From assembly GCA_976226885.1 (NCBI GenBank), contig OZ320315.1:14136001-14200000 (forward strand): DNA of 64,000 bases. Reading direction: 5' to 3'. Numbering within the stretch: position 1 is the stretch's first letter; each line of letters starts with the position of its first letter. Below the pieces are notes generated by a model. The model saw nothing but the letters and a program-made list of their open reading frames with translations. It ran no database searches and was not told where the DNA came from. Made by a program: the position numbers and the translations under genes. Below, one piece after another: positions 1 through 64,000 of the stretch. This DNA comes from Iphione sp. A-MEVVRFRX5 (taxonomy: Eukaryota).

Positions 1-850
1 AAACAGTGCCGATAAGTATAGAGCGATCAAAGGAGGTGAGTTGATAGAGTCTCTAATTGACGTCAGCGTTTTCCGTCCTATTCATGGTGATGTGAAAACC
101 CTCTTTTCAGTGGATAAACTGGCACCGGGATATTCAACATCGAGGTGAGATAATTCCAACTTCTTACCCAGTTAGGGATGCATTCCACTGCTGTATCCAG
201 ACCTATGGGAAACGACTCACCGATTAGGCCTAAGAAAGATCTGTGTTTCCACTAGCATGCCATAAAAGGAGAGAGTCGATGGGTAGGTACTATTTTTCCT
301 TTTTTTTAAAATTTAATTCACGCTGGAGGAAGGGAAATGTGTACGGTTATATCACTTCTTCTACTTAGACTTTAATGAAACATATATTAAATGAGAGCTA
401 GTAACCTATGGAGTAAATTGGTATATAGAACATGTTGTTTGTTTAGGCCGTACGTTCAACAGTCATTTCGCTGTACATGATGCAAAACCATCCACATACT
501 CTGCATACTTAGCTTACCAATCCTGAGGCAAAGGTTTACGTAAAAGATAGCTGCATCTCTAACCCTGAGGAGCGTCATATGGCGTGCAGCTTCTCTCCTG
601 CAACACTGCTGGGCAACAACGGATCCTGCGTTGAAAGGCGAGATGTTGGAACAGTTAAGCTTTACTGTACACGTTTTCCACAAACTCCCGTTGCCAGTGC
701 ATGTACGTTTTAGTGCTCTTATCAGTGCGAGATGAATGTACCTGGACACGTTGCTCTTTTCCCAGGTGAATCATTACACGACATACACAAACTGTTGCCT
801 GAAAGTAGTTCCTGCCATGGGAAGAAGGTCTCATAGAGATGCGGTTTAAG
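1..850 (+). pseudogene. Possible decayed spliced gene fragment, family unrecognised (candidate exons <1-35, 111-144, 201-282, 447-~850)
   Basis: Splice-like junctions gag|GTGAGT (36), cttttcAG| (110), gag|GTGAGA (145), tatccAG| (200), tgg|GTAGGT (283) and tgtttgtttAG| (446) are phase-consistent. Joined reading ..ADKYRAIKGVDKLAPGYSTSRPMGND..AVRSTVISLYMMQNHPH..; in-frame TAG at 253, 510, 711 and 834. No family motif recognised. Confidence 0.3.
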
Positions 851-2010
851 ATAGGGACATTATCTTCCATAATTACTTAATAGACCCTTCTGTTTCTTAC
901 TGTATCAGCAAAACAACAACATCAGACTAACAGGAAATTCGCTATTAATACATCATAGTTAAGATACCTAGATGTATCCTTTCTGGTCACCATGATAAAA
1001 TGAATAAAATTGCATCATCACATTTTTAAAAGAAGGCAGAAAAATATGTTTTTTTTTATATTTTCTGATATTAAAATCAATGGTATTCGATGGGTTTATT
1101 CTGGTCCTAGACTTTATTGTTCCTTTATGTATCAGAAATATATCAAAAGGTATCAAACATTCATATGTTAGGTATGTGGGGACAATGCCTTTGACTTTTG
1201 GGGATATTAGCCAATCAGTGTATCAGTGTATGTAGAAAGTGGGTCGATTGATGACATCACAGGAGTTTGATCTAGTTTTAGCCAATGAACATTTGAGAAA
1301 AGTAGTTCACAGGCTCATTAACCTAAATTTTAGGAGATTGTTTTATACCACTGCACTGCAAAATCTAGAGAGGGTCCAAAACCTTCCATTTTCGGGGGGC
1401 TTGTGGTTAGTCCATATATGGTGTTTTGGAGCAGGAGGCAGGGTGGGAGTGTGAGTGTAAGGAGGTAGGAGTGAGGGGTATATCAAGGGGTATCAGGTCG
1501 GTGATAATGAGCCATGCCAATAGATGGATTTAGTTTTGCAAATGCCATGCCGTCATCAGCAGCAACCCTCTTGCTCTTGCTGCTGGTTTTAGGGATCACT
1601 AGTTTGAATCTTTCGATTTGGGAGAGTCAGAGGTAGCTCACTTTCAGGAGCCAGCCCATCTTTCAATAAAATGGTGAATGGCATCGGATGACCAAGAGGC
1701 CCCACTAGGGTAAACTAAAAGAGAAGTAAAATAAGTATCTTAATACTAAATGTAGTGAGCCTTAACATCTTAATGCTTAAGGTAGTAAAAGTTCTTCCGA
1801 AGGTACACAAGTAAGTGCTCCACTGCCTCCAGGTGCTCTCATTATGCTTGGAAGAGCCAACTTGAGAGCATCTAGGACACAATCATAATCTGTCAGTAAT
1901 TATAAGCGGTAATTCAACTTTCTAATGTAGTTAAATGGAAGAATTGCCCCATATGCAGTGTAAATAGGGTAAGGGATGAAATGTGTGCATGTTCCATGCT
2001 TGGTGGCCTA

Positions 2011-5000
2011 AATTGAAATTGAAATTGAAATTTGTTTATTCATCTTTCTCCGGATACAGAGATCTCCAAGATAAATAGTGCAAAAAAGCAAACAATCTGT
2101 GATTTAAGTGCGTTGACAAAAAGTGATTACATGGTACAATGAGCTACACACTAGTGGGGACCATTGGCAGCTAAGTGAACTGTATTTGGCCTACAGGTGA
2201 ACAACAGTAGTATATCTATCATATAGTAAACATCAAGATATATCTGGCATAGTGATGGCTGTCTCATGACTCTATGACTAGACAGTGATTGGAATCAGAT
2301 TAAGAGGCACCATCATTATCACAGCAAAATAGGGCATCAGAAGTAAATCATCCAACCATATTACATGATTACTAGGTTCTAACTGTCATCGTTAATATCA
2401 TATATCATTCAATATCGCAAGTTCCAGTCAATATCTTTGGTATCAGATATTGTCCATCATCTCATATCATATATTAGTCAACTTTTTGCCGGTATTCATT
2501 GAAGAGCCGACATACGCGTTGCATGCACCCATGTAGTAAAATCGCAGATTCACACAAGGTAAATGTCATCTGAACTACTATAGCAACTTAGGGTTAAGAC
2601 ATTGAAATAGTTACACTCATCTAGCATTATCATGAATAAACAGTGTGCTTCAATAATATTGGATAATCTTCTGGGATCGACTATTTGTTATGCTCATTAG
2701 GATTCAAGTCCAGTTAAGATGTCTTATATGGTTTTTAACACAGAAAGCCTGATTCAGGCGATCTCGGGGTCAATCCCCAGGTTACCGTGTGTCAGATACA
2801 TTACACATCGGCAGTCTCTCACCAACATTGAAAATGGGTCAACAGGGTAATAGCAGCCAATGGTGCATTTAGTGTATGGCAGCTTTCCTCCATGTACCGC
2901 ACATATTCCGTAGATGAAGTGTAGAAGCAATAACGACAGAGCGTGTGCTTATCATCACATGTTAGAAGAAGGTACATGTAATGTTTGCCCCACAGTTCCC
3001 CCTGGTGACCCTGTAACAGATTCACTGCCCTACTTCACGGATATAGGCCAGTGCTGTCTTCGGGAGCCTGCGACACCTTTTAATGTCTTTTGGAAGGCAA
3101 TTCCACTGACGTACTGCCCTATAGCCCAGTGATCTGGTGTAAGAGGTTGTCTTGGGCCTATCAAGGTAGCCACGAGGTTCCCCACCATCCGGGGTCACAC
3201 TGGACCGATCAATTTTTAGAAGGCCGAGGTGGTGGAGCTTATGGATCACCTGTAGACCTTGCCATTCTACCATAGTTTCGATGCGCTCTATCCCAAACTT
3301 CTTGTGCATGGATGCCGCTGGGATGAAATCTCTTTTATGCAGCACCAATCTGCAACATCGATTTAAGTGTACCTGAAGCCTTACCAAGTCCGACTTTGGT
3401 ACACCATACCAAAGGACTGCCTGGTAGCGTAGGTGTGGTAGGACCAACGTCTTTAGTAGCAGCAGTCTTGCCTGAAAAGGTAGAATGACCTTTAGCCTGG
3501 CCAGCATTTTTGATGTTAACCAGGTCTTACTCATGACCATTTTCAGACTTTTTTTCATTTTTAGCTGTCCATCCAGATGGTAGCCTAGAAGTTTTGTACA
3601 GCTATCCACTTGTAGTTTTTCACCACCCAGCGAAAGGTCTAAGGAAATTCCTGAGGCAGGACCACATTTGCCTCTGCTGAGTAGCAGCCCATGGCGTGAG
3701 CACCAATTGTCAACTGCATCCAGTACCCTCATACTGGTGGCCCGCAGTCTGAGTAGGTCCCTTGCTCCCACCAGCACTGAAAGGTCGTCTGCATACATGA
3801 TGGGGCAACAGTCAACTGGCAGGCATTTTGGAAGGCTATCAACTACCAAAGTAAAGGCACTGGGCCCGAAAACCGAGCCCTGGGGTACTCCCTGGCTCAG
3901 TTCCAGCAACCCAGAGTCAGTGCCCTCACACCTGACGTACTGTTTGCGGCCACTAAGGTAGGACGCAACCATCATCCTGAGGTGTGGGCCTGCACCCAAT
4001 TCCGACAGTCTCCGTAGGATGCTTTAGTGCGGGACTATGTCAAAGGCCTTTGTGAAGTCAAAGGTAAGGATGCAGGCATACCTCTTAGCATTTAGAAGGC
4101 ATTTAGCCTGATTGACTAGGCATGCCACGGCCATCTCAATCCCCTTCCCGGCTCGAAAGCCGTGTTGACTGTTATGTAGTGCACCTTGATGGTGCAGCTT
4201 GTTCATCAACCTGGGGACAAACCAACTTTCGTAGACCTTTCCTTGAATTGGAAGAATAGAAATTGGCCTGTAATTTGATAGCTCGTTAGGATTGCCCCGT
4301 TTAAGGATGGGGGTGACCCTGGCTATCTTCCACGAGGTAGGATATTTGCCAGTAGCATATATCCTAGTGCAGATCCAGGAGAGGAAGTCTGGCACAAGAC
4401 ATAGCAGAGGTTTCAGCACCCTCGATGCCTTCCACCCCTGACGACTTGTGAGGTTTTTGTTTCCTAACCAGCTCCAGGATGTCCGTAGGACTTGGGGAAC
4501 CAAGTTCAAAGCGGCTCCGGACTGGGTCAAGCCAGTCTTGCAACCTTTGTGGAGGGAACACACGAAGATCTTCCACACCTTTCACAAAGAACTGGTTGAA
4601 GGCGTCTGGCAATGAGATGCCCATGCTCGTCTCAATTTGTTCTCTGTCTGGGTACCGCGCTTGCATTGTGCCTTTTCCCATTGCTTCGTTGAGAATACTC
4701 CATAATCTCTGGGTATTCCTGCCAGCCTCCCTCACCCTGGTTTCCCAGTGTCTCCTTCTACAAGTCTGCATAGCTCTCTTAGCCTTATTGTTTAGATATT
4801 TAAATATCCGACGGCTGTCCTCACATTTATATTTCCTCCATTTATGGAGGAAGTATGCCCTGTCCTTCAGGAGTTCAATGGTTCCTTTGTCAAGGACCAG
4901 GCCATCTTCACGTCGGCGATGCTTGCTTTGTGTCGGCGAACACCTATTGTCTAGCTCACATTTGACATGCTGTGTGAAGTGGTCCCATGCCAATTCATGG

Positions 5001-5120
5001 TCCCCCTCTTGAGATAAACCGTCCCTGCACAGCGAATTCAGCAGATCTGGCAGATCTAGCTTATCCCAGCGCCGGACAGTGTGGGTTGCAGCATGGATAG
5101 TAGCCTTGCCAAACCTAAAG
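2011..5120 (-). mobile_element. 5'-truncated non-LTR retrotransposon (CR1/L2 group LINE), copy 1
   Basis: RT motifs in ORFs 4364-4993, 4024-4578 and 3022-3999 (WKIARVTPILK, NYRPISILP, QHGFR, DFTKAFD, GVPQGSVFGP, YADD, KLLG). About 1-kb 3' UTR ending in AATAAA + (TTTCAA)n at 2011-2040 on the minus strand. Confidence 0.9.
3022..5115 (-). pseudogene. LINE ORF2 (EN-RT linker + reverse transcriptase), disrupted
   Basis: Continuous RT homology broken by one frameshift near 4430-4460 (SSGVEGIE/RVLKPLL) and one in-frame TAA at 4024-4026. The frame is open upstream to ~5115 (FGKATIHAATHTVRRWDKLDL). Confidence 0.88.
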
Positions 5121-5636
5121 GTGAGTAAAATGGGCTGGTGAATAGGTGAAGGATGGAGGGGTACAATGTTTAGGGAGTGTTACAGGTGAGGTTATTTTAA
5201 TTTTCCTGCCTCCACTCCTCCCCACAAATCAAAGTTTTCAAATCTTACTACAAAAGACATAACAATCTAAGCTTTCCCTTATGTTATACAATTTGAATAA
5301 AGGATCATTCTTATAATGAGAATCTAACATATTATGGAAGAGAATGAGGAGGTCGAAAAGAATCCCCAGCAATTACTTTGTTGGTTAATTGTAATGTACA
5401 TTGAATGTAAGATATGAACTGCTAAAATTACTAGGGAAACTATGCTAAACAGGGTATGACCCCTTAATATAACATAACAGTTAAAGACTAGCGGAGGTTT
5501 TACGTTGATTTATCACCACATAACCAGTACTAGACAATCCATTGAATAGACCTGAGTAGGGTGTGACTCCTATGTAACTCTTATGTCCGTTTGAACGATC
5601 TCACCTCTAGAATGTATTATATGTTTGTCAGACAGT

Positions 5637-5900
5637 AGGATGTGATCCTGACATAATAAAATTTTATGGCTAAAATAATGTAGTTGGAGACAGGCACTGT
5701 AGAATCATAGCAGGATGTGATCCATATAGCTAATGATAACCCGGTAATACTTTTAATACTCTGACAAATTAGTACAGGATGTGATCCATATAGCTAATGA
5801 TAACCCGGTAATACTTTGAATATTCTGACAAATTAGTACAGGATGTGATCCATGTGTCTAATGATAATCTGGTAATATTTCTGATATTTCTGATACTTGA
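5637..5900. repeat. 64-bp tandem repeat, ~3 copies plus a partial
   Basis: caggatgtgatccat recurs at 5711, 5775 and 5839 (period 64), with a partial copy at 5637. Confidence 0.85.
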
Positions 5901-6586
5901 GAGTGATATTGATATTGGTAGATATAAAAATATTAAATTACAATACTATGGAAAACATAGATATAGGCAGCTGCAAAAAGATCCACGAACATCGCCAAAG
6001 AAATGTATAACAGGCATATGCTGGTAGCATATACATTATTATGTATGAATACACCAGTTGAAATGAAGTTATGATAATAAATAATAATATTTTCTGTCAT
6101 TGAAAATTTTGGGTTTAATTCTTTCAAGTCATTATTGAACCTCACATAAGATCTCATACACAGCTACCCATTTGAGGGGAGGACCCCAATGTTGGGAGCG
6201 ACCAGGCTTTCATTCTAGTTCCCTGTGGTTGTGGCAACCACATGGAGCTACACAATTCCTCTAGGGCAGCCTTCAGTAGGGGAGCAATCCTCTTGTTAAT
6301 TTTTATCCTTAGAGTAAGTGTCATTGCAATAGTTGTTATGGGTTTGAAATAAATTCGATTGCAGTATTGCAGTCGCCGGGCAGTACTGGGTTAACTATTT
6401 TAATCAAACAGTGGCTGGCCCAAGAAAACAAGCTAGCTCTGACTTTCCCAAATCAAAAATAAAACCTTCATGGCACCTTCATGGTCAAGGAAGGAATGGG
6501 TACTGTGTCCGCAGTGCCAAACTCTTATCGTCTTATCCCTTGGTGTTAGTAGTAGGTGTGGTGTGTTACAGTGAGCATCTACTATA

Positions 6587-7504
6587 ATGGACAGAAACAG
6601 AAGAACCCATTACATGTATCTCAGGCCCCGTGACAAATATAAGAAATTAATAAGGTGAATATTTCATCAGAGACTCTACTATCAGTTTGGTCTGTAATTC
6701 AGAGCTGACTTTTTTGAAGAGCGACATAGAGTCCGACCTTGTCATCCAGAGACTCATTATCGGGAATTCCCTGTTATCTGGACAAGGTTTCATGCAATAC
6801 ATGATCAATTTTGTACACATTCATGTTTGTTATCTGGTTTATGTGGTATCCAGACAAAAAGGGGAAAAGGGAGGGATCTAATTGACGGTATACATGTATA
6901 TATCCTTCTTTCGTAGCTCATAGAAAGGTGTGCTAATAACATGTGGTGAATAACATGAACTTATATTCATGCAAATCTATAGTTTCAAAGATGCAGATTT
7001 CGACGATCAGATGAGTGGAGATCTATCCATTATTACCACTGAATAATTTAGGAGTGAAGAAGCTTGAGATCTTGACATTCGACACAGGTAAAAGCATAGG
7101 TAGAGACTAGAAATAGAGAAGCTGAAATTATGGCTACATATTCTAATAGTCAATAAAATACAAGGTTTGCGAAGGCAGACCCAATTACAGAACAAGAAAG
7201 AAGTCGGATTTAAACATCAGGTCAACTTTAACATCTATATATTTACATACAAAATCCGTCCTCTAGGTCACAGCAATCCTGACACTCCTTTCGATACCAA
7301 AAAGGAGGTCCCACCATGCAGTGATGGCCAATTTCTCATTGCGACATGGGCTGCCTGAGGAACGAGATAAGGTGTGAACCTAGCTCTGCGGGTTGTTCAG
7401 TCTACTTCTTTATAACGGAAAGGCAAGGCCCACCCCTGAGTGCCATTCTGTCTTAAATATATGGAGTGTTCATTGCAGATAAGATAAGGTTGATTTGGCC
7501 TTTG
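6587..7504 (+). pseudogene. Small-intron multi-exon gene fragment, unrecognised family (exons 6587-6654, 6703-6895, 6983-7087, 7150-7220, 7267-7371 or -7504)
   Basis: Four GT-AG introns of 46-87 bp with AT-rich content and matching phases. Joined peptide MDRNRRTHYMYLRPRDKYKKLIRADFFEERHRVRPCHPETHYREFPVIWTRFHAIHDQFCTHSC..GRDLIDGIHFQRCRFRRSDEWRSIHYY[1-bp deletion]PLNNLGVKKLEILTFDTVNKIQ..GFKHQVTAILTLLSIPKRRSHH. Stops appear after 7371. Confidence 0.5.
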
Positions 7505-8158
7505 GTAAGCGAGCATTGGGGGTGGCTTAACCTACAATCATCTTGATTCAAATGAAGACACTGGAAGAGGATGGACCTATATGGCATATTCGATGAGACA
7601 CCAAATGTACTCGATTTCACATGGCACCCCATCCTGCACACAGTGATATTCCTACGAATATTTGCTACAGGATCGTCCCAACGGGTTGTTGGTGATAATT
7701 AGAATACCCATGCCTCTACCGTCTATTGGATTGTGCTTGTCCACCGTCAATACTATACACGGACATGTTTGGCATTTCATGATAATGCCCGCTACTGATA
7801 CTACTACTATTTGGCATAGACCGTACTTGTTAATTAAGCCAGGTAGTTTGTAGCTGTCCTCTGACGTTCAGTTAGTTGCTCGTGGTTTTTCCTAGTTTCT
7901 GCCATGTCCAGGGTTGTGGACAATATGAGTATACAGCTTCACAGGCTGGGGGGTGGACTACTGGAATATATATATGTAATTATATATATATGTTTCATAT
8001 ATGGCACTTTCCCAGTTAAGTATTGCATTTGGGGTTAAGAAAACATAAAATTTTAAATTCTGCATCTGCACATACCAAACAGTTCACTGAAAATAGAAGG
8101 CATGAGTGACACATACTGAAAAGTTTAGCATCCAGGGTCACATATTTTTTAATTCATG

Positions 8159-8171
8159 TCTCCCTAAAGTT
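8159..8171 (+). repeat. Target-site duplication of PLE, left copy (tctccctaaagtt)
   Basis: The identical 13-mer occurs at 12970-12982, immediately outside the other terminal repeat. Confidence 0.85.
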
Positions 8172-8413
8172 ATTCTTCTTAAGGACTACACACAAAACCC
8201 AACCAACAGGAATATGTTTATGGAGGCTTTAATTTGCAATCTTAATACAACTCAACGTTTCGGACTTCAGTGAGTCCTTCTTCAGGAGTAGTTGAATATT
8301 AACAGAGAATTTGGCTTTGCATATTGGTATTTTCTGGACACTTTAATTGTATGTAAATGTGTCAAGGGTCAAAGGTCAAAGAAAGTGTAACTGGGTCAAC
8401 AGGTGAAAAAAAT
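8171..8413 (-). repeat. PLE 3' terminal direct repeat (pseudo-LTR), 243 bp
   Basis: Base-by-base match to 12728-12970; no difference found by eye. Confidence 0.95.
8248..8294 (-). ncRNA. Minimal type I hammerhead ribozyme (3' pLTR copy)
   Basis: Minus RNA CAACUACUC-CUGAAGA-A-GGACU(cacuga)AGUCC-GAAAC-GUU^GAGUUG: catalytic core, 5-bp stem II, palindromic ACGU stem III. Predicted cut at 8254/8253. Confidence 0.85.
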
Positions 8414-8453
8414 TTTTCCAACATATTGTCCATGATTTCAAAAGTATTGTCTA

Positions 8454-9347
8454 CTAATGTCCATCTGGGTGACGCTTCTGTGGCCATAGGCCTTCGTTAA
8501 TTATTGACTGTTTCAAGGCTTTACCGATGTTCTGGTTGGCCTTGTACACCATGAGATAGATGTCTGAGAGCCACTCTCCTACTGGTATACATTCTAACCT
8601 ATCTGTCCTTGGTTTGGGAATTGGAGTTGGATGATAGTCTACTTTACTGGCTACTTTACTCTTGCTCTCAGGTACATAAGCTTCAACATTATTTACTATA
8701 GGTGTTGATGTGCTGGGCTTGGGTGTTTGTTTCTCCTTTGCTGGGGTTGCTGATGGTATCGGGGCTTTGTCGTTGGTCTTGACCTTGCTCGTCTTGGGTT
8801 CTTGTTTCTGCTTGATCGTTGTATCCACTATCTCTCCTTCTTCTACTTCACTGTCGGAAGAGATCTGGAGGTCCTCAGCCATCTCTTGGATGTTGGTCAG
8901 GGCATCGATGTCAGAACGGCATGTGGTAGCGGTGATTGGTTTCTTCTGATCGGTCGAGGGGGCACGGGGATCGTTTCTGGACTCATCACTATCGTTCTCG
9001 GACTCTGTCGATGTCGAGCTACTGGTGCTGGTGTTCAGCGACGTCGAGGAGCTCATGGAGGTGCGGTCTTTCAGGTATACTGTTTGCTTCTTCCTCATAT
9101 TGAACTGCTGCTGTACGATTCTGCTAAGAGGGTGTTGTGGTTGAGTCCGTATACGTTTCGTCGGATCACGTTTGGGTGGGCTGATCTCTATCGCCTTTCT
9201 CTTATTGGATTCGGTGTTACTCTGAGGACCTGTTGCTGTAGGCCTTGGTGATGGTGCGGACCCACTTGGTGTTTTGTTGGAGGGGGTTGGTTTGGTCGAT
9301 TGCCCACAACTGCTTCCACCCGACTGGGTCGGTTTGCCTAGAAACAA
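8454..9347 (-). CDS. PLE accessory ORF-B, 297 codons, Ser/Thr/Pro/Lys-rich, probably disordered, with a short ordered C-terminus
   Basis: Stop-free from ~9394 to 8457. Basic NLS-like KRKAIEISPPKRDPTKRIR, acidic SSDSEVEEGEI, C-terminal RLECIPVGEWLSDIYLMVYKAN. The listed start is TTG and the first ATG is ~97 codons in, so the true start is uncertain. Confidence 0.6.
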   Translation of the reverse strand: MFLGKPTQSGGSSCGQSTKPTPSNKTPSGSAPSPRPTATGPQSNTESNKRKAIEISPPKRDPTKRIRTQPQHPLSRIVQQQFNMRKKQTVYLKDRTSMSSSTSLNTSTSSSTSTESENDSDESRNDPRAPSTDQKKPITATTCRSDIDALTNIQEMAEDLQISSDSEVEEGEIVDTTIKQKQEPKTSKVKTNDKAPIPSATPAKEKQTPKPSTSTPIVNNVEAYVPESKSKVASKVDYHPTPIPKPRTDRLECIPVGEWLSDIYLMVYKANQNIGKALKQSIINEGLWPQKRHPDGH

Positions 9348-9663
9348 TTCGGGTCTTGTATAAGATTCTGATACGATAATTGGTAGGGGTTGGTATTATT
9401 CTGGTGTTTTTGGTGGTCGTGATTAATACAGGCGGGGGGATTTTATCATGGCAATCGTGGATTGTGTTTAGATGTTGTTTCAGGGTATCAGACCTCCCAT
9501 AAAATTTCCCACAAATTTTACAGGGGTACTTACCCTTGCTGTCAGTGTTGTTGCGTTTGGACCTGTGCTTGTCGTTCAAGTGTTTTATCATCATTCTGTG
9601 TGTGTTGCGGACACATTCACCACAAATATGGCACTCGGTGCAGTCTTTAGCAATATTGTTCAT
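9217..9663 (-). CDS. PLE accessory ORF-A, 148 aa, two C2H2-type zinc fingers
   Basis: C-x2-C-x13-H-x4-H (CHICGECVRNTHRMMIKHLNDKH) and C-x2-C-x12-H-x4-H (YPCKICGKFYGRSDTLKQHLNTIH). ATG has A at -3 and lies 48 nt after a predicted TSS. Confidence 0.75.
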   Translation of the reverse strand: MNNIAKDCTECHICGECVRNTHRMMIKHLNDKHRSKRNNTDSKGKYPCKICGKFYGRSDTLKQHLNTIHDCHDKIPPPVLITTTKNTRIIPTPTNYRIRILYKTRIVSRQTDPVGWKQLWAIDQTNPLQQNTKWVRTITKAYSNRSSE

Positions 9664-9707
9664 CGTTTCGGTGGTTATTGATGTTGACAGTGCTGTGGTT
9701 TGGAGGT

Positions 9708-9860
9708 GAATGAGAGCGATGCTCTTGGCGGCTGCTTATATAGTCCTGAGTTGTTGACGTTGTTATGGCGATCATGCGGTTGCGTATGCAACAATGTTGT
9801 TCGATTACGTCAAGTTACGTCCTTGTGACGTAACTTCCCGTTCCTGGCGCCACGTGGTCG
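9708..9860 (-). promoter_or_regulatory. Internal Pol II promoter immediately 3' of the PLE RT-EN stop
   Basis: TATATAAG at 9742-9735 and Inr TCATTC at 9713-9708 with +1 A 31 nt from the first T. Several TGACGT/TTACGT CRE-like sites at 9754-9834, CACGTG at 9851-9856; CpG-rich. Confidence 0.7.
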
Positions 9861-9863
9861 CCG

Positions 9864-12161
9864 CTACAGTTGTTCATTTATTCCTTGCGGTGTTATCGTT
9901 TCAAGTACTCTAATGTATGCTTCCTCTAGTCTGAGATGGATGTTCTTGTTCTTGGCACTGTTATCTGCTAGGATCATTTGGATATCGTCCTCTAATACGT
10001 CATGATCAAGAAAATGAGCTGCTACGGGAGAGTCCTGTCGGTGTGTCCGTAAGTCATATTTGTGTTCATGTAGTCTGTCGACTGCTCGTCGTCCGGTCTG
10101 GCCTACATATTTCTTCCTGCAAACTGGACACAAGAGTATGTAAACTACACCCCTTGTGTTGCAGTTCATTCGTCCCACTGTTCGGTGAGTATCCTTGGAT
10201 TGTTGACTGTGGATCGTGTTTGTGTTGATGATATTATGACAGTGAGAGCAAGCCTGTCGGTTACAAGGCTCACTCCCCCCTTGTTTAGTCGGTCTTGGGT
10301 GGGCAGAGTGTGTTAGAATATCTCTAAGGTTAGAACTGCGTCTGTGGGTAATCATCATTTTATATTTTCTGAATTTCTCATTTGTAGGTAAGTTTGGTAT
10401 CATTGATATGGCATCCTTGATTATCTTACTGGCTTTGTTATTGTATTGATTGTATTCCAGGACGAATGGGATGATCTTCTTGTCCGGTTTGTTGGTAGTG
10501 GATAGTATGGTTTCCCTGTCCATATCCCTTACCTTGTCTATGGCTGATTTGACTCTTGTGTGTATGTGGCCCCGTAGGGTGAGGTGTTTTAATAGTTCTT
10601 TTGTACAACTGTTGTATTCTGTAATGTCACTACAGATCATCCACATGCGTATCGCCTGTCCGTAGGCTATAGCGTCTTTCTGGTGTTTAGGATGGTGTGA
10701 TGTGTAGTGTAGGTATGAGTATGTGTCGGTTGGCTTTCTGTAAAGTTTTGTCATTATTCTGCGCTCCTGATTTAAGTATACTGTGGTGTCCAAAAAATTA
10801 ACGGTTGTTGGGCTGTGTTCGTAGGTGAATTTGATTGTGTTGTGGAAGTCATTCATGCCTTCTAGAGTCAGTAGTAGTTCGTCTTCAGTGCATCTGAATA
10901 TGGCGAAAATGTCGTCTATGTATCGTTTCCATTCTCTGGGTTTAATTTCAAGGCTTTCTATTAGTTTTTCTTCTAGATCTGCCATGAATATGTTTGCATA
11001 ACTGGGAGCCATTTTTGTGCCCATGGCTGTACCCTGTATTTGGTGATAGTATTTGTTGTCGTAGGTGAAGGTATTGTTAGTAAGGACTATTTGTACTAGT
11101 TTAGCTGTAATGTCGGGTCTCATGTGTTTAGATGGATGTTTGTGAAGGGCAGTTCGGACTGCCTCAATTCCCTCATCATGTGGAATGGAGGTATATAGGG
11201 CGCTGACATCTATGGTGACCAGGTGTTCGTCCTCATGTAGATAGCCAATGTCGTTAAGGATGTTGATGAAATGCTTAGTATCACGTATGTAGCTGGGGAT
11301 TTTTAGTACTAGGGGTTTTAAGATGTTGTCTACTGTTCTTGAGATTATGTCAGTGGGAGAGTCAATACCAGACACTATAGGCCTGCCTGGGTTGTTTATT
11401 TTGTGGATCTTCGGTAGTATGTAAAATGGTGAAGTTCGTACATTGTTAGGTAGTAGAGTTCTATGTGAATTATGTGGTAGTTGAAAGTTATTCTCCATTT
11501 CTTGTAGTAAATTCTTTATAGAATTCAGTCGTTCGGGAGTGGTGTCATGCATTGTTCGTGTATAGTGGTTGGGGTTGTTCAGTTGGCGCATTACTTCATT
11601 GTGGTAGTCATCTGTATTCATTATTACTATAGAGCCGCCCTTATCGGCTGGTTTGATCACTATGTTGGTATCGTCTCTTAGATCGAAGAGGGCCTTCGAC
11701 TCTTCTTTGCTGAGGTTACTGCATCGTTTCATCGGTTTTGGGGGTTTTAACATTTCTCGAGTGATGTAATTGGTCATTGTGTCTATGTATTCTGTGATTC
11801 CTGGTGGTGGGGTCCATCCGGATGATTCCTTCGGGAAAATGCTCTGTTCTGGAGGGAGGTCTTGGTGTTGGAAATGGTGCTGTAGTTTGATACGTCTGGT
11901 GAATAATAATGTGTCTCTGACCGTGTGTATGTGATTTGGTTTGCCTGGAGTGGGGACGAAGCTGAGTCCCCTCTCCAGTAGGCTTAGGTGGTGTTTATCT
12001 AGTTGTTTAACTGAGAGGTTGACGGTTGTGCTGGTGGTGGTTGGTTTGTATTTGGTGAATCGTCTGTTTTTCGCACTCTTCTTTCTCGTAGGCTTGTTTG
12101 TTGTGTTTGTTCTAGTCTTCCTATTAGTTGGTTGATGTGATTGAGTTGTGCTGGGTTGCAT
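9864..12161 (-). CDS. PLE reverse transcriptase + GIY-YIG endonuclease
   Basis: KPADKGG, FYILPKIHK..PGRPIVSG, TIDVSALYTSIPH, QGTAMGTKMAPSYANIFM, RYIDDIF, IKFT..NFLD; GVVYILLCPVCRKKYVGQT..RLHEH..E..GIN. 765 codons without a stop. Confidence 0.97.
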   Translation of the reverse strand: MQPSTTQSHQPTNRKTRTNTTNKPTRKKSAKNRRFTKYKPTTTSTTVNLSVKQLDKHHLSLLERGLSFVPTPGKPNHIHTVRDTLLFTRRIKLQHHFQHQDLPPEQSIFPKESSGWTPPPGITEYIDTMTNYITREMLKPPKPMKRCSNLSKEESKALFDLRDDTNIVIKPADKGGSIVIMNTDDYHNEVMRQLNNPNHYTRTMHDTTPERLNSIKNLLQEMENNFQLPHNSHRTLLPNNVRTSPFYILPKIHKINNPGRPIVSGIDSPTDIISRTVDNILKPLVLKIPSYIRDTKHFINILNDIGYLHEDEHLVTIDVSALYTSIPHDEGIEAVRTALHKHPSKHMRPDITAKLVQIVLTNNTFTYDNKYYHQIQGTAMGTKMAPSYANIFMADLEEKLIESLEIKPREWKRYIDDIFAIFRCTEDELLLTLEGMNDFHNTIKFTYEHSPTTVNFLDTTVYLNQERRIMTKLYRKPTDTYSYLHYTSHHPKHQKDAIAYGQAIRMWMICSDITEYNSCTKELLKHLTLRGHIHTRVKSAIDKVRDMDRETILSTTNKPDKKIIPFVLEYNQYNNKASKIIKDAISMIPNLPTNEKFRKYKMMITHRRSSNLRDILTHSAHPRPTKQGGSEPCNRQACSHCHNIINTNTIHSQQSKDTHRTVGRMNCNTRGVVYILLCPVCRKKYVGQTGRRAVDRLHEHKYDLRTHRQDSPVAAHFLDHDVLEDDIQMILADNSAKNKNIHLRLEEAYIRVLETITPQGINEQL

Positions 12162-12538
12162 TTGTGTTCCAATGTCTGTCTGGTCTCGTTCAGTTGCTGT
12201 TCAAGTGTGGTTATTCGTTGTTTGTAATACTCAGCCAGGAGAGATGTTAGCTTCCTGCTGAATTGCAAGTGGGCTTGTTCCCACAATAGTGTAAATTGTA
12301 GTGATTGTTCAGGGACTTGGGCAGATACTTTAGTCTGCAATCCCTTAGGTGATACCTGATTGGCGATACAGGTTCTCAGGTAGTCGAAGTGGTGTTTGGC
12401 CTTATTCAGGCTCAGGACCAGCTTCCGATGTATACGGAAATACGGGACTGCTTCGTCCGGTATTCTCAGTGTTTGTTGTTCTTCTTGTACTGCTGGAGGG
12501 TCTCCAGTAGTATTTGGTGGTCTATTTGTGTCTGCCAT
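11999..12538 (-). CDS. PLE N-terminal domain, out of frame (-1) with the RT-EN ORF
   Basis: ATG at 12538 (MADTNRPP..). KAKHHFDYLRTC..V.PKGL and a coiled-coil segment resemble PLE N-termini. Overlaps the RT ORF; one extra A in the A5 run at 12071-12067 would fuse both into 891 aa. Confidence 0.7.
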   Translation of the reverse strand: MADTNRPPNTTGDPPAVQEEQQTLRIPDEAVPYFRIHRKLVLSLNKAKHHFDYLRTCIANQVSPKGLQTKVSAQVPEQSLQFTLLWEQAHLQFSRKLTSLLAEYYKQRITTLEQQLNETRQTLEHKCNPAQLNHINQLIGRLEQTQQTSLRERRVRKTDDSPNTNQPPPAQPSTSQLNN

Positions 12539-12727
12539 ATGTTCGTTGTTATGAGAGAAGGCCGTTTGGGGAAGAGCAGTTCTCCTCTGCACTGTCTGGA
12601 TCCTATGGGGATACGTGGTGGATGACAGCCAAGCTGATCTGAATAAGGGACGCACCAACAGGCAGTTGTGTGGCCTAGTCCTGTTGCGAGGGGGATCCTA
12701 TGGTGGATGCTATGTGTGTCAGAAAGA

Positions 12728-12970
12728 TATTCTTCTTAAGGACTACACACAAAACCCAACCAACAGGAATATGTTTATGGAGGCTTTAATTTGCAATCTT
12801 AATACAACTCAACGTTTCGGACTTCAGTGAGTCCTTCTTCAGGAGTAGTTGAATATTAACAGAGAATTTGGCTTTGCATATTGGTATTTTCTGGACACTT
12901 TAATTGTATGTAAATGTGTCAAGGGTCAAAGGTCAAAGAAAGTGTAACTGGGTCAACAGGTGAAAAAAAT
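12728..12970 (-). repeat. PLE 5' terminal direct repeat (pseudo-LTR), 243 bp
   Basis: Identical to 8171-8413. Confidence 0.95.
12805..12851 (-). ncRNA. Minimal type I hammerhead ribozyme (5' pLTR copy)
   Basis: Same motif as 8248-8294; predicted cut at 12811/12810. Confidence 0.85.
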
Positions 12971-12982
12971 CTCCCTAAAGTT
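12970..12982 (+). repeat. Target-site duplication of PLE, right copy
   Basis: tctccctaaagtt, as at 8159-8171 (the first base is ambiguous with the repeat end). Confidence 0.85.
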
Positions 12983-13874
12983 GCCTAGTCATTTTTTAAC
13001 TGTTAGCACATGTCATTTACATTATATATGCCATAAACTATAAGTTTTACCCTTTTTTGAAAATTTATACAGCAGTTAGATGATTTAGAAACTACTCCAT
13101 GTAAGGAGCCACACTGCTGTTTATAATAATTAATGTTGGAAGATGAAGTCTATTTGATAGATTTCAGAGCCTTTGACCAAAAACATGAATTACATAATTA
13201 TTCATTCATTTTCCTGATTTAGATGATTTAATTAGTGATTAGGGTTTAAACTGTAGGAAAAATATCAATATGTCAGATTTAAGGTAATGCTGGCACTAAT
13301 TCACTAAGGTGACTACTCAGGTTGGGTAACAAGGATTATGGAAGGCCATTGATTCCATATTTTCCAAGATATTATTAGTTAATTGACTTCCCAACATAAT
13401 GTTGTAAATTACATTTTTGAAATATGTTTATTAATGTTTTTTAGTACTGAGGATTGAGGACAATATTTTTCTACTTTTACAGGAGCAAATTGAGAATGTT
13501 CTATTGAGTTAATAAAGGTGAGGACATCTACTGCAAGAATTCATGATCCCATTTAGAGTAGAGTAAATATATTATCAGTATATCAACTTATGAAAAATAC
13601 AAATAATGGATAAATTGAAAAAGAGAATATTAACCATTAGTGTACAGAGGAACCTTGCCTTCTGTAGCCCCCGTATTCGTATTGTTGCACTCCCCGTAAT
13701 GATTTTAAATAACCAATTGTTTTCTATAGAAATTGTACTAGTTAACCGGACACTCACATTCCGTATTCGTACACTATTTAGGTCCATTTTAAAGCAGTTA
13801 TCATAGTAAATGCATGCAGTTAACAGGACTAGAGAGAACAAAGGAAGCAACAAGTAGGCCAGACCATCCTAAAG

Positions 13875-14083
13875 GAAGAGACAACAAAGCGCAGAGTGAC
13901 TAACATACGTTCAAAGTCAAATACAAGCATGTGAAATGGTTACATAAGAGTGACTAAATGAAGAGATAACATAGCGCAGAGTGACTAACGTAGGTTCAAA
14001 GTCAAATACAAGTGTGTGAGATGATTACATAAGAGTGACACGTAGGTGGTGACCTCCTACAGGAAAAGACAACATAGTGCAGA
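13875..14083. repeat. 85-bp tandem duplication plus a partial third unit
   Basis: gcagagtgactaac..ttcaaagtcaaatacaag..ttacataagagtgac at 13891 and 13976. Confidence 0.8.
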
Positions 14084-14099
14084 GAACAAAGAAATGATA

Positions 14100-14410
14100 C
14101 ATTCTCCCTGAAATTTGCCATTTTTTGTCACTTTCTCCTTGAAATTTGCCATTTTTTTGACACTTTCTCCATAGAATATGCCACAATCTCCATGAATTTT
14201 GCTGTTTTTTGTCATTTTCTCCTTGAAATTTGCCGTTTTTGACACTTTCTCCATGAAATATGCCTCAATCTCCATGAATTTTGCTGTTTTTCCCACCAGG
14301 AGACACATCAATTAGGTTCCCATACTTTACTATTATGACAGTTTTTCCCTCCAAGACACGCATGGGTCGCGGTTTTGTACTCCGTATTATTCGGCATCTG
14401 TACAAAATAT
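14100..14410 (+). repeat. ~31-bp minisatellite (ctttctccttgaaatttgccattttt) with adjoining dispersed-repeat segment
   Basis: gaaatttgcc at 14110 and 14141; 82-bp higher-order unit at 14161/14243. Same motif at 52460-52710 (inverted) and 62460-62655. Confidence 0.8.
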
Positions 14411-16340
14411 TGATTTCCCATGGTGTTCTGGAAGAAGAGGTTGGACTGTATTGCTATAAATGCTTTATGGCTGCTAATCACTTCAAATTCAGTTATAATG
14501 TTAATTCACTCACAATTAAATTAAATACACATCTTGGAATAGTTTCAATTACTTGAATATCAAAATGTGAGAAATTATCACATTCTAATGTGAACAGTTC
14601 TTTCATGGGGTAATTCAATAAAAATTGAATATTTGTATCATTGATAAAATTCAATTTATGTAGTTGCTATCCAGTGGGATAATGCCTAGGACCTATCTTT
14701 CAGGAGTAGGGTGATTTTATATCCTTTATTTTTAGATCTTACAAGTGCCTTCAATGCCTGTACTCACCAGGTTGTTAGGCACACTGGACTTTGACCACTG
14801 TGTGAATCTGGGTCAACACAGATTGGGTTGTAACATGTGGTGTAGCAATTAATTCATGGAAAGTAGTGCCATGATTTTTTCATATTTTCTCCAGTTTAGA
14901 CTTTTGGGACACAAAACATCTACAATTATCTAAGAAATTAAAAAGTGTCAACAAAATTATATGAAAGGAAGCAAAATATACAGCTTGGAAAATGTCTCAC
15001 ACTCGTGAGCGTTCTCCCCATGGCAGTACTACTTTAAGGCAATGTTTTATATAGGAAGTGTAATTATAAACATCTTTTGATATGAAAATATAGTGTAAAT
15101 GACATGCTATAACATACATGACAGTACAGAAAAAATCTAGTTTGGATCGGAAGTAAAAAAAACGGTATATTTTGTCTTAAAAGGTAATAATATCATAAAA
15201 GCTATTAAAAATTTCTCCAAAAATGTGTAAATATTACATATTTCCCACATGGATATGAAAAAAATGGTGTTAATGACACATAGTGTAAATGACAAAAATT
15301 GCCTCTTTGTCCTGTAAATTTTTTCTAGGATTTTCTAGTTAAAACCAATAATAATTAAGCCATACAATTGGACAGGTGTTTTTACTGTATCAATAGCAAG
15401 CCTTTCACAACTCAAATAATTATCAGGAAGGCAATAGTGTGATGCTGTTCATAAAAAATTTCTCTTGTATAGACCTATGTTTCTCTACATGGAAGCAATT
15501 GTGTTCATGAATATGCTGAAAATGTTAATTTTTCCCATAGATTTCATGCTTGCCCATGAAATGACAGACTGTATCACAAAATTTGATATATTAAATTATT
15601 CTGTCTCATGCAAAAGGTGTATAATGGCGTAAGTGACATAAAAACTATTGACATTTTATTTATCTATAGAACCCAGAAAGCTTCAGAGAAAATAACCTAT
15701 ATATCTCTATAGATGTCTTTTCTGACTCAATTTTTTAGGTAGAAAATATTACTACAGGATTCGTGTATATATTTTCTATTTTAATTTTATGATAATTTTA
15801 TTAAGTGACCCAGTGGACATGTGTTTTTTTGCTACATAAGGAATTAGAGATGAAATATATTCTACTTATAGAAACATCTGCCATGGAAATATATATCAAC
15901 ATTTTCAGATAAATGCCAGGAACACAAATATCTGATTTATTTTATAGACAACTTACTATTTTCCTTGACACATTCAAAAATTACTTAAAGATGCCCTGTG
16001 CTAGACTTAACTGAGAATGGACCATATACCATTAGGCCATCTCCCCAGCCGTTGAAGTCCAGCACCCCAAAGGTATATCGTTATGAGACGCTCCTACGCT
16101 GCAAGAAGTTCAATGTCAGTGTGCTATTCAGTCTGAGACTGCATGAAAACTTATCCCACTCATTCGATTTTTGCACAATATTCACACATTACATTCTCAA
16201 CGATGTCGCACCCCAGTTCACAAGGGTTCCAGCTTCATTAGCGTGAAAGATCCATGCACAAACAATGACGATAAACATATTTGACAAGACCATAGGGTAT
16301 TCTACTTTATGTGAAAGGCATCTTATATCCACCTTCCCCT

Positions 16341-16366
16341 CACACACACACACACACACACACACA
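16341..16366. repeat. (CA)13 microsatellite
   Basis: Direct reading. Confidence 0.95.
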
Positions 16367-16529
16367 AAATTACTTCACAACATGTAATGCAAATTGTACA
16401 TGTCTACGGTGTAACTGTGGCGCCGGGCAGAAAATAAATGCCCAACAGTAACTTTTAAGTATCATTTTTTATTCTAAGAACCACCCCCCTAACCTCACCT
16501 TAACCTCATCTAATATCTGGACCGCACAG

Positions 16530-18637
16530 ATGAAGTTTGTAACGAAAAAGCCACCCCACGGCACAGGCCTGATAAAATCTCCGCCCCTCAGAAATGAGGT
16601 TGGAGCAATGAAACATCGGCCATGAGAAGTCACTCCTTTCAACCCAACAATCACACAGGAAGGCCTCAATCTTTCAGGAAAGGTATTGTAGTCTGCACAA
16701 GTCACGTCATACTCAGCTCTACCACACACTAATTCCCAAGTCGTGAGCAAAATAGCTTTACAAACAGGATGAAAAATGCACGATAACTAAATGATGACCC
16801 CTCGTTAACAAATCTTTCATCTCTCTATCCTAAGGCTCTCTCTGAAGTAAATAGTTTCTTACTCAACAAGCAACACCAGCATACCATACCAGAGTGCCTA
16901 CTCAGGTTACAAGTAGAAAACAGAGCTTTGAACTCATCAACCCGACGACCATCTTTTAGCGTGAAAAATCCTGGGACGTTTGATACCCCTTAACACCTCT
17001 TGAATCAATGTGGAAGTGGAACATAACCGGCCTCATCTAACACCTAGCCTCAAATCTTCTCAATCTTCTCCCGCACCACAGCGAGGCGACACTGTACGCA
17101 GACGATCTTTCTGTGATTGTAACAGCCACCGACCTACTGCGGTTGCAAGAATCGTCTCAACACACCATCGCTAGTTGGTATGATAGAATGGGCCTGAGAC
17201 TCAGTGAAGGAAGATGCTACTATATGGTTCTTGGCAAGGCGGCTAATACTCCACCTGATCTACACATCAGTGAGACCAAGATGGATCTAGTGAAGAAGAC
17301 CATGCTACTAGGGTTCACAGGAGACTCGGGACTCAAATTCAAGGAGCAAATCAGTGATATCAAGTCAAAGATGTGGATAGCCTCCCTTAAACTGGGATGT
17401 GTGAAGCATCTTCTTCCACTCGATGTAAGGGCTAGACTATTCAAAGCACTCGTCCTCCCGCCTCTCCAGTATGGAGCAGCAGTGCTGTATGGCACCACAG
17501 CCTCAGACAAGAGAAAACTCCAGATCCACCTCAACAGGTGGTTAAGAGTATGTCTACAGTGACACAAGCAGTCATCAATAAAGCAGCTAGCACGCAAGTT
17601 CTCTGTCGACAGAGTGTCTACAACAGTAGATATTAGGGCAATCTCTGCTATCCACCAATTGGTGCATCTAAGAATCCTCCCACTAGCAGTGAGGTCGCGG
17701 ACCAGAGAAGGGGAATCCATGAGAGTACAGATCCCAAAGGCTAAATCACATAGGTTCATCACCAGCCTGCGATGTGGAGCGGCCTCAACTTGGAACTCCT
17801 TACCAAGGGACCTCAGGGAGTCAGTAACGCCAAGAGTGAAGGGATGGGTTAGGGGGAGGGATGTCACTGATCGAGGCTAGGGATCGAATAGTGGTAGGCA
17901 TGGCACCCCTGCGATAGTAATGAGCAAAAGGCATGGAACAAGTCCCCAGTTGTAGTTTAAGGGGAGTTGCCTGGGGAAGAGCAAGGTGGCAGTAAGGTGG
18001 CATGTGTCCATCTGAAACACGTTCTGTGCCATTTCAACCAAGAAGTCAGTGGGGTCCAAGTGTATATTGAGTGTACATGCTCAGCTAGGGGAGAACATCA
18101 GATTGGTTTCACACGACATAACATAAGCTGTTACACTGAGCGGATATATGTTTGTGCATGAATGTCTAGTCCTAGTCATATTTCGCACTCTGTCATCCTA
18201 TTTCAGTAGGTAAACACCAGCATCGCCAGCACCTTTGGGTATGATAGACACTGACTCAGTTTATTCCATAATTCAAACACTTCACCTGGGTCACATTGGG
18301 TGTTTCATTTAAGTAAAGCTGGAACACCTTCTTCTCTGGAGAGGTAAGCACCAGCATCGCCAGCACCTTTGGGTATGACAGACACTGATTCAGTCTAGTC
18401 AATGACTTTGTTGTGCGTCGAATGTGATGTCCTGTGTGATGCATGTAAATATGTTGTCTTGTGTCTGTCCAACTGTCTCACTGTGTAATGTTTGCGTTCT
18501 GGTAACTCTGTGCTCTTCATGTAATGCTACTCACTTATGAAGGTTGATATCTCTACACACATTTTTGTTAACCAGGAGAACTTTGTATGGACAACCAAGA
18601 TTGGTTAATAAAATTTTATTCAATTCAATTCAATTCA
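16530..18637 (+). mobile_element. Degraded CR1/L2-group LINE, copy 2 (related to copy 1)
   Basis: PDKISA (~16570), YADDLSV (~17095); ORF 17113-17562 aligns by eye with copy 1 (LFKALVLPPLQYGAAVLYG..KLQIHLNRWLR vs LLKTLVLPHLRYQAVLWYG..RLQVHLNRCCR). 3' end AATAAA + (ATTCA)n at 18606-18637. Confidence 0.8.
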
Positions 18638-18749
18638 AATAACACATGCAAGTATTCAACCTTAGCTGTGCTCTAGGAGTGCAGAGAGCTCCCTTGACCT
18701 TGAAGACCATCCCTCTAGTTGTCTATAATGTCGATCATTGATGACATTT

Positions 18750-19111
18750 TTTTTCTATTTATTTATTTTCAATATATATATATATATTTAACCAGGAATA
18801 TATTCAACTATCATCAGGGCAGGCCTCTTCCATATCCTCCTTGGGTAGCATACTGTAATTTATTGCTGGGAATTGAGAGACCAGAATACCAAGGATTGTC
18901 CCCTACTCTTATTTTTGAATAGGTTTCTGGGATCTTTTTGTACATAGGGGACAGAAGCCTATACACCCATGGCCTTCTTATGAGTTGTGGACCACTCTGG
19001 GTTAGGGCCACAGTAAATCTGTCTGGTCATGATAAAGAATCCCAGGCCCAGGATTGAACCCGCAACCTCTCAATTATTGGACCAGTGCTCTACCAACTGA
19101 GCTGAATCCCC
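18750..19111 (-). mobile_element. tRNA-derived SINE, copy 1
   Basis: Head ggggattcagctcagttggtagagc (A box) ..ggttcaatcc (B box), then a body shared with the other copies (accagacagatttactg, cccagagtggtccacaactc, aagagtagggacaatcc). Confidence 0.85.
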
Positions 19112-19989
19112 ATCTCTATGGAGCACGAAGAGTACACATAGTACCTTGTATTTATTTCTTCTCAACAAATAATACCATCAATATCCATGTACTTGCATGC
19201 TCCACTTATAAGGGCTTAGACCATCATGTAAGTATGAGCATTCCTGTATTGATCACAGTGCCTTTATGTATTCACATTACATTATAGTCAAGGCAGGTTT
19301 CTCTGCTCAGAGTAGAGGTTATACTACGTCATAAGCCTGATGACCGATGGAATGAAATTGCATCACGAGTAAACAAAGCTCCAGTACTCTAGCAATGCTT
19401 CTGAGACAGAAAAATATAAACGTTATGTAGTCTGTTATGTTTTTTTCTTAAATCTGGCACGTCCTTCAGTTAAACACAAAGCTATGTACATAGACAACGG
19501 CACTATCATTTGCCATCTGTGACCAATTATATCAGATAAATATAAAAAGAAACAGGAGACTCATTTGACAGTGTAGAGTGTTATCTGGGGCATGAAGAGC
19601 GTATAATATACATGTCTGTATGCGTTGCTAGAAGACACTATCAGGCAGTAGGTTATCGTAACTGTCTAGAATTGCACAAGGAGACTCGTCTTACCGTGCA
19701 TATTTTTATTTGGGGTATGAAAGAACGTTATATATGTGTGTGTTTGCTATAAGGTACTATCATTTAAATGTTTTTGATGTACCTCAGAATATCAAATTAT
19801 TATTTAAAACTACCAGGTTGTTGCTTAGATTACGAATGGTAAACATACATTTGTTTTTAATAATGCTTCCCAATTACCAACGGACATCTTTTCTAGCAAC
19901 CAAATTAGGGAAAACTTTGTATGAAAAAGTGTAGTTCAACACATAGTCACACCTCGCTGACCGGTGTGTATTTGTTTTTCAAAAATTCA

Positions 19990-20150
19990 TAAGGTTGACG
20001 AATAGTCCGGTTGCCAAAATTGCTACCCATGCATCTCCTGGTGGGGACAACTTGCATAATAGTAAAGTATGGGAATATTATTGATATGGATATATATTGA
20101 TCTGATTTTAAAATGCTACCCAAGCATCTCCTGGTGAGTAAAACCTGCAT
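19990..20150 (-). repeat. Dispersed repeat homologous to 14290-14400
   Basis: 21-bp exact match ttcccatactttactattatg plus flanking ccaccaggag..catggg similarity, inverted. Confidence 0.7.
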
Positions 20151-20399
20151 TCTGATTTTAAATAATATGCTAGGACAAAAACAATTGGTTCAAATCGAGG
20201 CTTATGTGATTTATTCATTAAAATATTGGTTATGTAGTAAAAGGGTGCAATTCTGTGAAAATGAATATGTAAATGTACAAGTATGGAAAAAAAAATCTGG
20301 AGAAAAAATTGTCTGTACAAATGTGTTTAAGTAGAAGGCACACAGAAAAAAAATCACTTCGACTTGAAAAAAAAAGTGTTTGATTAGGGCCTGTCTTGT

Positions 20400-22414
20400 G
20401 CTAGCCTTGGTTGTTTGAGCCTTGAGTAGTAGTCCTCTCAGGAACTAGACTCCAGGCATATCATGCTGCGCCTTGCAGAACCTCACCAAGTGATCAACAG
20501 ATTTGGTGACATCTCTGGGGGTGACTGGGGGTGGGGTCGCATCCTCAGAGTCCTCCTCATTGTCACAGGCTGCAACATCAGGCTGAGACACCATGCTCAG
20601 AATTGTTCCATCAGAGAGTTCACCTGATGTCTGAGCTCTTGAATCGATCTGTGCATACTCTTTAGCTGTCATCAATGGGTGACAAGCCTCCTTTGGCATG
20701 GAATGTAAAAGTCTCCGCAGCTCTGACGGAGGGATGTCCTCCTCCTCAGAAAGGTCATCCTTACTGTCTGATGCTGGTAGTGTGCTGGGGAGGATCTGGA
20801 CGTGCTTCCAACACCTCTGGATTGTTGTGCTGGTGACAGATCCCCATGCCTCATGCAATATGAGGATGGCCTTCCTCAGATCTGTGGTGATCACTGCCTC
20901 ACTCTCAATACCGTCCAGGAAACGTCTCTCCTACCTCCTCCTCTACTGAGCCTTGCAAGAGGCGATTATCCCAGCATCCAGTGGTTGAATATGGGATGCA
21001 GTGTTTGGAGGAAGGAACTTGATGGTCAAATGGCTGTAAACCTCTGACTCATGTGTTGTCCAGCATTGTCGCAGGGCACAACATCCATCGACCCTGCAAC
21101 TTGGCCCACTCATTGAGCATGGTGCGGTAGTCACCCCAAACCGTTGCCATCATCCATGCCTTAGCATTGTGTCTGTAGTGTACATACATTCCAGCATCAA
21201 AACCTCTGGAGAAGCACCTGGGGCGAGCTTGATTAACAAAAACTTAATGGACAAATCTTGTTGGATCCTGTAGTGTTGCATGCCAGGACGACAGTGATAT
21301 GATCCTTAAAGCATTTTTCTCCCTTGACAGGTGCTGTAGTTAGATTTGAAACTGGCTTGAGTTAATAGAACAGAGTCTTCTCATTGACATAATAAATGTC
21401 CTCTGGATCATATTTAGCAAGATCCTCCTGTATTGAAGATTATCCGTCAGCTACCTCCAGGAGATCAGCTGATACAGACTCACCGTGCTGCCGAAACATT
21501 TTGATGGAGTTATGTATCTTGAAATGCCCAAGCCATCCAAGACTGTAGCTGCATTCCCCGAGCCGCAATTGTCCCCCGAGGAACCTGGCCTTTTCTATCA
21601 TCATTTCGTGACTGAGAATTGCTTCTCTACCACAGATGTCATGGAACCACAGCAATAATGCATGTTCCAGATGTGCTCGGGAGGGTCATAATTGACAGCA
21701 GATGTTGCCCTCCTCCTGCAATAATGACAGCCAGCGCTTAGACAATTTCAATATGTCAGAAACAGTCGATCTTGGTATGGAGAACCCCCATCTGGCAGAA
21801 TATTTTGTTGTTATTGACCCTGTGAACATCCAGGGTGAGACTCCTTATACAAGCACAGGTCTTTCTTCTGCCGGTTGGTGATGCATATGTGTCTAAATTT
21901 ACTAGATAGTTGAGACATCTTCCGGGTGTAGGGGTGATTGAATGAACATGGTACGATACGGCCATCTCTTATACCCATTCTGATGCCCAGGAGGGTGCAC
22001 TGGTCGAGACACAATTGCCTCAAACAGACATGCACTGGGTAGGACTGCCACAAGCCTTTGTCCATGAGTCCCTCCCCACCAAGTGCCATCCCATATTGTT
22101 TGAATGATAAAGAATTCGCGAGCAACTAACTCTACCTAGGGAGGTTTCAAGTGGACATACTCACACCTTGTGTCGGTTGATGCCTGCATGTCACTGATAA
22201 GTCGCACAAACGCACTCCAGGAAGTCTGCGACCAGTTAACTGTGTCTAATTTATGTATAGATGAAGTAAAAATGGTTTGAAATCGGCCCCAGTTGGCTGT
22301 TAATGAATTCTGGTTAAATAGTATAATTCATACAGAAAATTATTTGGTAAGTGGTTTCGGTCCAGCTGATGAGGAATTACATATAATGGGGCTTCAGTAG
22401 ACAAGGTTCGACTG
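20400..22414 (-). mobile_element. Tigger/pogo (Tc1-mariner superfamily) DNA transposon, decayed, one TIR visible
   Basis: TIR-like cagtcgaacc at 22414-22405 with subterminal repeats, followed by the transposase pseudogene. The second TIR was not found. Confidence 0.8.
20445..21918 (-). pseudogene. CENP-B/Tigger-type DDE transposase pseudogene
   Basis: psq-like HTH (ITNRQKKDLC..IPRSTVSDILK), CENP-B HTH (LWFHD..MMIEKAR..SLGWLGHFK..I..HGES), catalytic segments DPEDIYYVNEKTLFY, CDNAGQH, FLPPNTASHIQPLDAGII, AWGSVTSTTIQRCW. Several stops and frameshifts. Confidence 0.85.
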
Positions 22415-23216
22415 CACATCAAATTTCCTGATTTCAGTTAGCTGGAAACTTGTGATTGTCTGTACCTGTTAATGAATCAGAGTTTCATTGTGCAATACTT
22501 TTAATTCTTATTTATCGTAACCATGGCAACAAAGTAGGATTGAAAGTAAAGCATCATCAACATTTCCATAAACGTTCACACTTAGCAGGAAACATTCACA
22601 AATATTGTTTCTAGGGGAAAGCATTTCAGTAGAAAGGTGTTCAGCGGGCGCTTTGCAGTGTTGTGATTCCTCATTGATTCATGCACGTGAACTGGAGCGC
22701 ACTTTGTCATCATCTGGAAATATGCATGCTTCTTGCCAAAATAGTGCATCTGCATCTGTATCAGCATTTTTGATGAAAGTTTGAGTCATTATATCAATTG
22801 GAAAACACAAATTACTGTTGATTTATTACATATAATTACATTGAAATGCGTATAATTATGTCCTAAATGGGAACCTGTCTGACAGCAGATATTATACTCT
22901 TAGTTTTTCTCCTTCTGGTAAAGATTCAGGAAACTCTTAATTGAGTTATGGGGTATAAATAAATGTTAAGATGAGTAGACAGAGACACAATTAGAAGATA
23001 TTGGTGTTATGATAATTTAAAATTAATTTAGAATGTGTAAATTACATCTCACCTTACCTGTGTCATTAAATCTGAAATATATGAATGGGTTTCGTCTGAA
23101 CGGTCAGGAAGGGATTAAATGTACTTCACGGTATGGACTACCATTCTCTCTTCTCCGCATGTGCTTCTGCACTCTCATCCTGTAAAACCTAATCAAACTC
23201 CTTTTTACTTACAGAG

Positions 23217-24242
23217 ATGGCGCTTAATATTTCCTGTTCAAGGAGTGTTGTCATTACTACTACGGCTATCATAATCTACGTTATATCGATATGTATCTCC
23301 AGTGCTGCAGTGCAAGCTCTCGAGCGGACAGTCCCAGACTTTCAGACCACCCTGTATAGACTCACGGGCCTCGCGGTCTTCAGCCTCATTCTCATGAGAA
23401 AGGATCATATCCCAATGGATGTGCCAGAAGACAAAATTCCTTTTGTGCTTTTACTAGGCATGAGCCAATTCCTTTCAACTATGTTTTTCTACACTGGAGC
23501 AACCATTTTTCCACTTGGTGAGCTCAGCACTATGCACTTCATGTTTACTTTGATCTTTACGGCTTTGCTCTCCTTTTGCTTTAATAACGACAAACCAAGC
23601 AGCGTGATGTACATTTGTATACTTGGCTGTATTATTGGTATGTTGTTCCTGTTACAACCTTGGAAAACGTTTGGTGCAGGATTTGTGCCAGATTTTGTCA
23701 AAAAGCAAACCGTTGAATTTCTCCCGTCAAATTCCTCTCATATCGGGGATCCAGTTCAGAGTAATAGTTACTTTCTGATGCTTGGCTGCTTTCTTGTGAC
23801 CATGTCAGGATTCCAGCAAAGTATTTTCAATATTTGTGTAAGACTGGCACCGTTTCATCCGCATTTTAAAAGTTTTGTAATTGGCTTTATTGGAATTCCT
23901 CTCTCAATCATATGTTCCATCTACTTTGAACAGCCGGTCGTTACAACTAACCCGCTACAGATTTTTCTTCTTGTTGTTCATACTATAAGTGGATGTCTTG
24001 TAGTTATTACAATCACCATTGTCCTTAAATACATCGAACCTACTTCTTTTTCTGTGATAGCTACAATTTGTCCAGTGGCCCTAATCATATTACAACAAAC
24101 ACTAAAGGGCCCATTCCTAAAAGGAAGAGGTAATTTCCTTGAAGTCTTTGGCTGTGCAGTGATTGCTTTCTTTGTGGCCCTGAGCCCATTCTCACTCATA
24201 GCATCCAGGCATGAAGACCTGGTGAGCAATGAGAAGAATTAA
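23217..24242 (+). CDS. EamA/DMT-superfamily multi-pass transporter, SLC35G-like, 341 aa, single coding exon
   Basis: About 10 hydrophobic helices in two EamA-like halves; VQALERTVPDFQTTLYR, PLGELSTMHF..LIFTALLS, CILGCIIGMLFLLQP. No internal stops. Strong acceptor ctttttacttacAG| 2 nt before the ATG. Confidence 0.85.
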   Translation: MALNISCSRSVVITTTAIIIYVISICISSAAVQALERTVPDFQTTLYRLTGLAVFSLILMRKDHIPMDVPEDKIPFVLLLGMSQFLSTMFFYTGATIFPLGELSTMHFMFTLIFTALLSFCFNNDKPSSVMYICILGCIIGMLFLLQPWKTFGAGFVPDFVKKQTVEFLPSNSSHIGDPVQSNSYFLMLGCFLVTMSGFQQSIFNICVRLAPFHPHFKSFVIGFIGIPLSIICSIYFEQPVVTTNPLQIFLLVVHTISGCLVVITITIVLKYIEPTSFSVIATICPVALIILQQTLKGPFLKGRGNFLEVFGCAVIAFFVALSPFSLIASRHEDLVSNEKN

Positions 24243-25670
24243 CTGAATCCATGAAGCAGAGGTGGTGCTGCGCAGGAGTAGTGCAGCCTTGTGTTTCTTT
24301 TTTGGGTGAGTTTTTTCCCACTAATCAGTTTTATTACCAAAGTTCTGCATATTTTCAAATGCAAGTCCAAGTCTTTAAGTTGAGTGCTGACGCCACAATA
24401 ACTTAAGTGTTACCCATCTTCATATCAACTGGGGAGGATAGAAAATGTACAGGTGCTCATATACCCAACCTCCTCAGTGCTTGTTGACTAAAGCCACTTT
24501 TCCTGGATTCCTGGTTTAGTCATGGATAGTTTAAGCATTTGGCAACTAATGAAGAATTCATCAACTGTGCAAAACAATTCACAAATTCCTCAGACCTGGA
24601 CTTGGCATCAAATACGTGTGTATATACAAGTATCCATCAATGTCTGCATCATACCTACTGTAAATCTACATGCAACATGTCAGGGAATAAATTCGCAGCC
24701 TTCTTTCTGTATGTCATAAACATGGCTGATGTACCCCTCATAGCTGGGGTGCCTGCGGACGTGGACAGCGCCTCATTAAGCCAGCATCATGGTATGTCAA
24801 TGACACATCCATGCAGCCATTCATCACGTGCAGGGAGAGTACTGGTCAGGCACCATATGTGTGTGCATTATATTGTCTTCATCATTGATATGTGGATTCA
24901 TGTGGATAGTAATGTTAGGATACTGTATACTATTGCTCCTTTTTCGAGTGTGTGGAAAATCTGTTGGTGAAGCCGTCTCATTAGCATTCTCCGGTGAACT
25001 TAAATAACTTGTAAAGAATACAATGCTACTCCAAATATCTGTATGTCATAAACATTCAAACGGTGCAATAGTTTTACTAATGGATTAATCTAATGACACA
25101 TTGAAATGCTTGATTATAGGAATGTGCACGGCGTTAGGGAAAAAAATGGTTACCATTGACACTCCCTGTAGCTCTGTTTATTTGAGTTACCTCAATATCC
25201 GAGTGAATTTAAGATGTATCCATTGGTTCTCTCTTGAGGTACGTAAGTTAACAGGTGCTAATGTGACAACAAGCCTGACTCCCTCTAAATTGATAGAACT
25301 GACAAGAAGGCAATTCAAGGCCTCTGACCCAATGACATCCATGAAGGCAATAAGTGATGTTTAATGTGAGTCACCGAGTACATCTCAACAATCGTCGATA
25401 TATGAAAAGATCTCTTACCCCAGGGATGCTGTAAGGTTGTAGTTATAATACTTCCTCATACTAAAGATTACCTCATGCAACAGATGCCTAAGATACACTG
25501 TACAGGTTGTAGGAGCTTTTCTACTGTGGCGCCTATAGCTCAGAGAACTTTATAGCCAAGGATATTCATCTCAGATATAGTGGTCTCATTTATGATGAAA
25601 CCATCCAATTGACTCTCTGCTGTCCGTTTAAATATAGTGTTGCAAATGTTTGTACCATCTCACTGTATTG

Positions 25671-25846
25671 TACAGTGTCTAGCTAATAAGACCATCATTG
25701 GTTCTTACCTTAAGTGGTCTGAATAGTGAGTGGTCTTATTAGGGAGAGACATTTATATACATTTATATAATTCTGTTCCCTAAAAGTGGTCTTATTAGGG
25801 AGGCGGTCAGATTAGAGAGGTGGTCGTAATCCGAGGGGACACTGTA
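25671..25846. mobile_element. Short TA-flanked MITE (Tc1/pogo-type)
   Basis: TA-CAGTGTC...GACACTG-TA termini; internal inverted motifs ctaataagacca / tggtcttattag repeated. Confidence 0.6.
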
Positions 25847-28098
25847 TGTATTAATGCATTGTCTTGCAAAGTATGATAATATCTTTTATTTTTGAGTTAT
25901 GTGCATATTTATGGTCATAAATTTATTCACCTGTATTATGTTATTACACTTATCACAACTTCATTGCATTATGTGTAAGTCATGATGTCTCCTATTTTTC
26001 TTGGTAGTGATGTGATCAATGGTAACAGAGATTGCTGATTTTATATTTGTCCTTTATAGATAATTTTACCAAACAACATTGATTTCTGCACACATGCATA
26101 ATTTTTTCCCTTTTTCTGTCCATACATAATCATACACATCGTAAGCAACTAACGGCAAAGCGTAAAATTTTGGTAGTTGGTCTTGCCCATTTTCGCACCT
26201 CCAATACATGTGTGTAAATAGCATGAGATTTCTGCTAATTTATGGAAAATCTGACTTTGCTACAGATTATATATTTACCTAGCCGCATCTATCTATCCCT
26301 ACCGTGTTATGTATACACACATGTACTAATTAAACCTATTTCAATCTGAATAAATATCATCATTCTCTATCATTTTGAGTAATTGTAAAGGAGTTGGTGC
26401 TATACAGCTGGAGGAGGTAGTACATGTGTACTCACAGGAGAGGTCATTGCGTGCATGCCAGTGGCACCACTGGCACCACCTGCACCTTTCCACCGTGTAT
26501 CAATTTGAGAGATGCTGATTGGCTAAGACTGTTGTATGTTTGATACCATGCATCTAATAAATTTTATTCTGGAGTTAAGTGTGTTACAATGTGGCAAATA
26601 TATGGAATACTAGATTCTGATTAGACACACCTGTTTCCAGTCATGTGACCACTATTCTGATTTATATATAGGTCCTTTGTCGCCAATAAAACAGACTTGA
26701 ATCCCGGAGTGATTGCGCTTTATTGAACTCACTTAAAACTAGACAATTATGAGAAGATAGTTGTCTGATTATAGATAGATATATTAGCACAGTTTGATGA
26801 AAAAGGTAAGGCATGTACATATAAAGGTGTGTGGAACAATCTGAAATGTAACAAATTCAAAGAGTATCGTGTAGCACAGTTAACACATAACCATAGGAAG
26901 TGTACAGTCACATGATATAGAGATCAAGTGTGGCCATTAAACTTAAAATCATTGAAATCTACAGGTATAGTAGAAAATATTTACAAAACGAGATAGCATT
27001 CGTTACAAATGGGGAAAAGTAATGATTAAGAAACATAACAAATTGGCACCTGGCCACACATTACTTAGAATCCGTCTAGAGAATATACGTCATGTAATTG
27101 CGTTTACTTTGATCCATAATGCAGGTGAGGTCGCCACACCATATCAAAAACAATGTCAAGTGTAACCTAATCAGTCCTAATTAACTTAAAAAGACAACAA
27201 GACCAACAATGTCCATAACAGGCTAAGATGATGTGTGCTTGCTTTCCCTCTACACACAAGAAGATGCAGGATGATGCATATTAATGGTGAAAAATGATCA
27301 TTTGGCCTTCACGGCTACTCAAGAAGGCTTCTATTTATGGTGGAATGCACTTATGTTACTACGGTTTTAGTTATCTCTTTGGGATGCAACAGATAAAAAA
27401 TCGTCGGGTTCGTAGAAATTATCAATAACGAAATCATTAATTAATAAAACTGCCATGGGCAACCTCAAGTGCTACCAAATGTCCATTGGAAAAGCCAAAT
27501 TCTTACAAAAAAATATGTCCCTTGATCATCCAGAAAATATTACCAGCAGTAGAAATAGCAGCAGTTAAACTGTGAACAGAGTAAAAAGGCATCTGTAGAC
27601 AAATTAATTGCCGTAACATTGGTAGTAGTAGACAGGGTAGTAGTTGAAAAATAAGCGGCAGTGCTAACAGTTAGCTGTAGAAACAGCATTCGGTAAAGGT
27701 ATCTCAATATCAAAATCAATAGAAGTGCTTGTAGTTACATCATCACAGAATTGGTAGTAAGGGTAAATATAATAGTGGCAATATCATCTACAGAGCCGTG
27801 ATAGTAACTGCAGTTGCCCAGCAGAACATTATCAAGCTGTAAACCAGCACAGTTAGTATTGCTAAGTAATACAGAGTTTAGAATCGATACAAATACTAGT
27901 AAGTGGTGCAGGTTGTGATAGCGGCAGTTGTACCGTGGAAACTCACTAGGTTTTAGGGCAACACTTATTCTAACGGTAGTTAAAGAGATGATAAATAATG
28001 TACGGTTGGTAGTTTGAATAGTTTGGTAGTAGAGATAATGAAGCCATGCCATCACGCTGGTAATAGTAGCTGTAAGGACAGCAACAGCTGCGCCGAGG

Positions 28099-28265
28099 NN
28101 NNNNNNNNNNNNNNNNNNNNNNNNNNNNNNNNNNNNNNNNNNNNNNNNNNNNNNNNNNNNNNNNNNNNNNNNNNNNNNNNNNNNNNNNNNNNNNNNNNNN
28201 NNNNNNNNNNNNNNNNNNNNNNNNNNNNNNNNNNNNNNNNNNNNNNNNNNNNNNNNNNNNNNNNN
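28099..28265. other. Assembly gap (167 N)
   Basis: Direct reading; ORFs crossing it are artefacts. Confidence 1.
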
Positions 28266-28341
28266 AGTAGTTCTGGCAGAGGCAGTGGGGACAACCCCAG
28301 CTCAGTTGTCTTCGTGCCACCGGGATGGACAGACTCCCCGG

Positions 28342-28370
28342 TCGCCGCCGCCGCCGCCGCCGCCGCCGCC
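28342..28370. repeat. (GCC)n tract in a GC/CpG-rich island
   Basis: tcgccgccgccgccgccgccgccgccgccc; (GGA)n also at 28589-28604. Confidence 0.9.
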
Positions 28371-29394
28371 CCGCATGCTGCACGCACAGAGCAGGCCCCG
28401 GAGTACACGTGGAGTGAGCGATGGTCGGTGGGGGCAGGAGAAGCCAGTGGATGGTTGTCACAGCGGCTCCCCGGATAACTCACTCATCCTGAGGTGGTTG
28501 TCACTGCCCGCACCCTGTGATGTCCGCCCGGCGCGCGAGGGGAGGAGAGCAGGCGGAGGAAGAGGCAGGAACAACGGAGACAGATATCGGAGGAGGAGGA
28601 GGAGGGGGGGCTACTCACTTTGGTAGTCACTTTAAGCCGGTCCTGGACGTATATCAGGAGTCACGGCTCCTTCAGATACTTTATTTTCTCTCTTTTCATC
28701 TCCGCTTTCTCTGATTGTTTCCTCCATATCCTTCGGCCTTTCTTGTACTAGATTCCTTACACAGACACTCCCTTTCTATAAGACTATACAGTAGCGGCTC
28801 TTCTCTTTGTTTCCTCCTGGTGTTTCTCTGTAGACTACAAAACATACCTGTTGCGTGTTGTCTTCTGTCGCATCACTCAATGCCGTCCTTATAGCTGTTT
28901 CTTTATGGTTCAACTCTGACTATTCCCATCATTTCTTTACGTCGTTCTGTCATTCTTCCTCCCGTTTCTATCCCATCCCTCTGTCCCTCATCTGGCGGTT
29001 CAATGTCGCATGCGAGAGAGGGCAGGACGTTTATTGCGACCAAAGCCGGGCCCCATCACATCCGACACCACGCGTCCTCACAGAGCCAAACGCACCAGTG
29101 CCGACCCCTAGTGGGGGAGCGGAGAGGCGCCGTCCCCTCCCACCAACCCTGACAGGCACACGCGGACGAGTAACTCAACCCTGACAGGACTAATTGAGCG
29201 AGTCGCTGCAGCAATTGCTCAGGCGATGGTGATTCTGTGATGATGAGTGGGAGAGTGGCGAGCCAAGGCTTCGTCCGCTGCACCCCCCTCCTTCTGCTGT
29301 TGTTCAGGAGACAGAGGTCAAACTCTCGGGCAAGTCAGACAACCATCAACATGTGAAGTGCTCCACTGCGGTTGGTTTAGTACTATAGGAGAGG

Positions 29395-29680
29395 TGCTCA
29401 TACAAGGTCATGGTACTGACGGAAAAGTGCCTTTTCAAGGTCATTGCCCTAAAGGGGAGGTACTCAATCAAAGGTACTGGCCCAAGGCTCAAACAATGTC
29501 ACTGTACAAAAAGGAATACGTGATACATAGTCCTTGCACTAAAGGAAAGGTCTCTCATACAAGGTCAGGCTATTATGGGAGAGGCGCTTAGACAAGGTCA
29601 TTGTCGAAAGCAGAAAGACCAATGCAAGGTCATTGCACTAAAGGAAAGGCAATCATACAAGGTTACCGTACCAAGACATG
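29395..29680 (+). repeat. Degenerate ~33-bp minisatellite, ~9 units
   Basis: caaggtca-like anchors at 29403, 29436, ~29469, 29494, 29526, 29560, 29593, 29625 and 29658. Confidence 0.75.
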
Positions 29681-31084
29681 GAAGTAATGGAGACGTGTTC
29701 ATCCAAACACCCGGCCTCTTCTCTTTACAGGATCGGTGCGTGGTATATACGCAGGCCAGATGCCATGGAAACAAGGCAGCACATCATATGTCAGCCTTAC
29801 ACACGTACAACCTTAAATGAATGCCCACGTATACTTCGCTGGTGAAGTAAATCGAAGTTAAACAATTGGAAAGGAGACCTGAAACTGTTCCCTACAAGAA
29901 ATACTTGAATCCCAATGCACATGGAAAAACACTTAGTCACGACAAACATTCTCGATGGTCCTTGATGGCTGAGCATTTAACGTTGCATCAAAAGAAAGCC
30001 TAAGATAACCCATCCCGAAAGAAAGGGTTAAGCCCCGTTTGAGGGATTGTGTACTGAGTTAAGTACAGTTTGTAACACGGGGAGGATTTGAGAGCTCACA
30101 GCATGCCGAGGAGGAAGGACAAGAAAGGTAGGACATGCATTTCTATGTTTATTTCTCTATATAGATGTGAACACTCCTGCTCTAGTGACGGGGCACTGTC
30201 CGCACTGTCCTTGGAGTTGCTTGGAACGTATCGTATAAGCCCAGCTTAGGCTTATTCAACGTGATCAACTGTGGGAGGGAAGATCAGCTTTATGCCATGC
30301 AGCATATTCACTCCATGACTGCTATTTAATACCTTCACCATTGTGTATCCGGTTAAATACCTCATGGCCTTGGTAGTCCGAACCCTCAGCATTAGGGATA
30401 CAGGGGTTCTGATAGAATTCTGATTAGGATTAAACTATAAGGGTAAGGGAGAGTCAGAGGGAGGCATTGTTCACAATGTGCCTTCACGGTTCGATCATGA
30501 TGGGGACTGCAGTGAAAGGTCAGAGGACTCATCACAGCTCATCAAATTCCTGATTTCCATTAAATATCTTCAGGCAATTTGATTTCACAAAAAAGGACCA
30601 ATTGTAGATGTGTGTCCATTGAGTGTTAGGTACATGATAAAGCCATCCTAAAATCGGCAACAAGCCCTCATGAAGGTATTTCAAAAGCAGAATCGTCAAT
30701 AAATTTAAATGGGGAAATGCATTTAACTGTTTCGTCTTTTTTTAGGATGGTACATTAACCACTGAAGCTCTAGAAGACGACTGTATCCTCCCTCCCCCTT
30801 ACCTTTCCTGTAAAATCTATCTGACTTTTCACTGGCCGCCATAATAAGATGCTCAAATCTATTCCCTAATGGTGAAATGTTACTAATCGATGAAATGGAG
30901 AAATATGAACATCGACTGGCAAATGTTCCTGTCGGAGATCCCTGTCAGATACAGTAACACACAAACACACTGAAAAAATGTCCCTGACTATCTTCCCAAC
31001 GTAAAGCCATCACAGAAGGCTGCCCGTATAACCGAATTGTCCCCAGTAAACTGGTGCGCGCCCCATCTGGCCTGACGTCGAGTC

Positions 31085-31320
31085 CTATTGTTGTGTTTTC
31101 TGTCTCACGACCTATAATATATAGTAACCACGTAATTGCATTCTCCATACGGGGCCTCCCCTCCACCCCTTGCCATAGACCACCTCAAAAGACTGTCTTG
31201 CCGGTGGTTTTTGTCTCTAGACCTTATAATATACAGTAACCGCATTATTACATTCTCCATGTCCTTTCTCTGGGCTCCCCGAGGGGCCTTCCCTCCACCC
31301 CCTGCCGTAGACCACCCCGT
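31085..31320. repeat. Imperfect tandem duplication (~120-135 bp)
   Basis: tttgtctc..gacctataatata.agtaacc..cattctccat..gggcc..ccctccacccc.tgcc.tagaccacc occurs twice. Confidence 0.7.
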
Positions 31321-32535
31321 AGGTCTGTCATGCTGGCTGTTTGCTGACTGAAGTGCCGTTTTACATCCAGAGCACATATCTGCGTGTGTGTGAAACATCC
31401 CAGGGGTGGAGCCTGTTGCATGTCTGAGGCCGCCCGAGTATAGTCCGAACAGCATTAACTGAACCGTACTGACGACGGTACAACTCCACTCCGTATCTAC
31501 AACCCATTGTCTTTCTCATAGACATATTATGTATTTATATGCGAAATAAGGTGGCTTATTGGGATATCGGGATGGGTTGAAGATGTGGAGGTTTTCACTA
31601 CGTCTGTGAATACATACTTTCCTTCCTCCTCACCTTTTTTTATACTTGCCTCCTTCTTGCTCAACGCTCTCCATCCACACATAACAAACCTGCTTATCCT
31701 CCCAGGGTCATTTTACTTCTCTCTCTCGATGTCTCTTTCCCTCTCTCATTGCACATATGTACAACAGCTACAGCTCTCCTCCCTCCTTTTCTACTGTTTC
31801 TCCTTTGCCACTCTTTAATTCCATGCATGTCCAACCGTGAACACGACCTCTCTACTTTAATTTGTTTCTGTATCACTCTTACATTTAGGGTACAGTTTCC
31901 CGACAGTCTGCCTCCTTGTTTTCTTTTTATTGAATATAAAGTCCTTCGATACATGTACAACTTGTCCATAATTCCTTACCATCTTCCTCCTTTTTCGCTA
32001 TGTATTTTTTTCATTCCGTATATAAACTACCTTCCGTCCATGTACAGTCCTAGGTGCGCTTCCACCCTCCCCCCACATTCTTGTCCATTTATGTTATTCT
32101 AACATTATATTCTTCAAGGACAGAGCGTGGGAGAAATCAAGAGACAGGCAATACCTCCGTTAGCGAAGAAGTTTTATCAGAGGCACGCCTTTGCAGTCTC
32201 AATTTCGTTGTTATTTATATTGAATGTTCTTGATAAATGATTTCCCTTGTAAAAGTTATATTCCCTTTCCCTTTGCATTGGTTACCTGTATTTATGTAGC
32301 AAGACAAGTCTCAACTAATTCTCAGTGTACCATACAGTCGCACCACGGACTGTTCGGTCGACATACACTCATACAGATTCTAGCGTGGCTGCGGCGTAAG
32401 GAGAGGTGTACGCGCAATCGGCGGCGGGTAAGTGAGGTGCGTGGATAGTGTGCAGCGGATGTATGGCAAGGAAGCCCATTCGCAACGACCCGTGCTCCGA
32501 TATCGATTGACCACTCGGGGGTCATAATCCCTTAC

Positions 32536-32607
32536 CTGTGTCTGCTGCTGAGGTGGGACAGAGAGTATTTACCAAACAAGCCACCTGATGATGATGAGCA
32601 GTTTTCT
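32536..32607 (-). other. Candidate isolated 72-nt exon
   Basis: Long polypyrimidine tract + cctttcAG| acceptor and cag|GTAAGG donor; frame-preserving length with two open frames. No partner exons identified. Confidence 0.35.
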
Positions 32608-33054
32608 CTGAAAGGGAGACGTAGAAGACTGCGAAAGACGGACGGACAGAGACGAACAAACAGAGACAATCAAACACAGACAGACAGATAGATAAACAAA
32701 GAAAGAGGAGCTTCCATTCTCATGTTTAGCCCTCACCGAGCGTACTTCACTGACATTTCAACCCCTGAATCATGAAGGTGCACCTCCAGGGCTGCAGATC
32801 CGATTCTGTTCTATCCTCCCATGCACCTGAGTATCTCTCAGATTACGGTAGAGAGGAGGTTCCCTATGCACTGTTAGAATCGCCCCCACCCCCACGATGG
32901 AGATAGGGATGAGATAAAAAACTTACTGAAAGTTCTCCTTTCTACACATATGATTGGCGCACATGAATGGTCAATATAGGTATCATAGTAGTAATTTAAT
33001 TGTAAGTAAGGAACTTAAGTTGTCCACTAATGACATTGTTTATCTGAAGGAAAG

Positions 33055-33540
33055 GGAAGCACAATGATGAAGAGAAATATATAGGAGAGGGGGAAGAGAG
33101 AGTGGCAGAGAGAGCTAGTGGAGGAAAAGGAAGCAAGAGGGAAGTGGTCAGAGAAATAGATGAAGGGATGGCAGCGAGAGATCAGGGAAGCACGTAGGGA
33201 GTGGTGAGAACAGAGTGGGAGAGAAGAAAGGACATTGTGGAGGGGAGATTGAAGATAAAGTAAGAAAGGGCAGAAGAGAAATGGAGGAGGAGAGAAAAAA
33301 AGGTAAGGGAGGAGGAAAATGGAGTGCGAGCTTTGAGATGAGGGACGAAGAAGATAGAAACGGAGAGGAGAAGAGGGGGAAGAAAAGAACAGACGGACAG
33401 GAATCTTACATGAGAAACAGGGAATAGGGGACGGGAGAGATAAAGTCAAGGGGGGGGGAGGATAGGGAGAGGGAACAAAGAGAAGGGGAAACAGACAGGA
33501 CACTAGGGAGAGGAGGAAGGACAGGACTAGAGTGAGCGCT
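33055..33540. repeat. Purine-rich (GA) low-complexity tract
   Basis: Direct reading; similar tracts at 40930-41900, 48620-49000 and 57280-57790. Confidence 0.8.
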
Positions 33541-34169
33541 AATAAAAACGCTGTTTTCTTCAAGAAAATAGGTCAAGTGCTTTGTAAAACCTAATGGTGT
33601 GTAATGCTCACATTACCACGGACCTGGTTTTAATTACCATGGACCTTGAAAGGGAGGACATTTTAATCACTTCTGCGCGTGCGTTATCAAAACAATCCCC
33701 TAATCATTCGGTTGATTTCAATCAGCCTTGGCGGAAATGTTTCTCTTCCCACACTATCAAAGTCATTGATTAGTCTCTGCGGGTTGTTTCTGTGGGCAAT
33801 TTCGATCCAGATCAAGGACAGACGAACACAGAGCCATTGCTCCTTTTAGAATAACCTTTATTCCATTATTTATTCAATGCATATGTGATGAAACTCTCAT
33901 TGCCTTCAATGTGTTTTGCACCGAATTCCGGTATTCTGGCAAGAGAGTTGGAAATAGGAATTTCATGAAAATGGCAGAGTAACCCGTTTCGTACCTTATG
34001 TTTGACGTGGCTAGGCCTTTGCTCTGTGGGTGCTACCGAGTCAAGTGTATAACCAGCCTAAGGTTCCCCCTTTATAAGCTCTTTTTTGTTGTGCTTGTTG
34101 TCATGGTGCAGTGTCCTATGGGTCTCACACTGCTGTTTTTGTGCTTCCTGGTTATTATAGGTTTTACAT

Positions 34170-34870
34170 CTATAACACAGTTTCAACTTGTGTCTCATCA
34201 GGCACCATTAAAAAATGGGGTTTTGGATGGAGTTCTTGCCACCTGTGTGAACAAATTATTGTTATTTTATTTTTTAATGACGAGGCTAAATGGTGGCTTG
34301 GTATTCTCCATCAAGTATGTTTAATCCATTTGGTGATAGGGATCTAAGTCTATGTATCAATTTCTGTTCTATTGTGTTTCTTAGCGTTATTGATTTTTCG
34401 TTCTTTGGGGACATGTGGATAAAGTCCAGTATCCTTATTTCTAGGTCTTCTAGTTGCCTATGATCATTCTTGTTGAAATGTTCTGTGATAAGGTTCTTCT
34501 TGTGCAGTTTCTTTATATCGTAGAAGTGGTTCTTGAATCTATCTTTGATTCTAAGTTTCGTCTGTCCTACATAATGGATATTGCATTTCTTGCATGTTAT
34601 GGCATATATCAGATTGCTGCTGTTGCAATTCACTTTGTGTTTTATTTCATATTCTCTACCTGTGTAAATGTTTTTTTATTTTCTTGTATGTGTTGATGGC
34701 TGTGTAGTATCTACAGCTCTTGGCATGGCATATCTTGGTTTCTGGTTTTACTGATGGTTTGCTCTCCACATCATCGTAACTGATCAGTCTGGCCCTTACC
34801 AGGTGGTCTCTAAGACCGTACCTTAGTCCCTTCGGGCATGTACTAGGGCACCACCATATTGTACATCGCA
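34170..34870 (-). mobile_element. 5'-truncated Penelope-like element fragment (linker + GIY-YIG + 3' UTR)
   Basis: LRDHLVRA..CHAKSCRY, frameshift, then NCNSSNLIYAITCKKCNIHYVGQT..RFKNH..EHF..E..I..L..NGLN; stop at 34288-34286. Confidence 0.88.
34172..34205 (-). ncRNA. Degenerate hammerhead-like motif in the 3' UTR of the second PLE
   Basis: CUGAUGA-GAC(acaa)GUU-GAAAC-ugu-GUU. Core intact, stem II has a G-U pair (possible CpG decay), stem I pairing poor. Confidence 0.4.
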
Positions 34871-35199
34871 TGTTTGATTTAAACTACTTACCGCACCAAC
34901 GAAAATAACAGAGCTTTGAGTCCCTAACTTGTACAGTTGGAGCATTTCTTGCGTCGTTATACTCGCGGCTGTAACGAGGGACACAACGGAAAAGGAGCCA
35001 TTTGTAAAAAAAACACTTACTTTTCCAAGTCGGATAGCTTTGGTGATTGCACTGAGAAATGTTTATCTGTCATGTTCATGTAGATAACACATCGGTTCTC
35101 CGTACCGACTCAGGCACTGCAAAAAATTAACATTACAATGTATGAACAGTTCAATCAGCAATGTGTCATTGATCTAAAACGTGGGATGTTTGATGAGGT

Positions 35200-35750
35200 T
35201 CCAAATGTGCTTACTGTTTTTAACAACTCAGCGACTGCTTTCCTGGGGGATTTAACATTCGATGCTAGTGAAAATCTCATATATCTTCTCCATATAATGA
35301 CATGTTTATTCTAACCTCTATTTCTACCTTCAATTCGCTGCCTTGTGATACAAATACCCTTTGAGGCGAAAATACTACCTTGACCGACATATATACTCAG
35401 TGGGTTGTGATGGATGTCTCAATTTGGATCGGTGGGTCGCGATTTCCGCCCTAATCGCGACCCATTGGCCGAGGCAATTTACCAAGCGATTACACACTTC
35501 TTTAAGGAGAAGGCCTAGGTTGGACTCTGATGAATTCTCTGGTCTAAATTTTCGGGAGGGATCATGGGCCATTGACTCTTCCAAAGGAAGTCTTTCTTGG
35601 GGGTAGAAAATGGAACTTTCAAATGACTTCTATTCATGTCATCCCCAGAGAGACCTGTCACACATCGCTGACATGATCCCAAATATTCCTCACTCACTCT
35701 TCCCAGCTGCCAGACTCATGATGAACCACTCACATTCAATCCAGATGAAA
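35200..35750 (+). mobile_element. Old LINE remnant (APE endonuclease region)
   Basis: Fragments AFLGDLTFD and NTTLTDIYTQ resemble the GDFN and TLIDHIYTN motifs; many stops. Confidence 0.35.
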
Positions 35751-35754
35751 AAGA

Positions 35755-36040
35755 GACTCTTCATCACAACCAGATAGATTTACTGCAGCCCCAACCCAGA
35801 GTGGTCCACAACTTGTAAAAACGTTGGGTGTATAGGATTCAGTCCCCTATTCACAAAGAGACCCCAGAAACTTATTCAAAATAAGAGAACAGGGTAACGT
35901 GAATTATTCTAGTCTCTCAAATCTCAATAAAAGATGGTAGTATGCTACCCCAGGAAGATATGGAAGAGTCCTTGTCCCGACAATAGGTGAATATATTCCT
36001 GGTCAAAGATACAATGCAATGACAAAAATGAAAAATAAAA
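35755..36040 (+). mobile_element. tRNA-derived SINE, headless copy 2
   Basis: accagatagatttactgcagccccaacccagagtggtccacaac..cctggtcaaagatacaatg matches the body and tail of the other copies. Confidence 0.8.
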
Positions 36041-37014
36041 ATGCTGCTCTGAATGGGCAAATGAAAATAGGGCGCAGAGACCACGGCATGACAGTCTACA
36101 GAATGGAAACAATACGGGGTATCCATGAGGATGTAAGCAAAAGAAATTAGAGGTAGCACCAAGAGAAGTTAGAAAAAGCCATAGATAAATCTGCATAATC
36201 GTCGGAGAACAAGACAGCCAAAAAAAAGCGTACGAAACGGTGTCATTTTTATTCATTTGTATCGAACAAGTATACTTTCTAGTCGTTGTGGAAACTCAAT
36301 TTGCTTTATATAATTTACACATGTCAAGGTTTATTCATTTGCCATGAAGGACGAATATAGTGTGACATTTTTCCTACCCGGTGTATGGTATAGGGAGAGA
36401 AGTATTGTACATATAAATATGTATATATTATGTATATATAGTTAAGATTGTCTGCTGCTGCTAATGACTGTGTTGGGGTTGTTAGGAGAGAGCCGTACGG
36501 AGGGCTGGAAGTCACCTGCTGACGCGCATCTGCGCATATTATACCTGCGTTATTGCCAGCTCGAGGAGTTATAACAATGATGCATGCACCCGGTTGCCTT
36601 TTAGATATCTCTCTGTGGTGCATGCAATCAGGGCCATACATGGCGTCTATAATATCTCTTGTGAAAGTGTCCCTCTGTCAAACCGAAGTAAGGATAGAGT
36701 TACTCGTGTGAAACCTTAAAATAAACCCTTCAAACCTCAGGTGATTTCCAGCACGAAATTCTTCAAATTACAAGTCAACCGACGAAACGCGATCCATTTT
36801 TCGGGGCTAGACCTAAGGTTGGACATTGTTGCTGTTGAACATAAATAGAGCCCTAATCGTGACTCGGGTGAAAAATTCTACTTTTGCGTGATGTTCCCTC
36901 GGGTTGATGTTACGTTTAAAGCGTACAGCTTCAACGAATTGTGTTACACAACTTCAATAAAGTTTTAGACACGTCAACCCAGTAAGAACAGAGATACCCA
37001 TCTTCAACTCACCC

Positions 37015-37038
37015 ACTCTCTCTCTCTTTCTCTCTCTC

Positions 37039-37088
<50 letters not shown>

Positions 37089-37097
37089 CCTCTCTCT
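37015..37097. repeat. (TC)n microsatellite
   Basis: Direct reading. Confidence 0.95.
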
Positions 37098-40000
37098 GCC
37101 CGTGATTTCGAAAAATATCATTTGTCTTCTAATCAAACATGTGTTGTATCCTCCTCCATAATACCATAGTGTAAAGGGTTTGATAAAACAAATGTAAGCA
37201 TGATAATACAGAAATCGGCATCAACTTGACAGAAACTACATTTCATACATGTTCATACATGTTTTCCGCTAGTGTGAGGGAAGGGTGATGACATTAAAAG
37301 TAAAACATATCTTTATATTGACTCTATACCAACTGTTCCCTTGTACGTCGAAGCAGTATTGAAAATGTTTCATTAACACTATGTTTACAACATAATGACT
37401 TGTGGAATTTTACGCATGTACGTCACTTTACTGTCTGATGAAAACTATACCATGGAGGACACCAGCAGACACCACGACATTGTGTTGAACAGACCAATAC
37501 CACACGAGGACAAATACACATATGCTAGACAGTGGGTATGAGAGTACCAAGGATGCTACCAGTTCGGTTTCTGTGTATACGTATATCAAACTCAGCCAAA
37601 ATGAAATGTGATGTAATAAAGTTTGGTGAGAAAATAAGCTGACACAGCGCGAGTATGATTGGTCGCTGTGGACGTGCTGAGACGAGCAATGCGTTGCCTG
37701 CTCTCAGAACCGGCCTCCCTCCTGCTCGAGTGGCGTGTCGGGCTGCGGATGCGGTCTCAATGGAAGTGCAAAATTGCAGGTGGTTTCAAAAGATCCAGAC
37801 ACCAACTTTATTGACAATCTATTTTCGTAACTTGACCGACTTGCACACCATGTTTTATTAATATTCTGCGGCGATCGATTTTGTTCTTCTCTGTGCGTCT
37901 TTTCGAAGGTTGCCCACCCAGACTCAGACGGTCATTTTCCTGACAGCCAATCAAAAGTTATCCTTTTATCATGTGACGCAGAGTGAAGCGTTGGAAGCTC
38001 AGAGGGAATTTGGTCGAGTGAAAGGAAGATAAGGCGGAGAAAAATGAACTCGTGAGAGAGACAGAACTAAAACAGAAAAATAGATTGTGAAAGGATAGAA
38101 GAAGTAAGAGAGTGAGAAAAGAATGGCTGAACCGGGAAAATAAGACACGTGTACAATGGATCGGTCAGGCAGGGAGGTAGAAATGGAAAATGAGTAGAAA
38201 TTGAAAATTTATCAGGACTACAGAAATTTGGAGGTTGCAAACATAGAAAAGGCGGAGGAAGGGAAGACAAAGATGGGGGTTGAAATACGGAAATAATCCA
38301 CCGGAAAGACCATAGGCTTAAGGAGATAAGGGGCCGGACATATGGAAGGAAAGTAGTCGGAAACCAACAAGGATGGATTTTCGGGATAACACAATAGGCA
38401 ATAACACGGGTTGTCCGAGTATGAAAGAAAATGAAATGATCAATATACGTATATATAATGATCAGTTTGATAGCAGGTTATTAAAGTATATACGCTCGTT
38501 AAATATGTATATGCATAATCATACATATAAATATATACATGTATGTGGCTGAAGTCTTAATCACAGATTAACATAATCTAACACATTCAGCACCACCGTA
38601 GGACCGACCAGTCAATCGTCTCTGTTTCTAAGACAAATAGACCCATCTCCTTACTTATCACCAAAACTATGACACCACAAAAACATCGAATTCATTATAA
38701 TAATATCAGGTTTGAGCCTCTTAAATGTCTCTCTCCTGCTTTCAATGATCAAATGAATGGAAATGCATTGTTATTGGGGGTTCGGAAATTCTTTTAAAAA
38801 ATGTAGAATATTTGTCATAATTTTAATATTTTCTACTGAAATACACCAAAGCCAAAGATATCCGATGCGTTTATTCCTGTATAAGCATAGAGCCGAGTCA
38901 GTCGTGATTTCATAGTGAACCAGTAGGTTGTACTGACCTTCTTCATACCGATGAATATTCACGAGGCAGACATTGCTCCTTGGTAAGACATCGTCGAGGG
39001 GGGATTTGCAGAGTAATTTTCCAAATGCATTTGTTGAGGTTAAAAATGCCCAGTCTAGGGCTTATCTCCGCCTTGGCGTAGTGCATATCTCCAAGCACGG
39101 TCCTGGGATTACGTACCTTCAAAGCTTACACCAGGCATGAGTATACTACTAGTCATGCTTTTTATGTTTGCCGCAATCTAGTAGAACTTCTAGTTAGGGT
39201 GATAATGAATGTAAATTGCGTTGGTCGGCCACTATCTGCCGTCTCTGATAAACTAGGCGGCATTACATTTGTGTAAATATGGGCATTCATGGACGCATTT
39301 CTGGATTCGATTTGTATTGTAGGACGAATGCATGTAGAACATATTGGGTCTGAGATATGATGCCTTAACTGTATGTACTATCACTATGGTTGGACTAATG
39401 GACTATTTGAAATCTTACCCGCTGTCAGTTGGTGATCTACGCACTACGCACTCCACCACCATAGTTTGGGGTTGTATATAAACATCACTGAAAGGTTTCT
39501 ATACAATCAAAACAGTATCATAAAACACAGCATTAGCCCCTTAACAATCTATGACATAGAACGTATCATTGCACCTATCATTTTGCATATTTACAGGTAT
39601 ATTTTCAAAATTATGCATTGCAACAAACAGCAACATGGTTAACCATATTGGAATTATTTTTACGTGTATAATGTTGAATTTACAGCCCTAGTTACGAGAT
39701 AATAAATGTAGTGAAATTCCGTGAAGCCGCCTCTGCAATAAGGTTAGCTCTGTGTCATCAAAAGTTTATTTCTCTTTTTTATTAACCTCGCTGCATTCAA
39801 GCCCAATGTTTGAACGAGTTATTTCATAAGTGCCTTTACGTTGATTACACATTTATTTGTACACTTCCTTTTTTAAAGAACTCCATAGTAACAAGCAAAA
39901 TCTGTATTGTGGACATTTCGACGGTGGCGTAGTATATATCTACGTACAAGAACGAACTGAAGCACCTTCACGATATCAGGAGCTTTCTACATTTCAATGT

Positions 40001-43000
40001 AGATGGCAAGATTTTGAACATTATAAGTAGTCCAGAACAGGTTCACAAACCTTAATGAATGTGATCTTAAGTTATGCATTTTGTAAGGGTGGTATATGTT
40101 AAATTCTTGAAGTCAGACAAACCTTAAAGCTGAAACACAATTCCAGCACTGCGCAGAAACCTAAATGATTTGACAATTAAAAAAACAGAATAGGCCTAGT
40201 GCTTTTTTAATCAATGAAAAATACAAAATCACCATGTACCTACTCCGTATGATTGCAAATTTAGCGGTTGAAAACCCATTTGAGTGCCTAAGAAATCTTA
40301 AACTGGGCTTTAAGGACAAGTGTTCGAGGATCCTGCTGGCAATTTTATAAACTAATATGCTGACAATTATTGTTTTGCCCATAACTCAGGAACTTTTAAT
40401 TACAGATACTTGTATTATACCTCATTCTCTGCCTTATGTCATTTGATGTGTTTTATATTAAAATCTGACCATAAAAACTGCTACTTGTTGTATTTGTCTT
40501 TAACTGTTCGACAAAGGTAACATTACAAAATATTTCTATTGGTTACATCATCAAATTAAGCTGTGATATGATTTTGTGGCAAAGGTAGCATTGAAACCAT
40601 TTATTTTTTTTATCTTGATCAATACATATATCTAAGCTTAGATATATTTTTTACAACAATATTTTGTTAGATTTTGAAGATATGATATGAATTTTCTTGA
40701 AGATGACTACCTGAGCCATTCACTTCGATGTTAATAGGAGCCTCTATCAATATCCTTTTGATGGTCACTTCTGGATAAATGAGCATTGATAGCCCAATGT
40801 TTTTCCATATTTGACTTATAAATGATGCATAGAATATATCTGTGAAGAAGAAAATTCATTGTCTACTTATTTTTGAAGCCACCTCTAGTCTTGGCCTTAA
40901 ATTGAGAGTTCCAGGGTATTTTAGTATAGAACAAGACAGGTGATGGAGACACTGGAAACAATGGTTTTCTTACAGATGAGAGCAGATAATAGCAGAAAAT
41001 TTATGCTGGGGAAGAAGGGATTCAGAAAGGAGAGGAGATACTGTTCACGGGAGCGGTGAAAAGGATAAGGAAAAAACAAGAAGTCACAGAGACAAAAGTT
41101 GAGAAGTGGGAAAAGAAAGCAATGTAGGGGACTGAGACCAAGAGAGCTAATAGTGAGAGATTGCGACAGTGCAACAGAACATGGGAAAGACACGACGTAG
41201 AGACGAATGGATTCAGGAATGAGGAAGGAACGTTAACCCCGAAACCCGGGGTAAAGGGGAAAGGGAAGGAACAATCAGACAGGGAACGAGGCAAAAAAAT
41301 TTGGAAAAACTGGCTACACATTTGGCGGTTGAAATGAATTTTGGTTAAGGACAGGGAAACGGAAGACGGAAGGCATGCGACAGAGGGTTCGTTAAGTGGG
41401 GCATAAGGTATCTGGGGAAATCAAGCGAGAGAAACGCTTTTTCTGTAGCTGAAATATCACCCGCAGAGTTATAAATGGGACGGGGGAAAAGAAAGGGATA
41501 GGGAAAAGAACTCATGTGAAGAGAAGAAAACACTGCAAGTAAAGAATACTTAAGAGAAGTGAGAGGTAATCTAGGAAGACATGAGATCAGTGGTTGAAGG
41601 AAAAGGGTAACCGGGATGAATAAGGTTAGAGTGGACTAAGCAGAGTAAAGGGAACAAGTTAATACAAGGTGAAAGATTGGGGGCCGAAGAAAATGGAGAA
41701 ATGAAGGTAACTATTGGCCGGACAACGATAATGCGAGTCTAGTGGCAAATGCTGAGGAAAACAAAGGAGGGGTAGGACAAAAGGCAGGGAGGGAGACAAG
41801 GATAGAGGTAGAAGACAGGAATAACCTAGGTAAAAGTAGGAAGAGCGAGAATCAAAAGTGAGAGACAGTGTGAAATACATCGCTGAAAGGAGAAAACAGG
41901 CCTAGATATTTGGGAAGAGAAAAATGAACAGATAACGGCGTTCGATCACATGATACTGAAATGGATCACTCCCCCGGGGGTGCCCGCTTCACTCAAACGG
42001 GCTGGAATGCCACCCGCCTCGTCCGCCTGATAGCTACTTCCCCTTCCGGTCTCCAACCCACGTGATCGACACGTGACCTTGATCCTACTTGAGTTAAGGC
42101 CAGGTTGAGGTATTTCTGGTTTTACATTGTATTGTTTTATTCTTTACTTGGAAGGCTGGGGATTTCATGTTGGCGCCATGTTCATGACTAGACCAGGAGT
42201 CGATCTGTCAAGTCAAAGAACTACGACAAACAGCGCGCTGCTCTATATCTAGTTAAAACATCGGGTCTTAGTTCTATTGGTCTAGGATTTATAACCAGTA
42301 ATAAATAGCTACGGGAAATACCTAAATATAACGATTATTTTACACGCATTAAATACCAGGCATGAGTTCTACAAGTAAATAATGAAACACCATTTCATCG
42401 ACGTGGCCTGAATAAAAAAAACTGTATATTGGTCGTACGACAACCGTAAAAACAGACAGAGAAATGGTTTCCAGATAAATATTTTAGCAGCAGTCCTGCA
42501 TGGAAACCAGTCGGAAAAGCGTTATGTTGCTAGAGCATTGCGGCTATACCGTGCTAATGACCTGATAAAAATGCATTTAACTGGTTTGGAATGCGACTAT
42601 CTGGTTACATCCCAACGCTTTATTCTGCAACTGTCGAAAACATCAATGTTAATTTGCTTTTGCCATAAAAAGCATTCTGAAAGCGCTTGCTGAAATATCA
42701 TCAGAATGTTGCAAGTAAACCTTTACAGGGCATATTGGTCTTTTCTCATTCGAAGACGCCCTAAAGGTGATGAAAGGAGTATGCTATCAAAAAGCACATT
42801 ATTAACAAATTTGAAATAAGCACCCTTAGACACGTACACAAACTAGGTATAGAAATCCTGACCTGAAAATAGGTGATAACATTTACCATTGACTGGAGAC
42901 AGGAAGGGAAAAATAGCGTAAATTCACGGGGAGAGCTTGAAATAAGGGGAGAGAAAAGCAAAATCGAAAAATGAAGAGAAAGAAAAAAATCATAACAAGC

Positions 43001-43102
43001 AGTAAGTAGGAGGAAGGAGGCAGGGAGAAAAGAAACTAAAAGAACAAATAAGTAGGGGCGAAAACATCAAGAAACGGAATACGATTACGGAGAAATGGAG
43101 AA

Positions 43103-43142
43103 AGAGAGAGAGAGAATGAGAGAGAGAGAGAGAGAGAGAGAG
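43103..43142. repeat. (GA)n microsatellite
   Basis: Direct reading. Confidence 0.9.
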
Positions 43143-44519
43143 ATAAGGAGAGAAAGGGAGAGGTCATATGTGTGCCACAGGAGACGGAAAGTGGCAAAGA
43201 AAGTGAGTTATATCGGATTAAACGGAACCAGACCACCTGCCGAGACGCGGCCATCTTCTGGCACACTATAACTGAATTCCACGAAGGACATTTATTCAAG
43301 GACACAAACGATGAAAAAGGTACCTTCACCGCCGGCACAGTCTATCGAGGAGAAATCTCGTGTAGTCCCTTGTGTCCCTTTGATCTTTTGTCTCAGCGGC
43401 TGAGAAGCTCAAGCCTGCGTCTGCGTTCTCTAAATAGGCCTGCCAACTTTTATATTCTATTCATCCGTCTATTGTTGCGTGTAAAAGACGGAACACTATC
43501 TGTCTGAAACGAAATTAATGGAACTTGAACATGCAAACAACGATGCAGTGGAAATCATCAGAACAATGCAATACTCATGTATGTATTCATACATATAGAA
43601 ACGTGAATCATACAGTAGAAAGCCACCCGATATGGACAGGCTTCTCATAAGTACCCCTTTGGGAAGTATAGACCCTATTCTCCCGACATTAAAAGAAGTG
43701 TTCGATGGGGACAGTTTGGGAAAGAAGCAACTAAGGGCGTCCAGATTACAGGCTTTGGATCGTAATTGCATAGCAACCATACAGTTAGATACAAGAGGTC
43801 ACCAATTATGACTTGTATGAAGTGTACAGTATTTTGCCCTATCTGTCATTTTGGATCATATTATCCTATGTCCCCTTCTTATCTTTCTGTATAGTTATCA
43901 TTTCTTTCATTTTCTGTTCATGTTTTAAATCCCTTTCCCAGCTTCCCCACCCTCTCTTTCTCTCCAAACCTTTGACTCTTCCTCTCTCTTTCAGCTTTAG
44001 TCCATTTTCTAACACCTTTTGGCTAGTCATGTAAATCAGAGCGTAGTACAACTCCAGCTCGTAGTCCCCTGTAGGTGTCTGTTATCGTTTAATGTATGGG
44101 TTCCCGAGTAAATTACCACAAATAGCTTATGAATTTCATCATATTACCAATACCTTTTACATACTTTTACCTTTTACGCTCCTCTGCCACGGTTTGTTTA
44201 TCATTGCCCCCTTCAACCACTAACGTACCCCTCTCTAAACCAATTGCTCCCTGTTTGACCTTTTCCGGCGTCTGGCAAGTGTCCAGAGCCCCCTACTGAG
44301 CCAGCTTTACACTACGGTTCACCATCGAGCGCGACGGTCAACTGTATGGGTTCGCCATGATGTTTCTATGTACTCTGCATATCTTACCGTATATTCTACA
44401 AATTGTGTTTGTATATTCTGCAAAGATATTTACATTTGCACATTCCTTTAATGATATGTATGTTTGTATATTTCGACAGAGAAATGTCCCCGTAAATATT
44501 CAACATGAATAGGATGTGT

Positions 44520-45010
44520 TTTATGGGGTCAGTGTTTACATCTGGAGGTTGTCTGGTCAACTGTGTAGAGTATAGATGACTATTCCGATCTCTCTAACTC
44601 TCCATCTGGCACTGATATCAACAGCTACATCAGTGATCGATGCAATAAAATATCTGCAGCATGGTGATTTGATTATGCTTGCATGTGGTCGCACATGAAT
44701 AGGGTATTTATTAATATCAAGAAGACTAGGATTATGCAGTTCACATGCAGAACATTAACCACCACATTGGACTTGTAGGACATGGAAGGAATCAAGCTTG
44801 ACCAAGTACCTAGGGGTATTATTTTCTAGTGATATCAAATGGGGAAAATATGTAGGAGAATGAATTCAAAAAGCGTACTTAAAAATGAATCATTTTAAGA
44901 AGATTCGGAGATATTTAACTCATAGGTATGCGATTAAGATTGCACTTACAATGCTACTACCAGCACTAGACTATGGAAGATTTGCTATGACGAGCTCTTG
45001 CAATTGAAAT
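44520..45010 (+). mobile_element. Old LINE RT remnant
   Basis: IDDYS.., W..MNRVFINIKKTRIMQF, TKYLGVLFSSDIKWGKYV..KIRRYL..MLLPALDYG, with stops and frameshifts. Confidence 0.6.
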
Positions 45011-45156
45011 TTTAAGAAATTATTTATATGTAATCCAATCTGCATAGATGTTGTTCTTAATTTTGGTTTAAGGTGGTAAGCTGTTGCCCCCATTGTAACT
45101 TAAAAAAATGGGATGTGATATGAATTAGTCAAGGAACTCATAAGTATATATAGGAT

Positions 45157-45510
45157 GGGGAGCTAGGTCAGTTTGGTGGTGACTCCACTGATTGGGAGGT
45201 TGCAGATTCAATCCCAGACCTGGGACTCTTGATTATTACCAGACAGATTTACTGTATCCCCCACTCAGAGTGGTCCACAACTCGTAAAAAAGGCCATGGG
45301 TGTATTAGATTCTGTCCCTTGTGCAAAAAAAAATACCACAGAAACCTATTCAATATAAGAGTAACAAGCAACCTTGGGTATTCTAGTCTTTCAGTTCTCA
45401 ATAGTAGATGGTAGCATGCTACCCCAGGAGGATATGGAAGAACAGCTGAAATCATAGCTGAATATCTACTTCCTGGTTAGAGATACAATGAAGATGCAAA
45501 TGAATGAATC
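45157..45510 (+). mobile_element. tRNA-derived SINE, copy 3 (degraded head)
   Basis: Degenerate A/B boxes (agctaggtcagtttgg; gattcaatcc), shared body, tail agatacaatgaagatgcaaatgaatgaat. Confidence 0.8.
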
Positions 45511-45724
45511 TTATACTAAACCGCCCTTAATGAAGACCGTATTTGATGGTTGGAGATCACCCTATCTGGCTATACACACTATTATATATATGCTAAGTTG
45601 CCAGTATAAAAAAGATTAAATGATAATCCTTTCTATCTCTGTCCCTCTCTGTCTGTCCGTCTCACTGGTATATTCACAGATCTAGCTTACAGCTGGATTC
45701 CCTGAGTGATTATGAGTGATGAAT

Positions 45725-45810
45725 TATCGGTCCGGATAGTAGTATGTAAAGATGCGAGTTTGAGGACGGAACATTCTATACAACAGGATCCTGCCATATT
45801 TACACGAACA
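45725..45810 (+). repeat. Short dispersed repeat, paired with 47695-47780
   Basis: ggatagtagtatgtaaa identical, then gtgagttt..gga.ggaaca.tctata..tgcca..tttacac similar. Confidence 0.7.
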
Positions 45811-46649
45811 TACCCACTCTCCTTCCCGAACTGCGGCCGCAGACACGCACTTCAAACCAAGCCTTATTTCCTATATGGTGTGCACTTGTAAAGATTCTGT
45901 TCCGTACGTCGATTTTCTGTCTTCCCCCTCTCTCGCTGTCCATACAGGTCTGTCCCAATATTTGATTATATTCGCTAGCACCTTCGACATGCGTTCATAA
46001 ATTGACTTAACCTAAAATACATTTCACCACTGCCTTTACACCAACCCAAAGCGAACCATTGTAGGGAGCAGCTATTCCCCTCGCAAACGCCATAGACAAC
46101 ATTGCATCCTAATTACGTCAAAAATAGCGCGGACAACATTCGTCTTACAACACACATACACCCACGAAGAAACGGATTCGCTCATATACAACTCCGCCGC
46201 CATCAATATTTCATTCAGTGTTTTATTGCGGACACATGCGGTATACAATGGGGACATGCTGTGATGTAACATCGTCGACAGCTCCTGGGAGTCCTCCCCT
46301 GACAAACACCAGCGCCACCACTCGGACCCCTCCTAAACTCCACACAGCGATATCACGAATTGTTTGAATTCTGACTTAAGTGAGACTGAGCAACCGTCCC
46401 CCCCCCCTCCCCTTCCCCTTAGCGTGGATAGAGAGGCCCAGACTTGCACAACTAGGGAATCATTGCGTCAGTTATGATGATTAGAATTGCCACGAGTCGC
46501 GCTGTTACACTGCAACTGTGGGAAATCTACACAAGACACTTGGTATTCTATCCTTGTGGTCCATCAGTCGGCGCTTCTGTTCTTTAAATTTAATTTCGCG
46601 TGTGTCAAGTTGATTATATTACTTAGTGTCCGTCGGAGGGGACCCACCT

Positions 46650-48210
46650 CCCAAACAACAAGCCCCTACACACATGCACGCACATACACACAGACCCGCG
46701 CTCACAAACACATGTACAGCGTGGGTGTTACCCATAGTGTTCACTATGTGTATACCTATATAAACAGACAAGGACAATGTGGACTAAATGCTACTAGGCT
46801 TCTTCTATGCATCATGTCCAAAAATTCCGCCCAGTCCATTTCCCATAACCACCACGTGTACTACACACAAACGTATACACACGGACATGGCGACAGTATG
46901 GTACCCATTCTACCTCACACACCTGTACACCTATACAGACATACATATATGTGTGCGTGTGCATTTGTGTATATATTTACACATACCCACGTACATAGAG
47001 CAGCTCACTCCACTCCGCCGCACACGCACACGCCCATACGCACACACATTCCCCTGATATTCATATACACAGAGCATACATATGTACATATACCAATACC
47101 CATCTGGCTCCGAGCCTGAGACGCCATGCCGTCCACGTCTGTGAGGCTGGGTGCCAGTCAACCGTCCCCGGGTACCGTGTTTAGCGTTCCCGTCCTAGAC
47201 TGATCGATCTAGACTAAATCCTGATAGATAGACCATAGCCCAGCCAAGCCTGGCTATTGAGTGAAGGAGCCACACACACACACACACGTGCGCGCACACA
47301 CACCAGTTGAAAAGGGAGGGGCTGATGGCATGGAGGCCTGGTGAGAGGAGTTGGCCACAGGGGAGGTTAGTGTGGGAAGTGGTGGGCCAAACGCTTAGTG
47401 TCACTGAATGAGGAAATGTACCATTTGATGGAGTGGGAGGGCAGTGAGAAAATGTAGGGTGGGAATTAGAGATTTGCAGGAGATGGGTAGGACCAGCCCA
47501 CTGGGCATTGCTCTGTGTAGTGGACGAATAGGAGTACATCGTCCTGTGCTGTAGCAAATAAATTACAGTAGAATAGAAATCTAATAATACATGTAGTAGG
47601 TTTGTGAATACAGCAAGAGGGAGGGAGTCCCACCCATGAATGTAAGAGAGTGAGCGGAGGGAGTCTTAACTGTGGGTTATGCTGGTGCAATATTGGACGG
47701 GATAGTAGTATGTAAAAATGTGAGTTTGGACGAGGATGGAACACTCTATATAATTGTCATCATGCCATGTTTACACAAGAAAGTGAACATTGACTGTTGA
47801 TGCAATAATACAAAGTTTTAAAAAATGGTCACTCTGGGAGGGCGGGATATTCATTGGGTGATGAGCATGAAAACTGTTTGAGGGAGGAACACTGGTAGTC
47901 GTGCTGGAGTTATCAAGTTATAGTGTTATTAAGTAGCAAAGCACATACATGCACATGTACATCCCCACACATCCACACACATGCGAACACATGTTCATGT
48001 ATACACGTTTACATATCTCCACACACACGTACACACATGCACACATAGACACACGCATCCACACACGTACACATGTACGTCCATACACATTCAGATGTCT
48101 ACACACATACATGTACATCTACACACATGCACACACATGCACATGTATACACATTCACATATGTCCACACACATGCACACATGCCCACAAACATGCACAT
48201 GTACATACAC
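46650..48210. repeat. Degenerate CA/TACACA-rich simple-repeat tracts (46650-47100, 47270-47300, 47940-48210)
   Basis: Direct reading; source of the His/Thr-rich spurious ORFs. Confidence 0.85.
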
Positions 48211-50795
48211 ACTAACTGCTTCAGCTCGGAATCCGTGGAAGTGATAGAAAGCAACAGTTTGTGTTATAAATTGTATGTCCAAGTATCTGAATACGATTAA
48301 ATCATAGAACATATTACCTATGGTACATGGTACGTTTTGCGAGATAATAAAAAACACAGAACAAAACAGCAGTCTGAGGAGGTGGGAAATTGACCGGAGG
48401 AAGTATTTGAGCGGTTGGTTTGGTAAGACATGAGAGGTTGCGCGTTTTTAGCACGTCGTAACTTGGAAAAGCGCCCATAGTAAAGTAGCGTAGGGAATCT
48501 TTCAAAATAGAGACGGTTAGGTCTTGGTCGTTCGGTTGTAAAACATTCTCGCTCTAATGAAATCGGTGGCCAGTAATATCAGTCTCGTGTCACTTCATCT
48601 GCGCTAGGCAGCAGAGGCTAGAACCAGAAAGAGAGACAGACAGACTGACTGATAGACAGATTGATTAACTGAAAGATGGAAAGACTTTTGCTAGACTAGT
48701 GAGGTTGGAATCAGTGAGAGAGACAGACGAACGGACAAACAGATGAACAAGTAGAAAGACAGACTGACAGATGGACAGACTGGCACTGCGCAAGGAAGGT
48801 GGTAAGGGCCGTTGGAATGTGTGTGTGCGAGAGAGAGGCAAACAGACACACCGACAGACGGACAGACAGGGAGACCTGATTAAGCAAGGGATGCCAGAAT
48901 CATAGAGAGAAAGACAGACACGCAGTCAGATAAATTCAGAGAAAATGTGAAAGAGAGAAACAGAGAGATGGATAGAGAGGTGCAGAGAGGGACACAGAGA
49001 AACGGGGCAAATGCAAACGGGAAGCGTTTACATTTAATATCGCGATGTTTTAGAACTAAAAAGCACTGCTCACTATAGAAAAGCGATGTCCACTGTGCAC
49101 ACCAGCTCAGTAGGTGGGGCAGGGAAGGAGATTGTTGGAGAAGTCATGTGGTGGTACCTCGGGCGCTTAGGTGTTAGCATCTTTACAAACGGAAACTACA
49201 AAACAGACCTAGTGACTGGTGGAGCCGGGGCCTGACTGTCTGTGGGTACGATGGAGGACATGCCCGGCCGCCTGGTTACTGTGGGGGGAGGGTTGTGATT
49301 TAGTGTATACCATCTAGTGATTGAGGATGTACTGTGGATTAACATATGATAGACAATTGATAGAGTCATCAGCAGCGGGTTTGTATGCATACGCGGAGAA
49401 ATTAGCAGGGAAATGGTAGAGGATACGGTGAGAATAGCCGCTGATTTCTGCGGGAATTGGTCACGGATTTTATTGGCATCGGCAACTAATGGTAAAGGTA
49501 CAAGTGGTTTTACAAAGGGAGGTGTTGGTGGGAAAGCATTGCTTTAGTGTTGATGGACGAGTATTTGATGGGGAAATTGAGGCAGCAGGCGTGGAACGGG
49601 AGGAGATATCGGCGGATTTGCGTAGGACTATTACAAAGTCTTGTAGATGGTTAAAAAAATAGACAGATTGAAACTCAGGGGGAAGCGTTGACTAACGCAG
49701 TCACTGCACACATCACTTGGACATTACATTCTGTACAACCTTCACTACCACCACATCCTGAACACAGAGGCTCAATCACTCTCTCAGGTTTAAATACTCT
49801 CAGACACCCCCGCATGCACGCAAACACACACACACGTAAAACTACCACAAACATGCACGGGGCCTCAAACAAACATACGCTTCATATTTAAACACACTGC
49901 CAACGTTCAAACACTCACAGAACAAGCAAGGCATATTCTTACCTGAAACAAAATACTTATCTCCATGCTACACGCGTAGACAGGGAAAAATAGTCACATG
50001 AACACTGAGACAACCAAAGTATGCTAATCTCAGCATCAGATTGAACACAACCACGCTAATATCATCCGTTGAGTCATACACAGTCACGTACACACGCACA
50101 CGCACACAGACACGTGCACCCAATAACCGCCGCAGCTATCCTAACTGATCCAGCCCTGACCAGGAATGCATGGCAGTCTTAGCGGACTGGGCGTTACAAG
50201 GGTGCGGGAAGGAGATGAATTTGGGCTGGGCGTCCTTGGTTGAATGGATCTCATTCCCTAACCTAGCGGGGCCATGTTATTGCCAATTACCGCCCCAATT
50301 GCCTTGGATCGCCGCTTGCAACAATTGTCTTTCTGCGCCGGGTGGAGGCCTTTACACACAGGACCGGTACACTGGGCAAGTTCGCCTTCACCACAGACAA
50401 ACGAAACTTCCTTCCTCTGTCGCATTTTTCTGTTTTCCTCTGTCTTTTTGTCTTTCTGCACAATACATTCTACCCTAGTTTTGTGTTCCATTTCCCTTCA
50501 CTGTCTGCCTTTCTGGTTGTCTCTGCCTCTATTAGACAGTGTCTGTCTCTGTCTGTCTTCCTCTGTGTGTGAGTGTCTCTCTCTTTTTTTTTTCTCCGTA
50601 TACATCTTACGCACGCGCTGTAATATCTGCTGAATACAAAGCCTAACACCTACGGCCTACACATCAAGAAATATATGTCTGACATATACTTCCTTTCTAC
50701 GTCATCCTTTCTTCCTCTTCTTGTATTTGTGAACTGATTAATATGGCATTCCTTCGAACTTCTGTCCCTCGCAGTCTTGGATAGTCAATAGGGTT

Positions 50796-51137
50796 GGGAG
50801 TTAGCTCAGTGGTAGAGCACTGGTCCACTGACTGAGAGGTCGCAGGTTTAATCCCAGGCCTGGGACTCTTGATCACGACCAGACAAATTTACTGTAGCCC
50901 TAACCCAGAGCGGTCTAAAACTCGTAAAAAGGCTGTGGGTGTATAGGATTCTGTTCCCTATGCACAAAAAGACCCCAGAAAACTATTCAAAATAAGAGTA
51001 GGGGACAATCCCGGATATTCTGGTCTCTCAATTCTCAATAATAGATGGTAGTATACTACTAGGAGGATATGAAAGATCCCTGTTGCATGATAGGTGAATA
51101 TATTCCTGGTAAAAGATACAATGAAATGAAATGAATA
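50796..51137 (+). mobile_element. tRNA-derived SINE, copy 4
   Basis: ggagttagctcagtggtagagc (A box), ggtttaatccc (B box), shared body, (ATGAA)n tail. Confidence 0.88.
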
Positions 51138-52459
51138 TGCTTTAATTGCACACTGCACCATATGCTCCCTGCGACAGTTGGAGATAAGAACAGAAGCTCA
51201 ATTTGAAACACACCGCTAGGAATATGACTTGAAAGGCAAAACCCATTCTTAATGAAAGGCCTTATCACATGATGCCTCCAGGCACCATTATGATGTTTCA
51301 AAGGTTTGGTACATATTTGTCTTCTGTATGATAGTCTGACAAAAGTTGTCTGTTATGTTGAAAAGGGAAGTAATTTTGTCTACATATTTGCGTTTGTCTT
51401 GTCTTTAATGTGATCGTATCGACATTACAAGGGCGTTGCCCCGCGGGATACAGCAAATCATATGCGCTAGCCTCGCAAACAATATCATTGACATTGAGCA
51501 TCGCCCACATGTTCTCAATTTCTGACTGTATAATGGGTACACATTCAAAATATAGACGCAATAAAGGAATTCAAATGTCTTGCTGATCAGTCTTGTGCCT
51601 TTCTTTGACATAAGCCCTGTGATTTCCTTCAACTTAGGATCTTTCCTCGAATAAGTGCTATTAAGCGCTATGCCGAAACAGCTAAATAACTGGCCGTTTC
51701 GTCCATGAGGCTTACCTCTCGAAAACGCTACCTCAGAATGGAACTTACACTATATAGCAGGTACATGGCACTGGTGGTCCCAACTGGAACTTGACTACAG
51801 ATGAACTTTAGTTTATTAGTAATTGTGTCCTGGGCTCAACTATTAAATACCAGTATTGGAAAGACTTTGGATGCCTAGATTAGTGGATGATGGGCCGGTA
51901 TATTCTATTTGTCTCTCTCTACTTCACAAGTCACACTGTTAGTGGAGATATCATATTTCCTCACTGGCTGTGCATATTGGAGATTGAGAGACTAGCTCAA
52001 TGTTTTGTATGTGTTTTTCCTAATGCCCCTGCTTCCCAAGATGCTTTTACAATTTATTATTCAACAATACCTAAGAGGCGTTTTGGAGGAAATCGCTGGT
52101 TGGTATGGGTGTGATGAGACTAGTGGTTAACTAAATGGCCGATTTCTCGTTAGCCATGACTTATCACCTCGGTCTTGGCCTTGGCTGTTCCTGCTATCTC
52201 ACATGTATTTCTCATGAGAACTCTTATTTCCAAGATAGGCAGACTAAGAGAGGCCACACTCTTATGTAATAATCTCTTATGTAATAATTTGTGGCTAGGG
52301 TGACTTTTGACAGTGCGTTTGTGATCTATGAAATCTATGATAGATCTTTTTTTCTTTAACTTTATATACACTGGATATATAATATACATACAAATATTTT
52401 GCTCCAAAAATAGCTTTTTGGTTATAACAAAACACATCTTGAACAGATGCATGAAAAAA

Positions 52460-52710
52460 CAGGAAACTTCATGGAGAAAATGCAGAAAAACTACTATTTC
52501 ATGGAGGAAGTGTTGAAAAATGGCAAATTTCAGGGAGAAAGTGCCCAAAACGGCTATTTCATGAAGATTGTGGCAAATTCCATGGAGAGAGAGTGCTGAA
52601 AAATGGCAAATGTCAGGGCAAAAATGCTGAAAACAGCAAATTTCAGGGAGATTGTGGCAAATTCCATGGAGAAAGTGTCTAAAAATGGCAAATTTCAGGG
52701 AGAAAGTGTG
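52460..52710 (-). repeat. ~31-bp minisatellite, inverted copy of the 14100 family
   Basis: aaaaatggcaaatttcagggagaaagtg and gattgtggcaaattccatggaga are repeated. Confidence 0.8.
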
Positions 52711-53164
52711 GGGGAAAGTCCCCAAGACTCCTCTGGAGGTATCTCATGATTCAGGGTCTTATCTACCCCCCAGGGGAAATGAGAAAACTGTACTGACAAC
52801 CCCAAGATGGCAGTCTAGAGCACACTGATAAGGTGTGTGAATGATCAGCACATCTTAAAAGATAGGCACCTTGCAGAGAGCCTCAGACAGCACAACAGTG
52901 AATGGGAAATCGGCCATAAGCCAGGTTTCCACGAGGATTTCCATATAATTTGTCTTATTTGGTGATACAGACATCTTACCTGGGTTGGTGTGTATTGATG
53001 TACGAACAGCCTTTTGTTCAAACTGCCCATAAAAGTTATAGGCTGCATCAATATACAGAGGATACTCCAAAACCAAACACTCAAAAACTGGATTTCCCCA
53101 CATCCGAACAAAACTGGCTGGTACCAATTGTTTTTCTCTGTTAATAAACCCATATAAACAAACA

Positions 53165-53345
53165 TTTCTATCTGAAATCCGAACAATTTTCGGAAAATTT
53201 TGGGTTATTTTTTGCGATTTTCAGATGAATTTGGGTCATTTTTGATGATTTTCGGACGAATTTGGCTGAGTTTTGCCAGTTTTTGGACGAATTTGACTGG
53301 TTTTTGAAGACTGAAATCCGAATTTTCCCAAATCCAAACGAAATC
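53165..53345. repeat. Degenerate ~30-bp tandem repeat (ttttcggacgaatttgg..)
   Basis: ttttc.gacgaatttg anchors near 53180, 53218, 53250 and 53282. Confidence 0.6.
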
Positions 53346-55655
53346 ACTTGAAATGGGGATCGTTCGGTTTTTGAGTATTTACTGTATACTACATTCCTGC
53401 CTTGGATATCACAGCTAGGACCTTACTATTATAGTGCGGATTTTATCATCCTGCTGTTTTGGGGTTGAGTATGTACTTGCCTCGTGTGTGTTGGACGGAA
53501 CAGTGCGCCCTTGCTTTATCTTCTATATTGCTGATGTAGCGGTTAAGTTGTTGTCCGTGTTGGAAAATGTAAAGTGTATACTTATAAGGCTCAGAAGAAA
53601 GGCTTTCAGTGTAATGTTATAAGAAAATATAAGGTACCTAAAGGAAAAATGTTAACGTCTCTGTTGTATGTTGTTGCCATAATGGCTAACACTACACGCT
53701 AATAATGGACCACTAGTGCTCTGGGACCTTCTTATGGGTGTGACTGTCTGTAACTATGCCGTGATGATTGTGATGACAACCTGATTATCCTGTTGATGAT
53801 TATTGTAGTATAAGGCCTGAATACGCACCATCAACTCAGGGTTAAACAGAGAACCTTTAGGGTCAAACCCTAGTGATTGGTTGTTTATGGTTATATTTGT
53901 AGACCAGGAGAGCTTATGCTCGATCGTAGGACACTGCAAACTGTTATCACTCCATATTAAATTAGAACTGTGAAGAACTCACTTGGTGTGGTGTGACCAG
54001 GGAAGTCCTGACAAAATGGCTCTATTAACCTCCAATCTAGAGCTGCAGACATCGCACACGGAAGGTACCCTTCACTCACTTCAAATCTTATGTTTGTCTA
54101 AAGATGGGTTTTATATGATACTCTTGCATGTTGATCTGTCAGTGTCGTCTGGGTTTTCTTTCCTCATGGGTTATGTGCTGTACAAGGTTGTCCTGATGTT
54201 TCTGGTTCTACGCTAGACTGAGTATGTCTAGAGTGGGTTCTGGGTTAATAATAGCTTTACTCATACTCGTATTCGCTAGTCCTCATCTGGGTTGGCCTGA
54301 TAGTGTGTGTTGTAATTATGCTGAACAAGGTTGTCCTTATGGCTCGGGGAGGGGGTCTACGCTAGACAGGGTGCGTCTGCAGTGTGTGTTGGGCTAAAGG
54401 TGGTTCCCGTGTCCGACCTACCCCTAGGCAGTGATCAACCATGTCCTTACAAAACGATTCTATTAACCTCAGGTCCGGCGCTCAGACACAGCTGCAGCAG
54501 CAGGAGATTGGCACTGACCCGGACTTATACTGACTTACTGGGGGGGCGGGGGTGGGAGACCCACTGCCAGTAAGGCTCGGTGGCTACCTCCACCTCTGTG
54601 AGGCTCAAGTGAACGTCTTCTGAATGGGTCGTCTGTTACTCGATTGTAAAATCACTCAGACATAGTCATTCATCATATCACTCTTAATGGTCTTTTGATC
54701 CATTACTTATTAGGTATACTACTTTCGTCCCCTTCCCTCTTGTTTTCTCTTTTCCTGCTTCCATGGCATCGTTCTGTTCAGACATATATTGCATCGTCCG
54801 TTTTCATCTTAGTTGTGACGTTTTTTTAAAATAAATTCCCTCTCTTTGTCCTCTTGTAGTGTAGTTTCCTTACATTTTCTGTCCCAGTACTACTTCTCTT
54901 TCCTAATCCGTTTTCACGGTAGTGTTCGTCCTTCTACCATTCTTGTATTCGCCCATCTCCGTTCACGTTTCTTCCCTCTGGCTCTTGTCTTTCTTCTATC
55001 AGTTATAACACTTTTCTGTTCCACGTTACAAAAGGTATCGTGCTTCATGTTGGATTGGATTCGTTGTATGGTAGCTGTCATTGTAAAATATACACATCTT
55101 CATCTGCTACATTGATAACGTACCACCTCCTGTTACCCGTGTCATATGCCCATATACTGAATCAGCCCATCTCCTGCATCTACAAGAATCACCGCTTCGT
55201 CAACAGCGGCTGGGAATCAATGAAAAGGCATCAGTACGACTATTCCCTCTATCCCACCTCCGATGGTGCCATTAGCAAAAATGTAAGTCAATATTTCCCA
55301 CCGCATATTTTTATTTGTTGAAGATCTAACGCGACAGGTTTAAATGACTTGTGAAGCTGCTTTAAACTGGGCAATTTCCTTTATATGCCGATTTACAACT
55401 TTTCTGGTCATTGGTCGGAAGAGAGCCTGGCACGTTCACTATGTGCGTCCATGCACATACCTCTTTGCATGAGAAATCCATCCAATTATCTTTATTTGAT
55501 GTCACAGTTTAAGCTAAATTAACATTTGTCCATATTTGCCTGGAATAGTAACCATGCAGGATTCAAGGAGCAGGTTCAGTACCTAAGCATAGACCACCAA
55601 GTAGAGCACAGAGTTCACCATGTCATAAATGACTTAGGGATGCAATGCTTTGGGT

Positions 55656-56013
55656 GGGGAGTTAGCTCAGTTGGTAGAGCTATTGGTCCACTGACTGAAA
55701 GGTCACAGGTTCAATCCTGGGTTTGGGTCTCGTAATCACAACCAGACAGATTTACTGAAGCTGTGACCCAGAGTGGTCCACAACTCATAAAAACGCTGTT
55801 GGTGTATAGGATTCTGTCTCCCTTACACAAAAAGACCCAGAAACCTATTCAAACAAAGAGTAGGGAACAGCCCTAGGTATTCTGGTCTCTCACTTCTAAA
55901 TAATAGATGGTAGTATGCTATACCAAGAAGGATTTGGATGGACAGCTTAAATGATAGCTGAATATCTAGTTCCGGGTTAAAGATACAATGAAAATGAAAA
56001 ACTGAAAAATAAA
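55656..56013 (+). mobile_element. tRNA-derived SINE, copy 5
   Basis: ggggagttagctcagttggtagagc (A box), ggttcaatcc (B box), shared body and tail. Confidence 0.88.
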
Positions 56014-59000
56014 AGGATACATTCTAGTTGGCTTATTTAATCTCTGCAATGTCTGTTTAAAGTCTACCTTACATCCTGAAATATAAAACAAACCATAACC
56101 CTATTTTGTTCATTGCACTATGGGTGCTATGGACTTGGGCCTGCATCCCTCTACTCAACCTACAATTCATACATTGATTGTGAAAGCTGCCAGTGCCTTT
56201 GTTTAGCCTAAAAATTGATCATGTGATCAGTGGCAGCATTCAAGGACGCTTTGTATTCCACGAAGAAAACGCCTTTTAAGCAATTTCTACCATTCACTAT
56301 GCTCCACAGTATTTATTCTCTCTCCTATCTTTCAAAGGTATCTCGAATTATTAGTGTTCTTCTTGATATCATCCCTCGGCACCAACCATGACATAACACC
56401 TTCTTGGTTTCACCATTCCCCCCTGATGATATAATAGATAGCTATACTGACACGTGATTAGCCTTGCCCAGTGAATAGGGAAACACCCCTGCGCCAGTAA
56501 CCATGGACGTTCTCTCCGCGTACAGTACATAGCAGTAACATTTGTCTGATTTTCAACAGAGCAATTGTTATAACGACAGATTGTGGAGCTGCATTAATAC
56601 CGAATGGGGAAAGGCCATGCTGTTATGAACATTCACGTTAGTCATTTATTACTCGCCGTTATTCTCATATTTCCCCTTTGGTCGCGTAGTCGTTTTTTTT
56701 TCACTTCCAACTTGAAAAAGGAAATCAGTTGAATGAGCTGTCGTTTATCTGTGAATACATGAGGATGGCGGATGGATTGCACGAGCAACAAAGTCGTTAG
56801 GGCTATCAAATAAGGAACGAGGAGATTGTATTTGGAGATATTCCGAGCTTTGGAACGTTGGAGGACACAGAACTGTGAATTGCGTGCTCCCGACCCGCCA
56901 TCCATTGCCCCGAGTGGTGTGATGGTCTCCGCGTCTGAAATCCCTTGATGAATGTTATGCTCTTTGATGATTTAATGCACTGTAGATACAGAGACACAAA
57001 GGGAGATAGGTGCTGAGATTCAGAGGATCTGGGGAGATGGGAGCGGTTAAGGGAGCTTTGAAACATCGCAATATGGCGTGTTCGTATTGTATGTGTGTAC
57101 GTTTGTGAGTGTTTGAGTGCCTACATATCAGTTGTCATCAGATATATTATAAACTGTGTCTTTGAAGCTTAAACGCTTTTGATTGCTGGGGATATATCAG
57201 CATGAGTGGGAACAGTTCGAGAAATTATCGTAAAGGGCGATTCGGACAAGTAGGCCTATGCGATATTGTTTGCTTTGTAAGATGAAAGGTAATGAGAAGA
57301 GAAGAGGCAAAAACCGCATATAAAATAGAATAAAAACACAGAGGGACACAGAAGGAGACAGAGATACAACAATAAAGACATGCAGGAAGGCGTATAATAC
57401 AACGCTAAAATGATGGGTGTATGTGCGAGGGTGTGAGCACTTGTATATCTGTGTATCAAAGAACAGAAGGAGGGAGACGGAGGAAAGGGAATTTTTTAAA
57501 AATTCTGTATTTATCTTGAGTATTATACGCTATAGCGCGTTTTTCCCATGGACGTCGCGGTTCTCAGTCATATGACCTTATCCCAGTGAAAATTATATAA
57601 AGAAGATAGAGCACCACTCATGATTAAATGAATAAGAGTAATAGGTGATCCGTGAGCAGGTATATCAATGTTGATCCATAAATGAAGAGGCAGGAAGAGA
57701 GGGAAGGAGATGCGCAGGCAGAGAAAGAGAGGGGGACAGAGAGACAAACAGACAGAGAAAGAGACAGATGGAAGAGACAAAGGGAAAGCAGGAGTGATGA
57801 TATTCTCATGGCATAGTTACGATTTTAGGGACAAAGGGACGGCAGTTCAAAAATAATTAAGGCTAGCTGACCATATTGCGAAGATGGATCGCTAGTTCCA
57901 TCATCTACCGCTAGGAACACCCTATCGAAAAGATGGCTTCTGTTTTTGTCCCCTGCTGTCCTTGAGGCAAGGCGTCTTTCCATATATGGTGTTAGGGGCG
58001 CTGCAGGCTGACGTATGGCGTCTGTAATGACCGGCAGAGCCTCGTTTTGAGAACACAGCGACCGCCGTAAGAATCGATGGCAAAGACGTATCAATCGGGA
58101 AATGGAGCATGCTGAACTTGAAGCGGAATGAAATGAAAATCTATAGTAATCCTCCGAGCGACGTACTGCAGAGTCGCCTCCCCCCGCCTAGAGACAAGAA
58201 TGAAGAAAGAATTAAAACAAGATGGCGTCGACCTTGAGATGTATTTGTTAGATGCCGTAGGGAGTGTATCCATTACGTAGGGTAATTGATTTAAGGTCCT
58301 AATTACAATGGTGTAAAAGATGCAGTTGTTGTGTACCAGTTGTAACGGCTAATTGCCGCATGTTTTGTGTGGAAGCAGAGGCTAAAGTACCCTTTTAAGC
58401 GGTGCAGGATAGTTTGTTTTAAAACTTCCCGTTCAGGGGATTAATCCGTAGGTCAGATTACAGAGAATAAAATGAACAAGAAGAAATAAAAAAGTGTAAG
58501 AGACATAAACAGCTAAAAGAGAAGATATTTAGAAGCAGCATAACAGAATAGAGCAAACAGCGGAGTGAATGTTAGTGGCAAATATCAGTAAGGCAAGGCA
58601 GAGGAAGCAGCCACAAGTACAAATACAGAAAGACAGGAGTAGGAGAAATAGAGAAGCTAACTGAGATGATTGAGTAATGACAGAGGAGGCTTGCCGTGGC
58701 CGCCATGTTGATTACATACCACCAGAGCCGTATCTCTCCCCGTGATGTGACGTCTGCCATACCAGTGTCTCAATAAGGGGCGTGTTCAGTCAGTCAGTAT
58801 GTGTGTGTTCGTCTGGTGGGGGCCGCTAGGGTGCAGCACTATTTTTTTTGTCTTCTTTCAATCCACTGTCTTTCTTAAATTGTTTACGTTCTCTACTGTT
58901 CCTCTTTCTTTCCCTCTGTCCCACATGCTCTCTGTCCCACTTTCCCTGTGTATTTCTCGTGCTTCTACTTTTCTTCTCGCAATCGAGTTTCTTTTTCGTC

Positions 59001-59993
59001 ATTTGATAATATCAAAGATATCTACTCGACCGTTTCCAATCATTATCTGTTGGCTCAAATAGTCATTTTCTAATTTCCACGTTTTACTTTTCTAATTTTC
59101 TAAATATCCTTACATTGGCCCCTTTTCCTTCTTGTGCCTTCTTCACCTGTACTTATCTCTTTCACAATAGACTTTCTGTTTCCCTTCCTTTCAATTTAGC
59201 CCTTTTTTTTACTGTATATGTGTCTGTCTTGCTTACGTGACCTCATTATTCATGATCACGTGATACGTGCCTTCCCTCCAGATATATCCTGTTTCTGCAT
59301 CTTCACCTCATTATCTCCCTCCCTTCTTCACCTCGAAACATTCATTGTTGAAAATATGCCCTCCCCAGCCATATCTCTGTGAAATATATCTCATCTTATT
59401 ATCACTCTATCTGTTATGAAAAAAATGGCGTCCGATAAGGCAGCAGATAGGTGGCCTCGTCCCAGCATATCCGGAAACCATTTGTCTTCGCCAGCATCCT
59501 GGTACGCCTTGAATCCCAGCTTTTGTCAATACCTTTATTATCCTCTCCCCTTTCTTTGTGCAAGCTGTACTCCTTGGACGTCATACTCATCTCCCCCATG
59601 GCCCGTGTCTGCCGTTGCTTTTATTTTCCTGTGCTTTTCCTTCTCTTATGAACTAACAGAACACATTCATTTCAGTATAACCGTCTCTATCTTCACTAAA
59701 ATTCCACCCCCGTTTTCTCTTCGTACTTTCTGTATACTTTGTTCCGCATAATCCATTCTTTACAGCTTCTCTCACCTAAATTTTTGCCCCTTTTTCCTTT
59801 GTATTCGATATATTTACTGTAGCATGAAGTCCTATATGCATGTTGGGTTTTCTCTAAAATTTCTTTTCCTTTTTTTGCTTCATGTTACACATCCTCCCTA
59901 CAGTGCCTATACCTTCCTCTATGGCCTGTCTCTGTTTATGTCCCTGTCTCTTCCTGCCTCAATTTCTCTCTTTTACACAGCACCACTGAGTTA

Positions 59994-60431
59994 GGCCCAG
60001 TTTCCTTGTGTCTGGAGATTTTTCCCGAGCACCCACTCTGTGCTCGGGAAAAAACGAAACTATGGGAATGTACTAGTGTGTTCCCATGCATCTGGGATTT
60101 TTTCCCCAGAGCACAGACTCTAAGCTCCAGGAAAAATCTCCGGAGCCCATAAATGAGCATTGTCCATTAATTTACAGGTTTTTCTGGAGCACGGACACAC
60201 CGGAGGTTATAAAAGGTGGTTTGAGGCATTTTAAGAAACAGGAAAACTATGTAATATATGTTAGATGTTATGAAATATTTTTAAATTTGCATATTATTTG
60301 CATAAAAAATGCACAGTTTCGACTGATGTGTCTCAACCTCCACTGAAAACTGCACAATTTTGACCAACATGCCTCAACCTCCATGAAAAAAAATAAATAC
60401 ATGTACATACATTAGAATGCATATATCGCTG

Positions 60432-60490
<59 letters not shown>

Positions 60491-60643
60491 TTGAGCTCTC
60501 TCCCTCACAGAGTCTGTGCACAGAGAAAGGGAAAAAATCCGTACACTTAAAGAACCGGGTGTCCGTGGATGTGCAGAAAACAGCCTATTTTCCAGACTAC
60601 ACACACAGTATGGAAAAATCTCCGTGCACATGGGTACCGGCCC
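59994..60643. mobile_element. PIF/Harbinger-type MITE (650 bp) with internal hairpins and (TC)n
   Basis: TTA on both flanks; TIRs ggcccagtttccttgtgtctggagatttttcc vs gggccggtacccatgtgcacggagatttttcc (24/32). Confidence 0.7.
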
Positions 60644-62174
60644 TTAATTTGTCTTGATTATAGCACTCACCTTGTATATTTTTCTCTCCCTCTCTCAGTC
60701 TGTATTTCTTTTTTCTCTCTCTGGTTTCTCCCCAGCTACCGGTGTTCTATCTACCTGAGCAGTAGAAGTGATAATGTCATACATATTTGTTCCTGTCAGT
60801 TTGAATTAACATTGGAAAAAAAGTCAGAAAAATAAAAAAACACCACCGACCTACCGACCCTGTAAATTTTAAGCTTGTTACCGGAAACACAGAACCTTTT
60901 TTTAGGCCTAATGACCTTGTACGTAGTTCTCCTTGTATTGACACTAGTTCTGTCATCAGTGTGTCTCTACTTTCAACTATCTCCAACGTCTCTCTCCATT
61001 GTATTCCCGGTTTCAAATGTTAAAGCAAACACCGAGCAAGGCAGCTGCGAGGCAACAGAGTAGGATTTCTTTTCTCGGTTTGTCGCCACCTTTCTCGTTG
61101 TCTGCATCTATCACCATTATGATAATTTCTCTTTCCTTTCATTTCCATTTTAGCTGTGTTTACTGAAATAAGGTACCCCGCCCTAATCGTTCAAATACCT
61201 CAAAATAATCATTTTCCGACGAAGTAATGATGTATTCGGCCCTCCCTTTGCATTTCTTCCCATGTTCTCCCGCCCAGCCTTTCCCTCTGCATCCATCTTT
61301 CAGTAAGGCTGTAATTTGCTCTCCCTCCCTTTCCATTTCTCTTGTTTTGACAGAGGGAAGCCCTTCCCTAATCCTCCAAATACCTTACGATAGGTGTTCG
61401 CGGGACAAGGCACCACCCGCCTATAATTGCCAATTAAGAGATGTTGCTTCTTCCGTCGTCGCCTGCCAGATAGTTTCCATAGCAATGGGCCTAGCGAGGT
61501 GCCTTATAATTGTATCAAGATAATGAATTCATGTGGGCCGGGCCCCAGCCGCTTGGAAAACGCCATTAGGCGCCACCAGGAGGCGCTTCCAACAAGATTT
61601 CTGCCGCAATTTTCTCATGTATAAGACGCTGGTGGTTGAGGGGGTGTTTAAATAGTGGGGGTAAGGGAGGACTGGATGGGAAGGAGGCTGACTGAAACAA
61701 GGGAGGGTAAGCAAGGGGAGGGGGGTCTCAAGTTGAGATTTCTAATGAAAAGCAGGCTTGCAGGTGGATACGGTGGCTTTAGGGTGGCATGCGGGAAGAG
61801 GAGCTGGCGAGATGGAAGGATTAGGATGTTATGACAAGTAAGACTATGTACAAGGTAAGGTTAAGGATACCGGGGGTGCCCTGAAGTAAATAATTGTCTT
61901 GTCAATGAAAACACATCTAGCAGTTGCCAGATTTGACTTAGGCGTGATCTGGCGTTGGTGGGCGGTTGGTTGGGTGGCTGTAAGGTCATTAAACCACGCA
62001 ACATGAAGGGAGTTACAGAGGGGATGCGGAGACTGATGATGAGCTGAGGATCATAGATTTTCCCGTAAAAAAGGAACATGGGTGTGGCTAAAGGGATTTA
62101 GAAAGGTGGGTAGGGAATGAGTAAATGAAAACAGTAGTACGTCCATTCGAAAGACAGAGGACAACAAAGGTTTA

Positions 62175-62785
62175 GGGCAGGTTTCCTTACATGCGTTGGC
62201 ATCTGTGTGCGTTGGCATCCGTTTCCCATCTGGTACCATCCGTGTTTATTGATCCTGTTGATTCTAATACACGGTGTCAAATGCATCACTGTCCGTGACC
62301 ATCCGTGAGTCCATTAATGGTTACAGACCAATAATTTAATGCAAACGGATACCAACACATACAAATGCACTGATATTTCTTCGTATTTCTTCATTTTCAA
62401 CATGATTTATGGCCATGTCTGCACATGTCTGCACATGTCAGTCCTTTTTCATAATTTTTCCATTCATTTTTCTTTGAAATTTGCTGTTTTCAGTACTTTC
62501 CTTATGCAATTTGCCATTTTTTGGTACTTTCTTCAGGAAATTCTGGGTTTTTTTGGTAGTTTCTCCTTGGAATTGGTCATTTTTCTGCATTTTCTCCATG
62601 AAATTTGCTAAAATCTCCACGAAATAGCCATTTTTCTGTACTTTCTCCCTGAAACAAAAATGCAGTCAATAGACACCCCTATCCATGAGACTGCGTTAAG
62701 AGAAAATGCATGTAAAACGCATAGTAACACACATGGAAGACAAACACATGGAAACGCATGGCAAAACAGGTAGAGAAACCGGCCG
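62175..62785. mobile_element. PIF/Harbinger-type MITE (611 bp) carrying the 31-bp minisatellite
   Basis: TTA flanks; gggcaggtttccttac vs cggccggtttctctac (12/16). Subterminal ATGCGTT/ATCCGT motifs on the left, AACGCAT on the right. Confidence 0.55.
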
Positions 62786-63044
62786 TTATACGAAGAAATC
62801 TTTTGTCCTCGTTGGATACCTTAAGTGCGGGTGATTGCCGGAGATGGCGGCGGCAGTAAGGTCGGTTCTGTGTTAATTTAACAGTGTTTCTCAAAATGGC
62901 AATTGACGACGGTCGGGGTGGGTAGGGATGAGGAGCGCTGAGACTTATGTATGACGGGGAGGTGAATAGTATAATTATTTGTTTCTAAGAAACGCATGGT
63001 TTCTAATATATGCTTGGATGAGGGAAAGGATAAGTTCAGCGTTA

Positions 63045-63346
63045 GGCGCCTTTCCCATGTATCATGATTCCTCCTGGTGTCAGACATTGGGAAACCACCT
63101 GCAGTGTCCTGACTTTAATTGGATATATATGTTCACCAGATGTATCTTCACTATTGCTTTCTATGCAATCTGCATGCAGACGCACAGAAAACCCTTCCTC
63201 GATGGTTTGACATCCAAGACCCACATGCAGAAGCAGATAAGTCTGCATACATCTGAATGATTTCAATAGGAATGCAGGGCTGGAAAATTATCCACACGTG
63301 CATGTGGTCACGACATGGAAAAATCATGATACATGTGAACAGCCCC
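63045..63346. mobile_element. PIF/Harbinger-type (Tourist-like) MITE, 302 bp
   Basis: TTA TSD on both sides; TIRs ggcgcctttcccatgtatcatgatt vs ggggctgttcacatgtatcatgatt (21/25). Confidence 0.8.
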
Positions 63347-64000
63347 TTACTCCTCCTGCTTTAAAAGAAAGACTTTAAGACTAAGGCTGGCACGCTAGAA
63401 GGGACCGTGACACTTGCAGGAGGGTCTCCTTTCCTTGTTATTGGTGATTATAGAAACCTTTCATAGTGAATAACACAATTTCATTTTCCAGGAACTGCTT
63501 CTCCTGTGCACGCAATTACAAACTTGTGCTACATTGACTGTGAATCTGGAACAAAAGCGAAAGAGAAAGATGAAAGCGAAGCAGAAAGTGTCCTTCCTGT
63601 TAAATAGACTGGAGCGTTTCGAGAAACACTAAGACATAGCATATATACATGTATGTGCCAAATTGAAAAGGGCGAGAGGATACGTATTTGAGAGTTTGAA
63701 AATCAAAGGAGAATAATGCAATATGATACTTTTTGCACGTCTATCAAGTATCTCACATGGGAAAGGTATCTTAATAAATATAGATAAATAAAAATCGATA
63801 AATAATTAGTTGGCTTATAACTGACACTCGCATTATCCCTTTTAGATCTTTGAGCTACGCTCAAGTGTTGCGAGAGTGCTCTCTATACTTAAATGTTGAT
63901 AAATGTAATTGTCAGCTATATCTTATTAAAATGCTAATGAAATTACAGAATAAAGCTGGAGGGAGGTATTCTGAGGTATGTCTGTGAATACATCGCATGG

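Follow-up and report, generated by a model that had tools for sequence, protein, structure and literature searches.

Penelope-like elements (PLEs) with an endonuclease (EN+) have been described with the open reading frame (ORF) for the reverse transcriptase (RT) and endonuclease as their only or last gene, and their retention of introns has so far been without a functional explanation. Many extra ORFs are found in the Terminons/Athena of bdelloid rotifers, which are giant, endonuclease-deficient PLEs located at telomeres. Among the retroviruses, the tas/bet unit of the foamy viruses has an internal promoter, and the Bet protein arises when splicing joins the N-terminus of Tas to the bel2 ORF. 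For the EN+ PLEs of the Penelope/Poseidon, Neptune, and Nematis groups, Craig et al. (2021; PMC8557442) mention only ORF1 or upstream ORFs, and no ORF 3′ of the endonuclease. Spliceosomal introns are known to be retained in PLEs, which are also able to disperse genes that contain introns (PMC3846280; PMC4209133). In Adineta vaga, intron-containing host genes were dispersed by Penelope in one-off trans-mobilization events, with a host gene taking the place of the PLE ORF (PMC3846280), and the capture of ORF3 by LTR retrotransposons in bdelloids provides an example of additional ORFs (PMC5408684). Here, we examine a PLE in which the RT/endonuclease ORF is followed by 1.45 kb of sequence, and our comparisons make it likely that this segment represents a native accessory gene of one EN+ PLE lineage, a single gene whose conserved intron would be retained in some transcripts and removed from others.

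The Penelope-type element was located on the minus strand at positions 8166 to 12970 of the window, by which we mean the whole 64-kb stretch of DNA that was analyzed. It contained terminal direct repeats (pLTRs) of 248 nt each that were 100% identical, one at the 3′ end (8166 to 8413) and one upstream copy (12723 to 12970), both on the minus strand, and the element bearing the cassette is young. The spacing of the pLTRs, and thereby the element unit, was 4557 nt, with the repeats arranged as from a partial tandem insertion. Each repeat contained a hammerhead-like core (8256 to 8285 and 12813 to 12842, respectively), and the sequence ATTAAA was located at 8347 to 8342 and at 8233 to 8228 in the 3′ copy. 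The core pattern CTGAAGA...CGAAACG was found twice in the window, once per repeat, against 0.02 expected occurrences, and both helix I and helix II were formed in the predicted MFE fold. A search against Rfam gave no hammerhead match, neither at the gathering score nor at E ≤ 1.

The RT ORF (9864 to 12161, minus strand) encodes a protein of 765 amino acids, which was identified as a PLE-type reverse transcriptase by its Pfam RVT_1 domain (E = 7.8e-10). The C-terminal GIY-YIG endonuclease covered residues 671 to 753, with a weak Pfam match that was below the cut-off (E = 0.022). PF01541 was carried by the full-length RT relatives that aligned over 94% to 100% of the query, and a second PLE remnant in the window aligned to residues 664 to 762 of the RT ORF. 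A total of 2327 RT relatives were identified at E ≤ 1e-10, with the domains PF28514/PF00078/PF26215/PF01541, and the RT of the window fell among these relatives in the tree. With a PLE-type RT, a GIY-YIG domain in the same ORF, and pLTRs, the element is an EN+ PLE. The ORF list further contained an upstream ORF, ORF1 (11999 to 12658, minus strand), which overlapped with the RT ORF by 163 nt and was 37% to 38% identical (tblastn) to the ORFs upstream of RT in the related loci L001 and L003; the Pfam search with ORF1 yielded no family above the threshold. Exact-sequence look-ups in the protein collection with the RT and with the first cassette ORF of the window gave no record, and the family to which the element of the window belongs was examined in a single copy.

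According to the initial annotation, the 1.45 kb between the RT ORF and the 3′ repeat, here called the cassette, seemed to be native to the element rather than a nested insert, and this was borne out by the comparison with related elements. An ORF homologous to the zinc-finger ORF of the window, ORF-A, followed by a long ORF, was located 3′ of RT in all 7 RT relatives with readable contigs (L001 to L005, L008, and L009; 46% to 53% identity), and the cassette was also present on the shorter contigs of L007 and L010. The ORF-A homologs were identified by tblastn at a distance of 39 to 240 nt 3′ of the RT stop in L001 to L005, L007, L008, and L009, with E-values of 1e-6 to 1e-16 when compared with the window, and they matched one another with values as low as 1e-41. 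L010 was recognized from three features, namely its ORF-B, the translation, and the splice sites. A second long overlapping frame was present after the zinc-finger ORF in every locus. The contig of L001 closes on itself with an overlap of 30 nt, resulting in a unit of 4910 nt that contains the cassette. In the RT tree, the 8 cassette-bearing RTs were placed within a clade of 12 rows with 100/100 support, and L006, which has no cassette, was placed in the sister group of the cassette clade. The available relatives are 30% to 50% identical at the protein level, and synonymous sites are therefore saturated.

ORF-A (9217 to 9663, minus strand) is 148 amino acids long when the intron described below is retained. 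The two C2H2 fingers that had been assigned to it previously were both recovered, the second by a Pfam match to zf-C2H2 (PF00096) at residues 46 to 69 that scored 25.8 bits where the cut-off was 25.2, and the first (C11/C14/H28/H33) by invariance in the alignment together with a confident β-β-α model. The pattern C-x2-C-x12/13-H-x4-H of classical C2H2 fingers occurred twice, and the zinc ligands C11, C14, H28, H33, C48, C51, H64, and H69 were invariant in 9 of 9 sequences at an overall identity of 27% to 34%. Both fingers adopted the β-β-α fold in the AlphaFold2 model with pLDDT values of about 90, and the tail was disordered. A fold search with this model returned two-finger DNA-binding peptides as the top PDB matches, at a weak E-value (5e-3), and a search of the Protein Atlas with ORF-A returned generic small C2H2 clusters only.

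The second frame, ORF-B, was an open frame of 297 to 313 codons at 9347 to 8454 on the minus strand, with 313 codons from stop to stop, and overlapped with ORF-A by 131 nt in a different frame. As noted previously, it ends 40 nt before the repeat, with the end of the stop codon at 8454 and the edge of the repeat at 8413. The first ATG is located at 9098, inside the open frame rather than at its beginning, which corrects the initial annotation on this point. The other two frames of the region contained 17 and 19 stops. Structure prediction had been proposed as a check, and the single-sequence AlphaFold model of ORF-B consisted mostly of low-confidence coil, in agreement with the disorder attributed to it, with three helices at residues 73 to 93, 140 to 160, and 256 to 285. 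The Protein Atlas search with ORF-B gave nothing meaningful. No significant sequence similarity was detected between the ORF-B of the window and that of the L001 group, and their homology is one of position and layout only. A similarity between their C-terminal helices that was seen by eye found no support in HMMs made first with 6 and later with 22 C-termini. The motif EEGEI, which resembles an ARS2-binding motif, was present in ORF-B of the window and of L004 only, and was not conserved.

The initial annotation had treated ORF-A and ORF-B as two ORFs. Both frames were confirmed, but a conserved candidate intron makes it most likely, as judged from the sequences, that they belong to one gene with an alternatively retained intron rather than being independent of each other. 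The proposed exon 1 (9534 to 9663, minus strand) would contain the start codon and zinc finger 1 and end in phase 1 inside Gly44, with the donor agg|GTAAGT at 9533. It would be followed by an intron of 196 nt (9338 to 9533, minus strand; GTAAGT...ttgtttctag), which if retained supplies ORF-A with zinc finger 2 and with the conserved "RIxY" stretch, and by exon 2 in the ORF-B frame (8454 to 9337, minus strand), with a basic NLS-like stretch, a low-complexity region rich in Ser/Thr and acidic residues, and a C-terminal helix.

The donor G|GTAnGT was located between the two fingers in 10 of 10 loci, at a homologous codon and in phase 1, and the donor codon was the sole column with an invariant third base among 84 ungapped codon columns. 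The donor glycine was encoded by GGT in all 8 loci compared, against a usage of 17.5% for this codon (P about 9e-7 if independent, although this and the frame statistics below overstate independence because the loci are phylogenetically related). The codon after the donor glycine was ATG, AAG, or ACG, which places a G at position +5, and of these AAG and ACG are minority codons. At the acceptor, a pyrimidine tract and YAG were present at the homologous place, in a codon phase of ORF-A that differed between loci. The intron lengths were 196, 236, 239, 236, 242, 225, 241, 224, and 236 nt, and the length modulo 3 equaled the offset between the frames of ORF-A and ORF-B in every locus, regardless of whether this was +1, −1, or 0. 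The spliced ORFs would encode 337 amino acids in the window and 334, 330, 320, 314, at least 331, and 332 amino acids in other loci. Furthermore, the "IPxL" residues in the B frame ahead of a conserved methionine were located outside ORF-A in L005 and L004, and yet they were conserved. We infer from these patterns that splicing takes place and that both protein isoforms are made. In a protein library of 1.84 billion representatives, no product resembling the spliced form was found, and the 18 matches start at or near the internal methionine. A first candidate for the intron, of 92 nt (GTATTA...CTAG), was rejected because it did not join the frames, and programmed frameshifting between ORF-A and ORF-B was rejected on the grounds that the offset is +1, −1, or 0 depending on the lineage.

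A different explanation would be that ORF-A and ORF-B are separate cistrons without splicing, such that ORF-A is translated by scanning and ORF-B from its own AUG through termination-reinitiation on a bicistronic RNA, and the splice-like sites are by-products of conservation at the protein level. The arrangement of stops and starts fits this explanation, in that the ORF-A stop overlaps with the ORF-B ATG (UGAUG/UAAUG) in L001, L007, L008, and L010 and precedes it by 25 to 26 nt in L005 and L004, never with an intervening ATG, and in the window the ORF-B ATG is the first ATG past the ORF-A stop. The conservation of the methionine just past the ORF-A stop in the L001 group fits an independently translated ORF-B equally well, and the database gene calls begin at this conserved internal methionine. 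However, the stop and start are 118 nt apart in the window rather than overlapping as in a termination-reinitiation bicistron, and the stop in the other frame is created by the Leu-Met codons themselves. ORF-A, at 124 to 148 codons across loci, is long for reinitiation and holds 5 to 9 internal ATGs, and of the restart sites only that of L004 was preceded by a TURBS-like UGGGA. Two cistrons would moreover leave unexplained the single invariant third base at the donor codon, the acceptor AG that is kept in differing codon phases, the covariation of intron length with three frame offsets, to which the fused ORF of L003 also conforms, and the conserved B-frame residues that precede the methionine outside ORF-A. 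For these reasons, we regard translation as two unspliced cistrons as unlikely, while noting that splicing and reinitiation are not mutually exclusive modes.

The evidence for one intron-containing gene also has to be set against explanations in which the cassette is foreign to the element. The PLE may have picked up a zinc-finger gene of the host once, intron included, and carried it as a passenger without service to the element, as could be imagined for a cassette with its own promoter-like region and intron, and capture is indeed a plausible origin of the cassette. As a description of its present status we hold this to be improbable, since an unselected passenger would have decayed, whereas the zinc ligands are invariant and the long frames intact across a clade with 100/100 support in which the RTs differ by about 50%. 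The word-based search with ORF-A gave four matches only, and the exhaustive profile search only 18 cluster representatives. Of these, 4 are identical in length to ORF-B of the PLE contigs L001, L005, L007, and L010 or were retrieved from it, and the 14 without contig placement may include a host copy. That another element is nested here, or that the frames are open by chance on a T-poor strand, is the least credible of the explanations and is, on the sequences compared, effectively refuted by synteny. For ORF-B, neither a Pfam family nor homologs in the word search were found, and the sense strand of the cassette contains only 17% T, which leads to longer random ORFs; the A/C-rich skew is the same as in the RT ORF, as had been noted previously. 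Yet in 5000 Markov-1 simulations matched in composition, the open frame averaged 100 codons and never exceeded 242, as compared to the 313 codons observed for ORF-B. No inverted repeats, as already reported, and no duplications were found at the flanks of the 1.45 kb, and the order of RT, zinc-finger ORF, and long ORF was the same in ten loci, from at least 3 other samples.

If the cassette is one gene, its transcription probably starts from an internal promoter that contains CRE sites. The candidate region is the 200-nt spacer between the RT stop and ORF-A (9664 to 9863, minus strand), in which the motifs listed in the initial annotation were read as given: CACGTG, TTACGTCA, TGACGTAA, ACGTCA, TATATAAG, and TCATTC. 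The TATA box TATATAAG is located at 9742 to 9735 and is followed at the canonical spacing of 31 nt by the Inr TCATTC with its A at 9711, and there is no ATG between 9711 and 9663. The proposal of an internal promoter was upheld in part, in that TGACG/CRE sites were about 9-fold enriched across loci, with 12.6 per kb in the spacers from the RT stop to ORF-A against 1.4 per kb elsewhere (Poisson P = 4e-10), and that a perfect TGACGTCA was located at the RT stop, 65 to 93 nt upstream of the ORF-A ATG, in L005, L007, L008, and L009, whereas the TATA box was confined to the window and absent from the spacers of the other loci. TCATTC was found in three spacers (P = 0.006), and the similarity between the spacers of the window and L002 was weak (P = 0.03). 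In other loci, spacers of 39 to 90 nt could hardly accommodate a promoter unless it extended into the RT coding sequence.

In the model that we propose, one transcription unit 3′ of the RT/EN ORF would be driven by the internal CRE promoter, assisted in the window by the TATA box at 9742 and the Inr at 9711, and would end together with the element RNA in the 3′ repeat. Retention of the intron (9533 to 9338) would lead to translation of ORF-A from the ATG at 9663, yielding a small two-finger C2H2 protein. Removal of the intron would fuse finger 1, with 43 residues, in frame to the ORF-B exon, giving a product of about 337 amino acids with the basic NLS-like stretch, the disordered Ser/Thr/acidic region, and the C-terminal helix. 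The RNA that is reverse transcribed must be unspliced, because the genomic copies keep the intron. Our best guess is that the gene product binds nucleic acids and serves as a regulator or adaptor for the expression or the RNP of the element itself. More tentatively, and with less confidence than doubt, we suggest that one PLE lineage may have a complex-retrovirus-like program, where an internal CRE promoter and an alternatively retained intron provide two accessory proteins from one 3′ gene. One would bind nucleic acids through two fingers, the other would carry finger 1 fused to a disordered protein, and they would control transcription or the RNP of the element itself or counter silencing by the host. 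If so, the retained intron would be a functional part of PLE biology and no mere curiosity.

Two products that depend on a kept intron would give the retention of introns in PLEs a selective rationale, and would have a bearing on how PLE RNA escapes splicing ahead of reverse transcription. PLEs would thereby join the retroelements that have evolved regulatory or accessory genes. Annotation pipelines that take such ORFs for host zinc-finger genes would be misled.

An accessory gene 3′ of RT/EN with two products via an intron is an architecture not described for the PLE class. The element shares with canonical EN+ PLEs the RT with a C-terminal GIY-YIG domain, the optional ORF1, the pLTRs, the hammerhead-like core, and the retention of a putative spliceosomal intron, but differs from them by a conserved gene of 1.3 to 1.5 kb, with its own predicted intron and promoter-like region, after the endonuclease. 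It has in common with Terminons/Athena a PLE-class RT accompanied by additional ORFs; no sequence relation to Terminons was seen, and here the GIY-YIG domain is present, the element is 4.6 kb and interstitial with ordinary flanks, and there is one compact accessory gene. An intron-containing gene other than RT located between PLE terminal repeats is also seen in Adineta vaga, which offers a plausible origin for the cassette, although in our case the gene accompanies an intact RT/EN and has been conserved across the whole clade. Likewise, the extra ORFs of LTR retrotransposons represent an ORF 3′ of pol that a lineage has acquired and keeps, albeit in another class of element and for another protein, and there without report of a conserved, alternatively retained intron. 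Finally, although PLEs are not retroviruses, there is no relation in sequence or fold, and both promoter and splice are predicted here, the cassette would by analogy resemble tas/bet of the foamy viruses, with a 3′-proximal accessory unit located after the enzymatic genes, a candidate promoter inside the element, ORFs that overlap, and a splice by which the N-terminus of the first protein would be fused to the second ORF.

The 1.45-kb cassette between the RT/GIY-YIG stop and the 3′ repeat is a real, native, and conserved accessory gene of a Penelope-like element (PLE) lineage. The initial annotation had described positions 8414-9863 as a promoter followed by 2 ORFs, and all of its listed features were recovered. 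The ORFs, both on the minus strand, were ORF-A (9663-9217; 148 aa), with a Pfam zf-C2H2 match at residues 46-69, and the ORF-B frame (9347-8454), which ended 40 nt ahead of the 3′ repeat. The candidate promoter motifs comprised the TATA box TATATAAG at 9742-9735 and the initiator-like TCATTC with its A at 9711, and the region also contained an E-box and the CRE-like sequences TTACGTCA and TGACGTAA. The sense strand was poor in T (17%), which lengthens random ORFs; the ORF-B frame was open for 313 codons from stop to stop, compared with a mean of 100 and a maximum of 242 codons for the longest open frame in 5000 Markov-1 simulations, and the remaining 2 frames across ORF-B contained 17 and 19 stops.

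The element as a whole is a complete PLE (8166-12970, minus strand) with paired terminal direct repeats of 248 nt (8166-8413 and 12723-12970) that were 100% identical, the unit being 4557 nt. It is very young. ORF1 (12658-11999, minus) was followed by the RT/GIY-YIG ORF (12161-9864, minus; 765 aa), which matched Pfam RVT_1 with an E value of 7.8e-10 and GIY-YIG weakly. These 2 ORFs overlapped by 163 nt in different frames (11999-12161, minus), and overlapping arrangements of ORF1 and RT, with ORF1 separated by a frameshift, have been noted in some PLEs. Each terminal repeat contained one minimal, contiguous hammerhead-like core (8256-8285 and 12813-12842, minus), consisting of CTGAAGA, a 5-bp helix II and CGAAACG, then GTT and the helix I partner. 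The core pattern matched twice in the window versus 0.02 times expected and helices I and II were predicted to form in the MFE fold; an Rfam search gave no hammerhead match. A second PLE remnant, a bare GIY-YIG fragment of 115 aa (34286-34633, minus), shared 36% identity with the first element's endonuclease and came from an unrelated PLE, with no zinc-finger ORF nearby. It was also noted that two 47-nt direct repeats (13869-13915 and 13954-14000, plus strand), 89% identical and 85 nt apart, were located about 900 nt past the end of the upstream terminal repeat at 12970.

Neither inverted repeats nor duplications bracket 8414-9863, in line with the annotation of the cassette as native rather than nested. 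The window contained a single copy of the cassette-bearing element, and nativity was judged through RT relatives, the best of which were 46% to 53% identical. The contigs compared (L001 to L010) were those of 7 of these best RT relatives, 2 found through relatives of ORF-A or ORF-B, and one with an RT at 42% identity, and they represented at least 3 other samples. An ORF-A homolog was located 39 to 240 nt 3′ of the RT stop in L001 to L005 and L007 to L009 (tblastn E values between 1e-6 and 1e-16 in comparisons with the window, falling as low as 1e-41 between relatives), and a long second frame followed ORF-A in each cassette-bearing locus. The L010 contig, which begins within ORF-A and has a stop inside finger 1, was identified by its ORF-B, translation, and splice sites, while the copies in L002, L004, and L009 were partly decayed. 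The L001 contig closed on itself through a 30-nt overlap (1-30 = 4911-4940) into a 4910-nt unit that included the cassette, so this related element exists in tandem units or in units that were assembled as circles. No cassette was found on the inspected contig of the 42% relative, L006.

In a maximum-likelihood RT tree, the 8 cassette-bearing elements fell within a clade of 12 rows with 100/100 support, 8 of these rows having been inspected for the cassette; the cassette-less L006 was placed in the sister group. Since an unselected insert would not survive such divergence, the cassette is ancestral and maintained, and its nativity to the PLE lineage is, on these comparisons, nearly certain.

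The reading frames of the overlapping ORF-A and ORF-B are offset by +1 in the window and by −1 in the group of relatives including L001, whereas the 2 ORFs are fused at an offset of 0 in L003. Frameshifting between them was rejected, because an offset that varies among lineages can be accounted for by a splice and not by a frameshift. A strong donor was identified in every locus, interrupting in phase 1 the Gly codon that lies between the 2 fingers; that of the window was agg/GTAAGT at 9533, and those elsewhere were aag/GTATGT, aag/GTACGT, acg/GTAAGT, aat/GTATGT, and similar. Among the 84 ungapped columns of the codon alignment, the donor codon was the only one with an invariant third base, third bases varying even in the Cys and His ligand codons. 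The donor Gly was encoded by GGT in 8 of 8 loci, versus a usage of 17.5% in the RT ORFs, and the next codon was ATG, AAG, or ACG (the latter 2 being minority codons), each of which places a G at +5. The acceptor, a pyrimidine tract and YAG, was located 3′ of a conserved RIxY..SPY stretch in each locus (ttgtttctag/G in the window, ending at 9338), and its AG fell in differing ORF-A codon phases, which indicates a nucleotide rather than a protein signal.

The predicted introns measured 196 nt in the window (9533-9338), 224 nt in L002, 225 nt in L003, 236 nt in L001, L007, and L010, 239 nt in L005, 241 nt in L004, and 242 nt in L008. Length modulo 3 equaled the frame offset in all 9 measured loci, including L010, which was retrieved once the rule stood. 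Splicing would yield ORFs of 337, 334, 330, 320, 314, ≥331, and 332 aa; in the L004 and L002 copies the frame was broken further downstream of the splice. In L003 (3764-4981) no in-frame stop interrupts the intron, so that an unspliced transcript would already join both fingers to the long exon in a single ORF of 406 aa or more. Both annotated frames stand, but the conserved candidate splice sites and the frame rule favor one gene over 2 separate ones.

The most economical model, and on this evidence a probable one, is that a single intron-bearing gene yields 2 products: intron retention would give a two-finger protein, and intron removal would join finger 1 to a long disordered exon. Two published accounts describe PLEs as keeping spliceosomal introns and dispersing intron-containing genes (PMC4209133; PMC3846280). 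We rate pure reinitiation after ORF-A lower than splicing as a route to ORF-B. It would be in keeping with the UGAUG or UAAUG stop-start overlaps in L001, L007, L008, and L010 and with the ORF-B ATG being, in all loci, the first ATG after the ORF-A stop, including across the 118-nt gap in the window, but the other-frame stop is a product of the Leu-Met codons themselves and no TURBS-like motif was found outside L004. The L001 group furthermore conserves a B-frame IPxL upstream of its conserved ORF-B Met, and since this lies past the ORF-A stop in L005 and L004 it is most simply read as translated. Reinitiation and splicing are not mutually exclusive.

Across 9 aligned ORF-A sequences, 27% to 34% identical to that of the window, the invariant residues were M1, C11, C14, H28, H33, C48, C51, R57, H64, H69, and one Pro. 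From this alignment, AlphaFold2 predicted 2 beta-beta-alpha fingers at a pLDDT of about 90, followed by a disordered tail, which together with the invariant ligands bears out the 2 C2H2 fingers initially annotated; the fold matches were generic two-finger DNA-binding peptides, the best being Tramtrack (E 5e-3). The window ORF-B had no Pfam family and no homolog by word search, and its single-sequence model was mostly low-confidence coil with 3 helices, the last at residues 256-285. A profile of the L001-group ORF-B, searched against 1.84 billion cluster representatives, matched only 18 proteins, all of at most 286 aa. Four of these, the ones set in genomic context, matched or came from the PLE contigs L001, L005, L007, and L010, and the other 14 may include a host copy. 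The window ORF-B had no significant similarity to this profile, and it is equated with the L001-group ORF-B by its location, its length and composition, and the structure of the gene. An acidic EEGEI after a Ser-rich run, which we take to resemble the EDGEI-type ARS2-binding motif, was observed in the window (8829-8843, minus) and in L004 (around 4080), and was not present in the ORF-B of the other relatives.

TGACG half-sites were concentrated in the spacers from the RT stop to ORF-A, at 12.6 per kb versus 1.4 per kb in the rest of the elements (Poisson P 4e-10). A perfect TGACGTCA spanned the RT stop codon in L007, L008, and L009 and was located 25 nt before it in L005, in all 4 cases 65 to 93 nt 5′ of the ORF-A ATG; the window contained two 7-of-8 matches. 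The initiator-like TCATTC was present in 3 spacers (P 0.006), and the window and L002 spacers aligned weakly around CATTCAC (P 0.03). Clusters of TGACG/CGTCA were also located upstream of ORF1 at the 5′ ends of L001, L004, L005, and L009, about 2600 to 2950 nt upstream of the RT stop, and are presumably CRE-type sites of the main promoter; the 5′ end of the window element had no such cluster. The annotated candidate promoter is shared among loci in its CRE enrichment but not in its TATA box, which was found in the window alone. We consider a partly conserved internal promoter plausible, with the sequence evidence tipping slightly in its favor.

A full-text literature search retrieved no description of a gene 3′ of the endonuclease in endonuclease-containing (EN+) PLEs, and Craig et al. 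2021 (PMC8557442) describe one ORF for RT and EN, with ORF1 upstream as an optional addition. Terminons, which are EN-deficient telomeric giants, do not fit. The nearest functional analogy may be the layout of foamy viruses, in which an internal promoter is associated with tas and Bet is a spliced Tas-Bel2 fusion.
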